A DNA stretch of 64,000 nucleotides, taken from Escherichia coli. GTDB taxonomy: Bacteria > Pseudomonadota > Gammaproteobacteria > Enterobacterales > Enterobacteriaceae. The notes under the pieces were generated by a model. It did no database searches. It had not been told where the DNA came from and saw nothing but the letters and a program-made list of their open reading frames with translations. This document shows, one piece after another, positions 1 through 64,000 of this stretch. Position numbers and translations under genes: made by a program. Where the stretch lies: assembly GCF_044324785.1 (NCBI RefSeq), contig NZ_CP172127.1; one strand, written 5' to 3'. Within the stretch, counting starts at the first letter, position 1; each line of letters starts with the position of its first letter.

Positions 1-1
1 C

Positions 2-196
2 GAAGGCATTTTGCCGGATCTGTTCCGTGAAGGGCAGGGCGTTGTGGTGCAGGGCGAACTGGAAAAAGGCAATCATATCCTCGCGAAAGAAGTGCTGGCG
101 AAACACGATGAAAACTACACGCCGCCAGAAGTTGAGAAAGCGATGGAAGCCAATCACCGTCGCCCGGCGAGTGTTTATAAGGACCCAGCATCATGA
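2..196 (+). CDS. ccmE: Cytochrome c-type biogenesis heme chaperone CcmE, C-terminal fragment (5' end lies outside the window)
   Basis: Open frame entering from the window edge; C-terminus matches recalled CcmE; stop overlaps the ccmF start (ATGA-type coupling). Confidence 0.85.
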
Positions 197-2136
197 TGCC
201 GGAAATTGGTAACGGACTGCTGTGTCTGGCGCTAGGAGTTGCGCTGCTGCTGTCCGTGTATCCGCTATGGGGCGTAGCGCGCGGAGATGCGCGCATGATG
301 GCGTCTTCCCGCTTGTTTGCCTGGCTGCTGTTTATGTCTGTGGCTGGCGCATTTCTGGTACTGGTCAATGCCTTCGTGGTCAACGACTTTACCGTCACCT
401 ATGTTGCCAGCAACTCCAATACCCAGCTCCCGGTGTGGTATCGCGTGGCGGCTACCTGGGGCGCGCATGAAGGCTCGCTCCTGCTGTGGGTGCTGCTGAT
501 GAGCGGCTGGACCTTTGCGGTAGCGATTTTTAGTCAGCGTATTCCGCTGGATATTGTGGCCCGTGTACTGGCGATAATGGGGATGGTCAGTGTCGGCTTT
601 TTGCTGTTCATTCTCTTTACCTCTAACCCGTTCTCACGCACGCTGCCGAATTTCCCGATTGAAGGGCGCGATCTTAACCCGCTGTTGCAGGATCCGGGGC
701 TGATCTTCCATCCGCCTCTGCTCTATATGGGGTACGTCGGTTTCTCGGTGGCGTTTGCTTTCGCCATTGCTTCTTTGTTGAGTGGGCGTCTGGACAGCAC
801 CTATGCGCGTTTTACCCGTCCGTGGACGCTGGCAGCGTGGATCTTCCTGACGCTCGGCATTGTGCTCGGTTCCGCATGGGCCTATTACGAACTCGGCTGG
901 GGTGGCTGGTGGTTCTGGGATCCGGTAGAAAACGCCTCGTTTATGCCGTGGCTGGTGGGGACTGCGCTGATGCACTCACTGGCGGTCACTGAACAACGCG
1001 CCAGCTTCAAAGCGTGGACATTACTGCTGGCAATCAGTGCCTTCTCGTTGTGTCTGTTGGGGACTTTCCTCGTGCGTTCCGGCGTGCTGGTATCGGTACA
1101 CGCGTTTGCCTCTGATCCGGCGCGCGGCATGTTTATCCTCGCCTTTATGGTGCTGGTGATTGGCGGTTCGCTGCTGCTGTTTGCCGCGCGTGGACACAAA
1201 GTTCGCTCACGCGTAAACAATGCGCTGTGGTCGCGAGAATCTCTGCTGTTAGCGAACAACGTTTTGCTGGTCGCCGCGATGCTGGTGGTGTTGCTGGGGA
1301 CGCTGCTGCCGCTGGTGCACAAGCAACTGGGACTGGGCAGTATTTCGATTGGCGAACCGTTCTTCAACACCATGTTTACCTGGCTGATGGTGCCGTTTGC
1401 GCTACTGCTGGGTGTCGGTCCTCTGGTGCGCTGGGGGCGCGATCGCCCACGTAAAATCCGCAATTTATTGATTATCGCCTTCATCTCAACGCTGGTGCTG
1501 TCGCTGCTGTTGCCGTGGCTGTTCGAAAGCAAAGTTGTGGCGATGACGGTGCTCGGCCTGGCAATGGCCTGCTGGATTGCGGTGCTGGCAATTGCGGAAG
1601 CTGCGCTGCGTATTTCACGCGGCACGAAAACCACCTTCAGTTATTGGGGAATGGTGGCGGCTCACCTGGGGCTGGCAGTGACAATTGTTGGTATTGCCTT
1701 TAGCCAGAACTATAGCGTTGAGCGTGATGTGCGCATGAAGTCCGGCGATAGCGTCGATATTCATGAATATCGCTTCACCTTCCGTGATGTCAAAGAGGTG
1801 ACTGGCCCGAACTGGCGTGGCGGTGTGGCGACTATCGGCGTAACGCGCGATGGCAAGCCGGAAACGGTGCTGTATGCGGAAAAACGTTATTACAACACTG
1901 CCGGGTCGATGATGACCGAAGCGGCGATTGACGGCGGCATCACGCGTGACCTGTACGCCGCGCTCGGTGAAGAGCTGGAAAACGGCGCGTGGGCCGTGCG
2001 TCTTTACTACAAACCGTTTGTTCGCTGGATTTGGGCGGGCGGGCTGATGATGGCATTGGGCGGGCTGCTGTGCCTGTTTGATCCTCGCTATCGTAAGCGC
2101 GTGAACCCGCAGAAAACTGCGCCGGAGGCTGTATGA
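193..2136 (+). CDS. ccmF: Cytochrome c heme lyase subunit CcmF
   Basis: 647-aa polytopic membrane protein, Trp-rich WWD-like segment; position between ccmE and ccmG. Confidence 0.95.
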
Positions 2137-2690
2137 AGCGCAAAGTATTGTTAATTCCTTTGATTATCTTCCTGGCGATTGCCGCGGCGCTGCTGTGGCA
2201 GCTGGCGCGTAATGCCGAAGGGGATGATCCGACCAATCTGGAATCGGCGCTCATTGGCAAGCCGGTGCCGAAGTTTCGCCTCGAATCACTGGACAATCCG
2301 GGGCAGTTTTATCAGGCGGATGTTCTGACTCAGGGCAAACCGGTGCTGCTTAACGTCTGGGCGACCTGGTGTCCGACCTGCCGTGCGGAACATCAATATC
2401 TGAATCAGCTTTCTGCGCAGGGCATCCGCGTGGTCGGCATGAACTATAAAGACGATCGCCAGAAGGCAATCAGCTGGCTGAAAGAGCTGGGCAATCCTTA
2501 CGCGCTAAGCCTGTTTGATGGCGATGGCATGTTAGGGCTGGATCTCGGTGTCTATGGCGCGCCAGAAACGTTCCTTATTGACGGCAACGGCATCATTCGC
2601 TATCGCCATGCGGGCGATCTCAATCCTCGCGTCTGGGAGGAAGAGATCAAGCCGCTGTGGGAGAAATACAGTAAGGAGGCCGCACAATGA
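2133..2690 (+). CDS. ccmG: Periplasmic thiol:disulfide oxidoreductase CcmG/DsbE
   Basis: 185 aa, N-terminal membrane anchor, thioredoxin-like WCPTC motif; 4-nt overlap with ccmF. Confidence 0.95.
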   Translation: MKRKVLLIPLIIFLAIAAALLWQLARNAEGDDPTNLESALIGKPVPKFRLESLDNPGQFYQADVLTQGKPVLLNVWATWCPTCRAEHQYLNQLSAQGIRVVGMNYKDDRQKAISWLKELGNPYALSLFDGDGMLGLDLGVYGAPETFLIDGNGIIRYRHAGDLNPRVWEEEIKPLWEKYSKEAAQ

Positions 2691-3739
2691 GGTTTTTATT
2701 GGGCGTGCTGATGCTGATGATCTCCGGCTCAGCGCTGGCGACCATCGACGTGTTGCAGTTTAAAGATGAAGCACAGGAACAACAGTTCCGTCAGCTCACT
2801 GAAGAACTGCGCTGCCCGAAATGCCAGAACAACAGCATTGCCGATTCCAACTCGATGATTGCTACCGACCTGCGCCAGAAAGTGTATGAACTGATGCAGG
2901 AAGGTAAAAGTAAGAAAGAGATTGTCGATTATATGGTGGCGCGTTACGGCAACTTCGTCACTTACGATCCGCCGTTAACGCCGCTGACCGTGCTGCTGTG
3001 GGTGCTTCCGGTAGTGGCTATTGGCATTGGCGGTTGGGTCATTTACGCCCGTTCGCGGCGTCGGGTACGCGTGGTGCCGGACGCGTTTCCTGAACAAAGC
3101 GTGCCGGAAGGTAAGCGTGCCGGATATGTTGTTTATCTGCCGGGTATTGTGGTGGCGTTAATTGTGGCTGGCGTCAGCTACTACCAGACGGGCAATTATC
3201 AGCAGGTGAAAATCTGGCAGCAGGCCACGGCACAGGCTCCGGCGTTACTGGACAGGGCGCTGGATCCGAAAGCCGATCCGCTCAACGAAGAAGAGATGTC
3301 GCGCCTTGCGCTGGGGATGCGTACTCAACTGCAAAAAAATCCGGGAGATATAGAAGGCTGGATTATGTTGGGCCGCGTTGGTATGGCGCTGGGTAACGCC
3401 AGTATCGCCACCGATGCATACGCCACTGCGTATCGCCTCGATCCGAAGAACAGCGATGCTGCACTGGGATACGCTGAAGCGTTGACACGTTCATCTGATC
3501 CCAACGACAACCGTCTCGGCGGCGAACTGCTACGTCAGCTGGTGAGAACGGACCATAGCAATATCCGTGTGTTAAGCATGTATGCGTTTAATGCCTTTGA
3601 GCAGCAGCGATTTGGCGAAGCCGTTGCCGCGTGGGAGATGATGTTGAAACTCTTACCTGCCAACGATACTCGCCGTGCGGTGATTGAACGTAGTATCGCG
3701 CAGGCGATGCAACATTTGTCGCCGCAGGAGAGTAAATAA
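2687..3739 (+). CDS. ccmH: Cytochrome c maturation protein CcmH (fused CcmH/CcmI type)
   Basis: 350 aa, signal peptide, LRCPKC motif, TPR-like C-terminal half; 4-nt overlap with ccmG. Confidence 0.95.
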   Translation: MRFLLGVLMLMISGSALATIDVLQFKDEAQEQQFRQLTEELRCPKCQNNSIADSNSMIATDLRQKVYELMQEGKSKKEIVDYMVARYGNFVTYDPPLTPLTVLLWVLPVVAIGIGGWVIYARSRRRVRVVPDAFPEQSVPEGKRAGYVVYLPGIVVALIVAGVSYYQTGNYQQVKIWQQATAQAPALLDRALDPKADPLNEEEMSRLALGMRTQLQKNPGDIEGWIMLGRVGMALGNASIATDAYATAYRLDPKNSDAALGYAEALTRSSDPNDNRLGGELLRQLVRTDHSNIRVLSMYAFNAFEQQRFGEAVAAWEMMLKLLPANDTRRAVIERSIAQAMQHLSPQESK

Positions 3740-3745
3740 AAAGAG

Positions 3746-3776
3746 GCCCGATGGTGATGCCATCGGGCTATTTTTA
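3746..3776. terminator. Bidirectional rho-independent terminator between convergent ccmH and narP
   Basis: 9-bp stem gcccgatgg/ccatcgggc with 5-nt loop, A-run upstream and T-run downstream. Confidence 0.7.
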
Positions 3777-4421
3777 TTGTGCCCCGCGTTGTTGCAGGAA
3801 CAGAATGGTGGCCGCCACGCGTGAGCGGACATTGAGTTTACGCAGCAGATTGCGAATGTGTACTTTTACTGTCTGCTCGGAAATATTCAACACCGAGGCA
3901 ATCTGTTTATTTGACAGCCCCTGTGCCAGCTCGTGCAGAACATCCAGTTCGCGCTCCGTCAGCACGCTGAAGGGATCTTCTTCCGCGCCAAACATTTCAC
4001 GTTCACGTAAGTACTGATTGACGCGTTCGCTAAAGACTTTGCTGCCTTTCGCTCCGGCACGAATCGCTTCCAGCAACACTTCCGGGTCGCTGTCTTTCAA
4101 CAGATAACCGTCTGCGCCTGCGTCTATCAGCGCAAAGACATCGCTGGAGGCATCGGATACGGTCAGGATAATAATTTGCGCGGTAACGCCATCCCTGCGC
4201 AAGGCATTGAGGGTATCCAGGCCACTCATACCTTTCATATTGAGATCCAGCAAGATCACGTCGATATCCAGTCTATTCGCCAGATCGATCGCGCTCGCGC
4301 CGTCGCCCGCTTCGGCGACCACTTCAAAGCCAGGATCAAGCTCCAGTAACTGACGAACACCGCGTCGCATAAGTGGATGATCATCCACAATCATCACCTG
4401 AAAAGGCGTTGCTTCAGGCAT
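3774..4421 (-). CDS. narP: Nitrate/nitrite response regulator NarP (LuxR/FixJ-type)
   Basis: Receiver domain (MIVDDHPL...) plus C-terminal LuxR-type HTH; start chosen at the internal Met (MPEATPF), not the longer ORF-track start. Confidence 0.9.
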   Translation of the reverse strand: MPEATPFQVMIVDDHPLMRRGVRQLLELDPGFEVVAEAGDGASAIDLANRLDIDVILLDLNMKGMSGLDTLNALRRDGVTAQIIILTVSDASSDVFALIDAGADGYLLKDSDPEVLLEAIRAGAKGSKVFSERVNQYLREREMFGAEEDPFSVLTERELDVLHELAQGLSNKQIASVLNISEQTVKVHIRNLLRKLNVRSRVAATILFLQQRGAQ

Positions 4422-4741
4422 AGTAGTCTCCTGAGGTTTTATTAGAATCATTATGTTTGAGCGTAGCGTTGGTAACGCTACCAGGCGCGTGAATGTTACC
4501 CCATTTTATGTATGGACATGTAGTGAAAACTACAACCTTGTCGTTCGCTTTGGCATCATTTTCATTATAAAGACGGAATTTTGCATCAGCTTCTCATCAA
4601 GAAAAACAACTAAAAAATCAATCACAATACTTGTGCATTTCTTTAAACAGTTTTTAAAAAACTGACTCCGGGTATGGAGCTATGGGTATTTTCTTTACCC
4701 AATGCTTTTAACAGCAATTAATTTCATAGGATGAAAGCTCA

Positions 4742-7333
4742 ATGCATCAATCTGGTTCTGTTTCTCTTTGTCGTTCCGCAATATCTGTTCTGGTGGCTAC
4801 AGCGTTATATTCACCCATAGCATTGGCATCAACTGTTGAGTATGGTGAGACAGTTGATGGTGTTGTCCTGGAAAAAGATATCCAGCTGGTTTATGGGACC
4901 GCCAATAATACGAAAATCAATCCTGGCGGAGAACAGCATATAAAAGAATTTGGTGTAAGTAGTAATACTGAAATTAACGGAGGGTATCAGTACATTGAAA
5001 TGAATGGCACCGCAGAATACTCAGTATTAAATGACGGTTATCAAATTGTTCAAATGGGTGGCGCGGCAAACCAGACTACCCTCAATAATGGTGTGCTACA
5101 GGTTTATGGCGCAGCGAATGATCCCACGATTAAAGGCGGGCGCTTAATCGTTGAAAAAGATGGGATTACCGTCCTTGCCGCTATCGAAAAGGGAGGATTA
5201 CTGGAGGTTAAAGAGGGGGGATTAGCGATTGCGGTAGATCAGAAAGCAGGCGGTGCGATTAAAGCAAGCACGCGGGTCATGGAGGTATTCGGAACAAACC
5301 GTCTCGGTCAGTTCGAAATCAAGAATGGTATTGCTAACAATATGCTGTTGGAAAACGGCGGAAGTTTGCGAGTTGAAGAAAATGACTTCGCTTATAATAC
5401 CACTGTGGATAGTGGCGGCTTACTGGAGGTTATGGATGGCGGGACTGCAACTGGCGTTGATAAAAAAGCAGGCGGAAAATTAATTGTCTCAACGAATGCG
5501 CTGGAAGTGAGTGGTACAAACAGTAAAGGCCAATTTAGTATAAAAGATGGTGTGTCAAAAAATTATGAACTGGATGATGGTTCCGGGCTCATTGTTATGG
5601 AGGACACGCAGGCCATTGACACTATCCTTGATGAGCATGCCACTATGCAATCGCTGGGAAAGGATACTGGGACGAGAGTGCAGGCAAATGCGGTATATGA
5701 TCTCGGTCGATCAGATCAGAATGGAAGTATCACGTATTCCTCAAAAGCCATCTCTGAAAATATGGTTATCAACAATGGCCGCGCTAACGTCTGGGCTGGC
5801 ACAATGGTTAACGTTTCAGTCAGAGGGAATGATGGCATTCTTGAAGTCATGAAGCCGCAAATAAATTATGCGCCCGCAATGTTGGTGGGTAAGGTAGTGG
5901 TTTCTGAGGGCGCTTCTTTTAGAACGCATGGTGCCGTGGATACCAGCAAAGCGGATGTTTCGCTCGAAAATAGCGCATGGACCATCATTGCCGATATCAC
6001 TACGACGAACCAAAACACCCGCCTCAATATAGCCAACCTTGCGATGTCTGGCGCAAATGTGATTATGATGGCTGAGCCAGTGACTCGTTCATCTGTGACG
6101 GCAAGTGCGGAAAATTTCATTACGTTGACCACTAATACCCTGTCGGGAAACGGCAATTTTTATATGCGTACCGATATGGCCAATCATCAGAGCGATCAGC
6201 TCAACGTGGCCGGACAGGCAACAGGTGATTTCAAAATATTCGTGACGGACACCGGTGCCAGCCCGGCAGCAGGAGATAGCCTTACACTGGTAACAACGGG
6301 CGGCGGTGATGCTGCATTTACGTTGGGCAATGCCGGAGGCGTTGTTGATATCGGTACGTATGAATATACCTTGCTGGATAATGGCAACCATAGCTGGAGT
6401 TTGGCAGAGAATCGCGCGCAAATTACCCCTTCAACCACTGATGTGCTGAATATGGCGGCCGCACAACCGCTGGTATTTGATGCAGAACTGGACACCGTGC
6501 GTGAGCGTCTTGGTAGCGTAAAAGGCGTTAATTACGATACGGCGATGTGGAGTTCGGCAATTAACACCCGCAACAACGTGACCACTGATGCGGGAGCTGG
6601 CTTTGAGCAAACATTGACGGGGCTGACGCTCGGTATCGATAGCCGTTTCTCCCGTGAAGAAAGCAGCACAATTCGCGGCTTGTTCTTTGGTTACTCTCAT
6701 TCTGATATTGGTTTTGATCGCGGCGGCAAAGGCAATATTGATAGCTACACCTTGGGGGCTTATGCCGGTTGGGAGCATCAGAACGGTGCCTATGTTGATG
6801 GGGTGGTGAAAGTTGACCGTTTTGCCAACACCATCCATGGCAAGATGAGTAATGGGGCAACAGCGTTTGGCGATTACAATAGTAACGGCGCGGGTGCTCA
6901 TGTCGAGAGCGGGTTCCGTTGGGTTGACGGATTGTGGAGTGTTAGACCCTATCTCGCCTTTACCGGCTTTACCACAGATGGTCAGGACTACACGTTATCA
7001 AACGGCATGCGCGCGGATGTGGGAAATACCCGGATATTACGCGCTGAAGCGGGAACGGCGGTAAGCTATCACATGGACCTGCAAAACGGTACGACGTTGG
7101 AACCCTGGCTGAAAGCCGCCGTGCGTCAGGAATACGCCGATTCTAACCAGGTGAAAGTTAATGACGATGGCAAATTTAATAATGATGTGGCTGGAACCCG
7201 TGGCGTTTATCAGGCTGGGATAAGGTCATCGTTTACCCCGACGTTAAGCGGTCATTTGTCTGTCAGCTATGGCAATGGCGCAGGGGTAGAATCACCGTGG
7301 AATACTCAGGCGGGTGTGGTCTGGTCGTTCTGA
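4742..7333 (+). CDS. yejO: Autotransporter (type Va) outer-membrane protein, adhesin-like
   Basis: 863 aa; N-terminal signal peptide, Gly/Asn/Thr-rich repetitive passenger, C-terminal beta-barrel region ending in aromatic residue (…VVWSF). Confidence 0.85.
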   Translation: MHQSGSVSLCRSAISVLVATALYSPIALASTVEYGETVDGVVLEKDIQLVYGTANNTKINPGGEQHIKEFGVSSNTEINGGYQYIEMNGTAEYSVLNDGYQIVQMGGAANQTTLNNGVLQVYGAANDPTIKGGRLIVEKDGITVLAAIEKGGLLEVKEGGLAIAVDQKAGGAIKASTRVMEVFGTNRLGQFEIKNGIANNMLLENGGSLRVEENDFAYNTTVDSGGLLEVMDGGTATGVDKKAGGKLIVSTNALEVSGTNSKGQFSIKDGVSKNYELDDGSGLIVMEDTQAIDTILDEHATMQSLGKDTGTRVQANAVYDLGRSDQNGSITYSSKAISENMVINNGRANVWAGTMVNVSVRGNDGILEVMKPQINYAPAMLVGKVVVSEGASFRTHGAVDTSKADVSLENSAWTIIADITTTNQNTRLNIANLAMSGANVIMMAEPVTRSSVTASAENFITLTTNTLSGNGNFYMRTDMANHQSDQLNVAGQATGDFKIFVTDTGASPAAGDSLTLVTTGGGDAAFTLGNAGGVVDIGTYEYTLLDNGNHSWSLAENRAQITPSTTDVLNMAAAQPLVFDAELDTVRERLGSVKGVNYDTAMWSSAINTRNNVTTDAGAGFEQTLTGLTLGIDSRFSREESSTIRGLFFGYSHSDIGFDRGGKGNIDSYTLGAYAGWEHQNGAYVDGVVKVDRFANTIHGKMSNGATAFGDYNSNGAGAHVESGFRWVDGLWSVRPYLAFTGFTTDGQDYTLSNGMRADVGNTRILRAEAGTAVSYHMDLQNGTTLEPWLKAAVRQEYADSNQVKVNDDGKFNNDVAGTRGVYQAGIRSSFTPTLSGHLSVSYGNGAGVESPWNTQAGVVWSF

Positions 7334-7394
7334 TAACAGACAATAAACAGGCCGTGATGTGTCGCGGTCTGTTTATCGAATTAAATGCAGATAT

Positions 7395-7427
7395 AAAAAA
7401 ACCAACCGTAAAGGTTGGTTTTTTTTT
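7395..7427. terminator. Bidirectional rho-independent terminator (serves yejO and tRNA-Pro)
   Basis: A-run, stem accaacc/ggttggt, then 8-T run; symmetric, so functional on both strands. Confidence 0.8.
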
Positions 7428-7435
7428 GGGATTTT

Positions 7436-7512
7436 TGGTCGGCACGAGAGGATTTGAACCTCCGACCCCCGACACCCCATGACGGTGCGCTACCAGGCTG
7501 CGCTACGTGCCG
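7436..7512 (-). tRNA. proL: tRNA-Pro
   Basis: 77-nt sequence with cloverleaf-compatible arms, T-loop GGTTCAAATCC and 3' CCA (reverse complement of the given strand); matches recalled proL. Confidence 0.9.
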
Positions 7513-7586
7513 ACTCGTGGCTGCTAATACTACCGTTTTCCACACCGATTGCAAGTAAGATATTTTGCTAACTGATTTATAATTAA

Positions 7587-9347
7587 TCAGTTAGCGATAA
7601 AACGCTTCTCGTCTGTCAGTACTTGCAATAACAAACTTAACTGTGGTTTTTCATCTTTCACTCTTTCACCACGTAAGTTGTAAGTACGGTATTTACCGTT
7701 ATTGTTCAGCACCAGCGTCTTTTTCGGGGTGGTAATTGCCAGCGTATCGTTATCCGCGGCGGTAACCCAGTAATGACGGCGTTGAGGGTTGAACAAATCC
7801 TGACCTTGCGAATATTCGCTGGCAGGTGTGCTGACATGTAGCAGGCGTTGCATCAGCGTCGTCATCAGATCGGTATGATCAGTCAGAGCATTAATACGCT
7901 GCGCCGGCGTGCCTGGCCAGTGAATCACTAATGGTACCTGCAGATGACCGTGAGACCAGTCAAAGGTTTCTTCCTCTTCGCTCAGCGGAATACCCCGACC
8001 GGCAGTGATAATCACCACCGTATTGTCCAGTTTGCCAGAATCACGCAGTGCATTGAGCACGCGGTTGATCTGGTCATCGACATTGCCTGCCGCCCGGCTA
8101 TATTTCCGTGAAAATGCCTGCTGATTGCTGTCGTCAATGTTAGTGCCATTGAAAGAGACCCACGAGAACCAGCGGTTATCTTCTTGTGCGTAGCGGCCCA
8201 GCCAGTTGATCCACTGCGTGGCGGTCTGCTCGTCGGATTGGGTACGTACGCTCGGCATCGAGAAATCTGACAACAATGCCTGGCGATACAGCGGGCTGGT
8301 AAAGCCATCCGACGAGAATAACCCCAGCTGATAGCCTTGCTGATTAAGCGCAGTAATTAACGCCGCAGGCGTACGAGTCGACAGAATGCCGTCCATATAG
8401 CTCGGCGAGATGCCATAGAACAGGCCAAAGATGCCGTTGTCTGTAGTGTTGCCGGAGCTCATATGGCGCGTGAACGAAATATTTTGCTCAGCAAAACCTG
8501 CCAGCGCAGGCATCTGCTTCTCGAAGCGTGAGTAGTTCAGGCCATCGACAGTAATCAACAGCACATTCTGCCCGGTGCCCATATCGCGATAGCGCAGTTC
8601 GCTTAACGGATACTGAACGGAAACGGCGTCTGGATTACCTTGCTCAATGAGACGGCGTTGATATTCCTGCGCATCCAGCAGACCATGCTTCTCAAGAAAA
8701 CGTCGCGCCGTCATCGGATACGAAAGCGGCAGGTTAGCGCGCTGCATGGTGATCGGGCGATAGAAGTTGGCATCGGCCCAGATATACACCACATGCGAGG
8801 CGATAAAGGCGATAAATAAGAATGCGGCCAGCGGGCGCGCGAAGCGTCGACGACGCGTCAGGCTTCGCAGCTTTTGCCAGCTCCACGTCGCAAACACCAG
8901 TTCAAGCAATAAAATAACCGGCACGCTGATGAACATCAGCTGCCAGTCGCGCGCCATCTCATTTTCGTCTGGGTTGATAATCAGCTGCCAGACGATGGGA
9001 TTAAGATGGAGATGGAAACGAGTAAAGACTTCGCTATCGATCAGTAATAGCGTCATTCCCGCCGTTGCCAGAATGACGGACAAAAACCTCATCAGCCTCT
9101 GGGAGCCGACGATAAAGGTCAGCGGGAAGAGGATCAGCAAGTAGGTGGCGAACACCAGGAAGCTGAAATGGCCGATAATGCTTACGTAGGAATAAATGCG
9201 ACCAGCAAGCGTTGTCGGCCAGTCGGCGATAAACAGGTAACGGCTGCCAATGACGAGCGAAAGCAGAATATTGAACAGTGCAAACCAGTGCCCCCAACTG
9301 ACCATCTGGGAGACTTTTTCACGGTAGCGCTGACGATGAGTTACCAT
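7587..9347 (-). CDS. yejM: Inner-membrane protein YejM (PbgA/LapC), LPS/cardiolipin homeostasis, sulfatase-like periplasmic domain
   Basis: 586 aa; N-terminal multi-TM region followed by large soluble domain. Confidence 0.9.
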   Translation of the reverse strand: MVTHRQRYREKVSQMVSWGHWFALFNILLSLVIGSRYLFIADWPTTLAGRIYSYVSIIGHFSFLVFATYLLILFPLTFIVGSQRLMRFLSVILATAGMTLLLIDSEVFTRFHLHLNPIVWQLIINPDENEMARDWQLMFISVPVILLLELVFATWSWQKLRSLTRRRRFARPLAAFLFIAFIASHVVYIWADANFYRPITMQRANLPLSYPMTARRFLEKHGLLDAQEYQRRLIEQGNPDAVSVQYPLSELRYRDMGTGQNVLLITVDGLNYSRFEKQMPALAGFAEQNISFTRHMSSGNTTDNGIFGLFYGISPSYMDGILSTRTPAALITALNQQGYQLGLFSSDGFTSPLYRQALLSDFSMPSVRTQSDEQTATQWINWLGRYAQEDNRWFSWVSFNGTNIDDSNQQAFSRKYSRAAGNVDDQINRVLNALRDSGKLDNTVVIITAGRGIPLSEEEETFDWSHGHLQVPLVIHWPGTPAQRINALTDHTDLMTTLMQRLLHVSTPASEYSQGQDLFNPQRRHYWVTAADNDTLAITTPKKTLVLNNNGKYRTYNLRGERVKDEKPQLSLLLQVLTDEKRFIAN

Positions 9348-9366
9348 AACCTGTTATCTGTTTCCC

Positions 9367-9594
9367 TTAGTGCGCTTTGTCTTCGTTGATAGAGGACTGT
9401 AAGGCGCGGGCAAAAGAGTTGGCAATTGCCTGGCGTTGGGCCGGGGCAATGCTGGTGTTGATAAGGTTAGTGACCATGTTGCCTAACACCATCAGGGAAA
9501 GGTCGGTCGGAGCCTTATGTTTTTCCAGTACGTTGAGCAGCTCTGCGAGCAATTGTTCAACCTGTTCATCACTGTAGCGGGAAATTTGTGGCAT
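9367..9594 (-). CDS. yejL: Small conserved protein YejL (UPF0352)
   Basis: 75-aa ORF immediately upstream of yejM on the same strand; conserved synteny. Confidence 0.8.
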
Positions 9595-9775
9595 AAATCG
9601 AAATCAGTTAGTTGATGAAAGGGCAACATATTACCGTAGCAACGGTTTTTTTTCTGCTTTTTTATGCGTTAAATCATTCTCGTTACGCCGCCTTCTGTAA
9701 AATGACCGCCATCTTTTATTGCGTCGCTTAACCGGCGGTGGTTGAATACCGCCCGGTCTTAAAGGAGAGTTTATC

Positions 9776-10783
9776 ATGAGTCTGGATATCAACCAGATTG
9801 CTCTGCACCAGCTTATCAAGCGTGATGAGCAGAACCTTGAGCTGGTGTTGCGCGATTCATTGCTGGAACCGACGGAAACCGTCGTTGAGATGGTGGCAGA
9901 ACTGCATCGGGTCTATAGCGCCAAAAATAAAGCTTACGGCTTGTTTAGCGAAGAGAGTGAACTGGCGCAGACGCTGCGCTTACAGCGTCAGGGCGAAGAG
10001 GACTTTCTGGCATTTAGCCGCGCGGCAACCGGTCGCCTGCGTGACGAATTAGCGAAATATCCTTTTGCTGACGGTGGATTCGCGCTGTTTTGCCACTATC
10101 GCTATCTGGCGGTGGAGTATTTGCTGGTGGCAGTTCTGAGCAATCTGAGCAGTATGCGCGTTAACGAAAATCTCGACATCAACCCAACTCATTATCTTGA
10201 TATCAATCATGCGGATATTGTTGCGCGTATCGATTTAACCGAATGGGAAACCAATCCAGAGTCGACCCGCTATCTCACTTTCCTGAAAGGGCGAGTGGGG
10301 CGCAAAGTGGCTGATTTCTTTATGGATTTCCTCGGTGCCAGCGAAGGGTTGAACGCGAAAGCGCAAAACCGTGGGCTGTTACAAGCGGTCGATGATTTCA
10401 CTGCCGAAGCACAACTGGATAAAGCAGAGCGACAGAACGTGCGCCAGCAGGTTTATAGCTACTGTAATGAGCAGCTGCAGGCAGGTGAAGAGATTGAACT
10501 GGAATCGCTGTCGAAAGAGCTGGCAGGCGTCAGCGAAGTGAGCTTCACGGAGTTTGCGGCTGAAAAAGGCTACGAACTGGAAGAGAGCTTCCCGGCAGAC
10601 CGTAGCACACTGCGTCAGTTGACGAAGTTTGCCGGTAGCGGCGGTGGCTTGACTATTAATTTTGATGCGATGCTGTTGGGCGAACGGATTTTCTGGGATC
10701 CGGCGACCGATACCCTGACTATTAAAGGCACGCCGCCGAATTTGCGCGACCAATTGCAGCGCCGGACGTCTGGCGGCAATTAA
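9776..10783 (+). CDS. yejK: Nucleoid-associated protein YejK (NdpA)
   Basis: 335 aa, acidic; divergent from yejL; GGAG-type RBS upstream. Confidence 0.9.
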
Positions 10784-10802
10784 TCGGTTTTGTGTTCTGA
10801 AT

Positions 10803-10832
10803 GCCAGATGCGGCGTGAACGCCTTATCTGGC
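10803..10832. repeat. REP (repetitive extragenic palindromic) element
   Basis: gccagatgcggcgtgaacgccttatctggc, near-exact match to the E. coli REP consensus. Confidence 0.8.
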
Positions 10833-10876
10833 CTGCGAAAAATAGCAATACCGTAATCAGGCATAATTTGCAGAGA

Positions 10877-10905
10877 CAAAAAACCCCGCCGGAGCGGGGT
10901 TTTTT
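10877..10905. terminator. Bidirectional rho-independent terminator between yejK and rplY
   Basis: A-run, GC-rich stem ccccgc/gcgggg, then T-run. Confidence 0.8.
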
Positions 10906-10921
10906 ACAACTTATTCAGCAA

Positions 10922-11314
<393 letters not shown>

Positions 11315-11330
11315 TCAATCAAAACTACCA

Positions 11331-13091
11331 TTAACCTCGTAATTCGTGCGCCCGACGAAAACGACCTTCGTAATCGAACACTTTTTCACGCACTTGCCAG
11401 TACTGACCTTTCATGCGGGCGACGACAAAATCCGGGTGTCGCAGTAAGGCTTGCTGGGCGAGGATATCGGCGGCGGTGATCCAGCGCAGAGGGATGCCCG
11501 GTGTGCGCGTATGCGGGCGGATAAAAAGCTGCTCGAAGGCGGTACGCTGGGCGGGCGTTTGCAGACGGAAACGCTCACTCACATCCGCGCCGTCTTCATC
11601 GTAATAGGTGATTTTCAACCATTCGCCTTTCTCGTCGTGCCCATGCTGCAAAGACATGCCGCTACAGCGTAATACCAGCGCGTCTTTCAGTCGTAGCGCC
11701 GCTTTTAACATATCATCCGGATCAACCAGTACGGTGTCACATTCGCGGCAGCGGCGGGCGGCAATATCATTTTCTGCGTTACATTGCGGGCAATTTTTAA
11801 AACGGAAACGGAAGTCACACTGTTCGCGATGACCGTCGTCATCTTCAAACCATCCCTGACAGCGGCGACCAAAGTGTTCAATCAATGTCCCGTCGGCGGT
11901 CGTTTTCCCCCAAAAGGTGTTGGCAAAACCGCAGGCAGGGCAGAAAACCTGTACCGGAACGTTGTCACTTTTGCCTTTCGGTGTACCAACTTCCGGCGCG
12001 TAGAGATCGTGAGGATTACCCGCATAATCAAGAATTAAGCAATCAGTCTTGCCAGGAGCGAGACGCAGACCGCGCCCGACAATTTGTTGGTAAAGACTCA
12101 CCGATTCGGTAGGGCGCAGAATAGCAATAAGATCGACGTGTGGGGCGTCAAATCCGGTGGTCAGTACCGCGACGTTGACCAGATAGCGAAAACGCTGGGC
12201 TTTAAAATCTTCAATTAACACATCGCGCTCAGCGCCGGGTGTGTCGCCAGTAATCAGTGCTGCATCTTCGGCAGGCAGCAGTCCCACTATCTCCTTGGCG
12301 TGTTCAACGGTGGCGGCGAAAATCATCACTCCTTTGCGCGTTGCGGCAAACTCCATGATCTGGCTGATGATGTGCGGGGTAATGCGTTGCTGTTTTTTCA
12401 GCTCGCGGTTGAGATCGGCTTCGCTGAAAAGCCCGTTACTCTGTGCCTGCAAGCGGCTGAAATCGTATTGCACTACCGGCATATCCAGCCGTTCTGGCGG
12501 CGTCAGATAGCCGTGTTTAATCATATAACGCAGCGGCAGCTCATAAATGCAGTCACGGAAAAGGGCTTTCTCATCCCCGCGTAACATGCCGTGATAATGG
12601 AACTGATAAATCCAGCCTTTGCCCAGTCGAAAAGGCGTGGCAGTCAGCCCCAGCAGGCGTAAGTGGGGATTCACTTTGGTCAGGTGAGTGAGGATTTGCT
12701 GATACTGGCTCTCTTCATCGTCACCAATACGGTGACATTCATCGACAATCAACAGCGAAAATTCTCCCTGAAAGGCATCAAGATTACGGGCGACCGACTG
12801 CACGCTGCCAAATACCACTTTACCGTGGCTCTCTTTGCGCTTTAGCCCGGCGGCAAAAATATCGGCTTCCAGCCCCAGCGCCTGATATTTTGCATGGTTT
12901 TGCGCCACCAGTTCTTTAACGTGTGCCAGCACCAGCACGCGACCACGAGCCAGCCGTGCCAGTTCCGCTATCACCAGGCTTTTACCTGCACCGGTGGGCA
13001 GCACGATAACGGCAGGGGTTTTATGACGACGAAAATGGTTGAGCGTGGCATCCACGGCTTCTTGCTGATATGGGCGGAGTGTAAAAATCAT
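11331..13091 (-). CDS. radD: Superfamily 2 ATP-dependent DNA helicase RadD (YejH)
   Basis: 586 aa; Walker A GAGKS, DExH box (DECH), C-terminal Cys-rich zinc-finger-like segment. Confidence 0.9.
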
Positions 13092-13240
13092 GGTCTCGCG
13101 TAGGTAGATTATTCTGCTAATAGTATGCCACGGATCTTTTTCCCTTGAGGGATGTTATTAGACCGCTATACTGGGCAGACAACAGTTCAGATTTTCGGGT
13201 CATTACCCGACCTCCGTTTTTTACAGGCAAAATCACACAC

Positions 13241-13936
13241 ATGCGACTTGATAAATTTATCGCACAGCAACTCGGCGTTAGCCGTGCTATTGCCGGGCGT
13301 GAAATCCGCGGCAATCGTGTCACCGTCGATGGCGAAATCGTCCGTAATGCAGCGTTCAAACTGCTCCCTGAACATGATGTCGCTTACGATGGCAACCCGC
13401 TGGCGCAGCAACACGGTCCACGTTACTTCATGCTCAATAAGCCTCAGGGCTATGTTTGCTCCACGGACGACCCGGATCACCCAACGGTGCTCTATTTTCT
13501 GGATGAACCGGTAGCGTGGAAACTGCACGCCGCAGGGCGTCTGGATATCGATACCACCGGTCTGGTGCTGATGACAGATGATGGTCAGTGGTCGCACCGC
13601 ATTACTTCTCCGCGCCATCATTGCGAGAAGACCTATCTGGTGACGCTGGAAACACCCGTAGCTGACGATACGGCAGAGCAATTTGCTAAAGGCGTGCAGC
13701 TGCATAACGAAAAAGATCTCACTAAGCCGGCGGTACTGGAAGTGATTACCCCAACGCAGGTTCGTCTGACCATCAGCGAAGGGCGTTATCATCAGGTGAA
13801 ACGCATGTTCGCCGCCGTGGGTAACCACGTGGTTGAGCTGCATCGTGAACGTATTGGCGGCATTACGCTGGATGCTGATTTAGCCCCCGGTGAATATCGT
13901 CCGTTAACTGAAGAAGAAATTGCCAGCGTCGTCTAA
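13241..13936 (+). CDS. rsuA: 16S rRNA pseudouridine(516) synthase RsuA
   Basis: 231 aa from internal Met (MRLDKF); S4 domain followed by pseudouridine synthase core. Confidence 0.9.
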
Positions 13937-13963
13937 CTTTTTAATGACTTTCAGGAGCCCGTT

Positions 13964-15154
13964 GTGACCACCCGACAGCATTCGTCGTTTGCTATTGTTT
14001 TTATCCTTGGCCTGCTGGCCATGTTGATGCCGCTGTCGATTGATATGTATCTGCCTGCGCTACCGGTAATTTCAGCGCAATTTGGTGTACCGGCGGGCAG
14101 TACGCAGATGACCCTGAGTACTTATATTCTGGGCTTTGCGTTGGGGCAGTTAATCTACGGGCCGATGGCAGACAGTTTCGGGCGTAAGCCGGTGGTTCTT
14201 GGCGGTACGCTGGTGTTTGCCGCCGCCGCGGTGGCGTGTGCGTTGGCAAACACCATCGATCAGCTGATTGTGATGCGTTTCTTCCACGGACTGGCGGCTG
14301 CTGCGGCCAGCGTGGTTATCAACGCTTTGATGCGTGATATCTACCCGAAAGAAGAGTTCTCGCGGATGATGTCGTTTGTCATGCTGGTGACGACCATTGC
14401 ACCGCTGATGGCACCGATAGTTGGCGGTTGGGTGCTGGTGTGGCTGAGCTGGCATTACATCTTCTGGATCCTCGCCGTGGCGGCGATTCTGGCTTCGGCA
14501 ATGATCTTCTTTCTGATCAAAGAAACCTTACCACCGGAGCGTCGCCAGCCTTTTCACATTCGTACCACTATTGGTAACTTTGCGGCGCTGTTCCGTCATA
14601 AGCGTGTCCTGAGTTATATGCTGGCCAGCGGTTTCAGCTTTGCCGGGATGTTCTCGTTCCTGAGCGCCGGACCGTTTGTCTATATTGAAATTAACCACGT
14701 CGCGCCGGAAAACTTTGGTTATTACTTTGCGCTAAACATTGTTTTCCTGTTCGTAATGACCATCTTTAACAGCCGCTTCGTCCGCCGAATTGGCGCGTTA
14801 AATATGTTCCGCTCGGGGTTGTGGATACAGTTTATTATGGCGGCGTGGATGGTCATCAGTGCGCTGCTGGGGCTGGGATTCTGGTCTCTGGTGGTTGGCG
14901 TTGCGGCGTTTGTGGGCTGCGTGTCGATGGTGTCATCCAATGCGATGGCGGTCATTCTTGATGAGTTTCCCCATATGGCGGGAACGGCATCTTCGCTGGC
15001 AGGAACCTTCCGTTTCGGCATAGGGGCAATTGTTGGCGCATTACTTTCTCTTGCGACCTTTAACTCTGCATGGCCGATGATTTGGTCAATTGCATTCTGC
15101 GCAACCAGCTCCATTCTCTTCTGTCTGTACGCCAGTCGGCCGAAAAAACGGTGA
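13964..15154 (+). CDS. bcr: MFS efflux pump Bcr (bicyclomycin/multidrug resistance)
   Basis: 396 aa, 12-TM MFS profile; apparent GTG start. Confidence 0.9.
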
Positions 15155-15168
15155 TCTATTGCACAACG

Positions 15169-15194
15169 AGGAAGCTAAAAGGCTTCCTTTGTTG
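15169..15194 (+). terminator. Rho-independent terminator downstream of bcr
   Basis: Stem ggaagc/gcttcc with short loop, followed by tttgtt. Confidence 0.6.
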
Positions 15195-15256
15195 ATGCAT
15201 GTCAACCACAAATCCATCATTCCCCCGATATATGTTTATTTTATGTAAAATCAATT

Positions 15257-15272
15257 TGTGTAAAAAGTCACA
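15257..15272. promoter_or_regulatory. Candidate CRP-like binding site in the bcr-yejG intergenic region
   Basis: tgtgtaaaaagtcaca, one mismatch to TGTGA-N6-TCACA; about 215 bp upstream of yejG. Confidence 0.3.
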
Positions 15273-15486
15273 TCATTGTAGTTAAAAAGGTTGAGTTAGA
15301 TCGCAGAAACGGGTACATATAGCCCCGCAAACGTGACCACGCCCGCAGATATTATTTAAATCAGAGCCATAGAGGCCACGCTGGCGAGGCATCAATCTTT
15401 ACGATCTGTATAAAGACGGATTGTTGATGATGCGTTAAAATTGATGTAAACAAATTGTGAAGTAAATGTGCTTCCGGGGAAAATAA

Positions 15487-15831
15487 GTGACTTCATTACA
15501 ACTCTCAATCGTCCATCGACTGCCGCAGAACTATCGCTGGTCTGCTGGTTTCGCAGGTTCGAAGGTTGAACCGATTCCGCAAAATGGACCGTGCGGTGAC
15601 AACAGCCTGGTGGCGCTTAAATTGCTTAGCCCGGATGGTGATAATGCATGGTCGGTGATGTACAAACTAAGCCAGGCGTTAAGCGACATCGAAGTTCCAT
15701 GTTCGGTGCTGGAGTGTGAAGGTGAGCCGTGCCTGTTTGTAAATCGCCAGGACGAGTTTGCTGCAACATGCCGATTGAAAAATTTTGGTGTGGCAATTGC
15801 CGAACCCTTTTCAAACTACAATCCTTTTTAA
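15487..15831 (+). CDS. yejG: Conserved protein YejG (function unknown)
   Basis: 114-aa ORF with apparent GTG start; conserved position next to yejF. Confidence 0.8.
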
Positions 15832-15834
15832 GCG

Positions 15835-17424
15835 TCAGCTCAACGCCAGTAGCTGACGCGTATACTCCTGCTGCGGTGCGGCAAACACGCGCGCGCACGG
15901 TCCTTGTTCCACTACTTCCCCTTGTCGCAGTACGATAACCTGATGACATAACGCGCGGACAACGTGCAAATCGTGACTGATAAACAAATAGGCCAATTGA
16001 TGCTTTTGTTGCAATGATTTCAATAGCGTCAATATTTGCGCCTGTACCGTTTTGTCGAGCGATGATGTTGGTTCATCAAGAATGATCAGCGAGGGCTTAA
16101 GAATTAACGCCCTGGCAATCGCAATACGTTGCCGCTGACCACCAGAGAACTCCGCCGGATAACGGTGGCGTGTTTCAGGATCTAATCCCACTTCATGCAT
16201 CACGGCTATCACTTGTTGTTCGCGTTGTGCGGCAGAAAGCGTCGGCTGGTGAACCCGTAAGCCTTCCTCAATAATCTGCAAAACGTTGAGTCGTGGGTTG
16301 AGCGAGGAGTTTGGATCCTGAAATACCACCTGAATGCGATGACGAATAGGTAACAGCTGGCGGCGATTTAAATCTTGCAGTGGCTGACCGTCAAAGATAA
16401 TACTGCCCTGAGAGGTAATCAGTCGCAGCAGCGCCAGTCCCGTCGTGCTTTTTCCGGAACCGGACTCGCCCACTAAACCCAGTGTTTCACCCGCCCGTAG
16501 CGTAAAACTGATGTTTTTCACCACCACATTATGATCCACAATGCGCTTCAAAATCCCTTTGCGAATGGGGAAGGCAACCTGCAGCTGTTCAACATCCAGC
16601 AACGTTGAGGCAGGTTCTGGCAATGGCACCGGGTCGCCTGACGGTTCACTGTTGAGTAGCTTTTGTGTGTAAGGATGAGTGGGTGAGGCAAATAGCGTAG
16701 CAGCGTTATTTTGCTCGACACAGCGACCGTTTTGCATTACCGCCACGCGGTGGGCCAGTTTTCTGACAATGCTGAGGTTATGAGTAATAAACAGCATGCC
16801 CATATTCAGCTCGCCTTGCAGTTCGCGCAACAGCTGTAAAATCTGCGCCTGGACAGAGACGTCCAGCGCGGTGGTTGGTTCATCGGCAATTAATAATTCC
16901 GGTCGCGTTAACAGCGCCATCGCAATCATCACCCGCTGGCGTTCGCCGCCGGAGAGCTGATGCGGATAATCTGTCAGCCGTTTTGCCGCCTGGCGGATAC
17001 CGACGCGATCAAGGCAGTTAAGAATTTCGCCACGAGCAGCTTCCCGACGCATCCCGCGGTGGAGTGAAAGCACTTCATAAAGCTGTTTTTCCAGGGTATG
17101 CAATGGATTTAATGACACCATCGGCTCCTGAAAAATCATGGCGATCTTATTACCGCGTACACCGCGCAACGTTTGATCGCTGGCATGAAGCAGCGATTCG
17201 CCATGAAAACGAATATCGCCGGAGAGATATTCAACCGGCGGGGAAGGGAGCAGGCGTAAAATTGACAGCGCGGTAACGCTCTTACCTGAACCAGACTCAC
17301 CCACCAGCGCCAGCGTTTCGCCAGCCTCAATCTGTAGTGAAACATCATTGACTACTGTGCGTACGGTTTGCTGATGGCGAAAACCCACCGACAAATTTTC
17401 AATCGCTAACAGAGTTTGCGTCAT
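15835..17424 (-). CDS. yejF: ABC transporter ATPase, two tandem nucleotide-binding domains (peptide/microcin C uptake system YejABEF)
   Basis: Two Walker A motifs (GESGSGKS twice) and two ABC signature LSGG motifs; start at internal Met (MTQTLLAI). Confidence 0.9.
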
Positions 17425-17425
17425 G

Positions 17426-18451
17426 CTACACCGCCTTATTAGGATCAAATGCGTCGCGGACGGCTTCACCAATAAAGATCAGCAAAGACAACAATATCGC
17501 CACCGACAAGAAGGCGGTGATCCCAAGCCACGGGGCCTGAAGGTTATTTTTCCCTTGTAACAGCAGTTCGCCGAGTGACGGTGAACCGAGCGGCAGACCG
17601 AAGCCGAGGAAATCGAGTGAGGTCAGGGTGGTTATCGAACTACATAAAATAAACGGTAAAAAGGTGAGGGTAGCGACCATGGCATTTGGCAACATATGAC
17701 GCAGGATGATACTGCGATCGCTGACGCCAAGCGCCTGCGCCGCGCGGATGTAGTCGAAATTACGGGTACGTAAAAACTCCGCCCGCACCACGCCGACCAG
17801 ACTCATCCAGCCAAACAAGACAGTAATTGCCAGCAGCCACCAGAAGTTAGGCTGTACGACGCTGGAAAGTAAAATAATCAAAAACAGCGTCGGCATCCCC
17901 GACCATACTTCAATAAAGCGTTGTCCCCAGAGATCGACTTTACCGCCGTAATAGCCTTGTAGCGCCCCCGCCAGCACGCCCATCACGCTGGAACAGAGAG
18001 TCAGCATCAGGCCAAACAGAACTGAGATCCGCGTGCCATAGAGAATGCGCGCCAGCACATCGCCGCCATTGGCATCCGTTCCCAGCCAGTTTTGCCGGGA
18101 GGGTGGGGAGGGGAAGGGCTTGTCAGTAGAAAAGTTGATACTGGTAGCGCCAAAGCGAATCGGTGCCCACAGTACCCAGCCTTTATCTTCCAACCGCTGT
18201 TTCAGCCACGGGTCCTGATAATCAGCCTGGCTTGCCAGCGGGCCGCCAAAATCGCTTTCGCTGTAGTTTTTCAACAACGGGAAATACCAACTGCCGTCAT
18301 AACGTACCAGCAACGGTTTATCGTTGGCGATCAGTTCAGAACACAAACTCAAACCAAACAAAACGAGGAAAATCCATAACGACCAGTAGCCGCGACGGTT
18401 ATGACGAAAACGCGCCCAACGGGCCTGATTGACGGGGCTGAGTCGCGACAT
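17426..18451 (-). CDS. yejE: ABC transporter permease (Opp/Dpp-like)
   Basis: 341-aa polytopic membrane protein; tight spacing with yejF and yejB. Confidence 0.9.
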   Translation of the reverse strand: MSRLSPVNQARWARFRHNRRGYWSLWIFLVLFGLSLCSELIANDKPLLVRYDGSWYFPLLKNYSESDFGGPLASQADYQDPWLKQRLEDKGWVLWAPIRFGATSINFSTDKPFPSPPSRQNWLGTDANGGDVLARILYGTRISVLFGLMLTLCSSVMGVLAGALQGYYGGKVDLWGQRFIEVWSGMPTLFLIILLSSVVQPNFWWLLAITVLFGWMSLVGVVRAEFLRTRNFDYIRAAQALGVSDRSIILRHMLPNAMVATLTFLPFILCSSITTLTSLDFLGFGLPLGSPSLGELLLQGKNNLQAPWLGITAFLSVAILLSLLIFIGEAVRDAFDPNKAV

Positions 18452-19545
18452 TAACGTCCCTCAAAATCTATACGCGGATCGACCAGCGTATAGCTGATAT
18501 CACTGACAATATTCAGCAGCAGGCCAATCAGGGTGAAAATATACAAGGTACCAAACATTACAGGATAATCGCGCGAGACGGTCGCTTCGTAGCCCAGTAA
18601 GCCAAGACCATTGAGTGAAAACATCACCTCAATCAGCAGCGAGCCGGTAAAAAACATGCTGATAAACGTCGCCGGAAAACCGGCAATCACCAGCAGCATG
18701 GCGTTGCGGAACACATGTTTCCAGAGAATATTTTTTTCACTTACCCCTTTCGCTCGGGCGGTCACCACGTATTGCTTACGCACTTCATCAAGGAATGAGT
18801 TTTTTGTCAGCATGGTCAGCGCCGCAAAGCCGCCAATCACTGTCGCCAGCACCGGCAGCGTGATATGCCACAGATAATCGGTGATTTTCTGATACCACGG
18901 CAGCGAATCAAAGTTAGCGGAAACCAGGCCGCGCAGAGGGAACAGGTCGAAATAGCTGCCGCCCGCGAAGAAGACAATCAGCAGGATGGCAAACAAAAAG
19001 GCCGGAATGGCGTAGCCGATGATGATAAATGCACTACTCCAGACGTCAAAGCGGCTACCATTATAAACAGCTTTGCGAATGCCTAACGGAATCGACACCA
19101 GATAGATAATCAGCGTGCTCCATAATCCGAGGGTGATGGAAACTGGCAGACTATCTTTAATCAGCGTCAGCACCGAGGCGCTGCGAAAAAGGCTGTCGCC
19201 AAAATCAAAGCGGATGTAGTCCCAGAGCATTTTGAAGTAACGTTCGTGGATCGGCTTATCGAAACCGTAGCGATGAGTGATCTCGGCGATCACTTCTGGA
19301 TCTAATCCGCGTCCACCACGGTAATTACTGTCGCTGATATTGCCGACGCCCGTTTGCGCATGGCTGGCGCGAACACCTTCACCGCTTGCGCCGGGTAATA
19401 CTCCGGCATTACCAAACTCAATGGCGGCGATAGCCTGGTCGACCGGACCGCCAGGCGCAATTTGCACTATGAAAAAGTTGATAGTGATAATCGCCCATAA
19501 CGTTGGGATCACCAGCAACAGACGGCGAATCAGATAAGCGCCCAT
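18451..19545 (-). CDS. yejB: ABC transporter permease (Opp/Dpp-like)
   Basis: 364-aa polytopic membrane protein; 1-nt overlap with yejE. Confidence 0.9.
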
Positions 19546-21366
19546 CTACTCTCCCTGTTGTCTGGCTGACGGCAGTTTGGCCGCTTTATTAACGTCATAC
19601 CACCAGGTATCGATACCCAGGCTGTAAACAGGGCGTACAGCGGGTTGGGAGAATTTATCCCACCAGGCGAGACGGTCTTCCGCCATATACCACATTGGCA
19701 GCATGTAATAATTCCACGTTAATACGCGATCCAGTGCTCGCCCCAACGGCAGTAATTTTTCTTTATTTCCCTGCGCGGCAATAATTTGATTGATCAGCGA
19801 GTCGATAACCGGGCTTTGCACGCCGGGGGCATTATAAGTGGAATTGATATATTCCGATGACCAGGAAATCTGTAAATCGGAACTGGGCCACGGCATCGCC
19901 CGCCATAGGCGCGGCATCATGTCATAGTCGCGACTGCGCATGCGGTTGGTGATTTGCGAGTTATCCACTTTGCGAATGTCCATGTTGATACCCAGCCGTT
20001 GCAGGCTGTGCTGGAACGGCAATACCCACTGACTATTGCTGCTTGCGGGAAGCAATAATTCAAAGCTGAGCGGCTGACCCGTTGTGGCATTAACGCGTTG
20101 CTGACCCTTCAGCACCCAGCCCGCTTCGTTGAGAAGTTTGTCGGCTTTTAACAGGTTGTCACGATCGTAACCATCGCCTTTGGATACCGGCGGCTGGTAG
20201 ATTTGCGTGAAGACTTCTGGCGGTAGATCTTTTTTCATTGGTGCCAGAAGCACCAGCTCCGCGGCGTCGGGGTAATTTCTGGCCGCGTATTCGGTATTCT
20301 GAAAATAACTGTTCGTGCGACTCCAGGCATTGTAAAACAACGCTTTGTTCATCCATTCAAAGTCAAAGGCGAGAGTGATCGCTTCCCGCACCCGGCGATC
20401 GCTGAATACCGGACGTTGGATATTAAACGCCAGCCAGCGCGTATCCTGGGCTGATTCGTTCTTTTGCTCATCTTTGATGATGTATTTCTTATCGAAATTT
20501 TTACCGGTATAGCGCGTGGCCCAGTTTTTGGCGTCGTTTTCCATACGCAAATCAAAGGCACCGGCTTTAAACGCTTCAAAGGCGACATTATCATCGAGGT
20601 AATAATCGTAGCGAATAGTGTCGAAATTCCAGCGTCCACGGTTTACCGGTAAGTTTGCTGCCCAGTAATCTTTCACGCGGGAATAGACAATATTTTGCCC
20701 CATTTTCCAGGACGTAATTCGGTACGGACCACTGGCAAGCGGAGGCGTGGCGAGCGGGTCGCTAAGTTTGTGATTCTTCCAGTACTTTTCTGGAAATACC
20801 GGCAGCGAAAACAGACTCAGCATATCTTCTTTGCCGGGTTTAGCTAACTCAATACGCACGGTTAATGGTGCAATGGCTTTGACGGTGGTGCCTTTGTAGA
20901 CCAGACGAAATTGCGGCACGCCTTCGGTCATAAATTTTTGAAAAGTAAACTCTACATCGCGGGCAGTAATGGGCGAACCATCATGAAAACGGGCGCGCGG
21001 ATTAATAGCGACCTCCACCCAGGAATAATCGTCAGCATAGCGTGCGCTTTCGGCAATCAGCGGGTAATAACTGCCTGGTTCGTCATCGGAAGTTGTAAAT
21101 AGCGTGTCGTACAGCTGCTCGGTGCGTGCGCCCGGGTTGCCGCGCAGTGCATAGCGGTTGAAATTATCGAAGGTGCCGAGGGCTGACAACGTTATCTGCC
21201 CCCCTTTTGGCGCGGCGGGGTTCACATAATCAAAATGGTTGAAATTAAACGCGTACCGGGGTTCGCCCAGCACGGCAAAGGCATAGCTTTCCTTGATAGC
21301 CTGCGCCTGCGCACCAAAGGTGAACAGAGCGATAAACAGCAGCAGTATGCGCACAATCATCTGCAA
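19546..21366 (-). CDS. yejA: Periplasmic substrate-binding protein of the YejABEF transporter
   Basis: 606 aa with N-terminal signal peptide; family-5 solute-binding protein features. Confidence 0.9.
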   Translation of the reverse strand: MQMIVRILLLFIALFTFGAQAQAIKESYAFAVLGEPRYAFNFNHFDYVNPAAPKGGQITLSALGTFDNFNRYALRGNPGARTEQLYDTLFTTSDDEPGSYYPLIAESARYADDYSWVEVAINPRARFHDGSPITARDVEFTFQKFMTEGVPQFRLVYKGTTVKAIAPLTVRIELAKPGKEDMLSLFSLPVFPEKYWKNHKLSDPLATPPLASGPYRITSWKMGQNIVYSRVKDYWAANLPVNRGRWNFDTIRYDYYLDDNVAFEAFKAGAFDLRMENDAKNWATRYTGKNFDKKYIIKDEQKNESAQDTRWLAFNIQRPVFSDRRVREAITLAFDFEWMNKALFYNAWSRTNSYFQNTEYAARNYPDAAELVLLAPMKKDLPPEVFTQIYQPPVSKGDGYDRDNLLKADKLLNEAGWVLKGQQRVNATTGQPLSFELLLPASSNSQWVLPFQHSLQRLGINMDIRKVDNSQITNRMRSRDYDMMPRLWRAMPWPSSDLQISWSSEYINSTYNAPGVQSPVIDSLINQIIAAQGNKEKLLPLGRALDRVLTWNYYMLPMWYMAEDRLAWWDKFSQPAVRPVYSLGIDTWWYDVNKAAKLPSARQQGE

Positions 21367-21441
21367 CGGATTTCCTTTTACTCATCATTAGCCGCAATCC
21401 GGCATGCTTTCACTATGAATAATAAGGGACGTAAGCACACC

Positions 21442-22998
21442 TTACCACTGCGGCGTATACGGTTTCTTCAGCCAGCGGACAAAATCGTCCAGCGGTAACG
21501 GGCGACTAATCCAGTAGCCTTGCATGAAATTAACGCCGCGTTCGCTTAGCCATCGCGCCTGTTCCGGCGTTTCGACCCCTTCAGCAACCGTCAGCATATT
21601 GAGACGTTTCGCCAGCGTCAGCACCGCATCAAGTACGGGTGAAGTGATCGTTTCCGTACCGATGGCGTTGATAAATCCACGGTCAATTTTCAGATAATCG
21701 AGCGTAAAACGCTCAAGGTAGATAAGCGCGCTGTGCCCGGTACCGAAGTCATCAATAGCAATTTCTACGCCGACCGAGTGTAGCCAGGCAAAGAGTTGCG
21801 TGGCTTCTTGCTCTTTCAGCATATCGCGCTCGGTAATTTCCAGCACAATCTGGAAATGGTGTGCGGGCAGGGAAGTGAGCAGTTTCTGGATATCTGCTTT
21901 AAAGCTTTCGCTGTGCAGATGGTCCGGCGCAATGTTAATGCCAAATTTGACGCCTACCGGCAGTACTTTTTCTAATTCTGCGGCATCGCGGGCAATCAAC
22001 TCAAACAGGTGCTGAGTCAGTGGCACAATCATCTTTTGCGATTCGGCAAAGTTAATGAAGGCATCCGGGGGTATTTCTCCCGCTACAGGATGCCGCCAGC
22101 GTAGCAGTACTTCCAGGCCCGTTACCCGCAAAGCTTGTGTATCCACCACCGGTTGATACGCCACGTAAAATTGTTCGCGCTTGATGGCGGTCATGATTTC
22201 TCTGCCGGGGCGCATACGTACGCTCATCAGGTAATAGCAAAGCAGGCCAACGACAGTTCCACTCATGCCGCCCAGTAAAAATGCGTACCACACATCGTTC
22301 CATGTCCAGTCATCCGCATAAAGCCGAACGGTCAGAGGAATGCCCGCAATTTTAGTTTCACGGACCGGCATGTCGGTTAATTCATTAACGTTCATCAAAC
22401 GTGAAGAAAAGGTAGATAGCGCAGTATTGCCAATAATGAGGGCGACGCCATCGTAATCTTCCTGCCGTGAACTATAAAAGAGAGAAGGCGTCAGATTGAG
22501 ATTCAGCGCGGCAAACACGCCGCTATTTTTCAGCAAAGGGTTGCGATACCAGATGACGATTGCGGGTTTGTTCGGCACCATCGGCGTGCCGGGTAAGATC
22601 GCCATATCGACGTTTTTATTAATGTCGAGCGCCGGAATCAATTCATTGAGTGGAATGTCCATCTCACCAGTCGCAGATGAACAGAATGTTTTTTTATCTT
22701 TTACCAGCACAAACGTACGGACATTCATGCTAAACGCCGCGCGGGCAGTCAGTTCGGGGTTAGCCTGCTGGCAGGTATCTAAGGTCAGCGGCTGGAGCCG
22801 GTCAGTAGTGGATTTCAGGTCGGCAAAATAGGTATCGAGATACTTTTGTACGTCGGTAATCAGTGTGTCGTATTTGACTTCGTGCTTATGCCAGGCCACT
22901 AAAAACTGAAGGCAGCTCACCAGTATCGCAATCATCACGCCTGCAACAATGCAGGTAAGCAGGAGCTTACGTCCAGAATTGGGAGCGCGTATGAACAT
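21442..22998 (-). CDS. pdeN: Membrane-anchored EAL-domain c-di-GMP phosphodiesterase (Rtn/PdeN)
   Basis: 518 aa; N-terminal TM and periplasmic sensor region, C-terminal EAL domain (ELLLRW, EITE motifs). Confidence 0.85.
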   Translation of the reverse strand: MFIRAPNSGRKLLLTCIVAGVMIAILVSCLQFLVAWHKHEVKYDTLITDVQKYLDTYFADLKSTTDRLQPLTLDTCQQANPELTARAAFSMNVRTFVLVKDKKTFCSSATGEMDIPLNELIPALDINKNVDMAILPGTPMVPNKPAIVIWYRNPLLKNSGVFAALNLNLTPSLFYSSRQEDYDGVALIIGNTALSTFSSRLMNVNELTDMPVRETKIAGIPLTVRLYADDWTWNDVWYAFLLGGMSGTVVGLLCYYLMSVRMRPGREIMTAIKREQFYVAYQPVVDTQALRVTGLEVLLRWRHPVAGEIPPDAFINFAESQKMIVPLTQHLFELIARDAAELEKVLPVGVKFGINIAPDHLHSESFKADIQKLLTSLPAHHFQIVLEITERDMLKEQEATQLFAWLHSVGVEIAIDDFGTGHSALIYLERFTLDYLKIDRGFINAIGTETITSPVLDAVLTLAKRLNMLTVAEGVETPEQARWLSERGVNFMQGYWISRPLPLDDFVRWLKKPYTPQW

Positions 22999-23178
22999 GA
23001 TTCCGTTAATTTCCTGAAATTACGACAACATTTAAAAGATAACAATGACCGGACTATAGCCTGGATCAAGACGCGGAAACATCATTTTCTCTGATGAATG
23101 AAAACAAAAAAGCACTGCCTAAGCAGTGCTTTCAGTTAACTCGTCAGGATAGCCAAGGGATTGCATCCAAACGGTTTA

Positions 23179-23745
23179 TTAGCTGCGGCTGAGAACCCGG
23201 CGTGCTTCGTTGTAACGCTTCTTCCAGTACGGTTCATTCATGCTGGAAATAATAACACCACTGCTGGTGGAAGCATGGACAAACTGATTGTTGCCGATAT
23301 AAATACCGACATGGCGTCCCGTTGAACCGGCACGGAACAGAACTAAATCACCCGTACGCAAATTACTGCGGGAAACAGATTTACCCATTTCCTGCTGTTC
23401 GTAAGTCGAACGCGGAAGTTCTAAGCCAAATTGCTCACGGAATGTACGCTGTACGAAACCAGAACAATCGATACCTTTTTTAGTGCTGCCGCCCAGACGA
23501 TAGCGTACGCCTTTCCAGTCAGCATACTGATCCATAATTCGCGATTTTACGTCGACATTACGAACCAGGTTTTCAAATTCATCCTGAGAAGCTTGCAGTG
23601 ATGATGTTTCACTACCCACTGCACGTGTCTCAGGATGCATATTCTTTGCGGTGTTATTTGCACTACATGCAGAAAGCAGAACCGCTACTGCAATCGCGGG
23701 AATCCCGCGCAAGATATATCTCAAAATCGGTTGAGATTTGACCAT
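23179..23745 (-). CDS. mepS: NlpC/P60 peptidoglycan DD-endopeptidase lipoprotein MepS (Spr)
   Basis: 188 aa, lipobox (LSAC), catalytic Cys in the DCSGF motif. Confidence 0.9.
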
Positions 23746-24156
23746 GTTGTTTGTTTTCCCTTGAAGTCCTTAACGACAAATATCGTTATAAAAAAATGCC
23801 AAGCGACATGAGACTAATTACCTGGGCATGTTGAAACAATTCCTTAAGGCCAAATCTGTGGACTAACGCACAAAATTATATGCTGTGAGGATAATCTACC
23901 GCCGAGGCAAAACGAGTTCGAGATTACCCGATTGGTGCGGTCTTGGCGAGCGGTTTTACATGATTTTTTATAAGAAAAAGTGATACAGAAAGTTAATAAA
24001 CGGGATTGGTCAATTAAAGTACGATTGAGTGAAACGCATGCAATCCATTCATTTACTTAGAGAATGATTTTTACGCGCGATGGATGAAAGCACGGTGCGC
24101 ATCATCAGGATTATCCTCACTATAAAAATAACCCTGATGATGTTAATTACTGTGAG

Positions 24157-24870
24157 TTATTTGTTTTGGAAATGTTTGTTTTTTCCCGGTAGTGATTTGT
24201 CAAAAAAGGTGATTAATCGATCACTTAATGGCGTCAGCAACACCCAGGGCAAACCGATCAATATCACGGTCATCGAACCGACAATGATGTCAGTAAACCA
24301 GTGTGCGCCAATCATTACTCTGGGAAACGCAAAAACCACAAAAATAATAAGGGCGATAAGGCCTGCAACTTTGCCGAAATAACGCCACATGAATGCCGAA
24401 AAAATAAGCAGCATCATACCGTGATCGCCGGGAAAGCTATCTCGTGAGGCATCTTTCGTGGGAACAGAGAGCAGTTCGCTGACGCGGTTAATATCGGTAA
24501 AAGTCAATGTTGGGCTGGCCCGTTTTACAGGAATTAATGCCTGACCCAGCTGGTTTAATACCACTGCAGTTAATAGCATGACCAGACCAATAATCACGAT
24601 ACGTCGTCTGCCTGGGGCGTTTTCTTTCAGCCAGAAACTCAGCATCAACATTCCCATCGCCAGCAGTGAACAACCGTCGAAAGCGCGATTGTTGGTCAAT
24701 GCAACCAGCCACAAAAAGGCCTTACTTTCGACCAGTTTCTGATTAAAGAAATAAAAAATATCCGCATCAATCGGCAACCAGAATCCATGATTAACGGGTA
24801 TATACCAGGAAAGAAACAGCGCGAGGCCGACAATATTCAACAACACTATTTGCGGCAAATTTTTAATCAT
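24157..24870 (-). CDS. lpxT: Lipid A 1-diphosphate synthase LpxT (PAP2 family)
   Basis: 237 aa from internal Met (MIKNLPQ); multi-TM PAP2-like. Confidence 0.85.
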   Translation of the reverse strand: MIKNLPQIVLLNIVGLALFLSWYIPVNHGFWLPIDADIFYFFNQKLVESKAFLWLVALTNNRAFDGCSLLAMGMLMLSFWLKENAPGRRRIVIIGLVMLLTAVVLNQLGQALIPVKRASPTLTFTDINRVSELLSVPTKDASRDSFPGDHGMMLLIFSAFMWRYFGKVAGLIALIIFVVFAFPRVMIGAHWFTDIIVGSMTVILIGLPWVLLTPLSDRLITFFDKSLPGKNKHFQNK

Positions 24871-24908
24871 ATTTTCTCTAATTATCTTACTGAAAAACGC
24901 AGGCAACC

Positions 24909-25895
24909 TTACGCGGTAGTCGCTAAACGAAGCTTCAACAGCGCGCTCTGCAAGGCATTCCAGTCAGCTTCGCTGCTGGAAATCAGCTCAATACGACTGT
25001 CCGGTGGCGCAACGTTTTGCGTTTCAATGTGCAGGTCATCGCCCTGACGGTTGATTCGCACCAGCCCTTCGGGAATACGCATCACGCCTTTGACGCGTTC
25101 CACCGGTGCAAGTCGCGCCCATTCCAGAATGCCGATGGTGTCGAATACCGTATCAGCGTCGAATATCCAGCCACAGGCCTGATGCCCTTGTCCGCTGTTC
25201 AGACTGCGACGCCAGCGTTGATGCTCTGGCAGGCTTAATGCTGCTAACCCTTTTTTCACGCTATGCTGATGAGAATGCGCGGCGCTGGCGGGCAACTCGG
25301 CTAAATTGCGACGCGGCAAATCCAGAAGATGACCGTCAATTTTCCCATGCTCGCTGTGAATTAATTGCCGATCGCCACCATTTTGCTGCCACCAGCGCTG
25401 TAGCGCTTGCTCACTTTCGGGCGTCGCACGGTCGGATTTATTGGCGACAATAATGTCTGCGGCAGCCAGCTGGTCACGGAAGTTTTCATTGCTGGCGCTT
25501 TTTTCGTCCAGCAGCAGGCGTGGATCGAGAATGCACAACGTGGCGCGCAGATCTATCCACGGTTCATACACGGGCGCGGTTAAGAGATCGAGGATCTGTT
25601 TCGGATGACCCAGCCCGGTCGGCTCTATCAACAAGCGGTCTGGTTTTCCCTGACGCAGTAAGGTATTCAACCCTACCTGCATGGGTAAACCATTAACGCA
25701 GCACATACAGCCGCCGGGGATCTCTTTCAGCAATGCGCCGCTATCGGCGAGCAAAGCACCATCAATTCCGACTTCCCCAAATTCATTAACCAGTACCGCC
25801 CATTTTTCGTTGGGATCTTTATGGGCTAACAGATGAAGAATCGACGTGGTTTTCCCGCTGCCGAGAAAACCGGTGATGAGGTTGGTCCTGGTCAC
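24909..25895 (-). CDS. yeiR: CobW/COG0523-family metal-binding GTPase YeiR
   Basis: 328 aa; P-loop GFLGSGKTT, CxCC motif (GCMCC), His-rich segment. Confidence 0.85.
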   Translation of the reverse strand: MTRTNLITGFLGSGKTTSILHLLAHKDPNEKWAVLVNEFGEVGIDGALLADSGALLKEIPGGCMCCVNGLPMQVGLNTLLRQGKPDRLLIEPTGLGHPKQILDLLTAPVYEPWIDLRATLCILDPRLLLDEKSASNENFRDQLAAADIIVANKSDRATPESEQALQRWWQQNGGDRQLIHSEHGKIDGHLLDLPRRNLAELPASAAHSHQHSVKKGLAALSLPEHQRWRRSLNSGQGHQACGWIFDADTVFDTIGILEWARLAPVERVKGVMRIPEGLVRINRQGDDLHIETQNVAPPDSRIELISSSEADWNALQSALLKLRLATTA

Positions 25896-26012
25896 AACGG
25901 CTCCGCAATACTCTTAAAAGTTAACTGAGCGTTAATCCTGGCTAAAAACGGCAGAAAAGAGAAGGGGAGAGCGGACGAAGGCGAGCTTCATCCGCTTTAA
26001 CCGCAGAAATCG

Positions 26013-27488
26013 TTAAATTTTGAGGGTGTTTAATAGCGCCTGATGCGCGCCGAATTGTGCGATTTGTTGCCAGGCTTGTTCGATGGTCTGCACAAAATGC
26101 GGGTTATCTGGCAGATCATCACCGAAAACTTCACGCAGGGAAAGCAGGGCGGTGACGCGTTGTTCACTGCTGCTGCCCGCAACAAGTTCGCGAATTTTAT
26201 CGCTAAGCGGATCGCGAACATCAATGGCATTTCCGGCATCATCAACGCCGCTGACGTAACGCATCCAGCCTGCAACGCCTAATGCCAGCATCGACCAGTC
26301 CGTTTCGCGCCCCAGATGTATGCGAATACCTGCCAGCATGCGTTGCGGTAATTTCTGGCTACCATCCATTGCGATTTGCCAGGTCTTATGTTTCAGCGCC
26401 GGATTAGCAAAACGTGCAATTAACTTATCCGCATATTGTGTTAAATCGACATCTTTAATTCGCAGTGTCGGCGCTTGCTCATCCAGCATTAATGCTCTGG
26501 CGGCATGGCGAAATGCGCGATCCTGCATGCAATCACTGATATGGGCGAATCCTGAAAGGTAACCCAGATAAGCGAGAAAAGAGTGGCTGCCATTAAGCAT
26601 ACGTAGTTTCATCTCTTCCCATGGCAGGACATCATTCACCATTTGTACACCTGCGACTTCCCAGGCAGGACGCCCAGCGACGAAGTTATCTTCCACCACC
26701 CACTGGATAAACGGTTCGCAGCTAATCGCGCAGGGATCATTCACCCCCAGATGCTGGCTGATTTCCGCCAGTGATTCGTCGGTTGCTGCCGGAACAATAC
26801 GGTCGACCATGGTTCCCGGAAAACTGACGTGTTCTTTTATCCACCCGGCGAGTTCTGGTGAACGTTTTTCCGCCATCCCCAGCACCGCGTTTTTCACCAC
26901 ATGGCCATTGTCGGGAATATTGTCGCAGGAGAGTACGGTAAACGGTGCAAGGCTGCGTTCACGGCGTCGTTTCAGTGCCTCGACGAGAATACCCGGCGCG
27001 GAGTGAGGTTCTTCAGGATTTTGAAGATCGTGAATAATCCGCAGATTGCTGGTGTCGAGTGCACCGGTGGCCGGGTCAATACAATAGCCTTTTTCGGTAA
27101 TCGTCAGGGAAACAATTGCCACCTGTGGCTCGCAAAATTTCTCAATAATTGCCGCTAAGGAATCCAGTTTTGCATTCAGGCATTCGTTAACGGCACCGAC
27201 AATTATCGCCTGATTGCCGTCCGCCCCTTTCTCCAGCACGGTATATAAATGGTTCTGTGCGCGGAGCTGGCTCATCAGTTGATCACCGCTGAACAAGCTG
27301 ATTTCACAGATCCCCCAGTCGCCGCCCTGGGCATTCAGCACACGATCGGTCAGTAACGCCTGATGTGCGCGGTGAAAGGCTCCAAAGCCAAAATGAACGA
27401 TACGTGATTGCAACTGCTGGCGATCGTAGCGTGGAGCGTGTACATGATGCGGGAGCGTAACGGAGGCGATTGTATTCATAGGAGTCAC
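26013..27488 (-). CDS. yeiQ: Mannitol dehydrogenase-family oxidoreductase YeiQ
   Basis: 491 aa; N-terminal Rossmann-type fold; conserved position. Confidence 0.85.
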   Translation of the reverse strand: MTPMNTIASVTLPHHVHAPRYDRQQLQSRIVHFGFGAFHRAHQALLTDRVLNAQGGDWGICEISLFSGDQLMSQLRAQNHLYTVLEKGADGNQAIIVGAVNECLNAKLDSLAAIIEKFCEPQVAIVSLTITEKGYCIDPATGALDTSNLRIIHDLQNPEEPHSAPGILVEALKRRRERSLAPFTVLSCDNIPDNGHVVKNAVLGMAEKRSPELAGWIKEHVSFPGTMVDRIVPAATDESLAEISQHLGVNDPCAISCEPFIQWVVEDNFVAGRPAWEVAGVQMVNDVLPWEEMKLRMLNGSHSFLAYLGYLSGFAHISDCMQDRAFRHAARALMLDEQAPTLRIKDVDLTQYADKLIARFANPALKHKTWQIAMDGSQKLPQRMLAGIRIHLGRETDWSMLALGVAGWMRYVSGVDDAGNAIDVRDPLSDKIRELVAGSSSEQRVTALLSLREVFGDDLPDNPHFVQTIEQAWQQIAQFGAHQALLNTLKI

Positions 27489-27701
27489 GTCTTAGTAACG
27501 ATTAATTAACAATGACAGTGTAAAGTTATATGACAGCAATTGAAATTGGTCTGGATTGTTAATGCGATGAAGTGTGAGGGCGATCAATCAACGAGTGAAA
27601 ATTGAGGACGTAAGGTGTTCAGGAAGCGCAAAATAGAAGATTGGTATAATAAATTAAAAAAGGGACAGCCTGAGCTATCCCTTTTCTGCATGCGGCTGAA
27701 G

Positions 27702-28274
27702 TTAGTCAGCACGCCCCATATAACGGCGTTCTTCGATATGGATACGAATTTTTTCGCCCGGGCTTAAGTATTCTGGTACCTGAATCACCAGACCAGTGCT
27801 CAATGTCGCCGGTTTGTTACGGGCGCTGGCAGATGCCCCTTTGATGCCTGGTGCGGTTTCAACGATTTCCAGATCAACGGTCTGCGGCAGCTCAAGCGCC
27901 AGCAGTTGACCGTCCCAGGTCAGCACCTGCATGTCCGGCATGCCGCCCTCAGGCATAAACAGCAACTCTTCTTCAATCTGATCTTTGGTGAAGGTATACG
28001 GGGTATAGTCTTCTTTATCCATAAAGACATATTCGTTGCCATCGACATAGGAGAAGTCAACGTAACGGCGGGTCAGCGTCACGGTGTCAACGATATCATC
28101 ACCTTTGAAACGCTCTTCTACTTTCAGCCCGGTACGGACATCAGAAAAACGCATTTTGTACAGCGTAGCGGCACCGCGGGCAGTGGGCGACTGAATATCA
28201 ATGTCCTTAACCAGCAGCAGTTTGCCGTTGTAATTCAGTACCATACCTTTTTTAATTTCGTTCGCTCTTGGCAT
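27702..28274 (-). CDS. yeiP: Elongation factor P paralog YeiP (EfpL)
   Basis: 190 aa starting [10 protein letters not shown]; EF-P fold signature; ORF-track call is over-extended. Confidence 0.9.
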
Positions 28275-28428
28275 CGAAAAATTCCTGTAGTCGAAAATGT
28301 CAAAAATATCGCGACAAAGTACTCGCGACGGGCCTTTCGGGCAAGTGGTATTCGCACTTTTGCTGGTGCAAAAAAGGTGGTACTGTGCGCGCTCATCAAT
28401 CCGGTGGTTAACCTTAAGAGAACAACGT

Positions 28429-28683
28429 ATGGAATGCCGTCCGGGTTGCGGGGCGTGTTGCACCGCCCCTTCAATTTCCAGCCCTATTCCCGGTATGCCA
28501 GATGGCAAGCCCGCCAATACGCCCTGCATTCAGCTTGATGAACAGCAACGCTGTAAAATTTTCACCTCGCCACTGCGACCGAAAGTTTGTGCGGGCTTAC
28601 AAGCCAGCGCTGAAATGTGCGGTAACTCGCGTCAGCAGGCAATGACCTGGCTTATCGATCTGGAAATGCTGACCGCGCCTTAA
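28429..28683 (+). CDS. yeiW: Small Cys-rich protein YeiW (UPF0153)
   Basis: 84 aa with CGACC cysteine cluster; 4-nt convergent overlap with setB. Confidence 0.7.
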
Positions 28684-29861
28684 ACATCTTTAATCCGCAG
28701 TAAGCAAAACAGAGTGGCGATAATCATCACCATCGCAAACCAGAACACAGCGTGATAATTCCAGATCTCGGCGACGATGCCCGCCACTGATCCTGCGATG
28801 ATCCAGCCTACGCGCGAAGTGTTGGTATAGAGCGTGGTGGCTGAACCTGCCTGACCGGGCATTAAATCCTGAAAATAGAGCATCCCAATGCCGCCCAGAA
28901 TGCCAATAAAAATAGCATTTAGCAGCTGCAAGCCCAACAGAATGGCAGGTGAATGCGCCATCAGCATTCCTGCGTAAAAACAGACGCCACCCACGGCAGC
29001 AACGCGCATTAAGAAGCGCTTGCCCAGACGTTTGGCGAAATATCCGGCAATCAACATGGTCGGAATTTCCAGCCCGGCGGCGGTCCCCATCATCACACCG
29101 GCCAGTTTCTCGGGAAGATGCAGTTCGTTGATAATAAATAGCGGCATGTTGATGATGTACAGGCTGTTCGAGCCCCACATCAATGTACAAATGACAAACA
29201 GCAGCAGTGTATCGCGACGGTTACGGCGCGGCGCTTCAACCGTGCCGGTCGCCAGCGGAAGTTCTTTTTGCATCGACGGTAAAAACAGCCACACCATCAC
29301 GCCGCAAACAATAAACGCTACCGCTGCGCTCAGATACATTACCGTAAAGCTGAAACCCATCGCTAAGGCATAAGCCAGCGGCGGGCCAATGACCCATGCC
29401 AGTGAAACCTGAGCGCGTAAAAAAGAGCTGAACATCACCGCTTCACGTCCGGTTTTGTCAGCATGTTCACGGGCAAGGGCAAACATTTGCGGGTTAGCGG
29501 TCGAGCCAAAGCTGCTAAGAAAGACGCCAACGAATAGCAAAACAAAGTAGTTGCGATTCCAGGCAAAAAGGGTGCAGGCCAGCACGCCTAACAGGCAGCA
29601 AAAGACAATCAGCGATTTGCGATCGCCGCGCTTATCAGAGCGCCCGGCGAGAAACTGACTGACCAGAATCCCAATGACAGCGCTGCCGGTAAAGAAGAAT
29701 CCCACCATCGCTGGACGGGCATGTACTTCATCGGTAAGAAAAATGCTGAGTGTCGGGGTTTGCAGAGCGCCCGCAATACCGGTGAGAAAGGCAACGATTA
29801 AAAACGCCGTCGAGGTCAGGTCAAACGATTTCGCGCTGGAGACTGCGGGGGAGTTATGCAT
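28680..29861 (-). CDS. setB: MFS sugar efflux transporter SetB
   Basis: 393 aa, 12-TM MFS profile. Confidence 0.9.
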
Positions 29862-30126
29862 GCTGGTCGATCACTGGAAGAGGAAGACGCGGAGTTTACG
29901 CTGCTTGTCAGAAAATAAACAGACAGCGAAATCAAAAGCGCCACGAATAATCAAAATGCCATTTCACTGTTGCTGATTGGCTGCTGACGCTGCTGAAATG
30001 AAATTGCTGATAACGGATTTTCCCATCAGCAATTAGGAAAAATGACAAAAAATTGTGCAGCACATCAAACTTTTGCTCATAACTTTACGGCTTTCCTTGC
30101 GTGCTGAAACAGAAGTATTATGCTTT

Positions 30127-30142
30127 CTTGAAACGTTTCAGC
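30127..30142. promoter_or_regulatory. Cra (FruR) operator, distal site of the fruBKA promoter
   Basis: cttgaaacgtttcagc, palindromic match to the Cra consensus (GC)TGAAWCGWTTCA(GC). Confidence 0.7.
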
Positions 30143-30193
30143 GCGATCTTGTCTTTAACCCTAAGCCAGGTTGGCGCTTTTTTTCTCATAGAA

Positions 30194-30214
30194 GCTGAAT
30201 CGTTTCAATTCAGC
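30194..30214. promoter_or_regulatory. Cra (FruR) operator, proximal site of the fruBKA promoter
   Basis: gctgaatcgtttcaattcagc, extended palindrome containing the Cra core; about 15 bp upstream of the fruB RBS. Confidence 0.7.
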
Positions 30215-30228
30215 AAGAGAGGAGAACT

Positions 30229-31359
30229 ATGTTCCAGTTATCCGTACAGGACATCCATCCGGGCGAAAAGGCCGGAGACAAAGAAGAGGCTATTCGCCAA
30301 GTCGCTGCGGCGCTGGTGCAGGCCGGTAATGTAGCTGAAGGCTACGTCAATGGCATGCTGGCGCGCGAACAGCAAACCTCTACGTTCCTCGGCAATGGTA
30401 TTGCTATTCCACACGGCACTACCGACACCCGCGATCAGGTGCTGAAAACCGGCGTTCAGGTATTTCAGTTCCCGGAAGGCGTCACCTGGGGTGACGGCCA
30501 GGTAGCGTACGTGGCGATCGGTATTGCTGCCAGCTCGGATGAACATTTGGGCCTGCTACGCCAGCTGACCCACGTACTGAGCGATGATTCCGTTGCTGAA
30601 CAACTGAAGTCAGCAACAACAGCAGAAGAACTTCGCGCATTGCTGATGGGCGAAAAGCAGAGTGAGCAGCTGAAGCTCGACAACGAAATGCTGACGCTGG
30701 ATATCGTCGCCAGCGATCTGCTGACTCTTCAGGCGCTGAACGCTGCTCGTCTGAAAGAGGCGGGGGCAGTTGACGCCACTTTCGTCACCAAAGCCATCAA
30801 TGAACAACCGCTGAACCTCGGACAGGGTATCTGGCTGAGCGATAGCGCCGAAGGCAATCTGCGTAGCGCGATTGCGGTAAGCCGTGCGGCAAATGCTTTT
30901 GATGTGGACGGCGAAACGGCAGCCATGCTGGTGAGTGTGGCGATGAATGACGATCAGCCCATTGCGGTTCTTAAGCGTCTCGCTGATTTGTTACTCGACA
31001 ATAAAGCTGACCGCTTGCTGAAAGCGGATGCGGCAACGTTGCTGGCGCTGCTGACCAGCGATGATGCGCCGACCGACGACGTGTTAAGCGCGGAGTTTGT
31101 GGTGCGCAATGAACACGGCCTGCATGCTCGTCCAGGTACCATGCTGGTCAATACCATTAAACAATTTAACAGTGATATTACCGTGACAAACCTTGATGGC
31201 ACCGGCAAACCGGCAAACGGACGTAGTCTGATGAAAGTTGTGGCACTTGGCGTTAAGAAAGGTCATCGCCTACGCTTTACCGCCCAGGGTGCAGATGCTG
31301 AACAGGCGCTGAAAGCCATTGGCGACGCTATCGCTGCTGGTCTTGGGGAGGGCGCATAA
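30229..31359 (+). CDS. fruB: Fructose PTS multiphosphoryl transfer protein FruB (EIIA-Fru / FPr)
   Basis: 376 aa; N-terminal EIIA domain, C-terminal HPr-like domain; strong RBS (gagaggag). Confidence 0.95.
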
Positions 31360-32297
31360 TGAGCAGACGTGTTGCTACTATCACCCTTAATCCGGCTTAT
31401 GACCTTGTTGGTTTCTGCCCGGAAATTGAACGCGGCGAAGTGAACCTGGTGAAAACCACCGGTCTGCATGCGGCGGGTAAAGGCATCAACGTGGCCAAAG
31501 TATTAAAAGACCTGGGAATTGATGTCACCGTTGGTGGCTTCCTCGGTAAAGACAATCAGGATGGTTTTCAGCAACTGTTCAGCGAGCTGGGCATTGCCAA
31601 CCGTTTCCAGGTTGTACAGGGGCGCACCCGAATTAACGTTAAGCTGACGGAAAAAGACGGCGAAGTGACCGACTTCAACTTCTCGGGTTTTGAAGTCACT
31701 CCCGCCGACTGGGAACGCTTTGTGACTGATTCTCTGAGCTGGCTCGGTCAGTTCGATATGGTCTGTGTCAGCGGAAGCTTACCGTCAGGCGTCAGCCCGG
31801 AAGCGTTCACCGACTGGATGACTCGCCTGCGTAGTCAGTGTCCTTGCATTATCTTTGATAGTAGCCGTGAAGCGTTAGTGGCAGGTTTGAAAGCGGCACC
31901 GTGGCTGGTGAAACCTAACCGCCGCGAGCTGGAAATCTGGGCAGGCCGTAAACTGCCTGAAATGAAAGATGTGATTGAAGCTGCGCATGCGCTGCGTGAA
32001 CAAGGTATCGCGCATGTCGTTATTTCACTGGGTGCCGAAGGCGCGCTTTGGGTTAATGCCTCCGGCGAATGGATCGCCAAACCACCGTCAGTCGATGTCG
32101 TAAGCACCGTTGGCGCAGGGGATTCTATGGTTGGTGGCCTGATTTATGGCTTGCTGATGCGTGAATCCAGTGAACACACACTGCGTCTGGCGACAGCTGT
32201 TGCAGCCCTGGCGGTAAGTCAAAGCAATGTGGGTATTACCGATCGTCCGCAGTTGGCCGCAATGATGGCGCGCGTCGACTTACAACCTTTTAACTGA
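31359..32297 (+). CDS. fruK: 1-phosphofructokinase FruK
   Basis: 312 aa PfkB-family kinase; 1-nt overlap with fruB. Confidence 0.95.
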   Translation: MSRRVATITLNPAYDLVGFCPEIERGEVNLVKTTGLHAAGKGINVAKVLKDLGIDVTVGGFLGKDNQDGFQQLFSELGIANRFQVVQGRTRINVKLTEKDGEVTDFNFSGFEVTPADWERFVTDSLSWLGQFDMVCVSGSLPSGVSPEAFTDWMTRLRSQCPCIIFDSSREALVAGLKAAPWLVKPNRRELEIWAGRKLPEMKDVIEAAHALREQGIAHVVISLGAEGALWVNASGEWIAKPPSVDVVSTVGAGDSMVGGLIYGLLMRESSEHTLRLATAVAALAVSQSNVGITDRPQLAAMMARVDLQPFN

Positions 32298-32313
32298 CAG
32301 CAGGAGAGGCATA

Positions 32314-34005
32314 ATGAAAACGCTGCTGATTATTGACGCTAATCTCGGTCAGGCACGCGCCTATATGGCGAAGACCCTGCTGGGCGCGGCGGCGCGAAAA
32401 GCAAAACTGGAAATCATCGACAATCCGAACGACGCTGAAATGGCGATTGTTCTCGGTGATTCCATCCCGAACGACAGCGCGCTGAACGGTAAAAATGTCT
32501 GGCTGGGCGATATTTCCCGGGCAGTTGCGCACCCTGAGCTGTTCCTGAGTGAAGCCAAAGGCCATGCGAAACCTTACACTGCGCCGGTCGCTGCGGCAGC
32601 ACCGGTTGCCGCCAGCGGTCCGAAACGCGTAGTTGCGGTGACTGCTTGCCCGACTGGCGTAGCACACACCTTTATGGCGGCTGAAGCCATTGAAACCGAA
32701 GCGAAAAAACGTGGCTGGTGGGTGAAAGTTGAAACCCGTGGTTCGGTTGGCGCGGGTAATGCAATCACCCCTGAAGAAGTAGCCGCAGCGGATCTGGTGA
32801 TTGTGGCGGCAGATATTGAAGTGGATCTGGCGAAATTTGCTGGTAAACCGATGTATCGCACCTCTACCGGTCTGGCGCTGAAGAAAACCGCGCAGGAGCT
32901 GGATAAAGCGGTTGCTGAAGCAACGCCGTATGAACCGGCGGGCAAAGCTCAAACGGCGACCACTGAAGGTAAGAAAGAGAGTGCAGGCGCTTATCGTCAC
33001 TTGCTGACGGGCGTTTCTTACATGCTGCCGATGGTCGTTGCAGGTGGTCTGTGTATCGCGCTTTCCTTTGCTTTTGGTATCGAAGCGTTTAAAGAGCCGG
33101 GTACGTTGGCAGCGGCGCTGATGCAGATTGGTGGTGGTTCAGCCTTTGCGCTGATGGTGCCGGTACTGGCAGGTTATATTGCCTTCTCCATTGCCGATCG
33201 TCCGGGTCTCACGCCGGGTCTGATTGGCGGTATGCTGGCGGTCAGCACTGGTTCTGGCTTCATTGGCGGTATTATTGCGGGCTTCCTGGCTGGTTACATT
33301 GCGAAGTTAATCAGTACGCAATTGAAACTGCCACAGAGTATGGAGGCGCTGAAACCGATTCTGATCATTCCGCTAATTTCCAGTCTGGTGGTCGGTCTGG
33401 CGATGATCTACCTGATCGGTAAACCGGTTGCTGGCATTCTCGAAGGGTTGACTCACTGGCTGCAGACCATGGGGACTGCGAATGCGGTTCTGCTGGGGGC
33501 GATCCTCGGTGGCATGATGTGTACTGACATGGGCGGTCCGGTAAACAAAGCAGCGTACGCGTTCGGTGTGGGTCTGCTGAGTACTCAAACCTATGGCCCG
33601 ATGGCGGCGATTATGGCGGCAGGTATGGTGCCACCGCTGGCAATGGGCCTGGCAACAATGGTGGCGCGTCGCAAATTCGACAAAGCGCAGCAGGAAGGGG
33701 GCAAAGCCGCTCTGGTATTGGGACTGTGCTTCATTTCGGAAGGTGCAATTCCGTTTGCTGCTCGTGATCCGATGCGTGTGCTGCCGTGCTGTATCGTGGG
33801 TGGGGCGCTGACTGGCGCAATCTCAATGGCGATTGGTGCGAAACTGATGGCACCGCACGGTGGTCTGTTTGTTCTGCTGATCCCTGGCGCGATTACGCCG
33901 GTATTGGGTTACCTGGTAGCCATTATTGCCGGTACGCTGGTGGCGGGTCTGGCCTATGCCTTCCTGAAACGTCCGGAAGTGGACGCAGTAGCGAAAGTAG
34001 CTTAA
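32314..34005 (+). CDS. fruA: Fructose PTS EIIB'BC component FruA
   Basis: 563 aa; duplicated N-terminal EIIB-type domains then polytopic EIIC. Confidence 0.95.
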   Translation: MKTLLIIDANLGQARAYMAKTLLGAAARKAKLEIIDNPNDAEMAIVLGDSIPNDSALNGKNVWLGDISRAVAHPELFLSEAKGHAKPYTAPVAAAAPVAASGPKRVVAVTACPTGVAHTFMAAEAIETEAKKRGWWVKVETRGSVGAGNAITPEEVAAADLVIVAADIEVDLAKFAGKPMYRTSTGLALKKTAQELDKAVAEATPYEPAGKAQTATTEGKKESAGAYRHLLTGVSYMLPMVVAGGLCIALSFAFGIEAFKEPGTLAAALMQIGGGSAFALMVPVLAGYIAFSIADRPGLTPGLIGGMLAVSTGSGFIGGIIAGFLAGYIAKLISTQLKLPQSMEALKPILIIPLISSLVVGLAMIYLIGKPVAGILEGLTHWLQTMGTANAVLLGAILGGMMCTDMGGPVNKAAYAFGVGLLSTQTYGPMAAIMAAGMVPPLAMGLATMVARRKFDKAQQEGGKAALVLGLCFISEGAIPFAARDPMRVLPCCIVGGALTGAISMAIGAKLMAPHGGLFVLLIPGAITPVLGYLVAIIAGTLVAGLAYAFLKRPEVDAVAKVA

Positions 34006-34018
34006 TAAAACGTGAACG

Positions 34019-34043
34019 ACAGGGCAGAAATTTCCTGCCCTGT
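34019..34043 (+). terminator. Hairpin immediately 3' of fruA (weak terminator, no strong T-run)
   Basis: 9-bp stem acagggcag/ctgccctgt with 7-nt loop. Confidence 0.45.
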
Positions 34044-34159
34044 ATCATTTGAAGATCGCAAGGTGACTGACTAGTTCTTGAGGGTAACTATATGAATTTT
34101 ATGTTTTTATCTTTAAGTTGAAACCAGAAATCTCATCAAACGTTAATGTTATTTCCTCA

Positions 34160-34187
34160 AGGGCAGATTATTTTCTGCCCTTTTTTA
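34160..34187 (+). terminator. Rho-independent terminator in the fruA-psuK spacer
   Basis: Stem agggcaga/tctgccct followed by a 6-T run; stem sequence nearly identical to the hairpin at 34019. Confidence 0.7.
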
Positions 34188-34326
34188 TTGTTCCTGTTCT
34201 GTGCATCCCGTCACAAATTCCCCGTTTTTATAATTCAGGCATTTAATCGCGTTTTGTGAGCCTGCTCAAATCTGCCCATTTTGCCTCTCTGGCGGTAATT
34301 TACTTTACGTAAAACATGCATACTAT

Positions 34327-34360
34327 GAGCACATGTTTAAATATGAACACATGTTTAAAC
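34327..34360. promoter_or_regulatory. Tandem direct repeats (candidate operator) upstream of psuK
   Basis: gagcacatgtttaaat and gaacacatgtttaaac, 18-bp period, each with palindromic cores (acatgt, tttaaa). Confidence 0.3.
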
Positions 34361-34426
34361 CGTCTTTGCAGTATCAATATTCTTGTGGATTGACAGGGTT
34401 GGTAATTTTTTACCAGAGGACGTGCT

Positions 34427-35368
34427 ATGCGCGAAAAGGATTATGTCGTAATTATAGGTTCGGCGAATATTGATGTCGCCGGATATTCACATGAATCATT
34501 AAATTATGCGGATTCAAATCCAGGTAAAATAAAATTTACGCCTGGTGGAGTCGGGCGCAATATTGCACAAAACCTGGCGTTGCTGGGGAACAAAGCCTGG
34601 CTACTGAGCGCCGTAGGCAGTGATTTTTATGGTCAATCGCTGCTAACGCAAACCAATCAATCTGGCGTTTATGTCGATAAATGCCTGATAGTGCCGGGAG
34701 AAAATACGTCAAGCTATTTATCATTACTCGATAATACCGGTGAAATGCTGGTTGCTATAAATGACATGAATATTAGCAACGCTATTACAGCTGAATATCT
34801 CGCACAGCACCGTGAATTTATTCAGAGGGCAAAGGTCATTGTCGCAGACTGTAATATCAGTGAAGAGGCACTGGCATGGATTCTGGATAATGCCGCCAAC
34901 GTACCTGTATTTGTCGATCCTGTTTCCGCGTGGAAATGTGTCAAAGTGCGCGACCGTCTAAATCAAATCCACACTCTCAAGCCAAACCGCCTTGAAGCGG
35001 AAACCCTGAGTGGGATTGCGCTGTCAGGGCGTGAAGATGTGGCAAAAGTTGCTGCCTGGTTCCATCAACATGGCCTGAACCGACTGGTATTGAGCATGGG
35101 CGGCGACGGCGTTTATTACAGCGATATCAGCGGTGAAAGTGGCTGGTCTGCGCCGATCAAAACCAATGTTATTAATGTTACCGGAGCGGGCGATGCCATG
35201 ATGGCGGGGCTTGCTTCGTGTTGGGTAGACGGAATGCCGTTTGCCGAATCTGTTCGTTTCGCACAGGGATGTTCGTCAATGGCGCTCTCCTGTGAATACA
35301 CCAATAACCCCGATTTATCGATTGCCAACGTTATATCGTTAGTGGAGAACGCAGAATGTCTGAATTAA
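34427..35368 (+). CDS. psuK: Pseudouridine kinase (PfkB family)
   Basis: 313 aa; PfkB motifs (GGVGRN; C-terminal GAGD). Confidence 0.9.
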   Translation: MREKDYVVIIGSANIDVAGYSHESLNYADSNPGKIKFTPGGVGRNIAQNLALLGNKAWLLSAVGSDFYGQSLLTQTNQSGVYVDKCLIVPGENTSSYLSLLDNTGEMLVAINDMNISNAITAEYLAQHREFIQRAKVIVADCNISEEALAWILDNAANVPVFVDPVSAWKCVKVRDRLNQIHTLKPNRLEAETLSGIALSGREDVAKVAAWFHQHGLNRLVLSMGGDGVYYSDISGESGWSAPIKTNVINVTGAGDAMMAGLASCWVDGMPFAESVRFAQGCSSMALSCEYTNNPDLSIANVISLVENAECLN

Positions 35369-36294
35369 AAATTTCCCCTGAATTATTACAAATTTCCCCA
35401 GAAGTGCAGGACGCTTTAAAAAACAAAAAACCGATCGTGGCGCTGGAATCGACCATTATTTCTCACGGGATGCCGTTCCCACAAAATGCCCAGACCGCAA
35501 TTGAAGTTGAAGAAACTATTCGTAAACAGGGCGCGGTACCTGCCACTATCGCCATTATTGGCGGCGTGATGAAAGTGGGTTTAAGCAAAGAAGAAATTGA
35601 ATTGCTGGGTCGTGAAGGGCATAACGTGACCAAAGTTAGTCGTCGCGATTTACCTTTTGTTGTTGCCGCAGGGAAAAATGGCGCAACCACCGTTGCTTCA
35701 ACGATGATTATTGCGGCGCTTGCCGGAATTAGAGTATTTGCCACCGGGGGAATTGGTGGTGTGCATCGCGGGGCGGAACATACCTTCGATATTTCTGCCG
35801 ATTTGCAAGAGCTGGCAAATACTAATGTCACCGTTGTTTGTGCCGGGGCGAAATCTATTCTCGATTTAGGATTAACCACTGAGTATTTAGAAACTTTCGG
35901 TGTACCGCTAATTGGCTATCAGACCAAAGCGCTGCCTGCGTTTTTCTGCCGTACCAGCCCGTTTGACGTCAGCATTCGTCTCGACAGCGCCAGTGAAATT
36001 GCCCGTGCAATGGCGGTGAAATGGCAAAGCGGGCTGAACGGTGGCCTCGTGGTAGCGAACCCGATCCCGGAACAGTTTGCGATGCCGGAGGAATCTATCA
36101 ATGCAGCCATAGATCAAGCCGTCGCCGAAGCCGAAGAGCAGGGCGTTATTGGTAAAGAAAGCACACCGTTCCTGCTGGCTCGTGTTGCTGAACTGACTGG
36201 CGGTGACAGCCTGAAATCCAACATCCAGCTGGTGTTCAACAACGCCATTCTGGCGAGCGAAATTGCCAAAGAATATCAGCGTCTCGCGGGTTAA
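35356..36294 (+). CDS. psuG: Pseudouridine-5'-phosphate glycosidase
   Basis: 312 aa; 13-nt overlap with psuK. Confidence 0.9.
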   Translation: MSELKISPELLQISPEVQDALKNKKPIVALESTIISHGMPFPQNAQTAIEVEETIRKQGAVPATIAIIGGVMKVGLSKEEIELLGREGHNVTKVSRRDLPFVVAAGKNGATTVASTMIIAALAGIRVFATGGIGGVHRGAEHTFDISADLQELANTNVTVVCAGAKSILDLGLTTEYLETFGVPLIGYQTKALPAFFCRTSPFDVSIRLDSASEIARAMAVKWQSGLNGGLVVANPIPEQFAMPEESINAAIDQAVAEAEEQGVIGKESTPFLLARVAELTGGDSLKSNIQLVFNNAILASEIAKEYQRLAG

Positions 36295-36321
36295 TTTCTG
36301 ACGGGCAGAAAGCCGTCGCCC
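36294..36321 (+). repeat. Conserved 28-nt leader element, copy 1 (upstream of psuT)
   Basis: atttctgacgggcagaaagccgtcgccc; near-identical copy at 39522..39549. Confidence 0.6.
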
Positions 36322-36387
36322 GTACTCATCAAGCATACCAAAACCTGGCGCTGACGCCGGGTTTACTGGCATGAAGGGAAAATCATT

Positions 36388-37638
36388 ATGGATATAATGA
36401 GAAGTGTTGTGGGGATGGTGGTGTTACTGGCAATAGCATTTCTGTTGTCAGTGAATAAAAAGAGCATCAGTTTGCGCACGGTTGGAGCCGCACTGCTGCT
36501 GCAAATTGCCATTGGTGGCATCATGCTCTATTTTCCGCCGGGAAAATGGGCAGTAGAACAGGCGGCATTAGGCGTTCATAAAGTGATGTCTTACAGTGAT
36601 GCCGGTAGCGCCTTCATTTTTGGTTCGCTGGTCGGGCCGAAAATGGATGTCCTCTTTGACGGTGCGGGTTTTATCTTTGCCTTTCGCGTACTCCCGGCGA
36701 TTATCTTCGTCACTGCGCTCATCAGCCTGCTGTACTACATTGGCGTGATGGGGCTGCTAATCCGCATTCTTGGCAGTATTTTTCAGAAAGCCCTCAACAT
36801 CAGCAAAATCGAATCTTTTGTTGCGGTTACTACTATTTTCCTCGGGCAAAATGAGATCCCGGCGATCGTAAAACCGTTTATCGATCGCATGAATCGCAAC
36901 GAGCTATTTACGGCAATTTGTAGCGGGATGGCGTCCATTGCCGGTTCGATGATGATTGGTTATGCCGGAATGGGCGTACCAATTGACTACCTGTTAGCGG
37001 CATCGCTGATGGCGATCCCTGGTGGTATTTTGTTTGCACGTATTCTTAGCCCAGCCACCGAGCCTTCGCAGGTGACATTTGAAAATCTGTCGTTCAGCGA
37101 AACGCCGCCAAAAAGCTTTATCGAAGCAGCGGCGAGCGGTGCGATGACCGGGTTGAAAATCGCCGCTGGTGTGGCGACGGTGGTAATGGCGTTTGTCGCA
37201 ATTATTGCGCTGATCAACGGTATTATCGGCGGAATTGGCGGCTGGTTTGGTTTTGCCAATGCCTCTCTGGAAAGTATTTTTGGCTATGTGCTGGCACCGC
37301 TGGCGTGGATCATGGGTGTGGACTGGAGTGATGCCAACCTGGCGGGTAGCCTGATTGGGCAGAAACTGGCGATTAACGAATTCGTCGCTTACCTGAGTTT
37401 CTCCCCATACCTGCAAACGGGCGGCACGCTGGAAGTGAAAACCATTGCGATTATCTCCTTTGCGCTTTGTGGTTTTGCTAACTTTGGTTCTATCGGTGTT
37501 GTCGTTGGCGCATTTTCGGCTATTTCGCCAAAACGCGCACCGGAAATCGCCCAGCTTGGTTTACGGGCGCTGGCAGCTGCCACGCTTTCCAACCTGATGA
37601 GCGCGACTATTGCCGGGTTCTTTATTGGTTTAGCTTGA
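36388..37638 (+). CDS. psuT: NupC-family (CNT) nucleoside transporter
   Basis: 416-aa polytopic membrane protein; highly similar along its length to the ORF at 39575..40825. Confidence 0.9.
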   Translation: MDIMRSVVGMVVLLAIAFLLSVNKKSISLRTVGAALLLQIAIGGIMLYFPPGKWAVEQAALGVHKVMSYSDAGSAFIFGSLVGPKMDVLFDGAGFIFAFRVLPAIIFVTALISLLYYIGVMGLLIRILGSIFQKALNISKIESFVAVTTIFLGQNEIPAIVKPFIDRMNRNELFTAICSGMASIAGSMMIGYAGMGVPIDYLLAASLMAIPGGILFARILSPATEPSQVTFENLSFSETPPKSFIEAAASGAMTGLKIAAGVATVVMAFVAIIALINGIIGGIGGWFGFANASLESIFGYVLAPLAWIMGVDWSDANLAGSLIGQKLAINEFVAYLSFSPYLQTGGTLEVKTIAIISFALCGFANFGSIGVVVGAFSAISPKRAPEIAQLGLRALAAATLSNLMSATIAGFFIGLA

Positions 37639-37644
37639 GTTTCA

Positions 37645-37684
37645 TTGCCGGAGGTACGCGCTTATTAAATGTTGCATCCGGCAA
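37645..37684. repeat. REP-like inverted repeat downstream of psuT
   Basis: 8-bp arms ttgccgga/tccggcaa with GC-rich interior resembling a REP half-unit. Confidence 0.4.
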
Positions 37685-37705
37685 TCGCGCTATTGCAAAT
37701 AATTT

Positions 37706-38365
37706 TTACTGCATCATCCCGGAGAATTTATTCTCCGGGTCCATCTCCAGTGCCAGTCCTGACAACTGCTTTCTGTTTTTAATTAGATACCCTTTCTTGC
37801 TTTTAATTAATAAACCGTCGTGAATGAATTGCGCGAGAACATATAAAAGATGTCGATAAGAAACGCCTAAATACTCTGCCGCTTGCGTATGCTTTTCGTG
37901 ATAAAGATCACCTTCCTGCGAGAGTAATATAAAAGCTGCCAGGCGATTCACTAATGGAAATGATTGATTCTGAGTTAAAGAAACAATATTACGATAATTT
38001 TTATGACTTAAGGTGACGCAGAGTTTTCGTAAAAATAGCGTGTCGTTTAATAACAGCGGGCGGTAATGTTTCATAGGGAGCGCAAGGCACCAACACTCTT
38101 CAATAGCCTGCACCGCACGCGGTTCATGGTCTTTGTCGATTAACTCAATCTCGCCAATAAAACAGGGGGCGGCAAAGAAATCGATCAGCGACACGCGACC
38201 ATTAGCTAGCGTGGCGTAAAGCCTGGCGCGGCCTCGCGTCAGGTAAAACAGCCAGGACGGCTGTTGCCCTTCCTGCACAATGTAGTCACGCGCTAAAAAA
38301 TGAAACAGCCGCGTATCGGCTGAAACATCCGTTGAAAAGCAATCCTTAAACGCGGATTCACTCAT
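37706..38365 (-). CDS. yeiL: CRP/FNR-family transcriptional regulator YeiL
   Basis: 219 aa from internal Met (MSESAF); N-terminal nucleotide-binding-like domain, C-terminal HTH; Cys residues. Confidence 0.8.
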
Positions 38366-38533
38366 CAATTGCTGCTTAAGATCATTATTGTGGATTTCTT
38401 TCACGATGTTTATCCGCTATGAGATTTCTCATATTTAGCATACGTACGCTGTTGTTAAGATTCAATCATCGGCCCGGTCGAATTTTCTTTGCTGTAGAAA
38501 AAATAACGCAACTGGAAACAGAGGAAATAAACA

Positions 38534-39475
38534 ATGGAAAAGAGAAAAATTATTCTGGATTGTGATCCGGGTCATGATGATGCTATTGCAATGATGATGG
38601 CAGCGAAACATCCGGCGATTGATTTATTAGGTATCACCATTGTAGCGGGTAATCAGACGCTTGATAAAACATTAATTAATGGCCTGAATGTTTGCCAGAA
38701 ACTGGAGATTAATGTTCCGGTTTATGCGGGGATGCCACAGCCCATTATGCGGCAACAAATTGTTGCCGATAATATTCACGGTGAAACCGGACTGGATGGC
38801 CCGGTATTCGAGCCGCTGACCCGCCAGGCAGAAAGCACTCATGCGGTGAAATATATCATCGATACCCTGATGGCAAGCGATGGCGATATCACTCTGGTGC
38901 CGGTTGGTCCGCTTTCAAATATCGCGGTGGCAATGCGTATGCAACCCGCGATCCTGCCCAAAATCCGTGAAATTGTGCTAATGGGCGGCGCTTACGGTAC
39001 AGGCAACTTCACCCCATCTGCCGAGTTCAACATCTTTGCCGACCCGGAAGCCGCACGCGTGGTGTTCACCTCCGGCGTTCCGTTGGTGATGATGGGCCTC
39101 GATCTCACCAACCAGACTGTTTGCACCCCGGACGTGATTGCCCGGATGGAAAGGGTAGGCGGCCCCGCCGGAGAGCTGTTCAGCGACATCATGAATTTCA
39201 CTCTAAAAACGCAGTTCGAAAACTACGGCCTGGCTGGCGGCCCGGTGCATGACGCCACCTGCATCGGTTATCTGATTAACCCTGATGGCATTAAAACCCA
39301 GGAGATGTACGTCGAAGTGGACGTTAACAGCGGCCCTTGCTACGGGCGTACGGTCTGCGACGAGCTGGGCGTTCTTGGCAAGCCCGCCAATACCAAAGTC
39401 GGCATCACTATTGATACCGACTGGTTCTGGGGATTAGTCGAAGAGTGCGTGCGCGGCTACATCAAAACCCATTAA
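38534..39475 (+). CDS. rihB: Pyrimidine-specific ribonucleoside hydrolase RihB
   Basis: 313 aa; N-terminal DxDxxxDD nucleoside-hydrolase motif (DCDPGHDD). Confidence 0.9.
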
Positions 39476-39521
39476 GTGTTGATAACAAGCCGGATCAGTG
39501 TCGCAAGATGCAGGCCCGGCT

Positions 39522-39549
39522 ATTTCTGATGGGCAGAAAGCCGTCGCCC
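39522..39549 (+). repeat. Conserved 28-nt leader element, copy 2 (upstream of nupX)
   Basis: atttctgatgggcagaaagccgtcgccc; one mismatch to copy 1. Confidence 0.6.
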
Positions 39550-39574
39550 AAAATGACATGAAGAGATAATAACT

Positions 39575-40825
39575 ATGGATGTCATGAGAAGTGTTCTGGG
39601 AATGGTGGTATTGCTGGCAATTGCGTTTTTGCTGTCAGTAAACAAGAAGAAGATCAGCCTGCGTACCGTTGGCGCGGCGTTAGTGTTACAGGTCGTGATT
39701 GGCGGCATTATGCTTTGGTTACCGCCAGGGCGTTGGGTCGCAGAAAAAGTCGCTTTTGGCGTGCATAAAGTGATGGCGTACAGCGACGCGGGTAGCGCAT
39801 TTATCTTTGGTTCTCTGGTCGGACCGAAAATGGACACCTTATTTGATGGCGCAGGATTTATCTTTGGCTTCAGGGTATTACCGGCAATTATCTTCGTTAC
39901 AGCACTGGTGAGTATTCTCTACTACATCGGTGTGATGGGGATCTTAATTCGAATTCTCGGCGGTATATTCCAGAAAGCATTGAATATCAGCAAGATCGAG
40001 TCATTCGTCGCGGTTACTACCATTTTCCTCGGGCAAAACGAAATTCCGGCAATCGTCAAACCCTTTATCGATCGTCTGAATCGCAATGAATTATTTACAG
40101 CGATTTGTAGTGGCATGGCCTCGATTGCTGGTTCGACAATGATTGGTTATGCCGCTCTGGGCGTGCCTGTGGAATATCTGCTGGCGGCATCGTTAATGGC
40201 GATCCCCGGCGGGATCTTGTTTGCCCGCCTGTTAAGCCCGGCTACCGAATCTTCGCAGGTTTCCTTTAATAACCTCTCTTTCACCGAAACACCGCCAAAA
40301 AGCATTATTGAAGCCGCCGCTACAGGGGCAATGACCGGGCTGAAAATCGCAGCAGGTGTGGCGACAGTGGTGATGGCATTTGTTGCCATCATTGCGTTGA
40401 TTAACGGAATTATCGGCGGCGTTGGCGGCTGGTTTGGTTTTGAACATGCCTCGCTGGAGTCAATTTTAGGTTATCTGTTGGCTCCACTGGCGTGGGTGAT
40501 GGGGGTTGACTGGAGTGATGCGAATCTTGCCGGGAGTTTGATTGGACAGAAACTGGCGATTAATGAATTTGTCGCTTACCTCAATTTCTCACCTTATCTG
40601 CAAACAGCTGGCACTCTGGATGCTAAAACCGTGGCGATTATTTCTTTCGCGTTGTGCGGTTTCGCTAACTTTGGTTCTATCGGGGTGGTGGTTGGCGCAT
40701 TTTCTGCGGTTGCGCCACACCGTGCACCGGAAATCGCCCAGCTTGGTTTACGCGCGCTGGCGGCGGCGACACTTTCTAACCTGATGAGTGCCACCATTGC
40801 AGGATTCTTTATTGGCTTAGCGTAG
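39575..40825 (+). CDS. nupX: NupC-family (CNT) nucleoside transporter
   Basis: 416 aa, paralog of psuT with long identical blocks. Confidence 0.9.
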   Translation: MDVMRSVLGMVVLLAIAFLLSVNKKKISLRTVGAALVLQVVIGGIMLWLPPGRWVAEKVAFGVHKVMAYSDAGSAFIFGSLVGPKMDTLFDGAGFIFGFRVLPAIIFVTALVSILYYIGVMGILIRILGGIFQKALNISKIESFVAVTTIFLGQNEIPAIVKPFIDRLNRNELFTAICSGMASIAGSTMIGYAALGVPVEYLLAASLMAIPGGILFARLLSPATESSQVSFNNLSFTETPPKSIIEAAATGAMTGLKIAAGVATVVMAFVAIIALINGIIGGVGGWFGFEHASLESILGYLLAPLAWVMGVDWSDANLAGSLIGQKLAINEFVAYLNFSPYLQTAGTLDAKTVAIISFALCGFANFGSIGVVVGAFSAVAPHRAPEIAQLGLRALAAATLSNLMSATIAGFFIGLA

Positions 40826-40839
40826 TGCGCGAGTTATGA

Positions 40840-40873
40840 GCCGGATAAGACGCGGTCAAGCGTCGAATCCGGC
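40840..40873. repeat. REP-like element downstream of nupX
   Basis: gccggataagacgcg…cgtcgaatccggc palindrome. Confidence 0.6.
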
Positions 40874-40880
40874 AACATTG

Positions 40881-41969
40881 TTACACCATCGGCACTAATG
40901 AAAGCGCGTTTTCGGCAGACAGGGTAGGGTTGTTTAAGCTGCCGCTGGCGCGTGAAATTGCCGCGCAGGCCATCGCAAAACGGGCGCTGTCACGGAAATT
41001 GTTTCCCTCCAGAAAGCTATATACCAGGCCCGCCATAAAACCATCGTCAGCACCAAAACTGTCTACTGTCGTATGCGCTGGCGCTGTCAGCAAAAATTGT
41101 TCTCCATCCTTTTCGCTGCAATAAACTGACTCATCGGGCAAATAAACAAACAGTTGCTGAACACCTTGCTGATGCAACGTATTCACTGCGGCATTACGGT
41201 CAGCATCGCTGGTGATCGCCTGTCCCCATAAAATTTCCAGCTCCGGTAAAGTGGGTTTCAGGGTGTGAATATGCGCCAGCCAGTGTTTGATTTTGCCCGC
41301 TTTGAATTCTGAAACGGTATCGACAAACACCGGGATTTCATCAGCGAGGGTAAAGACCCACTCCAGCGCCTCGGCTGTCAGGTTGCAATCAGCAAGTACC
41401 ACGCCCGCATGACGAAGTAAATCGCGCGACCCGTTCAGTAGTTGCGGTGTCAACTGATCCAGCAGATGGGTATCGTTAATCGCCAGCACGGTTTGATCGT
41501 CTCGATTGGCAATTGCCAGATACGTCGATGTGCTTTGACCATGTAAACGAACGCAGCCGGAGACATTCACGCCGGCGCGGCGCGTTTCTTCCAGGAGCAT
41601 TTCGCCATAAAAGTCATCGCCAATCACTGAAAGCAAATGGACGTCGCGGCCTAACAGCGCCAAATTGTGGGCGATATTGCGCCCCACGCCGCCCGCCGAG
41701 CAATGAATTGTACCGGGATGAGAAGCCGCTTGCGGGTAACGGATATCCGCCATCCCGCGAATATCCATATTGATTGTCCCCACCACTACGCAGTATTCCT
41801 GCTCGGTGAGAATGTAACCTTTGCCTTTAATTCGACCTTTGCGCATTAAATCCATAATATGCGCCGCAACGCGCGAACGGCTGATTTGCAGCATATCAGC
41901 AATTTCGTTCTGCTGAATCAGCGGGTTACGCCGTAAAATTGCAAGGATCTCCTTCTCCCGGTTGTTCAT
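40881..41969 (-). CDS. yeiI: HTH-domain fused to PfkB-family carbohydrate/nucleoside kinase (YeiI)
   Basis: 362 aa; N-terminal ~55-aa HTH, remainder clearly homologous to PsuK (shared GGVGRNIA-NLALLG block). Confidence 0.85.
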   Translation of the reverse strand: MNNREKEILAILRRNPLIQQNEIADMLQISRSRVAAHIMDLMRKGRIKGKGYILTEQEYCVVVGTINMDIRGMADIRYPQAASHPGTIHCSAGGVGRNIAHNLALLGRDVHLLSVIGDDFYGEMLLEETRRAGVNVSGCVRLHGQSTSTYLAIANRDDQTVLAINDTHLLDQLTPQLLNGSRDLLRHAGVVLADCNLTAEALEWVFTLADEIPVFVDTVSEFKAGKIKHWLAHIHTLKPTLPELEILWGQAITSDADRNAAVNTLHQQGVQQLFVYLPDESVYCSEKDGEQFLLTAPAHTTVDSFGADDGFMAGLVYSFLEGNNFRDSARFAMACAAISRASGSLNNPTLSAENALSLVPMV

Positions 41970-41971
41970 CT

Positions 41972-42829
41972 TCAGGCTACCGCTTTTTCAGTTTGTTGCG
42001 CTTTCAGCCAGGCGATCTCTTCTGCCCAGATATCCGGGTTGATGGTTTCAAGGATCAGCGGAATGCCGTCGAAACGGTCGTCCTGCATGATCCAGCGGAA
42101 CGCATCATGACCGATATTGCCTTCACCGAGGCTATGATGGCGGTCAACGCGGCTGCCAAAGGTGCTTTTCGCATCGTTAAGGTGCATCCCGCGCAGATAC
42201 TTAAAGCCGACAATACGGGCAAAATCAGCGAACGTTTTCTCGCATTCGGCTGGAGTACGCAAATCATACCCGGCAGCAAAAGCATGGCAGGTATCAATGC
42301 AGACGCCGACGCGGGATTTATCTTCCACGCCGTCGATAATCGCCGCGAGATGTTCGAATTTAAACCCTAAGTTACTGCCCTGACCGGCGGTGTTTTCAAT
42401 CACCGCTGTTACACCTTGAGTTTTATCCAGCGCAATGTTGATGGATTCAGCAATACGCGCAAGGCAATCCTCTTCTGAAATCTGCATCAGATGGCTGCCA
42501 GGGTGGAAGTTGAGCAAAGAAAGCCCCAGCTGTTCGCAACGCTGCATTTCATCTATAAACGCATCGCGCGATTTTTCCAGAGCTTCAGCGACCGGATGTC
42601 CGAGGTTAATCAGATAACTGTCGTGGGGAAGAATTTGCGCCGATGTGTAGTGATATTTTTCACAGGCGGCTTTGAATTCATCGATGGTTTGCGTCGTGAG
42701 CGGTGCGGCACGCCACTGACGTTGGTTTTTGGTGAACAAGGCAAACGCGGTTGCGTCGATTTCGGCGGCGCGAATTGCGGCATTTGCCAGACCGCCAGCA
42801 GCACTAACGTGCGCTCCAATGTATTTCAT
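41972..42829 (-). CDS. nfo: Endonuclease IV (AP endonuclease)
   Basis: 285 aa TIM-barrel AP endonuclease; 2-nt gap to yeiI downstream. Confidence 0.95.
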
Positions 42830-42902
42830 GCGAGGACTCCTGTTAAACCCGCTGGAGGAAAACGGTAATGATAGCGGGTTAACAGGAGCAAGATGTAGTG
42901 GT

Positions 42903-43952
42903 TTATGCGATGACGCTTTGAATCACATAGTTAATCGCACCACCACCAACAATCAGCCAGGCAAACAGTACCAGTGCCATCAGCAGAGGTTTCGCCCCGG
43001 CTTTTTTCAGCGCGCTGACGTGAGTGGTCAGACCCAGCGCCGCCATCGCCATTGCCAGCAGGAAGGTATCCAGCGTTACCAGCATGTTCACCACGCTCTG
43101 CGGTAACAGGTGGAACGAGTTAAAGATGGCAACTACGATGAACAAGATGGCAAACCACGGAATAGTGATTTTGCTTTTCTCGCCGCTGTTCGCCCCAGAC
43201 AGCTGTTTAACACGCGCCGCCAGCAGGATGAGGAACGGAGCCAGCATCATCACGCGCAGCATTTTGGAAATAACTGCTGCGTTTTCCGCATCCGGGCTGA
43301 TGGCATGACCTGCCGCCACCACCTGCGCCACTTCGTGCACAGTAGAACCAATGTAGATACCGAAAGTTTCCGGACTAAACCATTGAGACATCAGCGGATA
43401 TATCGCCGGGTAGAGGAAAATCGCCACGGTCCCGAAGATAACAACGGTTGCAACAGCCACGGTTACTTTACTGGCTTCCGCTTTCACTACCGGCTCAGTC
43501 GCCAGTACCGCGGCAGCACCACAGATACTGCTACCGGCACCGATCAACCAGCTGGTGTGCTTATCCAGACCAAACACTTTCTGCCCCAGGAAGCAAGCCA
43601 GCAGGAAGGTACTGGACAGCGTCAACACGTCAATAATGATCCCACTGATACCGACATCGGCAATTTGCGAGAACGTCAGACGGAAGCCATAAAGAATGAT
43701 ACCCAGACGTAATAAATATTGCTTGGCAAACAGCACACCACCGTCACAGCTTTTCCAGATGTGCGGATAGATGGTGTTGCCTAAAACCATCCCCAACAAA
43801 ATTGCGAGGGTGAGGGCACTAAACCCGGCACCCGCAACCGCGGGAATGGAACCACCCCACAGGGCGACCCCGGTGATAACTGCACTCAGGGCTAACCCCG
43901 GAATAAAATGCCACAGTGTACGATGTTGTTTCTGTAAGGTGATATTCGTCAT
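42903..43952 (-). CDS. yeiH: Inner-membrane protein YeiH (UPF0324)
   Basis: 349-aa polytopic membrane protein; divergent from the LysR regulator yeiE. Confidence 0.85.
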
Positions 43953-44050
43953 AACCCTCTCCTTTAACCGGGCATAAGGTTACGACTAACTGGTTTAAAA
44001 ATAAAATTGATTATATATTTATAATTAATCTTTATAAGTGGTAAGCGACT

Positions 44051-44932
44051 ATGCACATCACCCTCCGGCAGTTGGAAGTTTTTGCAGAAGTATTGAAAAG
44101 TGGATCAACCACCCAGGCGTCGGTGATGCTGGCGTTGTCGCAATCAGCAGTGAGCGCAGCCTTGACCGACCTGGAAGGGCAGCTTGGCGTGCAACTGTTT
44201 GATCGCGTGGGGAAAAGACTGGTTGTTAATGAACACGGGCGGCTGCTCTATCCGCGCGCGTTGGCACTGCTTGAACAGGCGGTTGAAATCGAACAACTGT
44301 TTCGCGAAGACAACGGCGCGATTCGTATCTATGCCAGTAGTACTATCGGTAACTACATTCTGCCTGCAGTCATTGCCCGTTATCGCCATGATTATCCGCA
44401 GTTGCCGATTGAACTTAGCGTTGGGAACAGCCAGGACGTGATGCAAGCGGTGCTGGATTTCCGCGTTGATATTGGCTTTATTGAAGGACCGTGCCACAGC
44501 ACTGAAATCATTTCTGAACCGTGGCTGGAAGACGAGCTGGTGGTTTTCGCCGCGCCGACTTCGCCATTGGCTCGTGGTCCGGTCACCTTAGAACAGCTGG
44601 CCGCTGCGCCGTGGATCCTTCGTGAACGCGGCTCCGGCACGCGGGAGATTGTCGATTATCTGTTGCTGTCACATTTACCGAAGTTTGAGATGGCGATGGA
44701 ATTAGGTAACTCCGAGGCAATCAAACATGCGGTGCGTCATGGGTTGGGAATTAGTTGCCTGTCGCGACGGGTGATTGAAGATCAATTGCAGGCAGGCACA
44801 TTAAGTGAAGTTGCGGTCCCTCTGCCGCGCCTGATGCGTACGTTGTGGCGTATACATCATCGGCAAAAACACCTTTCCAACGCGCTACGGCGCTTTCTGG
44901 ACTATTGCGATCCCGCGAATGTACCGCGTTAA
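44051..44932 (+). CDS. yeiE: LysR-type transcriptional regulator YeiE
   Basis: 293 aa; N-terminal wHTH, C-terminal substrate-binding domain. Confidence 0.85.
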
Positions 44933-45136
44933 GTTGCTGTACAAGAACATGCTGGTGCTGTGTCGATTTCGTGACGCAGCGCCCTCAGCATGCATTCGCC
45001 AGAAAAGAGATTGGCTGCTTTACTTATAATCCCTGGGCGATCATGAAGGTGTCTTATAACCGTGTATTTCTGCCGGAAGGATTGCCAATCGTCTGCTACA
45101 ATCGCGCCTCATTTTTAAGATGGATAGCATTTTTGT

Positions 45137-46606
45137 ATGGTTTCCGAAACTAAAACCACAGAAGCGCCGGGCTTACGCCGTGAATTAAAGGCGCGTCACC
45201 TGACGATGATTGCCATTGGCGGTTCCATCGGTACAGGTCTTTTTGTTGCCTCTGGCGCAACGATTTCTCAGGCAGGTCCGGGCGGGGCATTGCTCTCGTA
45301 TATGTTGATTGGCCTGATGGTTTACTTCCTGATGACCAGTCTCGGTGAACTGGCTGCATATATGCCGGTTTCCGGTTCGTTTGCCACTTATGGTCAGAAC
45401 TATGTTGAAGAAGGCTTTGGCTTCGCGCTGGGCTGGAACTACTGGTACAACTGGGCGGTGACTATCGCCGTTGACCTGGTTGCAGCTCAGCTGGTCATGA
45501 GCTGGTGGTTCCCGGATACACCGGGCTGGATCTGGAGTGCGCTGTTCCTCGGCGTTATCTTCCTGCTGAACTACATCTCAGTTCGTGGCTTTGGTGAAGC
45601 GGAATACTGGTTCTCACTGATCAAAGTCACGACAGTTATTGTCTTTATCATCGTTGGCGTGCTGATGATTATCGGTATCTTCAAAGGCGCGCAGCCTGCG
45701 GGCTGGAGCAACTGGACAATCGGCGAAGCGCCGTTTGCTGGTGGTTTTGCGGCGATGATCGGCGTAGCTATGATTGTCGGCTTCTCTTTCCAGGGAACCG
45801 AGCTGATCGGTATTGCTGCAGGCGAGTCCGAAGATCCGGCGAAAAACATTCCACGCGCGGTACGTCAGGTGTTCTGGCGAATCCTGTTGTTCTATGTGTT
45901 CGCGATCCTGATTATCAGCCTGATTATTCCGTACACCGATCCGAGCCTGCTGCGTAACGATGTTAAAGACATCAGCGTCAGTCCGTTCACCCTGGTGTTC
46001 CAGCACGCGGGTCTGCTCTCTGCGGCGGCGGTGATGAACGCAGTTATTCTGACGGCGGTGCTGTCAGCGGGTAACTCCGGGATGTATGCGTCTACTCGTA
46101 TGCTGTACACCCTGGCGTGTGACGGTAAAGCGCCGCGCATTTTTGCTAAACTGTCGCGTGGTGGCGTGCCGCGTAATGCGCTGTATGCGACGACGGTGAT
46201 TGCCGGTCTGTGCTTCCTGACCTCCATGTTTGGCAACCAGACGGTATATCTGTGGCTGCTGAACACCTCCGGGATGACGGGTTTTATCGCCTGGCTGGGG
46301 ATTGCCATTAGCCACTATCGCTTCCGTCGCGGTTACGTATTGCAGGGACACGACATTAACGATCTGCCGTACCGTTCAGGTTTCTTCCCATTGGGGCCGA
46401 TCTTCGCATTCATTCTGTGTCTGATTATCACTTTGGGCCAGAACTACGAAGCGTTCCTGAAAGATACCATTGACTGGGGCGGCGTAGCGGCAACGTATAT
46501 TGGTATCCCGCTGTTCCTGATTATTTGGTTCGGCTACAAGCTGATTAAAGGAACCCACTTCGTACGCTACAGCGAAATGAAGTTCCCGCAGAACGATAAG
46601 AAATAA
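45137..46606 (+). CDS. lysP: Lysine-specific permease LysP (APC family)
   Basis: 489 aa, 12-TM amino-acid permease. Confidence 0.95.
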   Translation: MVSETKTTEAPGLRRELKARHLTMIAIGGSIGTGLFVASGATISQAGPGGALLSYMLIGLMVYFLMTSLGELAAYMPVSGSFATYGQNYVEEGFGFALGWNYWYNWAVTIAVDLVAAQLVMSWWFPDTPGWIWSALFLGVIFLLNYISVRGFGEAEYWFSLIKVTTVIVFIIVGVLMIIGIFKGAQPAGWSNWTIGEAPFAGGFAAMIGVAMIVGFSFQGTELIGIAAGESEDPAKNIPRAVRQVFWRILLFYVFAILIISLIIPYTDPSLLRNDVKDISVSPFTLVFQHAGLLSAAAVMNAVILTAVLSAGNSGMYASTRMLYTLACDGKAPRIFAKLSRGGVPRNALYATTVIAGLCFLTSMFGNQTVYLWLLNTSGMTGFIAWLGIAISHYRFRRGYVLQGHDINDLPYRSGFFPLGPIFAFILCLIITLGQNYEAFLKDTIDWGGVAATYIGIPLFLIIWFGYKLIKGTHFVRYSEMKFPQNDKK

Positions 46607-46625
46607 GTTTCTCCCTTCCTTGCTA

Positions 46626-46651
46626 AGCCCTCTCAACCGAGAGGGCTTTTT
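46626..46651 (+). terminator. Rho-independent terminator downstream of lysP
   Basis: Stem agccctctc/gagagggct, 4-nt loop, then 5-T run. Confidence 0.75.
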
Positions 46652-46703
46652 CAATTCCATTTCCCTGACAAATCATGCGGATATAAAATTTAACATTTGG
46701 ATT

Positions 46704-46728
46704 GATAATTGTTATCGTTTGCATTATC
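46704..46728. promoter_or_regulatory. Fur box upstream of cirA
   Basis: gataattgttatcgtttgcattatc; palindromic GATAAT-type hexamers resembling the Fur consensus. Confidence 0.5.
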
Positions 46729-46897
46729 GTTACGCCGCAATCAAAAAAGGCTGACAAATCAGAGGCTGTTCCGGCTTTCTGGGATGATCACCTGCATACA
46801 AATAAGTCCACCGCGATGCTGCCGTACGCAAGGGGACATGAAGAAGATGTGAGCGATAACCCATTTTATTTTCGTAGTTACCTCATGGAGATATGGA

Positions 46898-48889
46898 ATG
46901 TTTAGGTTGAACCCTTTCGTACGGGTCGGGCTGTGTTTGTCCGCTATTTCTTGTGCATGGCCTGTGTTAGCGGTCGATGATGATGGCGAAACGATGGTTG
47001 TCACTGCATCTTCCGTTGAGCAAAACCTTAAAGATGCACCCGCTAGTATCAGCGTCATTACCCAGGAAGACCTGCAGCGAAAACCGGTACAGAATCTGAA
47101 GGATGTCCTCAAAGAAGTGCCTGGCGTACAACTGACGAACGAAGGGGATAACCGTAAGGGCGTTAGTATTCGTGGTCTGGACAGCAGCTACACCCTGATT
47201 CTCGTCGACGGTAAACGCGTTAACTCCCGCAATGCCGTCTTCCGCCACAATGATTTCGATCTGAACTGGATCCCGGTCGATTCCATCGAACGTATTGAAG
47301 TGGTCCGTGGCCCGATGTCGTCGCTGTACGGTTCCGATGCGCTCGGCGGTGTAGTGAATATCATCACCAAAAAAATCGGTCAGAAATGGTCGGGTACCGT
47401 TACTGTCGATACCACCATTCAGGAACATCGCGATCGCGGTGATACCTATAACGGTCAGTTCTTTACCAGCGGACCATTAATTGACGGTGTGCTGGGAATG
47501 AAAGCTTACGGCAGCCTGGCAAAACGTGAAAAGGATGACCCGCAAAACTCAACGACCACCGATACCGGAGAAACGCCGCGTATTGAAGGATTCTCCAGCC
47601 GCGACGGCAATGTGGAATTTGCCTGGACACCGAATCAAAATCACGATTTTACTGCCGGATACGGTTTCGACCGTCAGGATCGTGATTCCGACTCGCTGGA
47701 CAAAAACCGCCTGGAACGCCAGAACTACTCCGTCAGCCATAATGGGCGTTGGGATTACGGCACCAGCGAACTGAAATACTACGGTGAGAAAGTCGAGAAC
47801 AAAAACCCTGGCAACAGCAGCCCGATAACTTCCGAAAGCAATACGGTCGACGGAAAATACACGTTGCCGCTGACGGCGATTAATCAGTTTCTCACGGTTG
47901 GCGGTGAATGGCGTCACGACAAACTTAGCGATGCGGTGAACCTGACCGGGGGAACCAGCTCCAAAACGTCTGCCAGCCAGTACGCGCTGTTTGTGGAAGA
48001 TGAATGGCGGATCTTCGAGCCGCTGGCGCTGACGACCGGCGTACGTATGGACGATCATGAAACCTACGGTGAACACTGGAGTCCGCGTGCCTACCTGGTT
48101 TATAACGCCACCGACACCGTAACGGTGAAAGGGGGCTGGGCGACGGCATTTAAAGCACCTTCTCTGTTGCAACTTAGCCCTGACTGGACGAGCAATTCCT
48201 GCCGTGGCGCATGTAAGATTGTGGGTAGCCCGGATCTGAAACCAGAAACCAGCGAAAGTTGGGAGCTGGGGCTTTACTACATGGGTGAAGAAGGCTGGCT
48301 GGAAGGGGTTGAATCCAGCGTGACAGTTTTCCGTAACGATGTGAAAGATCGTATCAGCATCAGCCGTACGTCTGACGTCAACGCTGCACCGGGCTACCAA
48401 AACTTTGTCGGTTTTGAGACGGGCGCTAACGGACGGCGCATACCGGTATTTAGCTACTACAACGTTAACAAAGCACGTATTCAGGGCGTGGAAACCGAAC
48501 TGAAAATTCCGTTCAACGATGAATGGAAACTGTCGATCAACTACACCTACAACGATGGTCGTGATGTCAGCAACGGCGAAAATAAACCGCTATCCGATCT
48601 GCCGTTCCATACCGCTAACGGTACGCTGGACTGGAAACCGCTGGCGCTGGAAGACTGGTCATTCTATGTTTCCGGACACTATACCGGGCAGAAACGCGCC
48701 GACAGCGCGACGGCTAAAACACCGGGCGGTTATACCATCTGGAATACCGGCGCGGCCTGGCAGGTGACTAAAGACGTCAAACTGCGCGCAGGCGTGCTGA
48801 ACCTTGGCGACAAGGATCTCAGTCGTGACGACTACAGCTATAACGAAGACGGACGTCGTTACTTTATGGCAGTGGATTATCGCTTCTGA
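46898..48889 (+). CDS. cirA: TonB-dependent outer-membrane receptor CirA (catecholate siderophore / colicin I receptor)
   Basis: 663 aa; signal peptide, TonB box (ETMVVTA), plug and beta-barrel, C-terminal aromatic residue. Confidence 0.95.
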
Positions 48890-48920
48890 TGAGAAGATGC
48901 CCGGCGAACCGGGCGGACTT

Positions 48921-49790
<870 letters not shown>

Positions 49791-50014
49791 TCATCATACC
49801 GTTTATTCAATGTGCTGTGAGTAACTTTCACTTCCGTATTTGCATAACGATGTTTTAACATCTGCTGATGAAAGGCAGCGGCAATTACAATAATTATCGC
49901 TGTGAATACTGGATTATGTGCGCCGCCTCACGCACAATAATCAGGCTGTAAATCAGCTTAATAACTTTGCCCCCACGCAGGGCGGAGGCGTCACACCTGC
50001 AGGAGAAATCATAA

Positions 50015-50683
50015 ATGCCATCACTCAGTAAAGAAGCGGCCCTGGTTCATGAAGCGTTAGTTGCGCGAGGACTGGAAACACCGCTGCGCCCGCCCGTGCA
50101 TGAAATGGATAACGAAACGCGCAAAAGCCTTATTGCTGGTCATATGACCGAAATCATGCAGCTGCTGAATCTCGACCTGGCTGATGACAGTTTGATGGAA
50201 ACGCCGCATCGCATCGCTAAAATGTATGTCGATGAAATTTTCTCCGGTCTGGATTACGCCAACTTCCCGAAAATCACCCTCATTGAAAACAAAATGAAGG
50301 TCGATGAAATGGTCACCGTGCGCGATATCACCCTGACCAGCACCTGTGAACACCATTTTGTTACCATCGATGGCAAAGCGACGGTGGCTTATATCCCGAA
50401 AGATTCGGTGATCGGTCTGTCAAAAATTAACCGTATCGTGCAGTTCTTTGCCCAGCGTCCGCAGGTACAGGAACGTCTGACGCAGCAAATTCTCATTGCG
50501 CTACAAACGCTGCTGGGCACCAATAATGTGGCTGTCTCTATCGACGCGGTGCATTACTGCGTGAAGGCGCGTGGCATCCGCGATGCAACCAGTGCCACGA
50601 CAACGACCTCTCTTGGTGGGTTGTTCAAATCCAGTCAAAATACGCGCCATGAGTTTCTGCGCGCTGTGCGTCATCACAACTGA
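50015..50683 (+). CDS. folE: GTP cyclohydrolase I
   Basis: 222 aa; conserved CEHH zinc-binding segment. Confidence 0.95.
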
Positions 50684-50699
50684 TTAAAAGGCAGGAGCC

Positions 50700-51857
50700 A
50701 TGGAGCGCAACGTCACGCTCGATTTTGTTCGCGGCGTCGCCATTCTGGGGATCCTGCTATTAAACATCAGCGCCTTTGGGCTACCAAAGGCGGCTTATCT
50801 CAATCCCGCCTGGTACGGCGCTATTACGCCGCAGGATGCATGGACTTGGGCATTTCTCGATCTCATCGGCCAGGTGAAATTCCTCACGCTTTTTGCGCTG
50901 CTGTTTGGTGCGGGCCTGCAAATGTTGCTGCCCCGTGGCAGACGCTGGATCCAGTCGCGGTTAACGCTGTTAGTCTTGCTGGGCTTTATTCACGGTTTAT
51001 TATTCTGGGACGGCGATATTCTGCTGGCTTACGGGCTGGTGGGCTTAATCTGCTGGCGGCTGGTGCGCGATGCGCCATCGGTAAAAAGCCTGTTTAATAC
51101 CGGCGTCATGCTTTATCTGGTGGGGCTTGGCGTTTTGCTGTTATTGGGGTTGATTTCCGACAGCCAGACCAGCCGCGCCTGGACGCCGGATGCATCGGCT
51201 ATTTTGTATGAAAAATACTGGAAGCTTCACGGCGGCGTTGAAGCGATCGGTAATCGTGCCGATGGTGTTGGAAACAGTTTACTGGCACTGGGCGCACAGT
51301 ATGGCTGGCAACTGGCAGGGATGATGCTCATTGGTGCGGCGCTGATGCGCAGCGGCTGGCTGAAAGGGCAGTTCAGCTTACGTCACTATCGTCGTACTGG
51401 TTTTGTGCTGGTGGCGATTGGGGTGACCATTAACCTTCCTGCCATCGCCCTGCAATGGCGACTGGACTGGGCGTATCGTTGGTGCGCCTTCTTACTTCAG
51501 ATGCCGCGGGAACTGAGTGCGCCGTTTCAGGCGATTGGCTATGCGTCGCTGTTTTATGGCTTCTGGCCGCAATTGAGCCGCTTTAAGCTGGTGCTGGCAA
51601 TCGCCTGCGTCGGACGGATGGCACTGACCAACTATCTATTGCAAACGCTGATTTGTACCACGCTTTTTTACCACCTCGGTTTGTTTATGCTGTTTGACCG
51701 CCTGGAGCTGCTGGCGTTTGTTATTCCGGTATGGCTGGCGAATATCCTCTTCTCTGTTATCTGGCTGCGTTACTTCCGCCAGGGGCCGGTGGAATGGCTC
51801 TGGCGTCAGTTAACTTTGCGTGCTGCCGGACCGGCAATATCTAAAACATCAAGATAA
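50700..51857 (+). CDS. yeiB: Inner-membrane protein YeiB (DUF418)
   Basis: 385-aa polytopic membrane protein; 16-nt spacing after folE. Confidence 0.85.
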   Translation: MERNVTLDFVRGVAILGILLLNISAFGLPKAAYLNPAWYGAITPQDAWTWAFLDLIGQVKFLTLFALLFGAGLQMLLPRGRRWIQSRLTLLVLLGFIHGLLFWDGDILLAYGLVGLICWRLVRDAPSVKSLFNTGVMLYLVGLGVLLLLGLISDSQTSRAWTPDASAILYEKYWKLHGGVEAIGNRADGVGNSLLALGAQYGWQLAGMMLIGAALMRSGWLKGQFSLRHYRRTGFVLVAIGVTINLPAIALQWRLDWAYRWCAFLLQMPRELSAPFQAIGYASLFYGFWPQLSRFKLVLAIACVGRMALTNYLLQTLICTTLFYHLGLFMLFDRLELLAFVIPVWLANILFSVIWLRYFRQGPVEWLWRQLTLRAAGPAISKTSR

Positions 51858-51998
51858 CGATCTGGATCACATTCGTTAACAAAACGGCTGTAACCGTTTC
51901 CATTGCTGTGACTCGATTCACGAAGTCCTGTATTCAGTGCTGACAAAATAGCCGCCAGCAAGCAGTCATTTACTGCAATCTCATAACAGGTAGTGAAT

Positions 51999-53039
51999 AT
52001 GATCACCATTCGTGATGTAGCGCGTCAGGCTGGCGTCTCTGTGGCAACGGTTTCCCGGGTGCTCAATAACAGCACGCTGGTCAGTGCCGACACGCGTGAA
52101 GCAGTAATGAAAGCCGTGAGTGAGCTGGATTATCGGCCAAACGCCAATGCCCAGGCGCTGGCAACTCAGGTTAGCGATACCATTGGCGTGGTGGTGATGG
52201 ACGTTTCTGATGCGTTTTTTGGTGCGCTGGTAAAAGCGGTGGATTTGGTCGCCCAGCAGCATCAGAAATACGTGCTAATAGGCAATAGCTATCATGAAGC
52301 GGAAAAAGAGCGTCACGCCATTGAGGTGTTAATTCGCCAGCGTTGTAATGCGTTGATTGTTCACTCAAAAGCATTGAGTGATGATGAACTGGCACAATTT
52401 ATGGATAACATTCCCGGTATGGTGTTAATCAACCGCGTTGTACCGGGGTACGCCCATCGTTGCGTTTGCCTGGATAATCTCAGCGGTGCCCGAATGGCAA
52501 CGCGCATGTTGCTGAATAACGGTCATCAACGTATTGGTTATCTTTCTTCCAGTCACGGCATTGAAGATGACGCCATGCGTAAAGCAGGCTGGATGAGTGC
52601 GTTGAAAGAGCAGGATATTATTCCGCCGGAAAGCTGGATTGGCACTGGTACGCCGGACATGCCGGGCGGTGAGGCGGCGATGGTTGAACTGCTGGGGCGC
52701 AATCTTCAACTTACCGCTGTATTTGCTTATAACGACAATATGGCCGCTGGCGCACTGACAGCATTAAAAGATAATGGCATTGCGATTCCGTTACATCTCT
52801 CCATCATCGGTTTCGATGATATTCCCATCGCCCGTTACACCGACCCGCAATTAACGACCGTGCGTTATCCCATTGCTTCAATGGCGAAATTAGCCACCGA
52901 ACTGGCCTTGCAGGGGGCAGCTGGCAATATTGATCCTCGTGCCAGCCACTGTTTTATGCCGACGTTAGTGCGTCGCCATTCTGTCGCAACACGCCAGAAT
53001 GCGGCGGCGATCACTAACTCAACAAATCAGGTGATGTAA
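51999..53039 (+). CDS. galS: LacI/GalR-family repressor GalS (mgl/gal isorepressor)
   Basis: N-terminal HTH ([23 protein letters not shown]), periplasmic-binding-protein-like core. Confidence 0.9.
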
Positions 53040-53051
53040 CCGCTTTCAATC

Positions 53052-53067
53052 TGTGAGTGATTTCACA
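53052..53067. promoter_or_regulatory. CRP binding site in the galS-mglB intergenic region
   Basis: tgtgagtgatttcaca, perfect TGTGA-N6-TCACA. Nearby candidate GalR/GalS-type operators (around 53034..53049 and 53129..53146) are weaker matches and not called separately. Confidence 0.6.
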
Positions 53068-53318
53068 GTATCTTAACAATGTGATAGCTATGATTGCACC
53101 GTTTTAACGTTGTAACCCGTATGTAACAGTGAATAATCACTTTCACCGAGGTAATAGCGTCATAACAACAATTAAAGCCGTTTTCTGGAGCGTTACCGGG
53201 CATGGAAGAACGAATTTTAAAAAGTGAGCTTCGGCGTTCAGTAACACTTCATTAACTCTACTGCCCCGCCGAGCATTTATCTCAAGCACTACCCTGCATA
53301 AGAAAAACCGGAGATACC

Positions 53319-54317
53319 ATGAATAAGAAGGTGTTAACCCTATCTGCTGTGATGGCCAGCATGTTATTCGGTGCCGCTGCACACGCTGCTGATACTCGCA
53401 TTGGTGTAACAATCTATAAGTACGACGATAACTTTATGTCTGTAGTGCGCAAGGCTATTGAGCAAGATGCGAAAGCCGCGCCAGATGTTCAGCTGCTGAT
53501 GAATGATTCTCAGAATGACCAGTCCAAGCAGAACGATCAGATCGACGTATTGCTGGCGAAAGGGGTGAAGGCACTGGCAATCAACCTGGTTGACCCGGCA
53601 GCTGCGGGTACGGTGATTGAGAAAGCGCGTGGGCAAAACGTGCCGGTGGTTTTCTTCAACAAAGAACCGTCTCGTAAGGCGCTGGATAGCTACGACAAAG
53701 CCTACTACGTTGGCACTGACTCCAAAGAGTCCGGCATTATTCAGGGCGATTTGATTGCTAAACACTGGGCGGCGAATCAGGGTTGGGATCTGAACAAAGA
53801 CGGTCAGATTCAATTCGTACTGCTGAAAGGTGAGCCGGGGCATCCGGATGCAGAAGCACGTACCACTTACGTGATTAAAGAATTGAACGACAAAGGCATT
53901 AAAACTGAACAGTTACAGTTAGATACCGCTATGTGGGATACCGCTCAGGCGAAAGATAAGATGGACGCCTGGCTGTCTGGCCCGAACGCCAACAAAATCG
54001 AAGTGGTTATCGCCAACAACGATGCGATGGCAATGGGCGCGGTAGAAGCACTGAAAGCACACAACAAGTCCAGCATTCCGGTGTTTGGCGTCGATGCGCT
54101 GCCAGAAGCGCTGGCGCTGGTGAAATCCGGTGCACTGGCGGGCACCGTACTGAACGATGCCAACAACCAGGCGAAAGCGACCTTTGATTTGGCGAAAAAC
54201 CTGGCCGATGGCAAAGGTGCGGCTGATGGCACCAACTGGAAAATCGACAACAAAGTGGTCCGCGTACCTTATGTTGGCGTAGATAAAGACAACCTGGCTG
54301 AATTCAGCAAGAAATAA
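53319..54317 (+). CDS. mglB: Periplasmic galactose/glucose-binding protein MglB
   Basis: 332 aa with signal peptide. Confidence 0.95.
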
Positions 54318-54325
54318 GACTGATT

Positions 54326-54350
54326 GGGCGCAGTCGTTTACTGCGCCCTT
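54326..54350 (+). terminator. Intercistronic hairpin between mglB and mglA (partial terminator or mRNA stabiliser)
   Basis: Stem gggcgcag/ctgcgccc with 8-nt loop, followed by ttatt. Confidence 0.5.
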
Positions 54351-54377
54351 ATTGTATGGCCAACAAGGTAAAATTAT

Positions 54378-55898
54378 ATGGTCAGCTCAACGACTCCGTC
54401 TTCCGGGGAATACTTGTTGGAAATGAGCGGTATCAACAAGTCTTTTCCTGGTGTTAAGGCACTTGATAACGTTAATTTAAAAGTCCGGCCACATTCTATC
54501 CATGCATTAATGGGGGAAAACGGCGCAGGAAAATCAACATTATTAAAATGCCTGTTTGGTATTTATCAAAAAGACTCCGGCACCATTTTATTCCAGGGTA
54601 AAGAGATCGATTTCCATTCTGCCAAAGAAGCGCTGGAAAATGGTATTTCGATGGTACACCAGGAGTTAAACCTGGTATTACAACGTTCGGTGATGGATAA
54701 CATGTGGCTGGGGCGATATCCCACCAAAGGCATGTTTGTCGATCAGGACAAAATGTACCGCGAAACCAAAGCGATTTTTGATGAACTGGATATTGATATC
54801 GATCCGCGTGCGCGCGTCGGCACATTATCCGTTTCGCAAATGCAGATGATCGAAATCGCCAAAGCGTTTTCCTATAACGCGAAAATTGTGATTATGGATG
54901 AACCGACTTCTTCGTTAACCGAAAAAGAGGTCAATCATCTGTTCACTATTATTCGTAAATTAAAAGAGCGCGGCTGCGGTATTGTTTATATCTCACATAA
55001 AATGGAAGAAATCTTCCAGTTATGTGATGAAGTTACCGTATTGCGCGACGGTCAGTGGATCGCCACTGAACCGCTGGCAGGACTGACGATGGACAAGATC
55101 ATCGCCATGATGGTTGGGCGTTCTCTTAACCAGCGTTTCCCTGACAAAGAAAACAAGCCGGGCGAAGTGATTCTTGAAGTGCGTAACCTGACGTCGCTGC
55201 GCCAGCCGTCGATTCGCGATGTCTCGTTTGATCTGCATAAAGGGGAGATCCTCGGTATTGCCGGTCTGGTGGGGGCGAAACGTACCGATATTGTTGAGAC
55301 GTTATTTGGTATTCGCGAGAAATCGGCTGGCACCATTACGTTGCACGGCAAAAAGATCAATAACCATAATGCCAACGAAGCCATAAACCACGGATTTGCA
55401 CTGGTAACTGAAGAGCGCCGCTCAACGGGAATTTATGCCTATCTGGATATCGGTTTTAACTCGTTAATTTCCAATATTCGCAACTACAAAAATAAAGTTG
55501 GTTTACTGGATAACTCGCGGATGAAAAGCGATACCCAGTGGGTGATTGATTCGATGCGGGTAAAAACACCGGGGCATCGGACGCAAATTGGTTCGCTCTC
55601 CGGTGGTAATCAGCAAAAGGTGATTATTGGTCGCTGGCTACTAACGCAACCAGAAATATTAATGCTCGATGAACCGACGCGCGGTATTGATGTCGGGGCG
55701 AAGTTTGAGATCTATCAGTTAATTGCCGAACTGGCGAAGAAAGGCAAGGGGATTATTATTATCTCCTCTGAAATGCCTGAGTTGTTAGGGATAACAGACC
55801 GTATTCTGGTCATGAGCAATGGTCTTGTTTCCGGAATTGTCGATACAAAAACAACAACGCAAAACGAAATTCTGCGTCTTGCGTCTTTGCACCTTTAA
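54378..55898 (+). CDS. mglA: Galactose/methyl-galactoside ABC transporter ATPase MglA
   Basis: 506 aa; two nucleotide-binding domains with Walker [10 protein letters not shown]. Confidence 0.95.
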
Positions 55899-55913
55899 GA
55901 TTAGGGGCTTCCC

Positions 55914-56924
55914 ATGAGTGCGTTAAATAAGAAAAGTTTTCTTACTTACCTGAAAGAGGGCGGTATTTACGTCGTTCTTTTAGTTTTGCTGGCAATTATT
56001 ATTTTCCAGGACCCAACATTTTTAAGTCTGTTGAACTTAAGTAATATTCTCACCCAGTCATCGGTGCGTATTATTATCGCGCTCGGTGTGGCAGGGTTAA
56101 TTGTCACCCAGGGGACCGACCTTTCTGCAGGTCGCCAGGTGGGGCTGGCGGCAGTGGTGGCAGCGACGTTATTGCAGTCCATGGATAACGCCAACAAAGT
56201 GTTCCCGGAAATGGCGACGATGCCGATTGCGCTGGTTATTCTGATTGTCTGTGCCATTGGTGCGGTGATCGGTTTGATCAACGGTCTGATTATCGCCTAT
56301 CTCAACGTGACGCCGTTCATTACCACGCTCGGCACGATGATCATCGTCTATGGCATCAACTCGCTCTATTACGACTTTGTCGGGGCGTCGCCAATTTCTG
56401 GTTTTGACAGTGGCTTCTCTACCTTTGCTCAGGGCTTTGTCGCGCTGGGGAGTTTCCGTCTCTCTTACATCACCTTCTACGCGTTGATTGCGGTGGCGTT
56501 CGTCTGGGTGTTGTGGAACAAAACCCGCTTCGGTAAGAACATTTTTGCCATTGGCGGTAACCCGGAAGCGGCAAAAGTATCTGGTGTCAACGTCGGCCTG
56601 AACCTGCTGATGATCTACGCGTTGTCTGGCGTGTTCTATGCCTTTGGTGGGATGTTAGAAGCCGGACGTATCGGCTCTGCCACCAACAACCTTGGCTTTA
56701 TGTATGAGCTGGATGCTATCGCGGCGTGTGTGGTGGGCGGTGTATCGTTCAGCGGTGGTGTAGGGACGGTGATTGGCGTGGTGACCGGGGTGATTATTTT
56801 TACCGTCATCAACTATGGCCTGACGTACATCGGCGTAAACCCATACTGGCAGTACATCATCAAAGGGGCGATTATTATCTTCGCCGTAGCGCTGGATTCA
56901 CTGAAATACGCGCGTAAGAAATGA
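55914..56924 (+). CDS. mglC: Galactose/methyl-galactoside ABC transporter permease MglC
   Basis: 336-aa polytopic membrane protein. Confidence 0.95.
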   Translation: MSALNKKSFLTYLKEGGIYVVLLVLLAIIIFQDPTFLSLLNLSNILTQSSVRIIIALGVAGLIVTQGTDLSAGRQVGLAAVVAATLLQSMDNANKVFPEMATMPIALVILIVCAIGAVIGLINGLIIAYLNVTPFITTLGTMIIVYGINSLYYDFVGASPISGFDSGFSTFAQGFVALGSFRLSYITFYALIAVAFVWVLWNKTRFGKNIFAIGGNPEAAKVSGVNVGLNLLMIYALSGVFYAFGGMLEAGRIGSATNNLGFMYELDAIAACVVGGVSFSGGVGTVIGVVTGVIIFTVINYGLTYIGVNPYWQYIIKGAIIIFAVALDSLKYARKK

Positions 56925-56938
56925 TGTGAATGTGGGTA

Positions 56939-56987
56939 TTGCCGGATGCGCTGCATCCGGCAATCGGTGCCAAATGCCGGATGCGTC
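56939..56987. repeat. REP-like palindromic cluster between mglC and preA
   Basis: ttgccggatgcgctgcatccggcaa (11-bp arms) followed by a further gccggatgcg half-unit. Confidence 0.6.
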
Positions 56988-56994
56988 TCTGATT

Positions 56995-58230
56995 TTACAA
57001 CGTTACCGGGTGTTCTTTCTCTCCCTTCTTAAACTTCACTTCTCCGAGATCAATACAACCCACCGGGCAGACGTGACCACAAAGCAGGCAACCAACACAT
57101 TTCTCGGTATTACAATGCGGTGTACGGGTTTTCTCGCTCCATTCCATCGCCTGGTGACCGCCGTCGTAACAGGAAATATAACAGCGTCCACAGCCAACAC
57201 ATTTATCAAGATTGATACGGGGATAGACAATGTAACTGCGGTCTAAATCTTCCGCCGGGACAATATTGTTATTCGCCAGACCCACCATCTCCTGCAACGA
57301 ATCAAATCCCTGATCGGCGAGATAATGCGACAACCCGCTCGCCATATCTTCTACGATGCGATAGCCGTACTGCATAATGCCGGTGGTGACCTGTAACGTT
57401 GCTGCGCCGAGCAATAAAAACTCCGCCGCATCTTCCCAGGTTTCAATACCGCCGATACCGCTGATCGGGAAATCGCGCAGCTCTGGATGGGTACGCATTT
57501 GCTGAATGAAGCGCAGGGCGATCGGTTTTACCGCTTTACCGGAATATCCGGAAATACTCGATTTACCGTTAACGATCGGCATACCGATTTTCTGATTAAG
57601 ATCGATATTGGTGATGGATTTAACGGTGTTAATCGCCGCAATGCCATCTGCGCCGCCGCGCTTCGCCGCCAGCGCCACTTCGCACATATCACCGATATTC
57701 GGCGTCATCTTCGCCAGCATTGGCAGCGTGGAACCCCGTTTCACTGCCCGACAATATTTTTCTACCAGCTCCGGGCTTTGCCCGACATCGCTCCCCATCG
57801 CATGAGAAGTCATTTGCGGACAGGAGAAGTTACACTCGATCATATCGGCGCCTGCTTTTTGCACCAGATGCGCCAGATCTTCCCATTGCTGCTCATTTTC
57901 GCCCATGATCGAAGCGATAAGCACTTTGTCCGGGTAATCTTCTTTCAACCGACGCAGGGCGGCCAGATTCTCCTCCAGCGGATGCTCGGCAATCTGCTCC
58001 ATATTTTTGAAGCCGATAAAACCGGTATCTTCTTTCACCAGATGATCAAAACGCGGAGAGACTTCGTTGGCGATAAAAAAGCCGATCGTTTTAAACACCA
58101 CACCGCCCCAACCAGTGTCGTAGGCTTTGGCACACATCTCATAGCAGTTGCCTACCGGCGAAGAAGAAAGGCAGAACGGGTTGGGAAACTTCACGCCGCA
58201 AAAGGTAATCGAAAGATCTTTCGTTAACAT
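56995..58230 (-). CDS. preA: NAD-dependent dihydropyrimidine dehydrogenase subunit PreA
   Basis: 411 aa; DHODH-like TIM barrel plus C-terminal 4Fe-4S ferredoxin cysteine clusters; 7-nt overlap with preT. Confidence 0.9.
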
Positions 58231-59462
58231 GAGCAAGCTCCCTCTAAATAGTGATGAATCGCCCCGGCGGCTTCTTTCCCGGTTTTCACGGCATAGACCA
58301 CGGTTTTGTCACCCTCAACAATATCGCCAGCAGCAAAGACTTGCGGATCGCGGGTCTGATAATTTTGTGTTTTGATGGTGTTACGCTGCGGCTCTAACTC
58401 CGCAAAGGCATCCAGTCTGGCATGCTGACCGACGGCGAGAATAATTTTATCTGCCGCCATCGTCAGTTCGCCCGGTAACCGTACATGCTTAAACGTGACT
58501 TTATTGCCTTCCACGGCTACTGGCGTGAATCCATCGATGATCGAAACGCCCAGCTCCCGGGCGCTGGCAAACTCTTTTTCGCTTGCCGGAAACTCATCTA
58601 ACTCTTCACGCGCTACGCAAGTTACTGCCTGACAGCCGAGAACTTTCAGCGTGCTGGCTACGTCCATCGCGACATCACCGCCGCCGATAATTAATGCGTT
58701 TTGTGGAATGCTGATATCGCCTTGCGCCTGTCGTGCACGTTGCAAGAAGTCGACGGCAATCTCAACGTCGCTATGCTCAAACAGTGGTAGCCCGGAACCG
58801 CTAGATAACCCCACGGTGACCAGTACCGCGCGGTTTTCCGCTTTCAGCTGCTCCAGGGTGAGTGTTTTACCGATTTCATTATTGCACTTAATGGTCACGC
58901 CCATTTTTTCAATACGGACGATTTCTGCATCCAGTACTGATTGCGGTAACCGGAATTGCGGAATGCCGTTACGCAACCAGCCACCGGGTTGTGCTTCTTT
59001 CTCATAGATCGTGACGTCATAACCCTGGTTTGTCAGCGTCACACTGGCCTGCAATCCCGCAGGACCTGCGCCAATAATCGCGACTTTGCCGAGCGTTTTA
59101 GTACCGGGCTGATAAATTTCCATCCCGGTTTGTTGTTCAAAATCAGTAACAAAACGCTGTAAGCGGCCGATATCAATGGGAGCATCAACACCGGCACGGG
59201 TACAACCGCTTTGGCATAATTTCTCCGTCGGGCACACTCTGGCACAAACGGCACCGAGGGCATTATTTTCGCGAATTGTCTCGGCAGCGCCTTTAAAATT
59301 ACGAAAGTAGATTGAGCGAATAAATTTACCCGGATCGGTCTGTGCCGGGCAAGCCTGACTACAGGGAGCGTCATGACATAATAAACAGCGAGAGGCTTCT
59401 TTAATCGCCAGTAAAGGCGTAAAAGCCGGAGTGAGTTCATCCAGATAATTTTGTTGCGGCAT
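58224..59462 (-). CDS. preT: NAD-dependent dihydropyrimidine dehydrogenase subunit PreT
   Basis: 412 aa; Fe-S cysteines at N-terminus, dinucleotide-binding GAGPAG motif. Confidence 0.9.
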
Positions 59463-59655
59463 GTGATCTTCCTTAATGCTATGAGTAATTAAGGCGAACG
59501 CTAAATAAATATTGCGTGCTGATATTAAGGCTATGCGCGTGGGGAAATTTAAACTGTGAAAGGATTCACAAATAGCTGCGGTTCAGAATGTTATATCCGC
59601 AGCTTATTGAGTGAAGTAATAATTATTCTCAATAATTAACAGAAAAGAGAAAATA

Positions 59656-61651
<1,996 letters not shown>

Positions 61652-61780
61652 GGCGTTGCCTCATAATCATGTAATGGGATAACAGTTTACGAACCCGTTA
61701 TGGCTTTATATGTGATCTGAATCTCATTAATTATGCAACGCGTGAAACTTACATCAAAAATGCGCGACGCATCGCAAATT

Positions 61781-62907
<1,127 letters not shown>

Positions 62908-63001
62908 TTAATTCGTAAAACGTGCTACCGATCACATTAAGAATTCTCAGCATAGTTGAATTTTAGGGACGTAACCTCGGGCGAGCGCCCAGTTCAGCAC
63001 A

Positions 63002-63910
63002 CTAATTCTGCTGTAAAAAGTGCAGAAACTGACTTAAAGCATAAGAAGGCGTTTCGTTATTGCGCCAGAACACACCGACGCTGCCTTTCTGTTCTATCTT
63101 TGGCAGGTTGAGGATCACCAGTTGTCCCTGGCTGGCATAACGTTGCGCCAGGCGTAATGACAAAATAGAGATCATATCGCTGCTTTGTAACAGGTTGGTA
63201 CTGACGTTCATCGACGCCGACTCAATCGTGTTTTCTGGCAGCATCACGCCGTGGTCTACCAGCGCATTATCAATACTGATGCGAATGGGGGTACCTGTCG
63301 GCCAGACTATCCACCGCCAGTTAGCAAGATCATTCCAGCTGAGGGTGGCGTATTTCGCCAGTGGATGCTCAGCACGGGCGACAAAACACACCGGCTCGGT
63401 GTAGAGCACCTTATAATTCAGTGGCAGCTGCAAGGCGCGACCGCCAATTCGCCCAACGACCACGTCGACAGAACCTGCCAATAGATCTTGCAGCAATGGG
63501 GTCATAACCTTCTCTTCAATATTCAGGTGTAGAGTTGGCATCTCCTTGAGCAAATGCAAAATCGCCTGGGATACGCAGTCAGTGGCGACGGGAGAACAGC
63601 CAATTTTCAGACTGCCGACCAGCCCACCTTGTTTAAAACGGGCCAGTTCATGTTGCGAGCGCTCCATGTCATTGATTAACCGCTGGGCATGTTGCAATAA
63701 CAATCTACCGCCTTCGGTAGGGCGTAACCCTTTGCTGTGCCGCTCAAAGAGTGTGAGGCCGATCTCATCTTCGAGTTGTGACAACCATTTCGACAGCGCA
63801 GGCTGGGTGATATTCATCATCCGCGCGACATGGGTCAGATTGCCCTGTTCACCCAGCGCCACCAGCATTTGCAGGTGATGAAGCTTTAGTTTCTGCGCCC
63901 AGTTTGCCAT
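63002..63910 (-). CDS. LysR-type transcriptional regulator (LTTR), unnamed
   Basis: N-terminal wHTH (LTHVARMMNITQPALSKWLSQLEDEIGLTLFER), C-terminal effector domain; start placed at Met with GGAGG 9 nt upstream (longer alternative start at 63958). Confidence 0.8.
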   Translation of the reverse strand: MANWAQKLKLHHLQMLVALGEQGNLTHVARMMNITQPALSKWLSQLEDEIGLTLFERHSKGLRPTEGGRLLLQHAQRLINDMERSQHELARFKQGGLVGSLKIGCSPVATDCVSQAILHLLKEMPTLHLNIEEKVMTPLLQDLLAGSVDVVVGRIGGRALQLPLNYKVLYTEPVCFVARAEHPLAKYATLSWNDLANWRWIVWPTGTPIRISIDNALVDHGVMLPENTIESASMNVSTNLLQSSDMISILSLRLAQRYASQGQLVILNLPKIEQKGSVGVFWRNNETPSYALSQFLHFLQQN

Positions 63911-64000
63911 TTGCCATAACCTCCAGGTTATCTCTCTGCCCGAAATGCCATTGTACATTTCATCTCTTTAATCACAATATCGCAACATACATAAAACAAA

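Follow-up and report, generated by a model that had tools for sequence, protein, structure and literature searches.

Why should two paralogous transporter genes of Escherichia coli, each lying behind a different enzyme gene, be preceded by nearly the same short piece of non-coding DNA? Almost nothing is known about the control of the pseudouridine-catabolic operon psuKGT or of the rihB–nupX pair. The searched literature on psuT, nupX, yeiM, yeiJ, psuK, psuG, yeiL and rihB covers the enzymes and transport assays; it contains nothing on the leader, and the regulation of psuKGT or rihB–nupX is not described in it. The question also has a practical side, in that psuT, psuK and psuG are under engineering for pseudouridine production. 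Below, we describe a small hairpin, H1, which is absent from Rfam and has no annotation in K-12, and which, judged from sequence comparison, is probably a previously undescribed RNA element controlling the amount of transporter.

The two copies and their genes

The window (the whole 64-kb stretch of E. coli DNA analysed) has the gene order fruBKA–psuK–psuG–psuT–(yeiL)–rihB–nupX–(yeiI)–nfo. The original prediction had placed a 28-mer, with one mismatch between its copies, upstream of both NupC-family (CNT) genes, and both copies are indeed found there. Each has an enzyme gene on its 5' side and a paralogous transporter gene on its 3' side:

35356–36294, + strand: psuG, pseudouridine-5'-phosphate glycosidase, the gene 5' of copy 1
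36294–36321, + strand: 28-mer copy 1, ATTTCTGACGGGCAGAAAGCCGTCGCCC, psuG–psuT intergenic region
36370–36378, + strand: CATGAAGGG, Shine-Dalgarno context of psuT (AAGGG), followed by the psuT ATG at 36388
36388–37638, + strand: psuT, CNT-family transporter
38534–39475, + strand: rihB, pyrimidine ribonucleoside hydrolase, the gene 5' of copy 2
39522–39549, + strand: 28-mer copy 2, ATTTCTGATGGGCAGAAAGCCGTCGCCC, rihB–nupX intergenic region
39557–39565, + strand: CATGAAGAG, Shine-Dalgarno context of nupX, followed by the nupX ATG at 39575
39575–40825, + strand: nupX, CNT-family transporter, 88.5% identical to PsuT

The copies differ by a single C/T (27/28 identity), and the related ribosome-binding context that had been noticed between each of them and its ATG is present. 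Copy 1 starts at the final base of the psuG stop codon (36292–36294) and copy 2 starts 46 nt past the rihB stop (39473–39475), where a degenerate REP-like hairpin (39488–39521) abuts it. No third copy with up to three mismatches occurs in the window, and none arose in 100 shuffles. Taken alone, 27/28 identity is only moderately unusual, because the psuT and nupX coding sequences, which are 78.9% identical, hold comparable stretches (two regions have 28-nt windows with no more than one mismatch). The significance of the element rests instead on its conservation across genera.

Conservation across lineages

For this comparison, psuT/nupX-type genes were sampled by coding sequence only, without reference to the element. 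The H1 core is present in all 55 distinct upstream regions, as 36 element variants from at least 12 lineages, and lies 25–68 nt before the ATG (25 nt in E. coli nupX). Orthologous regions of E. albertii, Citrobacter, Superficieibacter and several further enterobacterial lineages carry it, and the invariance of the core across genera upholds the proposal that a non-coding element is conserved and tied to both CNT genes. Among 14 lineages, 11 of the 19 core columns are invariant, as against three of 35 four-fold synonymous sites; third-position pairwise identity in the same lineages is only 0.56, and neutral sites across genera show 43–56% identity.

The conserved unit is smaller than the 28-mer for which this role had been suggested. 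It is a hairpin of 21–23 nt whose (R)YGGGC/GCCCR(Y) stem closes a loop of 11 nt; the 5' part of the 28-mer, ATTTCTGA, is restricted, like the variable loop positions, to Escherichia and, in part, Citrobacter. The two E. coli hairpins are:

36301–36323, + strand: H1 before psuT, stem ACGGGC (36301–36306) with GCCCGT (36318–36323), 11-nt loop AGAAAGCCGTC (36307–36317), from pair counts, alifold consensus and covariance model
39530–39550, + strand: H1 before nupX, stem TGGGC (39530–39534) with GCCCA (39546–39550), loop as in the psuT copy, from pair counts and covariance model

The distribution of H1 follows the transporter genes closely. In 1.44 Mb of collected sequence, all 155 copies lie 25–68 nt upstream of a psuT/nupX-type start, and an E. 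coli genome has a median of two such places and a maximum of three; the possibility that the element is a dispersed, REP-like repeat is thereby rejected. The distance to the stop codon of the upstream gene is looser, from about 6 nt up to about 250 nt, and the ERIC-like insertion of one lineage (L126) falls on this upstream side and does not separate H1 from the transporter gene. Across 74 loci with more distantly related CNT genes (Serratia, Vibrio, Burkholderia and others), no homologous upstream hairpin was found; in Hafnia, a more distant relative, the psuG–psuT position is occupied by a long, unrelated hairpin. H1 is thus a real element under purifying selection and linked exclusively to this transporter clade; it has been kept nearly unchanged before two paralogous transporter genes since before the enteric genera diverged.

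Sequence, fold and covariation of H1

The core consensus is Y-GGGC-N-G-NNN-GC-N-GU-N-GCCC-R. In at least 12 lineages there is no change in four pairs of its stem or in five bases of its loop (G, GC and GU), and these conserved loop bases are asymmetric. Since the four core pairs do not vary, the core itself yields no covariation evidence, and covariation is limited to two peripheral pairs at the foot of the stem. The inner of these (pair 12–32) is CG in 22 sequences, UA in seven, UG in two and something else in two; the outer (pair 11–33) is GC in 11, AU in six and GU in four, and is unpaired in 12 of the 33. Over the whole stem, 92% of cells pair, and shuffles always fell short of both this paired fraction and the covariation score. 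Next to the GGGC/GCCC stem, a C-G pair has given way to U-A on at least three occasions, and U-G intermediates are seen. Escherichia nupX, L189 and L137 have U-A, each in a background of its own, their nearest relatives retaining C-G; in E. coli the closing pair is U-A before nupX and C-G before psuT.

RNAalifold returns exactly the H1 helix, both alone and in the full leader. A covariance model run on the window scored copy 1 at 37.3 bits (E 1e-7) and copy 2 at 35.0 bits, the next match being at 11.7 bits. The isolated hairpin has a stability of −7 to −14.6 kcal/mol; when leaders were folded in full context, lineage by lineage, the predicted probability of the H1 stem averaged 0.44 and spanned the full range from 0.00 to 1.00. 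Departures of the G-U and A-C types are about equally frequent, so that the transcribed strand is not identifiable from the substitutions.

Two other foldings of the same stretch fared less well. The GACGG/CCGTC hairpin of the original prediction does exist as a complementarity in E. coli, but it is not a conserved fold: 71% of cells pair, two of the five pairs are broken in most sequences, and it breaks in Citrobacter and most other lineages. A TTTCTG/CAGAAA hairpin in fixed register is 52% paired.

The rest of the leader

Downstream of H1, the following are recognized:

36324–36340, + strand: C/A-rich single-stranded linker ACTCATCAAGCATACCA (consensus of other lineages GATATCAGACATACCAAAA)
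36341–36364, + strand: hairpin H2, AAACCTGGCG-CTGA-CGCCGGGTTT, 91.5% paired, no covariation
36383–36400, + strand: predicted psuT start-codon hairpin, TCATTAT-GGAT-ATAATGA, enclosing the AUG
39553–39585, + strand: predicted nupX hairpin, ATGACAT (39553–39559) with ATGTCAT (39579–39585), enclosing Shine-Dalgarno sequence and AUG

H2 is terminator-like, with merely three or four U; the sequence of its arms is conserved and its loop is free. It is absent from the E. coli nupX leader, from which the C/A-rich linker is also deleted, from several rihB-linked leaders and from L012, L110 and L189. An attenuator-type pairing of the 3' arm of H1 with the 5' arm of H2 was rejected, amounting by eye to just 4 bp (CGCC/GGCG). 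The TCATTAT arm of the psuT start-codon hairpin is non-coding and is conserved in most lineages. On the other side of H1, E. coli has an AU-rich stretch.

Known classes of element

No Rfam family reached its gathering threshold; the only overlap was with isrJ, whose score of 18.9 bits (E 9.4) falls short of the threshold of 37, and a search of leaders from seven other loci returned nothing. H1 is not a Rho-independent terminator: its loop is 11 nt, it is followed by GTACTCAT or AAAATGAC, neither copy has a T-run after it, as had been noted at the outset, and the terminator scan does not contain it. An H-type pseudoknot (S1 UUUCU/AGAAA, S2 YGGGC/GCCCR) has an attractive geometry in E. coli, and several lineages have matching complementarity between loop and upstream sequence. 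It was rejected after permutation of own against swapped flanks (p = 0.08), own scores equalling those of shuffled flanks; the corresponding loop–downstream pseudoknot of the preQ1-I type gave p = 0.80.

Translation of the element was considered in several forms. As a leader-peptide attenuator or uORF it fails, in that the open frame of the psuT leader lacks a start codon, conservation is lacking in the small ORFs before nupX, and the frame is interrupted by a stop in three lineages, TGA in L160 and TAA in L126 and L189. The ATG of CATGAAG is ATC or AGG elsewhere and belongs to the Shine-Dalgarno region. The variable columns fall partly in one codon phase (five of nine columns), which is not significant; that phase reads Ala-Val-Ala on the + strand or R-A-T-A-x-C-P on the − strand.

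A transcription-factor operator appears unlikely: there is an inverted repeat, with a variable spacing to the ATG, no promoter-like site nearby and no other copy in the window. Neither scanning nor inspection by eye found an internal promoter or sigma-54 site near either copy. The RfaH ops/JUMPStart element (consensus GGCGGTAGnnTG) matches the common form AGCGGTCGCCCG at eight of 12 positions by eye; the E. coli match is lower, owing to GCCGTC, a GCGGTAGC core occurs in L110 only and one of the matching positions varies freely. A BglG/SacY-type RAT site was likewise set aside, H1 ending 17 nt before H2 (36323 against 36341) with no overlap, and H2 being absent before nupX. What H1 does match is the general description of an intercistronic hairpin, a stable stem-loop between co-oriented cistrons.

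What H1 may do

The reading that we tentatively favour, with a probability of about 0.45, is that H1 is a previously undescribed RNA hairpin, confined to one clade, which acts in cis in the transporter leader and whose sequence is read by a putative trans-acting factor. H1 would lie on the sense strand of the polycistronic mRNA, in the untranslated leader between psuG or rihB and the PsuT/NupX-type gene, and would act there. A factor, which might be an RNA-binding protein, a ribonuclease or a small RNA, would recognize it, and the level of the transporter message or protein would be set relative to the upstream enzymes through processing, stability or translation. The invariance of the four stem pairs and of the five bases in the loop suggests that such a factor would read sequence and that H1 is not a mere structural plug. 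We infer the action as RNA and the binding of a factor, as well as the direction of any shift in expression. In K-12, rihB is reportedly cryptic, in which case a function for the nupX copy in that strain would be doubtful. H1 offers a mutable handle on any uncoupling of transporter from enzyme output within one operon, and on whatever reads it.

It is unlikely, in our estimation, that H1 is purely structural, that is, an intercistronic stem-loop serving without any factor as an exonuclease barrier or processing landmark and giving the segments of the operon mRNA different stabilities; were it only a barrier to decay, the result would be an ordinary one. The stability of the isolated hairpin, its position between cistrons with no promoter or terminator found nearby, the unrelated hairpin of Hafnia and the AU-rich stretch 5' of H1 in E. 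coli all agree with this idea. It predicts, however, compensatory change and a free loop, whereas the four pairs and the loop G, GC and GU are unchanged among lineages, at least 12 in number, that are nearly saturated at synonymous sites. Rather less probable is that H1 works as double-stranded DNA, the interrupted palindrome GGGC-N11-GCCC being bound by a transcription factor as an intra-operon roadblock or as the operator of an unrecognized internal promoter. The fixed spacing and invariant arms of the inverted repeat would suit such a site, and DNA-binding proteins are encoded beside both cassettes, namely YeiL (CRP/FNR type) and YeiI (a winged-helix HTH_24 domain fused to a PfkB kinase). 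Against it, the neighbouring regulators differ between the two H1 cassettes (yeiI by psuK–psuG–H1–psuT, yeiL with rihB–H1–nupX), and yeiL is absent beside the Citrobacter psu cassette, as is yeiI beside the Superficieibacter rihB–nupX cassette. Promoter-like hexamers were not found nearby, the promoter regions of psuK, rihB, yeiL and yeiI hold no further copy, the distance to the ATG varies and the conserved loop bases are asymmetric. The repeated, coordinated switches from C-G to U-A fit base pairing; a concerted change would be unexpected of independent half-sites.

We consider it very improbable that H1, alone or with the conserved C/A-rich linker and possibly H2, is an unusually small riboswitch that senses pseudouridine or a pyrimidine nucleoside and would couple PsuT and NupX synthesis to that compound in E. 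coli and its relatives. The idea draws on the location in leaders of nucleoside transporter genes, on dimensions like those of the preQ1-I aptamer and on the terminator-like H2 and start-codon hairpin of the psuT-type leader, a possible expression platform. Yet lineage-specific pairing between loop and flank is unsupported on either side, Rfam gives no match, H1 persists before E. coli nupX and other rihB-linked genes where linker and H2 are missing, and a bare hairpin leaves little space for a ligand pocket. Least credible of all is that the 28-nt identity is a functionless by-product of duplication or gene conversion between the E. coli copies. The homology of the two units does start precisely with the 5' end of the element, the E. 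coli copies share freely varying positions (the ATTTCTGA flank and loop positions 17, 19–21, 24 and 27) at which the copies in another two-paralogue genome (L126, L127) differ, and the coding sequences hold similar islands of identity, including an exact run of 29 nt. This explanation covers the Escherichia-specific extra identity only; the core is invariant where neutral sites have diverged and is found in every lineage sampled independently of the element. What the two E. coli copies share beyond the core, in flank and loop, thus probably reflects micro gene conversion or local homogenization, not function.

Comparison with known systems

H1 resembles REP/BIME and ERIC sequences in being GC-rich, palindromic, intergenic and enterobacterial, but in place of the tens to hundreds of copies at unrelated intergenic sites that mark a REP/BIME-type repeat it has only two in a genome, at two fixed loci. 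With a Rho-independent terminator it shares the GC-rich stem, differing in its 11-nt loop and lack of a U-tract. The preQ1-I riboswitch aptamer is a small pseudoknot of the hairpin type H; H1 is similar to it in size (5-bp stem, loop of 11–12 nt, A/C-rich 3' tail) and in preceding, as a leader element, a gene related to nucleobases or nucleosides, but has no conserved loop–tail pairing, sequence similarity or Rfam match.

Stem-loops within polycistronic mRNAs tune expression in several operons, as with the malE–malF REP hairpin and those of the pap and puf operons. Like them, H1 is stable and lies between genes for a soluble enzyme and a membrane protein, on the same strand and without a promoter or terminator of its own. 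Those hairpins act through structure and their sequence is not conserved, whereas the stem and loop bases of H1 are invariant; furthermore, H1 follows the downstream gene, not the upstream one. The other precedent is that of regulatory RNA hairpins recognized by proteins, such as the lambda boxB site of N, the RAT site of the BglG family and the PyrR binding loop (E. coli is not known to have a PyrR). H1 has no sequence resemblance to these and its binding protein is putative; unlike RAT, which overlaps its terminator, it is separate from H2, which is dispensable and absent before nupX. Nevertheless, H1 shares with boxB, RAT and the PyrR loop the form of a short leader hairpin with sequence-specific conserved bases, placed, in the psuT-type leader, 5' of a terminator-like hairpin.

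The two leader copies and their setting

A 28-nt leader element had been noted upstream of the paralogous transporter genes psuT and nupX, which belong to the CNT (NupC) family, and both copies are present on the same strand with one mismatch between them:

36294-36321 (+), copy 1 (…GAC…), its first base being the third of the psuG stop codon and its 3' end lying 66 nt before psuT; followed by CATGAAGGG and the psuT ATG at 36388
39522-39549 (+), copy 2 (…GAT…), starting 46 nt past the rihB stop codon and leaving 25 nt to nupX; followed by CATGAAGAG and the nupX ATG at 39575

No further match with up to three mismatches was found in the window or in shuffled sequence. The genes lie in the order fruBKA, psuK, psuG, psuT, yeiL (reverse), rihB, nupX, yeiI (reverse), nfo, and neither intergenic region carries an annotation in K-12 RefSeq. 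PsuT and NupX are 88.5% identical as proteins and their genes 78.9% identical as DNA, a figure that falls to 43% at four-fold synonymous sites. In pairwise alignment, the homology of the two units starts at the very first base of the element. Downstream of it and ahead of the ribosome-binding site, the psuT leader is 41 nt longer, the extra sequence being a C/A-rich linker and a second hairpin (H2). In 5,426 complete E. coli genomes, a sensitive BLAST search with a 32-nt region as query found the element at a median of two and a maximum of three places per genome, and it is therefore not a dispersed repeat.

Conservation in other Enterobacteriaceae

Related loci (given L numbers here) were gathered without reference to the element, by a protein-based scan of species-representative genomes and by scanning metagenomes for the opening 33 nt of the gene, with degenerate positions. 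The predicted conservation in other species is borne out, in that the element lies 25–68 nt upstream of every sampled psuT/nupX-type start. The sample holds 55 distinct upstream sequences with 36 variants of the element, from at least 12 lineages that include E. albertii, three Citrobacter species and Superficieibacter. What these have in common is the core Y GGGC N G NNN GC N GU N GCCC R. Of the 19 core columns, 11 do not vary at all among 14 representatives of the lineages, as against only three of 35 four-fold-type synonymous sites in the adjoining coding sequence, where third-position pairwise identity is 0.56; by our own simple binomial arithmetic, which ignores shared ancestry, the contrast has a probability of approximately 1e-7.

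All 155 copies in the collected 1.44 Mb sit upstream of a psuT/nupX-type start. With a covariance model of the hairpin, the copies in the window reach 37.3 and 35.0 bits and the next match there 11.7; the same model gave no match close to the transporter start in any of 74 loci with more distant CNT homologues (e.g. Serratia, Hafnia, Vibrio and Burkholderia). By these matches, only the PsuT/NupX clade of Enterobacteriaceae has the element.

The conserved fold

The original prediction was right about a shared cis element, but not about its fold or its extent. The proposed GACGG/CCGTC hairpin is paired in 71% of alignment cells, and two of its five pairs are broken in most sequences. The fold that is conserved is another one, termed H1, with the stem (R)YGGGC/GCCCR(Y) and an 11-nt loop:

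36301-36323, H1 before psuT
39530-39550, H1 before nupX

Its stem is paired in 92% of cells, with four pairs invariant or nearly so, and RNAalifold returns the helix both alone and within the full leader. The remaining pairs vary in a coordinated way: pair 12-32 is CG in 22 sequences, UA in seven, UG in two and something else in two, and pair 11-33 is GC in 11, AU in six, GU in four and something else in 12. The lone C/T difference between the E. coli copies is matched by a compensating change in the opposite arm, so that the pair reads C…G in the psuT leader and U…A in the nupX leader. U-A is likewise found in L189 and L137, whose nearest relatives keep C-G, and U-G intermediates segregate among the psuT leaders of E. 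coli and E. albertii. In the loop, alignment columns G18, G22, C23, G25 and U26 show little or no variation; a G18-U26 wobble is possible in 33 of 33 sequences, although 19-25 can pair in only 15 of 33. Folding the leader of each lineage in context gives the H1 stem a predicted probability anywhere between 0 and 1 (mean 0.44); on its own the hairpin has a folding energy of -7 to -14.6 kcal/mol.

In E. coli, UUUCU of the 5' flank could pair with AGAAA of the loop to give a textbook H-type pseudoknot, and several lineages have loop–flank matches of their own. This pairing was rejected, as flanks scored no better with their own loops than shuffled flanks did (p = 0.08 by permutation against the loops of other lineages), as was pairing of the loop with downstream sequence (p = 0.80).

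Why the two E. coli copies are so alike

The original prediction took the whole 28-nt island as the conserved unit. A 21-nt core is selected, but the rest is a lineage-specific halo. Beyond the core, the E. coli copies share the flank ATTTCTGA and every freely varying loop position; in another genome with both paralogues (L126 and L127, from one contig), the flank and the free loop positions differ between copies, and the flank is missing from the rihB-linked leaders of other genera. Given a neutral-site identity of 43–53%, we infer that the extra identity reflects local homogenisation (micro gene conversion) in Escherichia. An exact 29-nt run shared by the two genes (37537-37565 in psuT, 40724-40752 in nupX; coding positions 1150-1178) may be another such tract.

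Genomic context

H1 travels with the transporter gene. Its distance to the ATG is confined to 25–68 nt, whereas that from the upstream stop codon is approximately 6 nt in psuG-linked loci, 46 nt after E. coli rihB and approximately 250 nt in L126, where an ERIC-like repeat (1090-1265; …CACCCCAGACACTTACTTGAGTAAGCTCCTGGGG…; recognized by eye from the ERIC core) is inserted between rihB and H1. One cassette is psuK-psuG-H1-psuT followed by convergent yeiI; in the other, yeiL, which encodes a CRP/FNR-type protein, is divergent from rihB-H1-nupX. As the regulators next to these two H1 cassettes differ, neither of the locus-specific regulators can explain H1 in both. The surroundings of the rihB-nupX cassette also differ, being cobW-like and cstA genes in Superficieibacter and a DeoR-type regulator in L189.

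YeiI (40881-41969, minus strand) joins a PfkB kinase to a winged-helix HTH_24 domain at its N terminus, and is a candidate nucleoside-sensing regulator; an HTH is absent from E. coli PsuK and present in Hafnia PsuK (L008, 815-1933). In Citrobacter, CP082360.1, CP089403.1 and CP067093.1 (L004, L202-L206), yeiI and nfo come straight after psuK-psuG-psuT, and therefore yeiL-rihB-nupX appears to have been inserted between psuT and yeiI in Escherichia. The psuT-like gene of L119, on a metagenome contig, has an in-frame stop at codon 25 (…SVNK*RIS…), reflecting either a pseudogene or an assembly error.

Other hairpins and repeats

Several further features surround the two copies:

36341-36364, H2, psuT leader, AAACCTGGCG-CTGA-CGCCGGGTTT
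36383-36400, predicted hairpin TCATTAT-GGAT-ATAATGA, enclosing the psuT start codon
39553-39585, predicted hairpin ATGACAT…ATGTCAT, enclosing the nupX Shine–Dalgarno sequence and start codon
39488-39521, hairpin AGCCGG…CCGGCT with degenerate REP-like sequence (GCCGGATCAG…), downstream of the rihB stop and abutting copy 2; no REP annotation in K-12
34330-34341 and 34348-34359, direct repeat CACATGTTTAAA upstream of psuK, with an inverted partner AAACATG at 34312-34318
34019-34043, hairpin ACAGGGCAG…CTGCCCTGT downstream of fruA
34158-34183, hairpin AAGGGCAGA…TCTGCCCTT downstream of fruA, then a T-run

H2 has arms conserved in sequence, a free loop and only three or four U residues after it, is missing from L012, L110 and L189 and from the E. 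coli nupX leader, and may be a weak terminator or processing site. The non-coding arm TCATTAT is kept in most lineages, which suggests that the predicted start-codon hairpins deliberately restrain translation. The repeat upstream of psuK is plausibly an operator for the regulator of the psu operon. Both hairpins downstream of fruA have GGGCAGA… arms and share a 7–9-mer, GGGCAGA(AA), with H1; their covariance-model scores are only 8.7–11.7 bits, and the sharing is probably coincidence.

In Serratia, Hafnia and ‘Klebsiella sp. BIGb0407’ (L007-L010), the psuG-psuT spacer holds a long hairpin different from H1, approximately 60–130 nt upstream of the ATG (e.g. L008, 2925-2972), with conserved arms CCTGAAAGG…CCTTTCAGG, a variable middle and no Rfam match. 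The Hafnia spacer is 132 nt long and the transporter after psuG is 73% identical; a hairpin unrelated to H1 at the position of H1 hints that some hairpin is useful there.

What the hairpin might do

The reading that we favour, at a probability of approximately 45%, is that H1 would act in cis as an RNA hairpin in the intercistronic leader, adjusting how much transporter is made in relation to the upstream enzymes, and that a trans-acting factor would recognize it by sequence. The case for a role as RNA is that pairs have switched repeatedly and in concert, that the conserved loop is asymmetric, that the spacing to the ATG is free and that a scan found no promoter-like site near the element. 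The same stem could serve as a purely structural barrier to decay or processing, which is the foremost of the alternatives and still unlikely, the conserved loop being part of the case for a hairpin that is read. A DNA operator or roadblock is somewhat less probable again in view of the compensated pairs. A mini-riboswitch is improbable, and least credible of all is a functionless relic of duplication or conversion: the homogenised halo would suit it, but it is contradicted for the core.

As predicted, the element is not a classic terminator, as it lacks a U-tract and a terminator scan did not report it. Nor is a conserved ORF found over it on either strand, in-frame stops being visible in the alignment. 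An antiterminator was rejected because the element does not overlap H2, and an RfaH ops site because the resemblance is only partial. No Rfam family matches the element, and the searchable literature holds nothing on regulation of the psuT and nupX leaders. On the sequence comparisons made here, the leader hairpin is real, strongly selected and specific to PsuT/NupX-type transporter genes, and it is previously undescribed.

Follow-up and report, generated by a model that had tools for sequence, protein, structure and literature searches.

The stretch of Escherichia coli DNA analysed here (64,000 nt, hereafter the window) carries a short palindrome between yeiL and rihB, two divergently transcribed genes (yeiL on the minus strand, rihB on the plus strand). 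The question raised by this locus is whether the palindrome is an operator and, if so, for which protein and which gene. A preliminary description of the region had proposed a site for YeiL itself or for another factor controlling rihB. The string that it gave, atgagatttctcat at 38419-38432, is present exactly there. The inverted repeat, described as 6-bp arms around a TT centre, is real but undersized, since one more base pairs on each side. A repeat finder returned the arms TATGAGA (38418-38424) and TCTCATA (38427-38433), which are 7 bp long, 100% complementary and separated by 2 nt. In the yeiL orientation the complete 16-bp element (hereafter the box, Table 1) reads TATGAGAAATCTCATA. In E. 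coli K-12 MG1655 it occupies positions 2255287-2255302, and the 220 bp around it are identical in the two sequences. Over the wider region 38200-38700, none of 5426 complete E. coli genomes exceeds 99.2% identity to the window, and the intergenic part equals that of K-12. The box ends 102 bp before the rihB ATG at 38534, which bears out the earlier figure of about 100 bp. The 54 bp given for the yeiL side are arithmetically correct from the K-12-style ATG at 38365, but that start is probably wrong, as discussed below.

Table 1 Coordinates of the genes, the box and the predicted promoter elements of the yeiL-rihB region in the window.
Feature	Position	Strand	Remarks
yeiL CDS, CRP/FNR family	37706..38404	-	232 aa from GTG 38404; PF00027 (cNMP_binding) and PF13545 (HTH_Crp_2)
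Candidate YeiL box, TATGAGA-TT-TCTCATA	38418..38433	.	16-bp palindrome; centre 38425.5; inverted-repeat search
Predicted yeiL -10, TATGCT	38437..38442	-	position-conserved nAnnnT hexamer in 77/79 loci
Predicted rihB extended -10, TGT-TAAGAT	38453..38461	+	predicted start ~38468; no recognisable -35
Predicted yeiL -35, TTGAAT	38460..38465	-	17 nt from -10; TTGAAT/TTGCAT at fixed offset across phyla
rihB CDS, pyrimidine ribonucleoside hydrolase (IU_nuc_hydro)	38534..39475	+	divergent presumed target
nupX (yeiJ), nucleoside transporter	39575..40825	+	99 nt after rihB

As a bare palindrome, the box is unremarkable and not beyond chance. Inverted 6-bp arms separated by 2 nt were observed 21 times in the window (15.6 expected), and 7-bp arms with the same spacing nine times (3.9 expected). 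When spacers of 0-10 nt are allowed, about 0.2 repeats with 7-bp arms are expected per 130 bp. Since such palindromes occur often in the window, the significance of the box had to rest on conservation. Candidates for further copies in the window were single-mismatch matches only, at 55706 (inside a 506-aa open reading frame) and 62938 (downstream of an open reading frame); they are no more than chance provides and were set aside.

We scanned one genome per species and obtained 80 yeiL-family loci from Enterobacterales, Enterococcus, Lactobacillaceae, Clostridia, Negativicutes and Fusobacteria. One locus is cut at a contig end, leaving 79 that could be evaluated. The sequence TATGAGA-WW-TCTCA-YA stands just upstream of yeiL, 8-91 nt before the start codon, in 79 of these 79 loci, which are not independent samples. 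Taxa bearing the box include Escherichia, Citrobacter, Hafnia, Pantoea, Enterococcus, Secundi-, Levi- and Furfurilactobacillus, Lachnospiraceae, Clostridium, Cohnella, Peribacillus, Pelosinus and Sebaldella. In an alignment anchored at the box, the information content is 1.6-2.0 bits at 14 positions and 0.1-0.5 bits in the flanks. Chance would supply only about 0.5 exact copies of the 10 specified bases in the 502 kb that the loci comprise, and the conservation of the box is far beyond this. The commonest 16-mers are the one found in the window (32 loci) and TATGAGAAATCTCACA (22 loci). The central dinucleotide varies between AA (63), TT (11), AT (3) and TA (2) while both arms are fixed, and this flipping of the centre between fixed arms is a signature of a dyad-symmetric protein-DNA site. 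Away from yeiL, matches with at most one mismatch number five in the 502 kb, against about 15 expected, so that each locus has one box.

The same picture holds at closer range. Among 13 aligned intergenic regions from Enterobacterales, no long block other than the box is invariant. Across the 80-bp core, 3038 E. coli genomes have the same sequence, and in the variants examined the core-region changes fall in the promoter spacer and none in the box. In a reverse search, 120 perfect copies of the Firmicute 16-mer were taken from metagenomes; for 13 of them, a YeiL homologue starts no farther than about 150 bp away. The remaining 107 appear to be random hits with no architecture in common (69% lie in open frames of at least 100 codons, and some are organellar). 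No second recurrent context for the box was found among the 120 metagenome matches or in the flanks of the 80 loci.

The loci also reveal which of the two genes the box accompanies. A divergent RihB orthologue (70-99% identical) lies upstream in 51 of them. Another 28 loci with more distant YeiL-like proteins (43-51% identity, among our loci L050-L080, for example L056, L065, L073 and L075) retain the box without a rihB partner. The partner there is in most cases a class I SAM methyltransferase of about 210 aa, and otherwise a DUF6198 membrane protein, an NT5C-type nucleotidase or a membrane protein without a Pfam domain. The box is absent upstream of the K-12 paralogues rihA and rihC, even with two mismatches allowed. 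Thus, the box tracks yeiL rather than rihB. Between E. coli and Firmicutes (loci L023-L049 and others), RihB is 70-78% and YeiL 50-60% identical, and the divergent layout is the same. The high identity of RihB across phyla suggests horizontal spread of a yeiL-rihB cassette; the bases flanking the box are randomised nonetheless. Downstream of rihB, nupX follows in 20 of 22 Enterobacterales loci and, judged by this synteny, is possibly co-regulated with it. As separate observations, the methyltransferase partner has the sequence MEQKxYWNxVSxxKEFTTPF..., and in the window the yeiL-rihB pair stands between two paralogues with 88% identity, psuT (yeiM, 36388-37638) and nupX, as if it were set within a duplicated transporter region.

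The box carries the CRP/FNR-family core TGA-N6-TCA in the window and in 79/79 loci, and a gene for a regulator of that family, the yeiL-family gene, adjoins it in every evaluable locus. The core and the dyad geometry together would make a CRP/FNR-family protein such as YeiL the natural binder. The recognition helix of YeiL, SYRHLLYV, is identical in E. coli, Enterococcus, Levilactobacillus, Clostridium and Pelosinus, whose YeiL proteins share an overall identity of only 44-59%. It aligns with SRETVGRI of CRP and TVETISRL of FNR and differs from both. An invariant helix atypical of the family and an invariant box atypical of the family are what a dedicated regulator-operator pair should look like, and from this pairing we infer that YeiL is very probably the protein that binds the box. 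Comparable boxes are known in other subfamilies, namely CCTGA-N4-TCAGG for FLP of Lactobacillus casei, the dehalobox TTAAT-N4-ATTAA for CprK and GTA-N8-TAC for NtcA. These sites share the principle of a subfamily variant of the family dyad, often beside the regulator gene and a dedicated target operon, and TATGAGA-WW-TCTCAYA is distinct from all three. Three cysteines of YeiL (C81, C104 and C106) are invariant in the orthologue alignment. A structure search found no close solved structure for YeiL, and the protein is reportedly proteolytically unstable (PMC12974527).

The distance between the box and yeiL depends on the start codon, on which the annotations differ: RefSeq/PGAP gives 232 aa from the GTG at 38404, and NC_000913.3 gives 219 aa from the ATG at 38365. 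YeiL homologues down to 57% identity (Enterococcus) carry 13 extra N-terminal residues, MKEIxNxxLKQQL, whose M1 and K2 are invariant among the aligned homologues, and the orthologues place the start 39 nt farther upstream than the K-12 ATG. Outside Escherichia, every aligned orthologue except one has Ile or Leu in place of the K-12 initiator, Met14 in this numbering, and the codon is ATT in one Escherichia genome. By this comparison, yeiL most likely starts at the GTG and not at the K-12 ATG, and the box ends 14 nt before this conserved codon. A direct repeat, GATTTCT (copies at 38393 and 38423, 30 bp apart), was considered as a second half-site and rejected, because the second copy corresponds to codons 3-5 (K-E-I) of the extended yeiL open reading frame and is absent in Firmicutes.

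The box occupies a fixed place between two predicted promoters. On the yeiL strand, the pattern TTGAAT/TTGCAT, 17 nt, TATGCT/TATACT recurs across the loci at fixed offsets from the box. From these consensus hexamers, the yeiL start is predicted at about 38430, at the G or A of TGAGA inside the left arm, and the box would span about +1 to +14 (roughly -3 to +13) with its centre near +5. The opposite strand of TTGAAT-TATA, that is, of the yeiL -35 and the following bases, reads TATAAT, and an nAnnnT hexamer stands at a fixed offset on that strand in 78/79 loci. This divergent -10 is TATGAT in most other Enterobacterales and TATAAT in many Firmicutes; the TGT-TAAGAT of the window is weaker than the TATGAT of Citrobacter and Buttiauxella. 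No -35-like hexamer accompanies it in nearly all of the 79 loci. With the divergent start placed at the usual 7-nt distance from the -10, the centre of the box lies at -42.5 in the window and in 45 of the 51 rihB loci. It lies at -41.5 in 26 of the 28 other loci, where the spacing to the divergent -10 is shorter by 1 bp, and one or the other value applies in 77 loci in total. A -10 without a -35 and a box near -41.5 or -42.5 constitute, as predicted here, the classic layout of a class II activator. Class II FNR promoters have a site centred near -41.5 and no -35, as the predicted divergent promoters of our loci would. The predicted rihB -10 overlaps the yeiL -35, so that the two promoters stand back to back with predicted starts about 38 bp apart and overlapping RNA polymerase footprints, and one dyad would serve them both. 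The transcription start table of Kim 2012 has no entry for yeiL or rihB. A promoter-prediction tool proposed a sigma-70 promoter TAAACA/AATAAT (38412/38384). It falls within the conserved extension of the coding sequence and would give the box a position of -48.5, so it was not adopted.

These results support the earlier proposal of a site for YeiL or another factor controlling rihB: the box occurs with yeiL-family genes in every evaluable locus, stays by yeiL when the divergent gene differs, and lies at class II distance from a conserved divergent -10. We consider that the box is quite probably the YeiL operator of a compact bidirectional switch. YeiL would bind it, probably as a dimer like other members of the family, and rihB is probably the target. 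On the yeiL strand, the complete promoter TTGAAT-17 nt-TATGCT would fire at about 38430, and the box would cover the first ~14 transcribed bases. Active YeiL at the box would serve as a class II activator that brings RNA polymerase to the rihB promoter, and would simultaneously occlude its own promoter. In loci with other cargo genes, the box-bound regulator may activate in the same class II manner. Since the predicted rihB promoter lacks a -35 and has a mediocre -10, it would need active YeiL, which would explain why rihB is silent in the laboratory. In laboratory K-12, rihB is physiologically silent yet inducible (PMC2898832).

The direction of control within this switch is less certain than the binding. 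Activation of rihB combined with autorepression of yeiL seems to us about evenly balanced between right and wrong, and the sign of the autoregulation is the weakest step of the model. The K-12 record labels YeiL a transcriptional activator, and Anjum, Green and Guest are said to have found in 2000 that a yeiL-lacZ fusion is positively autoregulated. This label and this report fit poorly with autorepression from a box at about +5. A precedent for the proposed arrangement may be crp, where, as Hanamura and Aiba reportedly described in 1991, CRP at a site downstream of the crp start switches on a divergent promoter, which in turn occludes that of crp. There, too, the site lies downstream of the regulator's own start (the one of yeiL being predicted) and upstream of a divergent promoter, and a single site could turn transcription on in one direction and off in the other. 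The two systems differ in that the divergent product at crp is a short antisense RNA, whereas here it is a real gene, rihB, and the predicted starts are about 38 bp apart.

The best surviving competitor also places YeiL on the box, but as a pure repressor that blocks both promoters until a signal arrives, rihB being silent since YeiL stays bound. Steric exclusion of RNA polymerase is geometrically possible, with the box lying across the predicted yeiL start and the rihB -35 region, and the reported silence of rihB fits such a role. However, the missing -35 in nearly all loci and the locking of the box at -41.5 or -42.5 correspond to the spacing of CRP/FNR activation, which occlusion would not need, and the K-12 annotation names an activator. 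We therefore regard pure repression as unlikely.

It is less likely still that CRP or FNR is the main user of the palindrome in E. coli and imposes catabolite or oxygen control on rihB and yeiL without YeiL. The preliminary description had stated that the box matches neither the FNR nor the CRP consensus. This is correct insofar as the match to FNR is poor and that to CRP imperfect, but it passes over the family core and dyad geometry of the box. FNR sites share with the box a 5-N4-5 dyad with the TGA/TCA core at an equal distance from the centre, and FNR and YeiL belong to one family and both have conserved cysteines. Yet ATGAG-N4-CTCAT agrees with TTGAT-N4-ATCAA at only 6/10 positions, in the core only. 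The half-site is aTGAg and not tTGAt, the outer TA and the inner GA/TC are invariant in the box, and the recognition helices differ. FNR reportedly represses yeiL, again according to Anjum et al. in 2000, which would speak for FNR as a regulator of this region. A better FNR-like dyad, TTGAA-TCTT-AACAA (38452-38465 on the minus strand, 8/10 to the FNR consensus), lies next door, where it overlaps the predicted yeiL -35 and rihB -10, and it may account for the repression.

For CRP, the likeness is closer. The CRP site is likewise a 16-bp dyad with N6 spacing, and TATGA-N6-TCATA agrees with TGTGA-N6-TCACA at 8/10 positions with the correct spacing, but the G of GTGA is missing in both halves. Moreover, the box is invariant beside yeiL-like genes in Lactobacillaceae, enterococci and clostridia, which are not known to use cAMP-CRP. 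Genomic SELEX with CRP lists rihB as a new target (PMC3105977), and CRP might use the box or a nearby site. The high-resolution Footprint-seq table for CRP, on the other hand, has no rihB entry and names only an intragenic yeiL site (PMC12871828). That '(yeiL)' entry, at K-12 position 2255813, corresponds in the window to CGTGATAAAGATCACC (37897-37912). This near-consensus CRP site lies within the coding sequence of yeiL and may be what genomic SELEX assigned to rihB.

An RNA-level element appears very improbable. The conserved sequence would then act as a 5'-terminal hairpin of the yeiL mRNA, UAUGAG-AAAU-CUCAUA, that influences stability or translation, or as a tiny leader open reading frame (MRNL...) that starts at the ATG of the box. 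The predicted yeiL transcript indeed begins at or in the box, its 42-nt leader folds with a 6-bp stem there, and the box can be said to begin with ATG. However, a start at the G or A of TGAGA would cut off part of the left arm together with the ATG. The fold is weak (-5.4 kcal/mol, z = -1.5, with 14 of 200 shuffles as good), no Rfam family matched the leader, the sole match (E = 0.64) lying elsewhere, and the 79 loci contain zero compensatory changes, the arms being invariant rather than co-varying. By these measures the leader does not resemble a structured RNA. Against a leader open reading frame, every codon position is equally frozen, and sequence and length are variable after the box. The strand-symmetric flip of the centre between AA and TT fits a DNA dyad. 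Finally, a functionless chance palindrome in an AT-rich intergenic region, although repeats of this size are frequent as counted above, is hardly credible and is already refuted by near-invariance at the same place in 79/79 loci of several phyla with randomised flanks.

The YeiL operator reading can be extended, more tentatively, to a self-contained, horizontally mobile module of two genes with the box at its core. Such a module would consist of a cysteine-rich, probably redox- or Fe-S-sensing YeiL and a divergent cargo gene, and a single dimer site would toggle the overlapping promoters, turning the regulator gene off and the cargo gene on. The same box would be reused in at least three phyla for RihB, the SAM methyltransferase, the NT5C nucleotidase and membrane proteins. 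This extension is possible, but we hold it with less than even confidence. The expression of a rihB-permease-nupC cluster in Lactobacillus buchneri changes about 0.5-0.6-fold on aeration (PMC4521753), and this drop, with which the conserved cysteines in YeiL accord, hints at a module that may respond to oxygen or redox state. If the module exists as described, YeiL would be the missing activator that explains the 'cryptic' rihB, and an orphan regulator would gain its first high-confidence motif, a target and a corrected start codon.

E. coli has only three or four proteins of the CRP/FNR family, and among those named as characterised YeiL alone has essentially no known DNA motif or physiological targets. 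RegulonDB lists one YeiL site and one target, yeiL itself (PMC9308461). The searchable literature that mentions YeiL gives no motif, no EMSA, footprint or ChIP result for the box and no link to rihB, and a search with the box sequence returned no bacterial context, only unrelated eukaryotic primers. In our comparative analysis, the box seems to be a new or newly substantiated subfamily-specific operator of the CRP/FNR type for a known class of regulator, and the E. coli site is perhaps the one curated in RegulonDB. Its conservation across phyla, the fixed class II geometry, the link to rihB and the correction of the start codon appear to be new. Conserved from E. coli to clostridia at about 2 bits per position, the box is a testable motif for genome-wide regulon searches. 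It offers a concrete candidate target, rihB and possibly nupX, and, for this textbook 'silent' gene, the hypothesis that crypticity reflects a -35-less promoter dependent on active YeiL. The locus also exemplifies a regulator-operator-cargo cassette common to Gram-negative and Gram-positive bacteria.

Three further features of the rihB side were observed. In E. coli EC23HZZ201 (locus L085), an IS1A element abuts the rihB promoter at a junction equivalent to about 38441. The yeiL side, including the box and yeiL, is replaced up to fruA and the rihB -10 is kept, so that this strain carries a natural rihB promoter without the box or the regulator. Right after the predicted rihB start, at 38469-38491 on the plus strand, a terminator-like hairpin, TCGGCCCGGTCGA, is followed by ATTTTCTTTG. 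This hairpin is not conserved in other Enterobacterales, and 0.4 such structures are expected per region; it could add to the silence of rihB in E. coli or be due to chance. In the rihB leader, Enterobacterales genera share the conserved block ATAACG(C/T)AAC (38506-38515, plus strand), which is part of neither the box nor the ribosome-binding site.

Follow-up and report, generated by a model that had tools for sequence, protein, structure and literature searches.

The nfo gene of Escherichia coli is followed, after only two nucleotides, by yeiI, which encodes an HTH domain fused to a PfkB-type domain. The question raised by this locus is whether YeiI is a kinase, a regulator or both, and which of its neighbors it might serve. 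YeiI is one of those proteins of E. coli K-12 that still lack an assigned function; publications of 2022 and 2025 described it as uncharacterized, and machine-learning tools label it, wrongly, as pseudouridine kinase. Analysis of the window, the 64,000-nucleotide stretch of E. coli DNA considered here, led us to a reading to which we assign a probability of about 0.6: YeiI is a pseudokinase-like transcription factor that derives from pseudouridine kinase and acts as a pseudouridine-responsive repressor of psuKGT, and its coupling to nfo is incidental.

The nfo-yeiI junction

41972-42829, minus strand: nfo (endonuclease IV), an open reading frame of 285 aa with Pfam and NCBIfam matches, stop TGA at 41974-41972
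41970-41971, minus strand: 2-nt spacer separating the stop codon of nfo from the yeiI ATG (TGA AG ATG), read from the sequence
40881-41969, minus strand: yeiI coding sequence, HTH-PfkB fusion, an open reading frame of 362 aa with Pfam/NCBIfam matches and RefSeq annotation, ATG at 41969-41967

These positions confirmed the first-pass annotation, which had placed the yeiI start 2 nt beyond the nfo stop on the same strand. The nfo product matched AP_endonuc_2 in Pfam and deoxyribonuclease IV in NCBIfam, and both genes were annotated by RefSeq in 5421 of 5426 complete E. coli genomes; the two are an annotated gene pair and a chance feature is excluded. Since the gap is 2 nt and no terminator-like hairpin was found at the junction, co-transcription is plausible. 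Consensus scans for a promoter at the junction gave matches at chance level and an alignment of eight genomes showed no convincing internal promoter. A peak in RNA polymerase gSELEX between the two genes is a hint that one exists (PMC3946193). The promoter of nfo itself depends on SoxS. The junction sequence contained no strong Shine-Dalgarno ahead of the yeiI ATG.

The spacing of 2-3 nt was kept in Escherichia, E. albertii, Citrobacter, Leclercia, Enterobacter and one metagenomic relative. In Salmonella and Affinibrenneria, nfo did not adjoin yeiI, and psuT-psuG-psuK was still beside it. Thus, the tight coupling to nfo that had been singled out is real, but it is probably not the functionally informative link of yeiI. 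In Escherichia and its close relatives it would provide transcription, and probably translational coupling as well, rather than a functional partnership.

Domains, ligand pocket and phosphoryl-transfer motifs of YeiI

41805-41969, minus strand: winged-HTH domain, residues 1-55, with recognition helix ISRSRVAAHIMDL (HTH_24 match, AF2 model)
40926-41798, minus strand: PfkB (PsuK-like) domain, residues 58-348
41241-41252, minus strand: TLPE, residues 240-243, replacing the NXXE Mg/phosphate motif (NRLE in PsuK; alignment)
41127-41138, minus strand: PDES, residues 278-281, replacing the GXXG small ATP-binding loop (GGDG in PsuK; alignment)
41043-41054, minus strand: GADD, residues 306-309, replacing GAGD (alignment)

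The HMM search that had been proposed as a check bore out the two-domain architecture. HTH_24 (PF13412) matched residues 1-48 with 41.2 bits (cutoff 21.9, E 1.2e-10), PfkB (PF00294) matched residues 58-348 with 230 bits (cutoff 25.8, E 5.5e-68), and the YeiI equivalog of NCBIfam, NF007416 'sugar kinase', matched residues 1-362 with 811 bits (cutoff 561). The PsuK equivalog, NF007355 (EC 2.7.1.83), gave 258 bits, below its cutoff of 540. In the AF2 model, the N-terminal domain had the three-helix-plus-wing fold, with helices at residues 3-14, 20-27 and 31-43, a wing hairpin at 47-54 and pLDDT values of 77-92. The HTH was the best conserved part of the protein (dN/dS 0.03-0.05), with 44 of its 55 columns at least 90% conserved in the YeiI clade and 17 residues invariant among 21 homologs of both classes, the YeiI type and the intact HTH-PsuK type, between which the recognition helix was also invariant. 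The dN/dS values were 0.03-0.23 over both domains and, therefore, the gene is not decaying.

The closest solved relative was E. coli pseudouridine kinase (PsuK/PUKI, YeiC; 7vkp.pdb, 7vtd.pdb, 7vva.pdb), with 40% identity and, on comparison with 7vtd, a TM score of 0.96 and an rmsd of 1.7 Å; among solved structures, none spanned an HTH together with a PfkB domain. The elements of the PsuK beta-clasp dimer were present in YeiI, and psuK and yeiI lie 5.5 kb apart in one locus. In contrast to PsuK, YeiI has the winged HTH, and its gene is outside any psuG operon. The residues of PsuK that contact pseudouridine are N14, D16, S30, Y97, N112, N143 and K170 (PMC9061257), all of which were aligned with identical residues in YeiI (N67, D69, S83, Y150, N165, N196 and K223, respectively). 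The core contacts N67, D69, S83, N196 and K223 were kept in 89 of 89 family members, and the hallmark base-recognition triad of PsuK, Ser/Thr30, Asn143 and Lys170, was present as S83, N196 and K223. Because all of the contact residues are retained, the ligand of YeiI is predicted to be pseudouridine. However, YeiI departs from PsuK at two positions beside the base pocket (M107T and M114T), so the ligand might instead be a relative of pseudouridine.

The N-terminal GG motif of PfkB signature 1 was present and invariant (G93-G94 in AGGVGRNIA). In contrast, the three motifs expected to handle phosphate and ATP were altered in 11 of 11 YeiI-type sequences, the changes being fixed across Enterobacteriaceae under purifying selection, but intact in 76 of 78 psuG-linked HTH-PfkB genes and in the PsuK and FruK encoded in the window. 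As the first residue of NXXE, each of the 11 YeiI-type sequences had T or S and 76 of the 78 psuG-linked relatives had N; in PsuK, Asn187 and Glu190 are located at the putative Mg site, and the GXXG loop is described in the same study (PMC9247573). FruK has GAEG where YeiI has PDES. The anion-hole glycine was replaced by Asp308 throughout the YeiI clade, and the motif changes introduced acidic side chains where the phosphates of ATP sit. With three phosphoryl-transfer motifs altered, the name 'kinase' is doubtful, and YeiI has probably lost this activity; the description of YeiI as an HTH fused to a PsuK-like kinase stood as regards the domains and their ancestry. GADD by itself is no proof of inactivity, since PROSITE PfkB signature 2 accepts [GD]-D. 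Moreover, since the replacement residues (D303, F305, D308, D279 and S281) are conserved and Asp217, Glu243 and the catalytic Asp309 are kept, the altered site still has some role and catalysis may be retained. According to PMC12506659, which cites Preumont 2008, a psuK mutant is unable to use pseudouridine and, therefore, YeiI would be no substitute for PsuK.

Predicted operators at the psuK promoter

34299-34304, plus strand: -35 hexamer TTTACT of the psuK promoter, placed by mapping a published adaptive SNP
34321-34326, plus strand: -10 hexamer TACTAT after a 16-nt spacer, position inferred by reading the sequence
34324-34341, no strand: predicted operator O1, TATGAGCACATGTTTAAA, matrix score 12.1 bits, third in the 64 kb window
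34342-34359, no strand: predicted operator O2, TATGAACACATGTTTAAA, 18 bp from O1, matrix score 17.7 bits, highest in the window
34427-37638, plus strand: predicted regulated operon, psuK (34427-35368; HTH absent, kinase motifs intact), psuG (35356-36294) and psuT (36388-37638)

The search for a target relied on the relatives of YeiI. Among 78 HTH-PfkB loci from Gammaproteobacteria, Betaproteobacteria, Clostridia and a spirochaete, psuG directly followed the fusion gene in 74, where the intact-motif HTH-PfkB gene was the first of a psuK-psuG operon; in the remaining four, the contig ended before any visible downstream gene. Such HTH-PsuK proteins head psuK-psuG(-psuT) operons in Yersinia, Serratia, Shewanella, Pasteurella, Neisseriales and many Clostridia, carry no annotation beyond 'PfkB family carbohydrate kinase' or 'pseudouridine kinase', and were not characterized in any paper found in a literature search. 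Two tandem AAACA-NN-TGTTT palindromes, 18-19 bp apart, preceded HTH-PfkB genes at positions -58 to -12. A weight matrix was built from 35 sites, all from HTH-PfkB/psuG loci of other taxa. Of 45 loci from taxa that were not used in its construction (Clostridia, a spirochaete and one gammaproteobacterial MAG), 35 had the best match of the locus within the 200 nt preceding the gene. At 10 of 10 other YeiI-type loci, the best match of the locus lay ahead of the HTH-less psuK. The identity of recognition helix residue 39 also bears on the site: for proteins with Met39, the third base of the half-site was A in 54 of 54 half-sites, and for those with Ser or Thr39 the counts of A, G and T were 47, 28 and 9.

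In the window, a search with the strict 14-mer CAAACANNTGTTTG and up to two mismatches gave three matches against 3.9 expected, which is chance level; the matrix was needed because the E. coli half-sites are GARCA. A pair resembling O1 and O2 was absent from all 300 shuffles of the window, whereas a single site of at least 17.7 bits occurred in 9 of the 300, so that the case is carried by the pairing of the sites, where they lie and how they are conserved rather than by a single score. O1 and O2 immediately follow the -10 hexamer of a promoter whose location has independent support: a recurrent adaptive mutation, K-12 2257444 A>C, maps to window position 34301 (a shift of +1978, verified on four srlR mutations) and converts TTTACT to TTGACT, a -35 up-mutation. 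The -10 hexamer was conserved in relatives as TAYTAT or TATCAT. Window positions 34290-34370, which hold promoter and operators, correspond to about 2259360-2259440 of K-12 NC_000913.3. O1 and O2 are thus predicted to be a conserved palindromic operator pair at a plausible target promoter. By BLAST, which diverged sites would escape, the pair was present at one place per E. coli genome. The second-ranked matrix match, at 30064-30081 ahead of fruB (12.8 bits), was discounted, as it has no partner site and its score falls among the shuffled maxima (mean 12.9). No remnant of an HTH-coding sequence was found ahead of E. coli psuK, either by tblastn with the Hafnia HTH (best E 0.74) or by three-frame translation.

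No operator was found in the nfo-yeiH, yeiH-yeiE, yeiL-rihB, rihB-nupX and nupX-yeiI regions, where the best matrix score was at most 0.1 bit. Since the tandem operators are at 34324-34359 and these other upstream regions score so low, psuKGT is predicted to be the only target. The suggestion that YeiI is a metabolite-sensing regulator of the adjacent nucleoside operons was, accordingly, upheld as a prediction for psuKGT, but not for rihB and nupX. The gene arrangement is consistent with this choice. psuK-psuG-psuT was beside every YeiI-type gene examined, and yeiI was convergent with psuT-psuG-psuK in 11 of 11 genomes, two of them without the nfo linkage. In E. albertii, Citrobacter, Leclercia and Enterobacter, rihB, yeiL and nupX were absent between yeiI and psuT, and ST131 had a deletion of nupX and retained yeiI. 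The allele dimorphisms of yeiI and psuK were not strictly coupled (divergent yeiI in 2012+48 genomes, divergent psuK in 1201).

Proposed mechanism and alternatives

The domain architecture, residue pattern, synteny, and the conservation and position of the operators suggest how YeiI might bind DNA, repress and respond to pseudouridine as inducer. YeiI would dimerize through the PfkB beta-clasp, like PsuK, and in this way set two winged-HTH domains on O1 and O2. Because these sites overlap the psuK promoter in its start region, binding would repress psuK-psuG-psuT. Pseudouridine would enter the conserved nucleoside pocket, which includes Ser83 of the neighboring subunit, and a quaternary movement such as that seen in PsuK would release YeiI from the DNA. 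In the ancestral and still widespread form, a single protein encoded by the first gene of the psuK-psuG operon would be both kinase and autorepressor. In Enterobacteriaceae the gene would have been duplicated, PsuK losing the HTH and the YeiI copy having its phosphoryl-transfer site rewritten, so that the inducer is probably no longer consumed. We give even odds to the broader view that HTH-PsuK is a phylum-spanning enzyme-repressor, autoregulated through tandem AARCA-NN-TGYTT sites, that was split in Enterobacteriaceae into the enzyme PsuK and the sensor-repressor YeiI. YeiI shares its two-domain architecture, recognition helix and predicted operator with the HTH-PsuK proteins, to which it is 41-53% identical; they differ in having canonical kinase motifs and in being encoded in cis, at the head of the operon.

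There are precedents for both stages. BirA and NadR combine enzyme and repressor in one chain, with an N-terminal HTH on an enzyme of the regulated pathway, the logic proposed for the ancestral HTH-PsuK; they have other enzyme folds and keep catalysis, whereas YeiI has apparently handed catalysis to its paralog. Mlc and NagC are ROK-family repressors with a sugar-kinase fold and an HTH, in which a sugar-kinase-type domain serves as sensor and the catalytic motifs are degenerate relative to the kinase paralogs. Their ROK/ASKHA fold is unrelated to the PfkB/ribokinase fold, and YeiI is not a member of that family.

The strongest competitor, although we consider it unlikely, is that YeiI is bifunctional, as presumed for the ancestor: besides regulating psuKGT, it would still phosphorylate pseudouridine, or some modified nucleoside related to it, by means of an unusual metal/phosphate site. 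The retention of Asp309, Asp217 and Glu243, the conservation of the substituted residues without drift and the purifying selection on the C-terminal half all fit an active enzyme, whose specificity M107T and M114T could retune. However, the three phosphate/ATP motifs changed jointly, and only in the lineage with a separate, intact PsuK, acidic side chains now occupy the ATP phosphate positions, and the phenotype reported for the psuK mutant indicates that YeiI does not stand in for PsuK.

That YeiI regulates nfo and DNA repair, or the rihB-nupX nucleoside genes, is suggested by the proximity of yeiI to nfo and nupX-rihB in the window; we consider this improbable given the matrix scores in the five intergenic regions, the absence of nupX or of all three intervening genes where yeiI persists, and the location of nfo elsewhere in Salmonella and Affinibrenneria, although a different, unrecognized operator may exist. 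Still less credit is due to the view of YeiI as an ordinary sugar or nucleoside kinase expressed with nfo and carrying a vestigial HTH. The 'sugar kinase' name given by NCBIfam and RefSeq and the 2-nt coupling would suit it, but the HTH is the best conserved part of the protein, the part that changed is the kinase motifs, and matching operators persist ahead of an HTH-less psuK.

One observation counts against the repressor model. E. coli populations evolving in the mouse gut or under long-term stationary phase gained the same psuK promoter SNP repeatedly, but the tables consulted from those studies list no yeiI loss-of-function alleles, while repressors such as frlR, srlR and dgoR were often mutated. 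Were the removal of YeiI enough to derepress a beneficial operon in full, such alleles would be expected; the psuK -35 hexamer is weak, which may be the reason for their absence.

A search of published papers found no link between YeiI and psuK regulation, nor any HTH-PfkB regulator. If the broader view of a split ancestral protein is true, YeiI would be the first described PfkB-fold pseudokinase transcription factor within the literature searched, and the PsuK/YeiI split would be a clean natural case of subfunctionalization of an enzyme-repressor into an enzyme and a pseudoenzyme regulator. The repressor model would also explain the regulation of psuKGT, an operon whose promoter is a recurrent target of adaptation. 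The predicted assignment of YeiI, pseudouridine and two 18-bp operators to psuKGT is concrete and cheap to test, and the operator and sensor pair could become a pseudouridine biosensor of relevance to pseudouridine production strains and mRNA manufacturing.

Domain architecture and active site of YeiI

The first-pass annotation had described YeiI as an HTH fused to a PsuK-like domain, and the domain analysis agreed, with two Pfam matches:

Residues 1-48: HTH_24
Residues 58-348: PfkB

The PfkB domain was 40% identical to the PsuK encoded in the same window. The AlphaFold model of YeiI (pLDDT 88) gave a TM of 0.96 with the E. coli pseudouridine kinase structure, and its N-terminus folded into three helices plus a beta-hairpin wing. 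Among solved structures, none spans the HTH and PfkB domains together. YeiI is a member of the NCBIfam YeiI equivalog NF007416; it scored 258 bits against the NCBIfam PsuK model, under the 540-bit cutoff, and is not a PsuK equivalog.

In crystal structures of the E. coli pseudouridine kinase, PUKI, the ligand is contacted by Asn14, Asp16, Ser30, Tyr97, Asn112, Asn143 and Lys170 (PMC9061257). All of these residues were present in YeiI, as N67, D69, S83, Y150, N165, N196 and K223, respectively, and the catalytic Asp256 of PsuK was kept as D309. The motifs for ATP, phosphate and magnesium handling were altered: TLPE replaced NXXE, PDES replaced the small ATP loop GXXG, and DSFGADD replaced NVTGAGD. 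All three motifs (NXXE, GXXG and GAGD) were intact in the PsuK and FruK of the window. The earlier designation as a kinase is doubtful in view of these three altered motifs. Judged by its sequence, YeiI belongs to the PfkB family but lacks two of its catalytic motifs, a third being ambiguous.

YeiI was termed uncharacterised in papers of 2022 and 2025, which point out that machine-learning tools label it a pseudouridine kinase, a function already held by PsuK. It has also been listed with hypothetical transcription factors, and the literature search found no work on either its target or its ligand. The gene is known; its functional assignment, operator and evolutionary split appear to be unreported.

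Two classes of HTH-PfkB genes

Among about 90 full-length homologs, the motif substitutions were fixed in the Enterobacteriaceae YeiI clade (at least 57% identity), and HTH-PfkB proteins at 41-53% identity to YeiI retained the canonical motifs. The sites that were at least 90% conserved inside each class and different between them were M107T, M114T, N187T, A191L, N250D and G255D (PsuK numbering). The dN/dS of 0.03-0.23 for both YeiI domains indicates purifying selection, and the altered site has been remodelled and is not decaying. On a kinase-domain neighbour-joining tree, HTH-less PsuK lay beside the HTH-PsuK of Yersinia, Serratia and Pasteurella, with YeiI as a long sister branch; the tree carries no support values and the placement is suggestive only.

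Genomic context was scanned in one genome per species (80 loci), with further loci from exact-protein look-ups. The correlation between motif state and context was almost perfect: the motifs were intact in 76 of 78 psuG-linked genes versus 0 of 11 YeiI-type genes, while the five core pseudouridine contacts were kept in all 89 family genes. A motif-intact HTH-PfkB gene was directly followed by psuG in 74 of 78 loci, the remaining four contigs ending first, and a nucleoside transporter was often next. These loci came from Yersinia, Serratia, Hafnia, Photorhabdus, Pasteurella, Shewanella, Aeromonas, Vibrio, Ferrimonas, Neisseriales, many Clostridia and a spirochaete. The yeiI gene was convergent to psuT-psuG-psuK in all 11 YeiI-type loci (the window, ST131, another E. 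coli, E. albertii, two Citrobacter, Leclercia, Enterobacter, a metagenomic relative, Salmonella and Affinibrenneria), and PsuK lacked an HTH in each.

The Salmonella enterica locus (L086 1-11315) has yeiI-psuT-psuG-psuK adjoining a relB/parE toxin-antitoxin pair and a DDE transposase fragment rather than nfo, surroundings that suggest that the four genes of the cassette are mobilised together. In Clostridiales bacterium 38-18 (L071 9391-10889), HTH-psuK-psuG is followed downstream by another PfkB homolog, a distant one at 24% identity, and by a Crp-family gene resembling yeiL (39%), an arrangement that recalls the E. coli locus although the phylum is unrelated.

Predicted operators at psuK and a regulatory model

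Upstream regions of proteobacterial HTH-psuK genes contained two AAACA-NN-TGTTT palindromes with 18-19 bp spacing, located at -58 to -12 of the start codon and beginning directly after a recognisable -10 hexamer. A weight matrix built from 35 such sites, none from E. coli, predicted a tandem pair, O1 and O2, at the psuK promoter:

34321-34326: psuK -10 hexamer TACTAT, predicted from the sequence with a 16-nt spacer from the -35
34324-34341: predicted operator O1, TATGAGCACATGTTTAAA, 12.1 bits, third score in the 64 kb
34342-34359: predicted operator O2, TATGAACACATGTTTAAA, 17.7 bits, top score in the 64 kb

The two sites are 18 bp apart and lie 68-103 nt ahead of the psuK start codon. A single site as strong as O2 occurred in 9 of 300 shuffled windows and a tandem pair in none of the 300. 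In the other YeiI-type loci the whole-locus top match was upstream of psuK (10/10), with the half-sites conserved and the flanks diverged. Among taxa outside the matrix training (Clostridia, a spirochaete and one gammaproteobacterial MAG), 35 of 45 loci had their top match ahead of the gene at a distance of no more than 200 nt. The third half-site base was A in 54 of 54 half-sites for proteins with Met39 in the recognition helix, and A, G or T in 47, 28 and 9 for Ser/Thr39 proteins, a covariation that is confounded by phylogeny and matrix training and is supportive only.

The earlier proposal that YeiI regulates the adjacent nucleoside operons is therefore narrowed to psuK, where O1 and O2 are predicted; the other intergenic regions of the locus, including those upstream of nfo, rihB, nupX, yeiL and yeiH/yeiE, had no match above 0.1 bit. 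In Salmonella and Affinibrenneria, yeiI is preceded by an upstream region not shared with nfo, and the top matches of those loci all lay elsewhere. The second-best match in the window (30064-30081, ATCAAACTTTTGCTCATA, 12.8 bits), about 150 nt upstream of fruB, was taken as chance, being a lone site whose score lay inside the spread of maxima from shuffled sequence.

Aeromonas HTH-PsuK proteins (L027, L035, L037, L051 and L053) have a different recognition helix, ALASHISSL, and ACAAACGTTTGC upstream in place of the AAACA-NN-TGTTT pair; Vibrio (L058, L073) has an Aeromonas-like box plus the pair. The element CAAACGTTTG resembles a PurR/LacI-type box, and a second regulator may act at these loci.

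In published evolution experiments, one adaptive SNP, psuK/fruA 2257444 A>C, recurred across many mice and also in cultures kept in long-term stationary phase. It was described as altering psuK expression and termed a promoter-region or intergenic SNP, an effect on the -35 not being stated. A shift of +1978, the only one fitting four srlR mutations of the same tables, places it at window position 34301 (K-12 NC_000913.3 2259422), 126 nt ahead of the psuK start codon, as a T>G change in the third base that converts TTTACT to TTGACT. The SNP is thus a -35 up-mutation. The predicted operators would span roughly the -10 edge to +26, a repressor-type position.

We consider it probable (about 0.8) that YeiI regulates psuKGT. 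Its dimers would bind O1 and O2, repressing the operon, and pseudouridine would release them. The release could plausibly involve a quaternary change like the pseudouridine-specific, Ser30-dependent one published for PUKI; the HTH of YeiI is joined directly ahead of the first strand of the PfkB domain. If phosphoryl transfer were lost, the sensor would no longer consume its inducer, and we lean slightly towards this sensor-only role. YeiI would then resemble the ROK repressors Mlc and NagC, in which a kinase fold is the sensor, and its presumed ancestor would resemble BirA and NadR, with enzyme and repressor in one chain; YeiI itself is not a member of any of these families. What the analysis establishes is the domain architecture, the residue pattern, the synteny and the placement and conservation of the operators, while DNA binding, repression, the ligand and the loss of catalysis are inferred.

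Several observations count against this model: 1) gut evolution strikes the psuK promoter and not yeiI, while other repressors are often inactivated, 2) two residues flanking the base pocket are unlike those of PsuK, 3) the PROSITE PfkB signature permits D preceding the catalytic D, and 4) the residues substituted in the active site are themselves conserved, with Asp309, Asp217 and Glu243 also retained, and some chemistry or co-ligand binding may therefore persist.

The nfo-yeiI junction and allele variation

The chromosome is E. coli-type, in reversed orientation relative to K-12, and the gene order is fruBKA, psuK, psuG, psuT, yeiL, rihB, nupX, yeiI, nfo, yeiH, yeiE, lysP, cirA. The ORF coordinates bear out the earlier statement that yeiI starts 2 nt behind the nfo stop on the same strand:

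41972-42829, minus strand: nfo, stop TGA at 41974-41972
41969-41967, minus strand: yeiI start codon ATG, two bases after the nfo TGA

The pair is already annotated and was present in 5421 of 5426 complete E. coli genomes. Neither a terminator at the junction nor a strong Shine-Dalgarno sequence ahead of yeiI was predicted. The 2-3 nt spacing is kept across five genera, which together with the lack of a predicted terminator makes both read-through from the nfo promoter and termination-reinitiation coupling of yeiI likely. An RNA polymerase gSELEX peak has been published between nfo and yeiI (PMC3946193). Salmonella and Affinibrenneria have yeiI without nfo beside it. Among E. coli lineages identity fell sharply, exactly at the nfo/yeiI boundary, and yeiI has therefore been exchanged independently of nfo. 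The linkage looks like a by-product of where the yeiI-psu cassette is located rather than a functional pairing.

A REP-like imperfect palindrome (GCCGGATAAGACGCG...CGTCGAATCCGGC) occupies the whole interval from nupX to yeiI (40826-40880), which are convergent, and is probably the 3' end or stabiliser of both transcripts. NupX (39575-40825) and PsuT are close paralogs (about 89% amino acid, 79% nucleotide identity). In ST131, nupX has been lost apart from an annotated remnant of 66 bp (L001 7833-7898), and the entire nupX-rihB-yeiL insert is missing from the yeiI-psuT interval in E. albertii, Citrobacter, Leclercia and Enterobacter.

Within E. coli, yeiI (40881-41969 in the window) and psuK (34427-35368) each have two deeply divergent allele classes (about 80.5% nucleotide identity, dS about 1), and yeiL, rihB, nfo and yeiH, between or beside them, are 98-100% identical. 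Of 5422 genomes, 2012+48 carried the divergent yeiI; for psuK, the divergent class made up 1201 of 5407. Both yeiI alleles retain the altered motif set, and the ST131 allele adjoins E. albertii on the kinase-domain tree. Yeii is also disrupted in nature (H14, NZ_CM166342.1; H22; P0027; P0055): IS1 has inserted into the gene in strain CH10468, strain IH5 carries a truncated copy, and a cluster of 289-aa truncated proteins has 236 member sequences. If YeiI is a repressor, such strains should show constitutive psuKGT expression.
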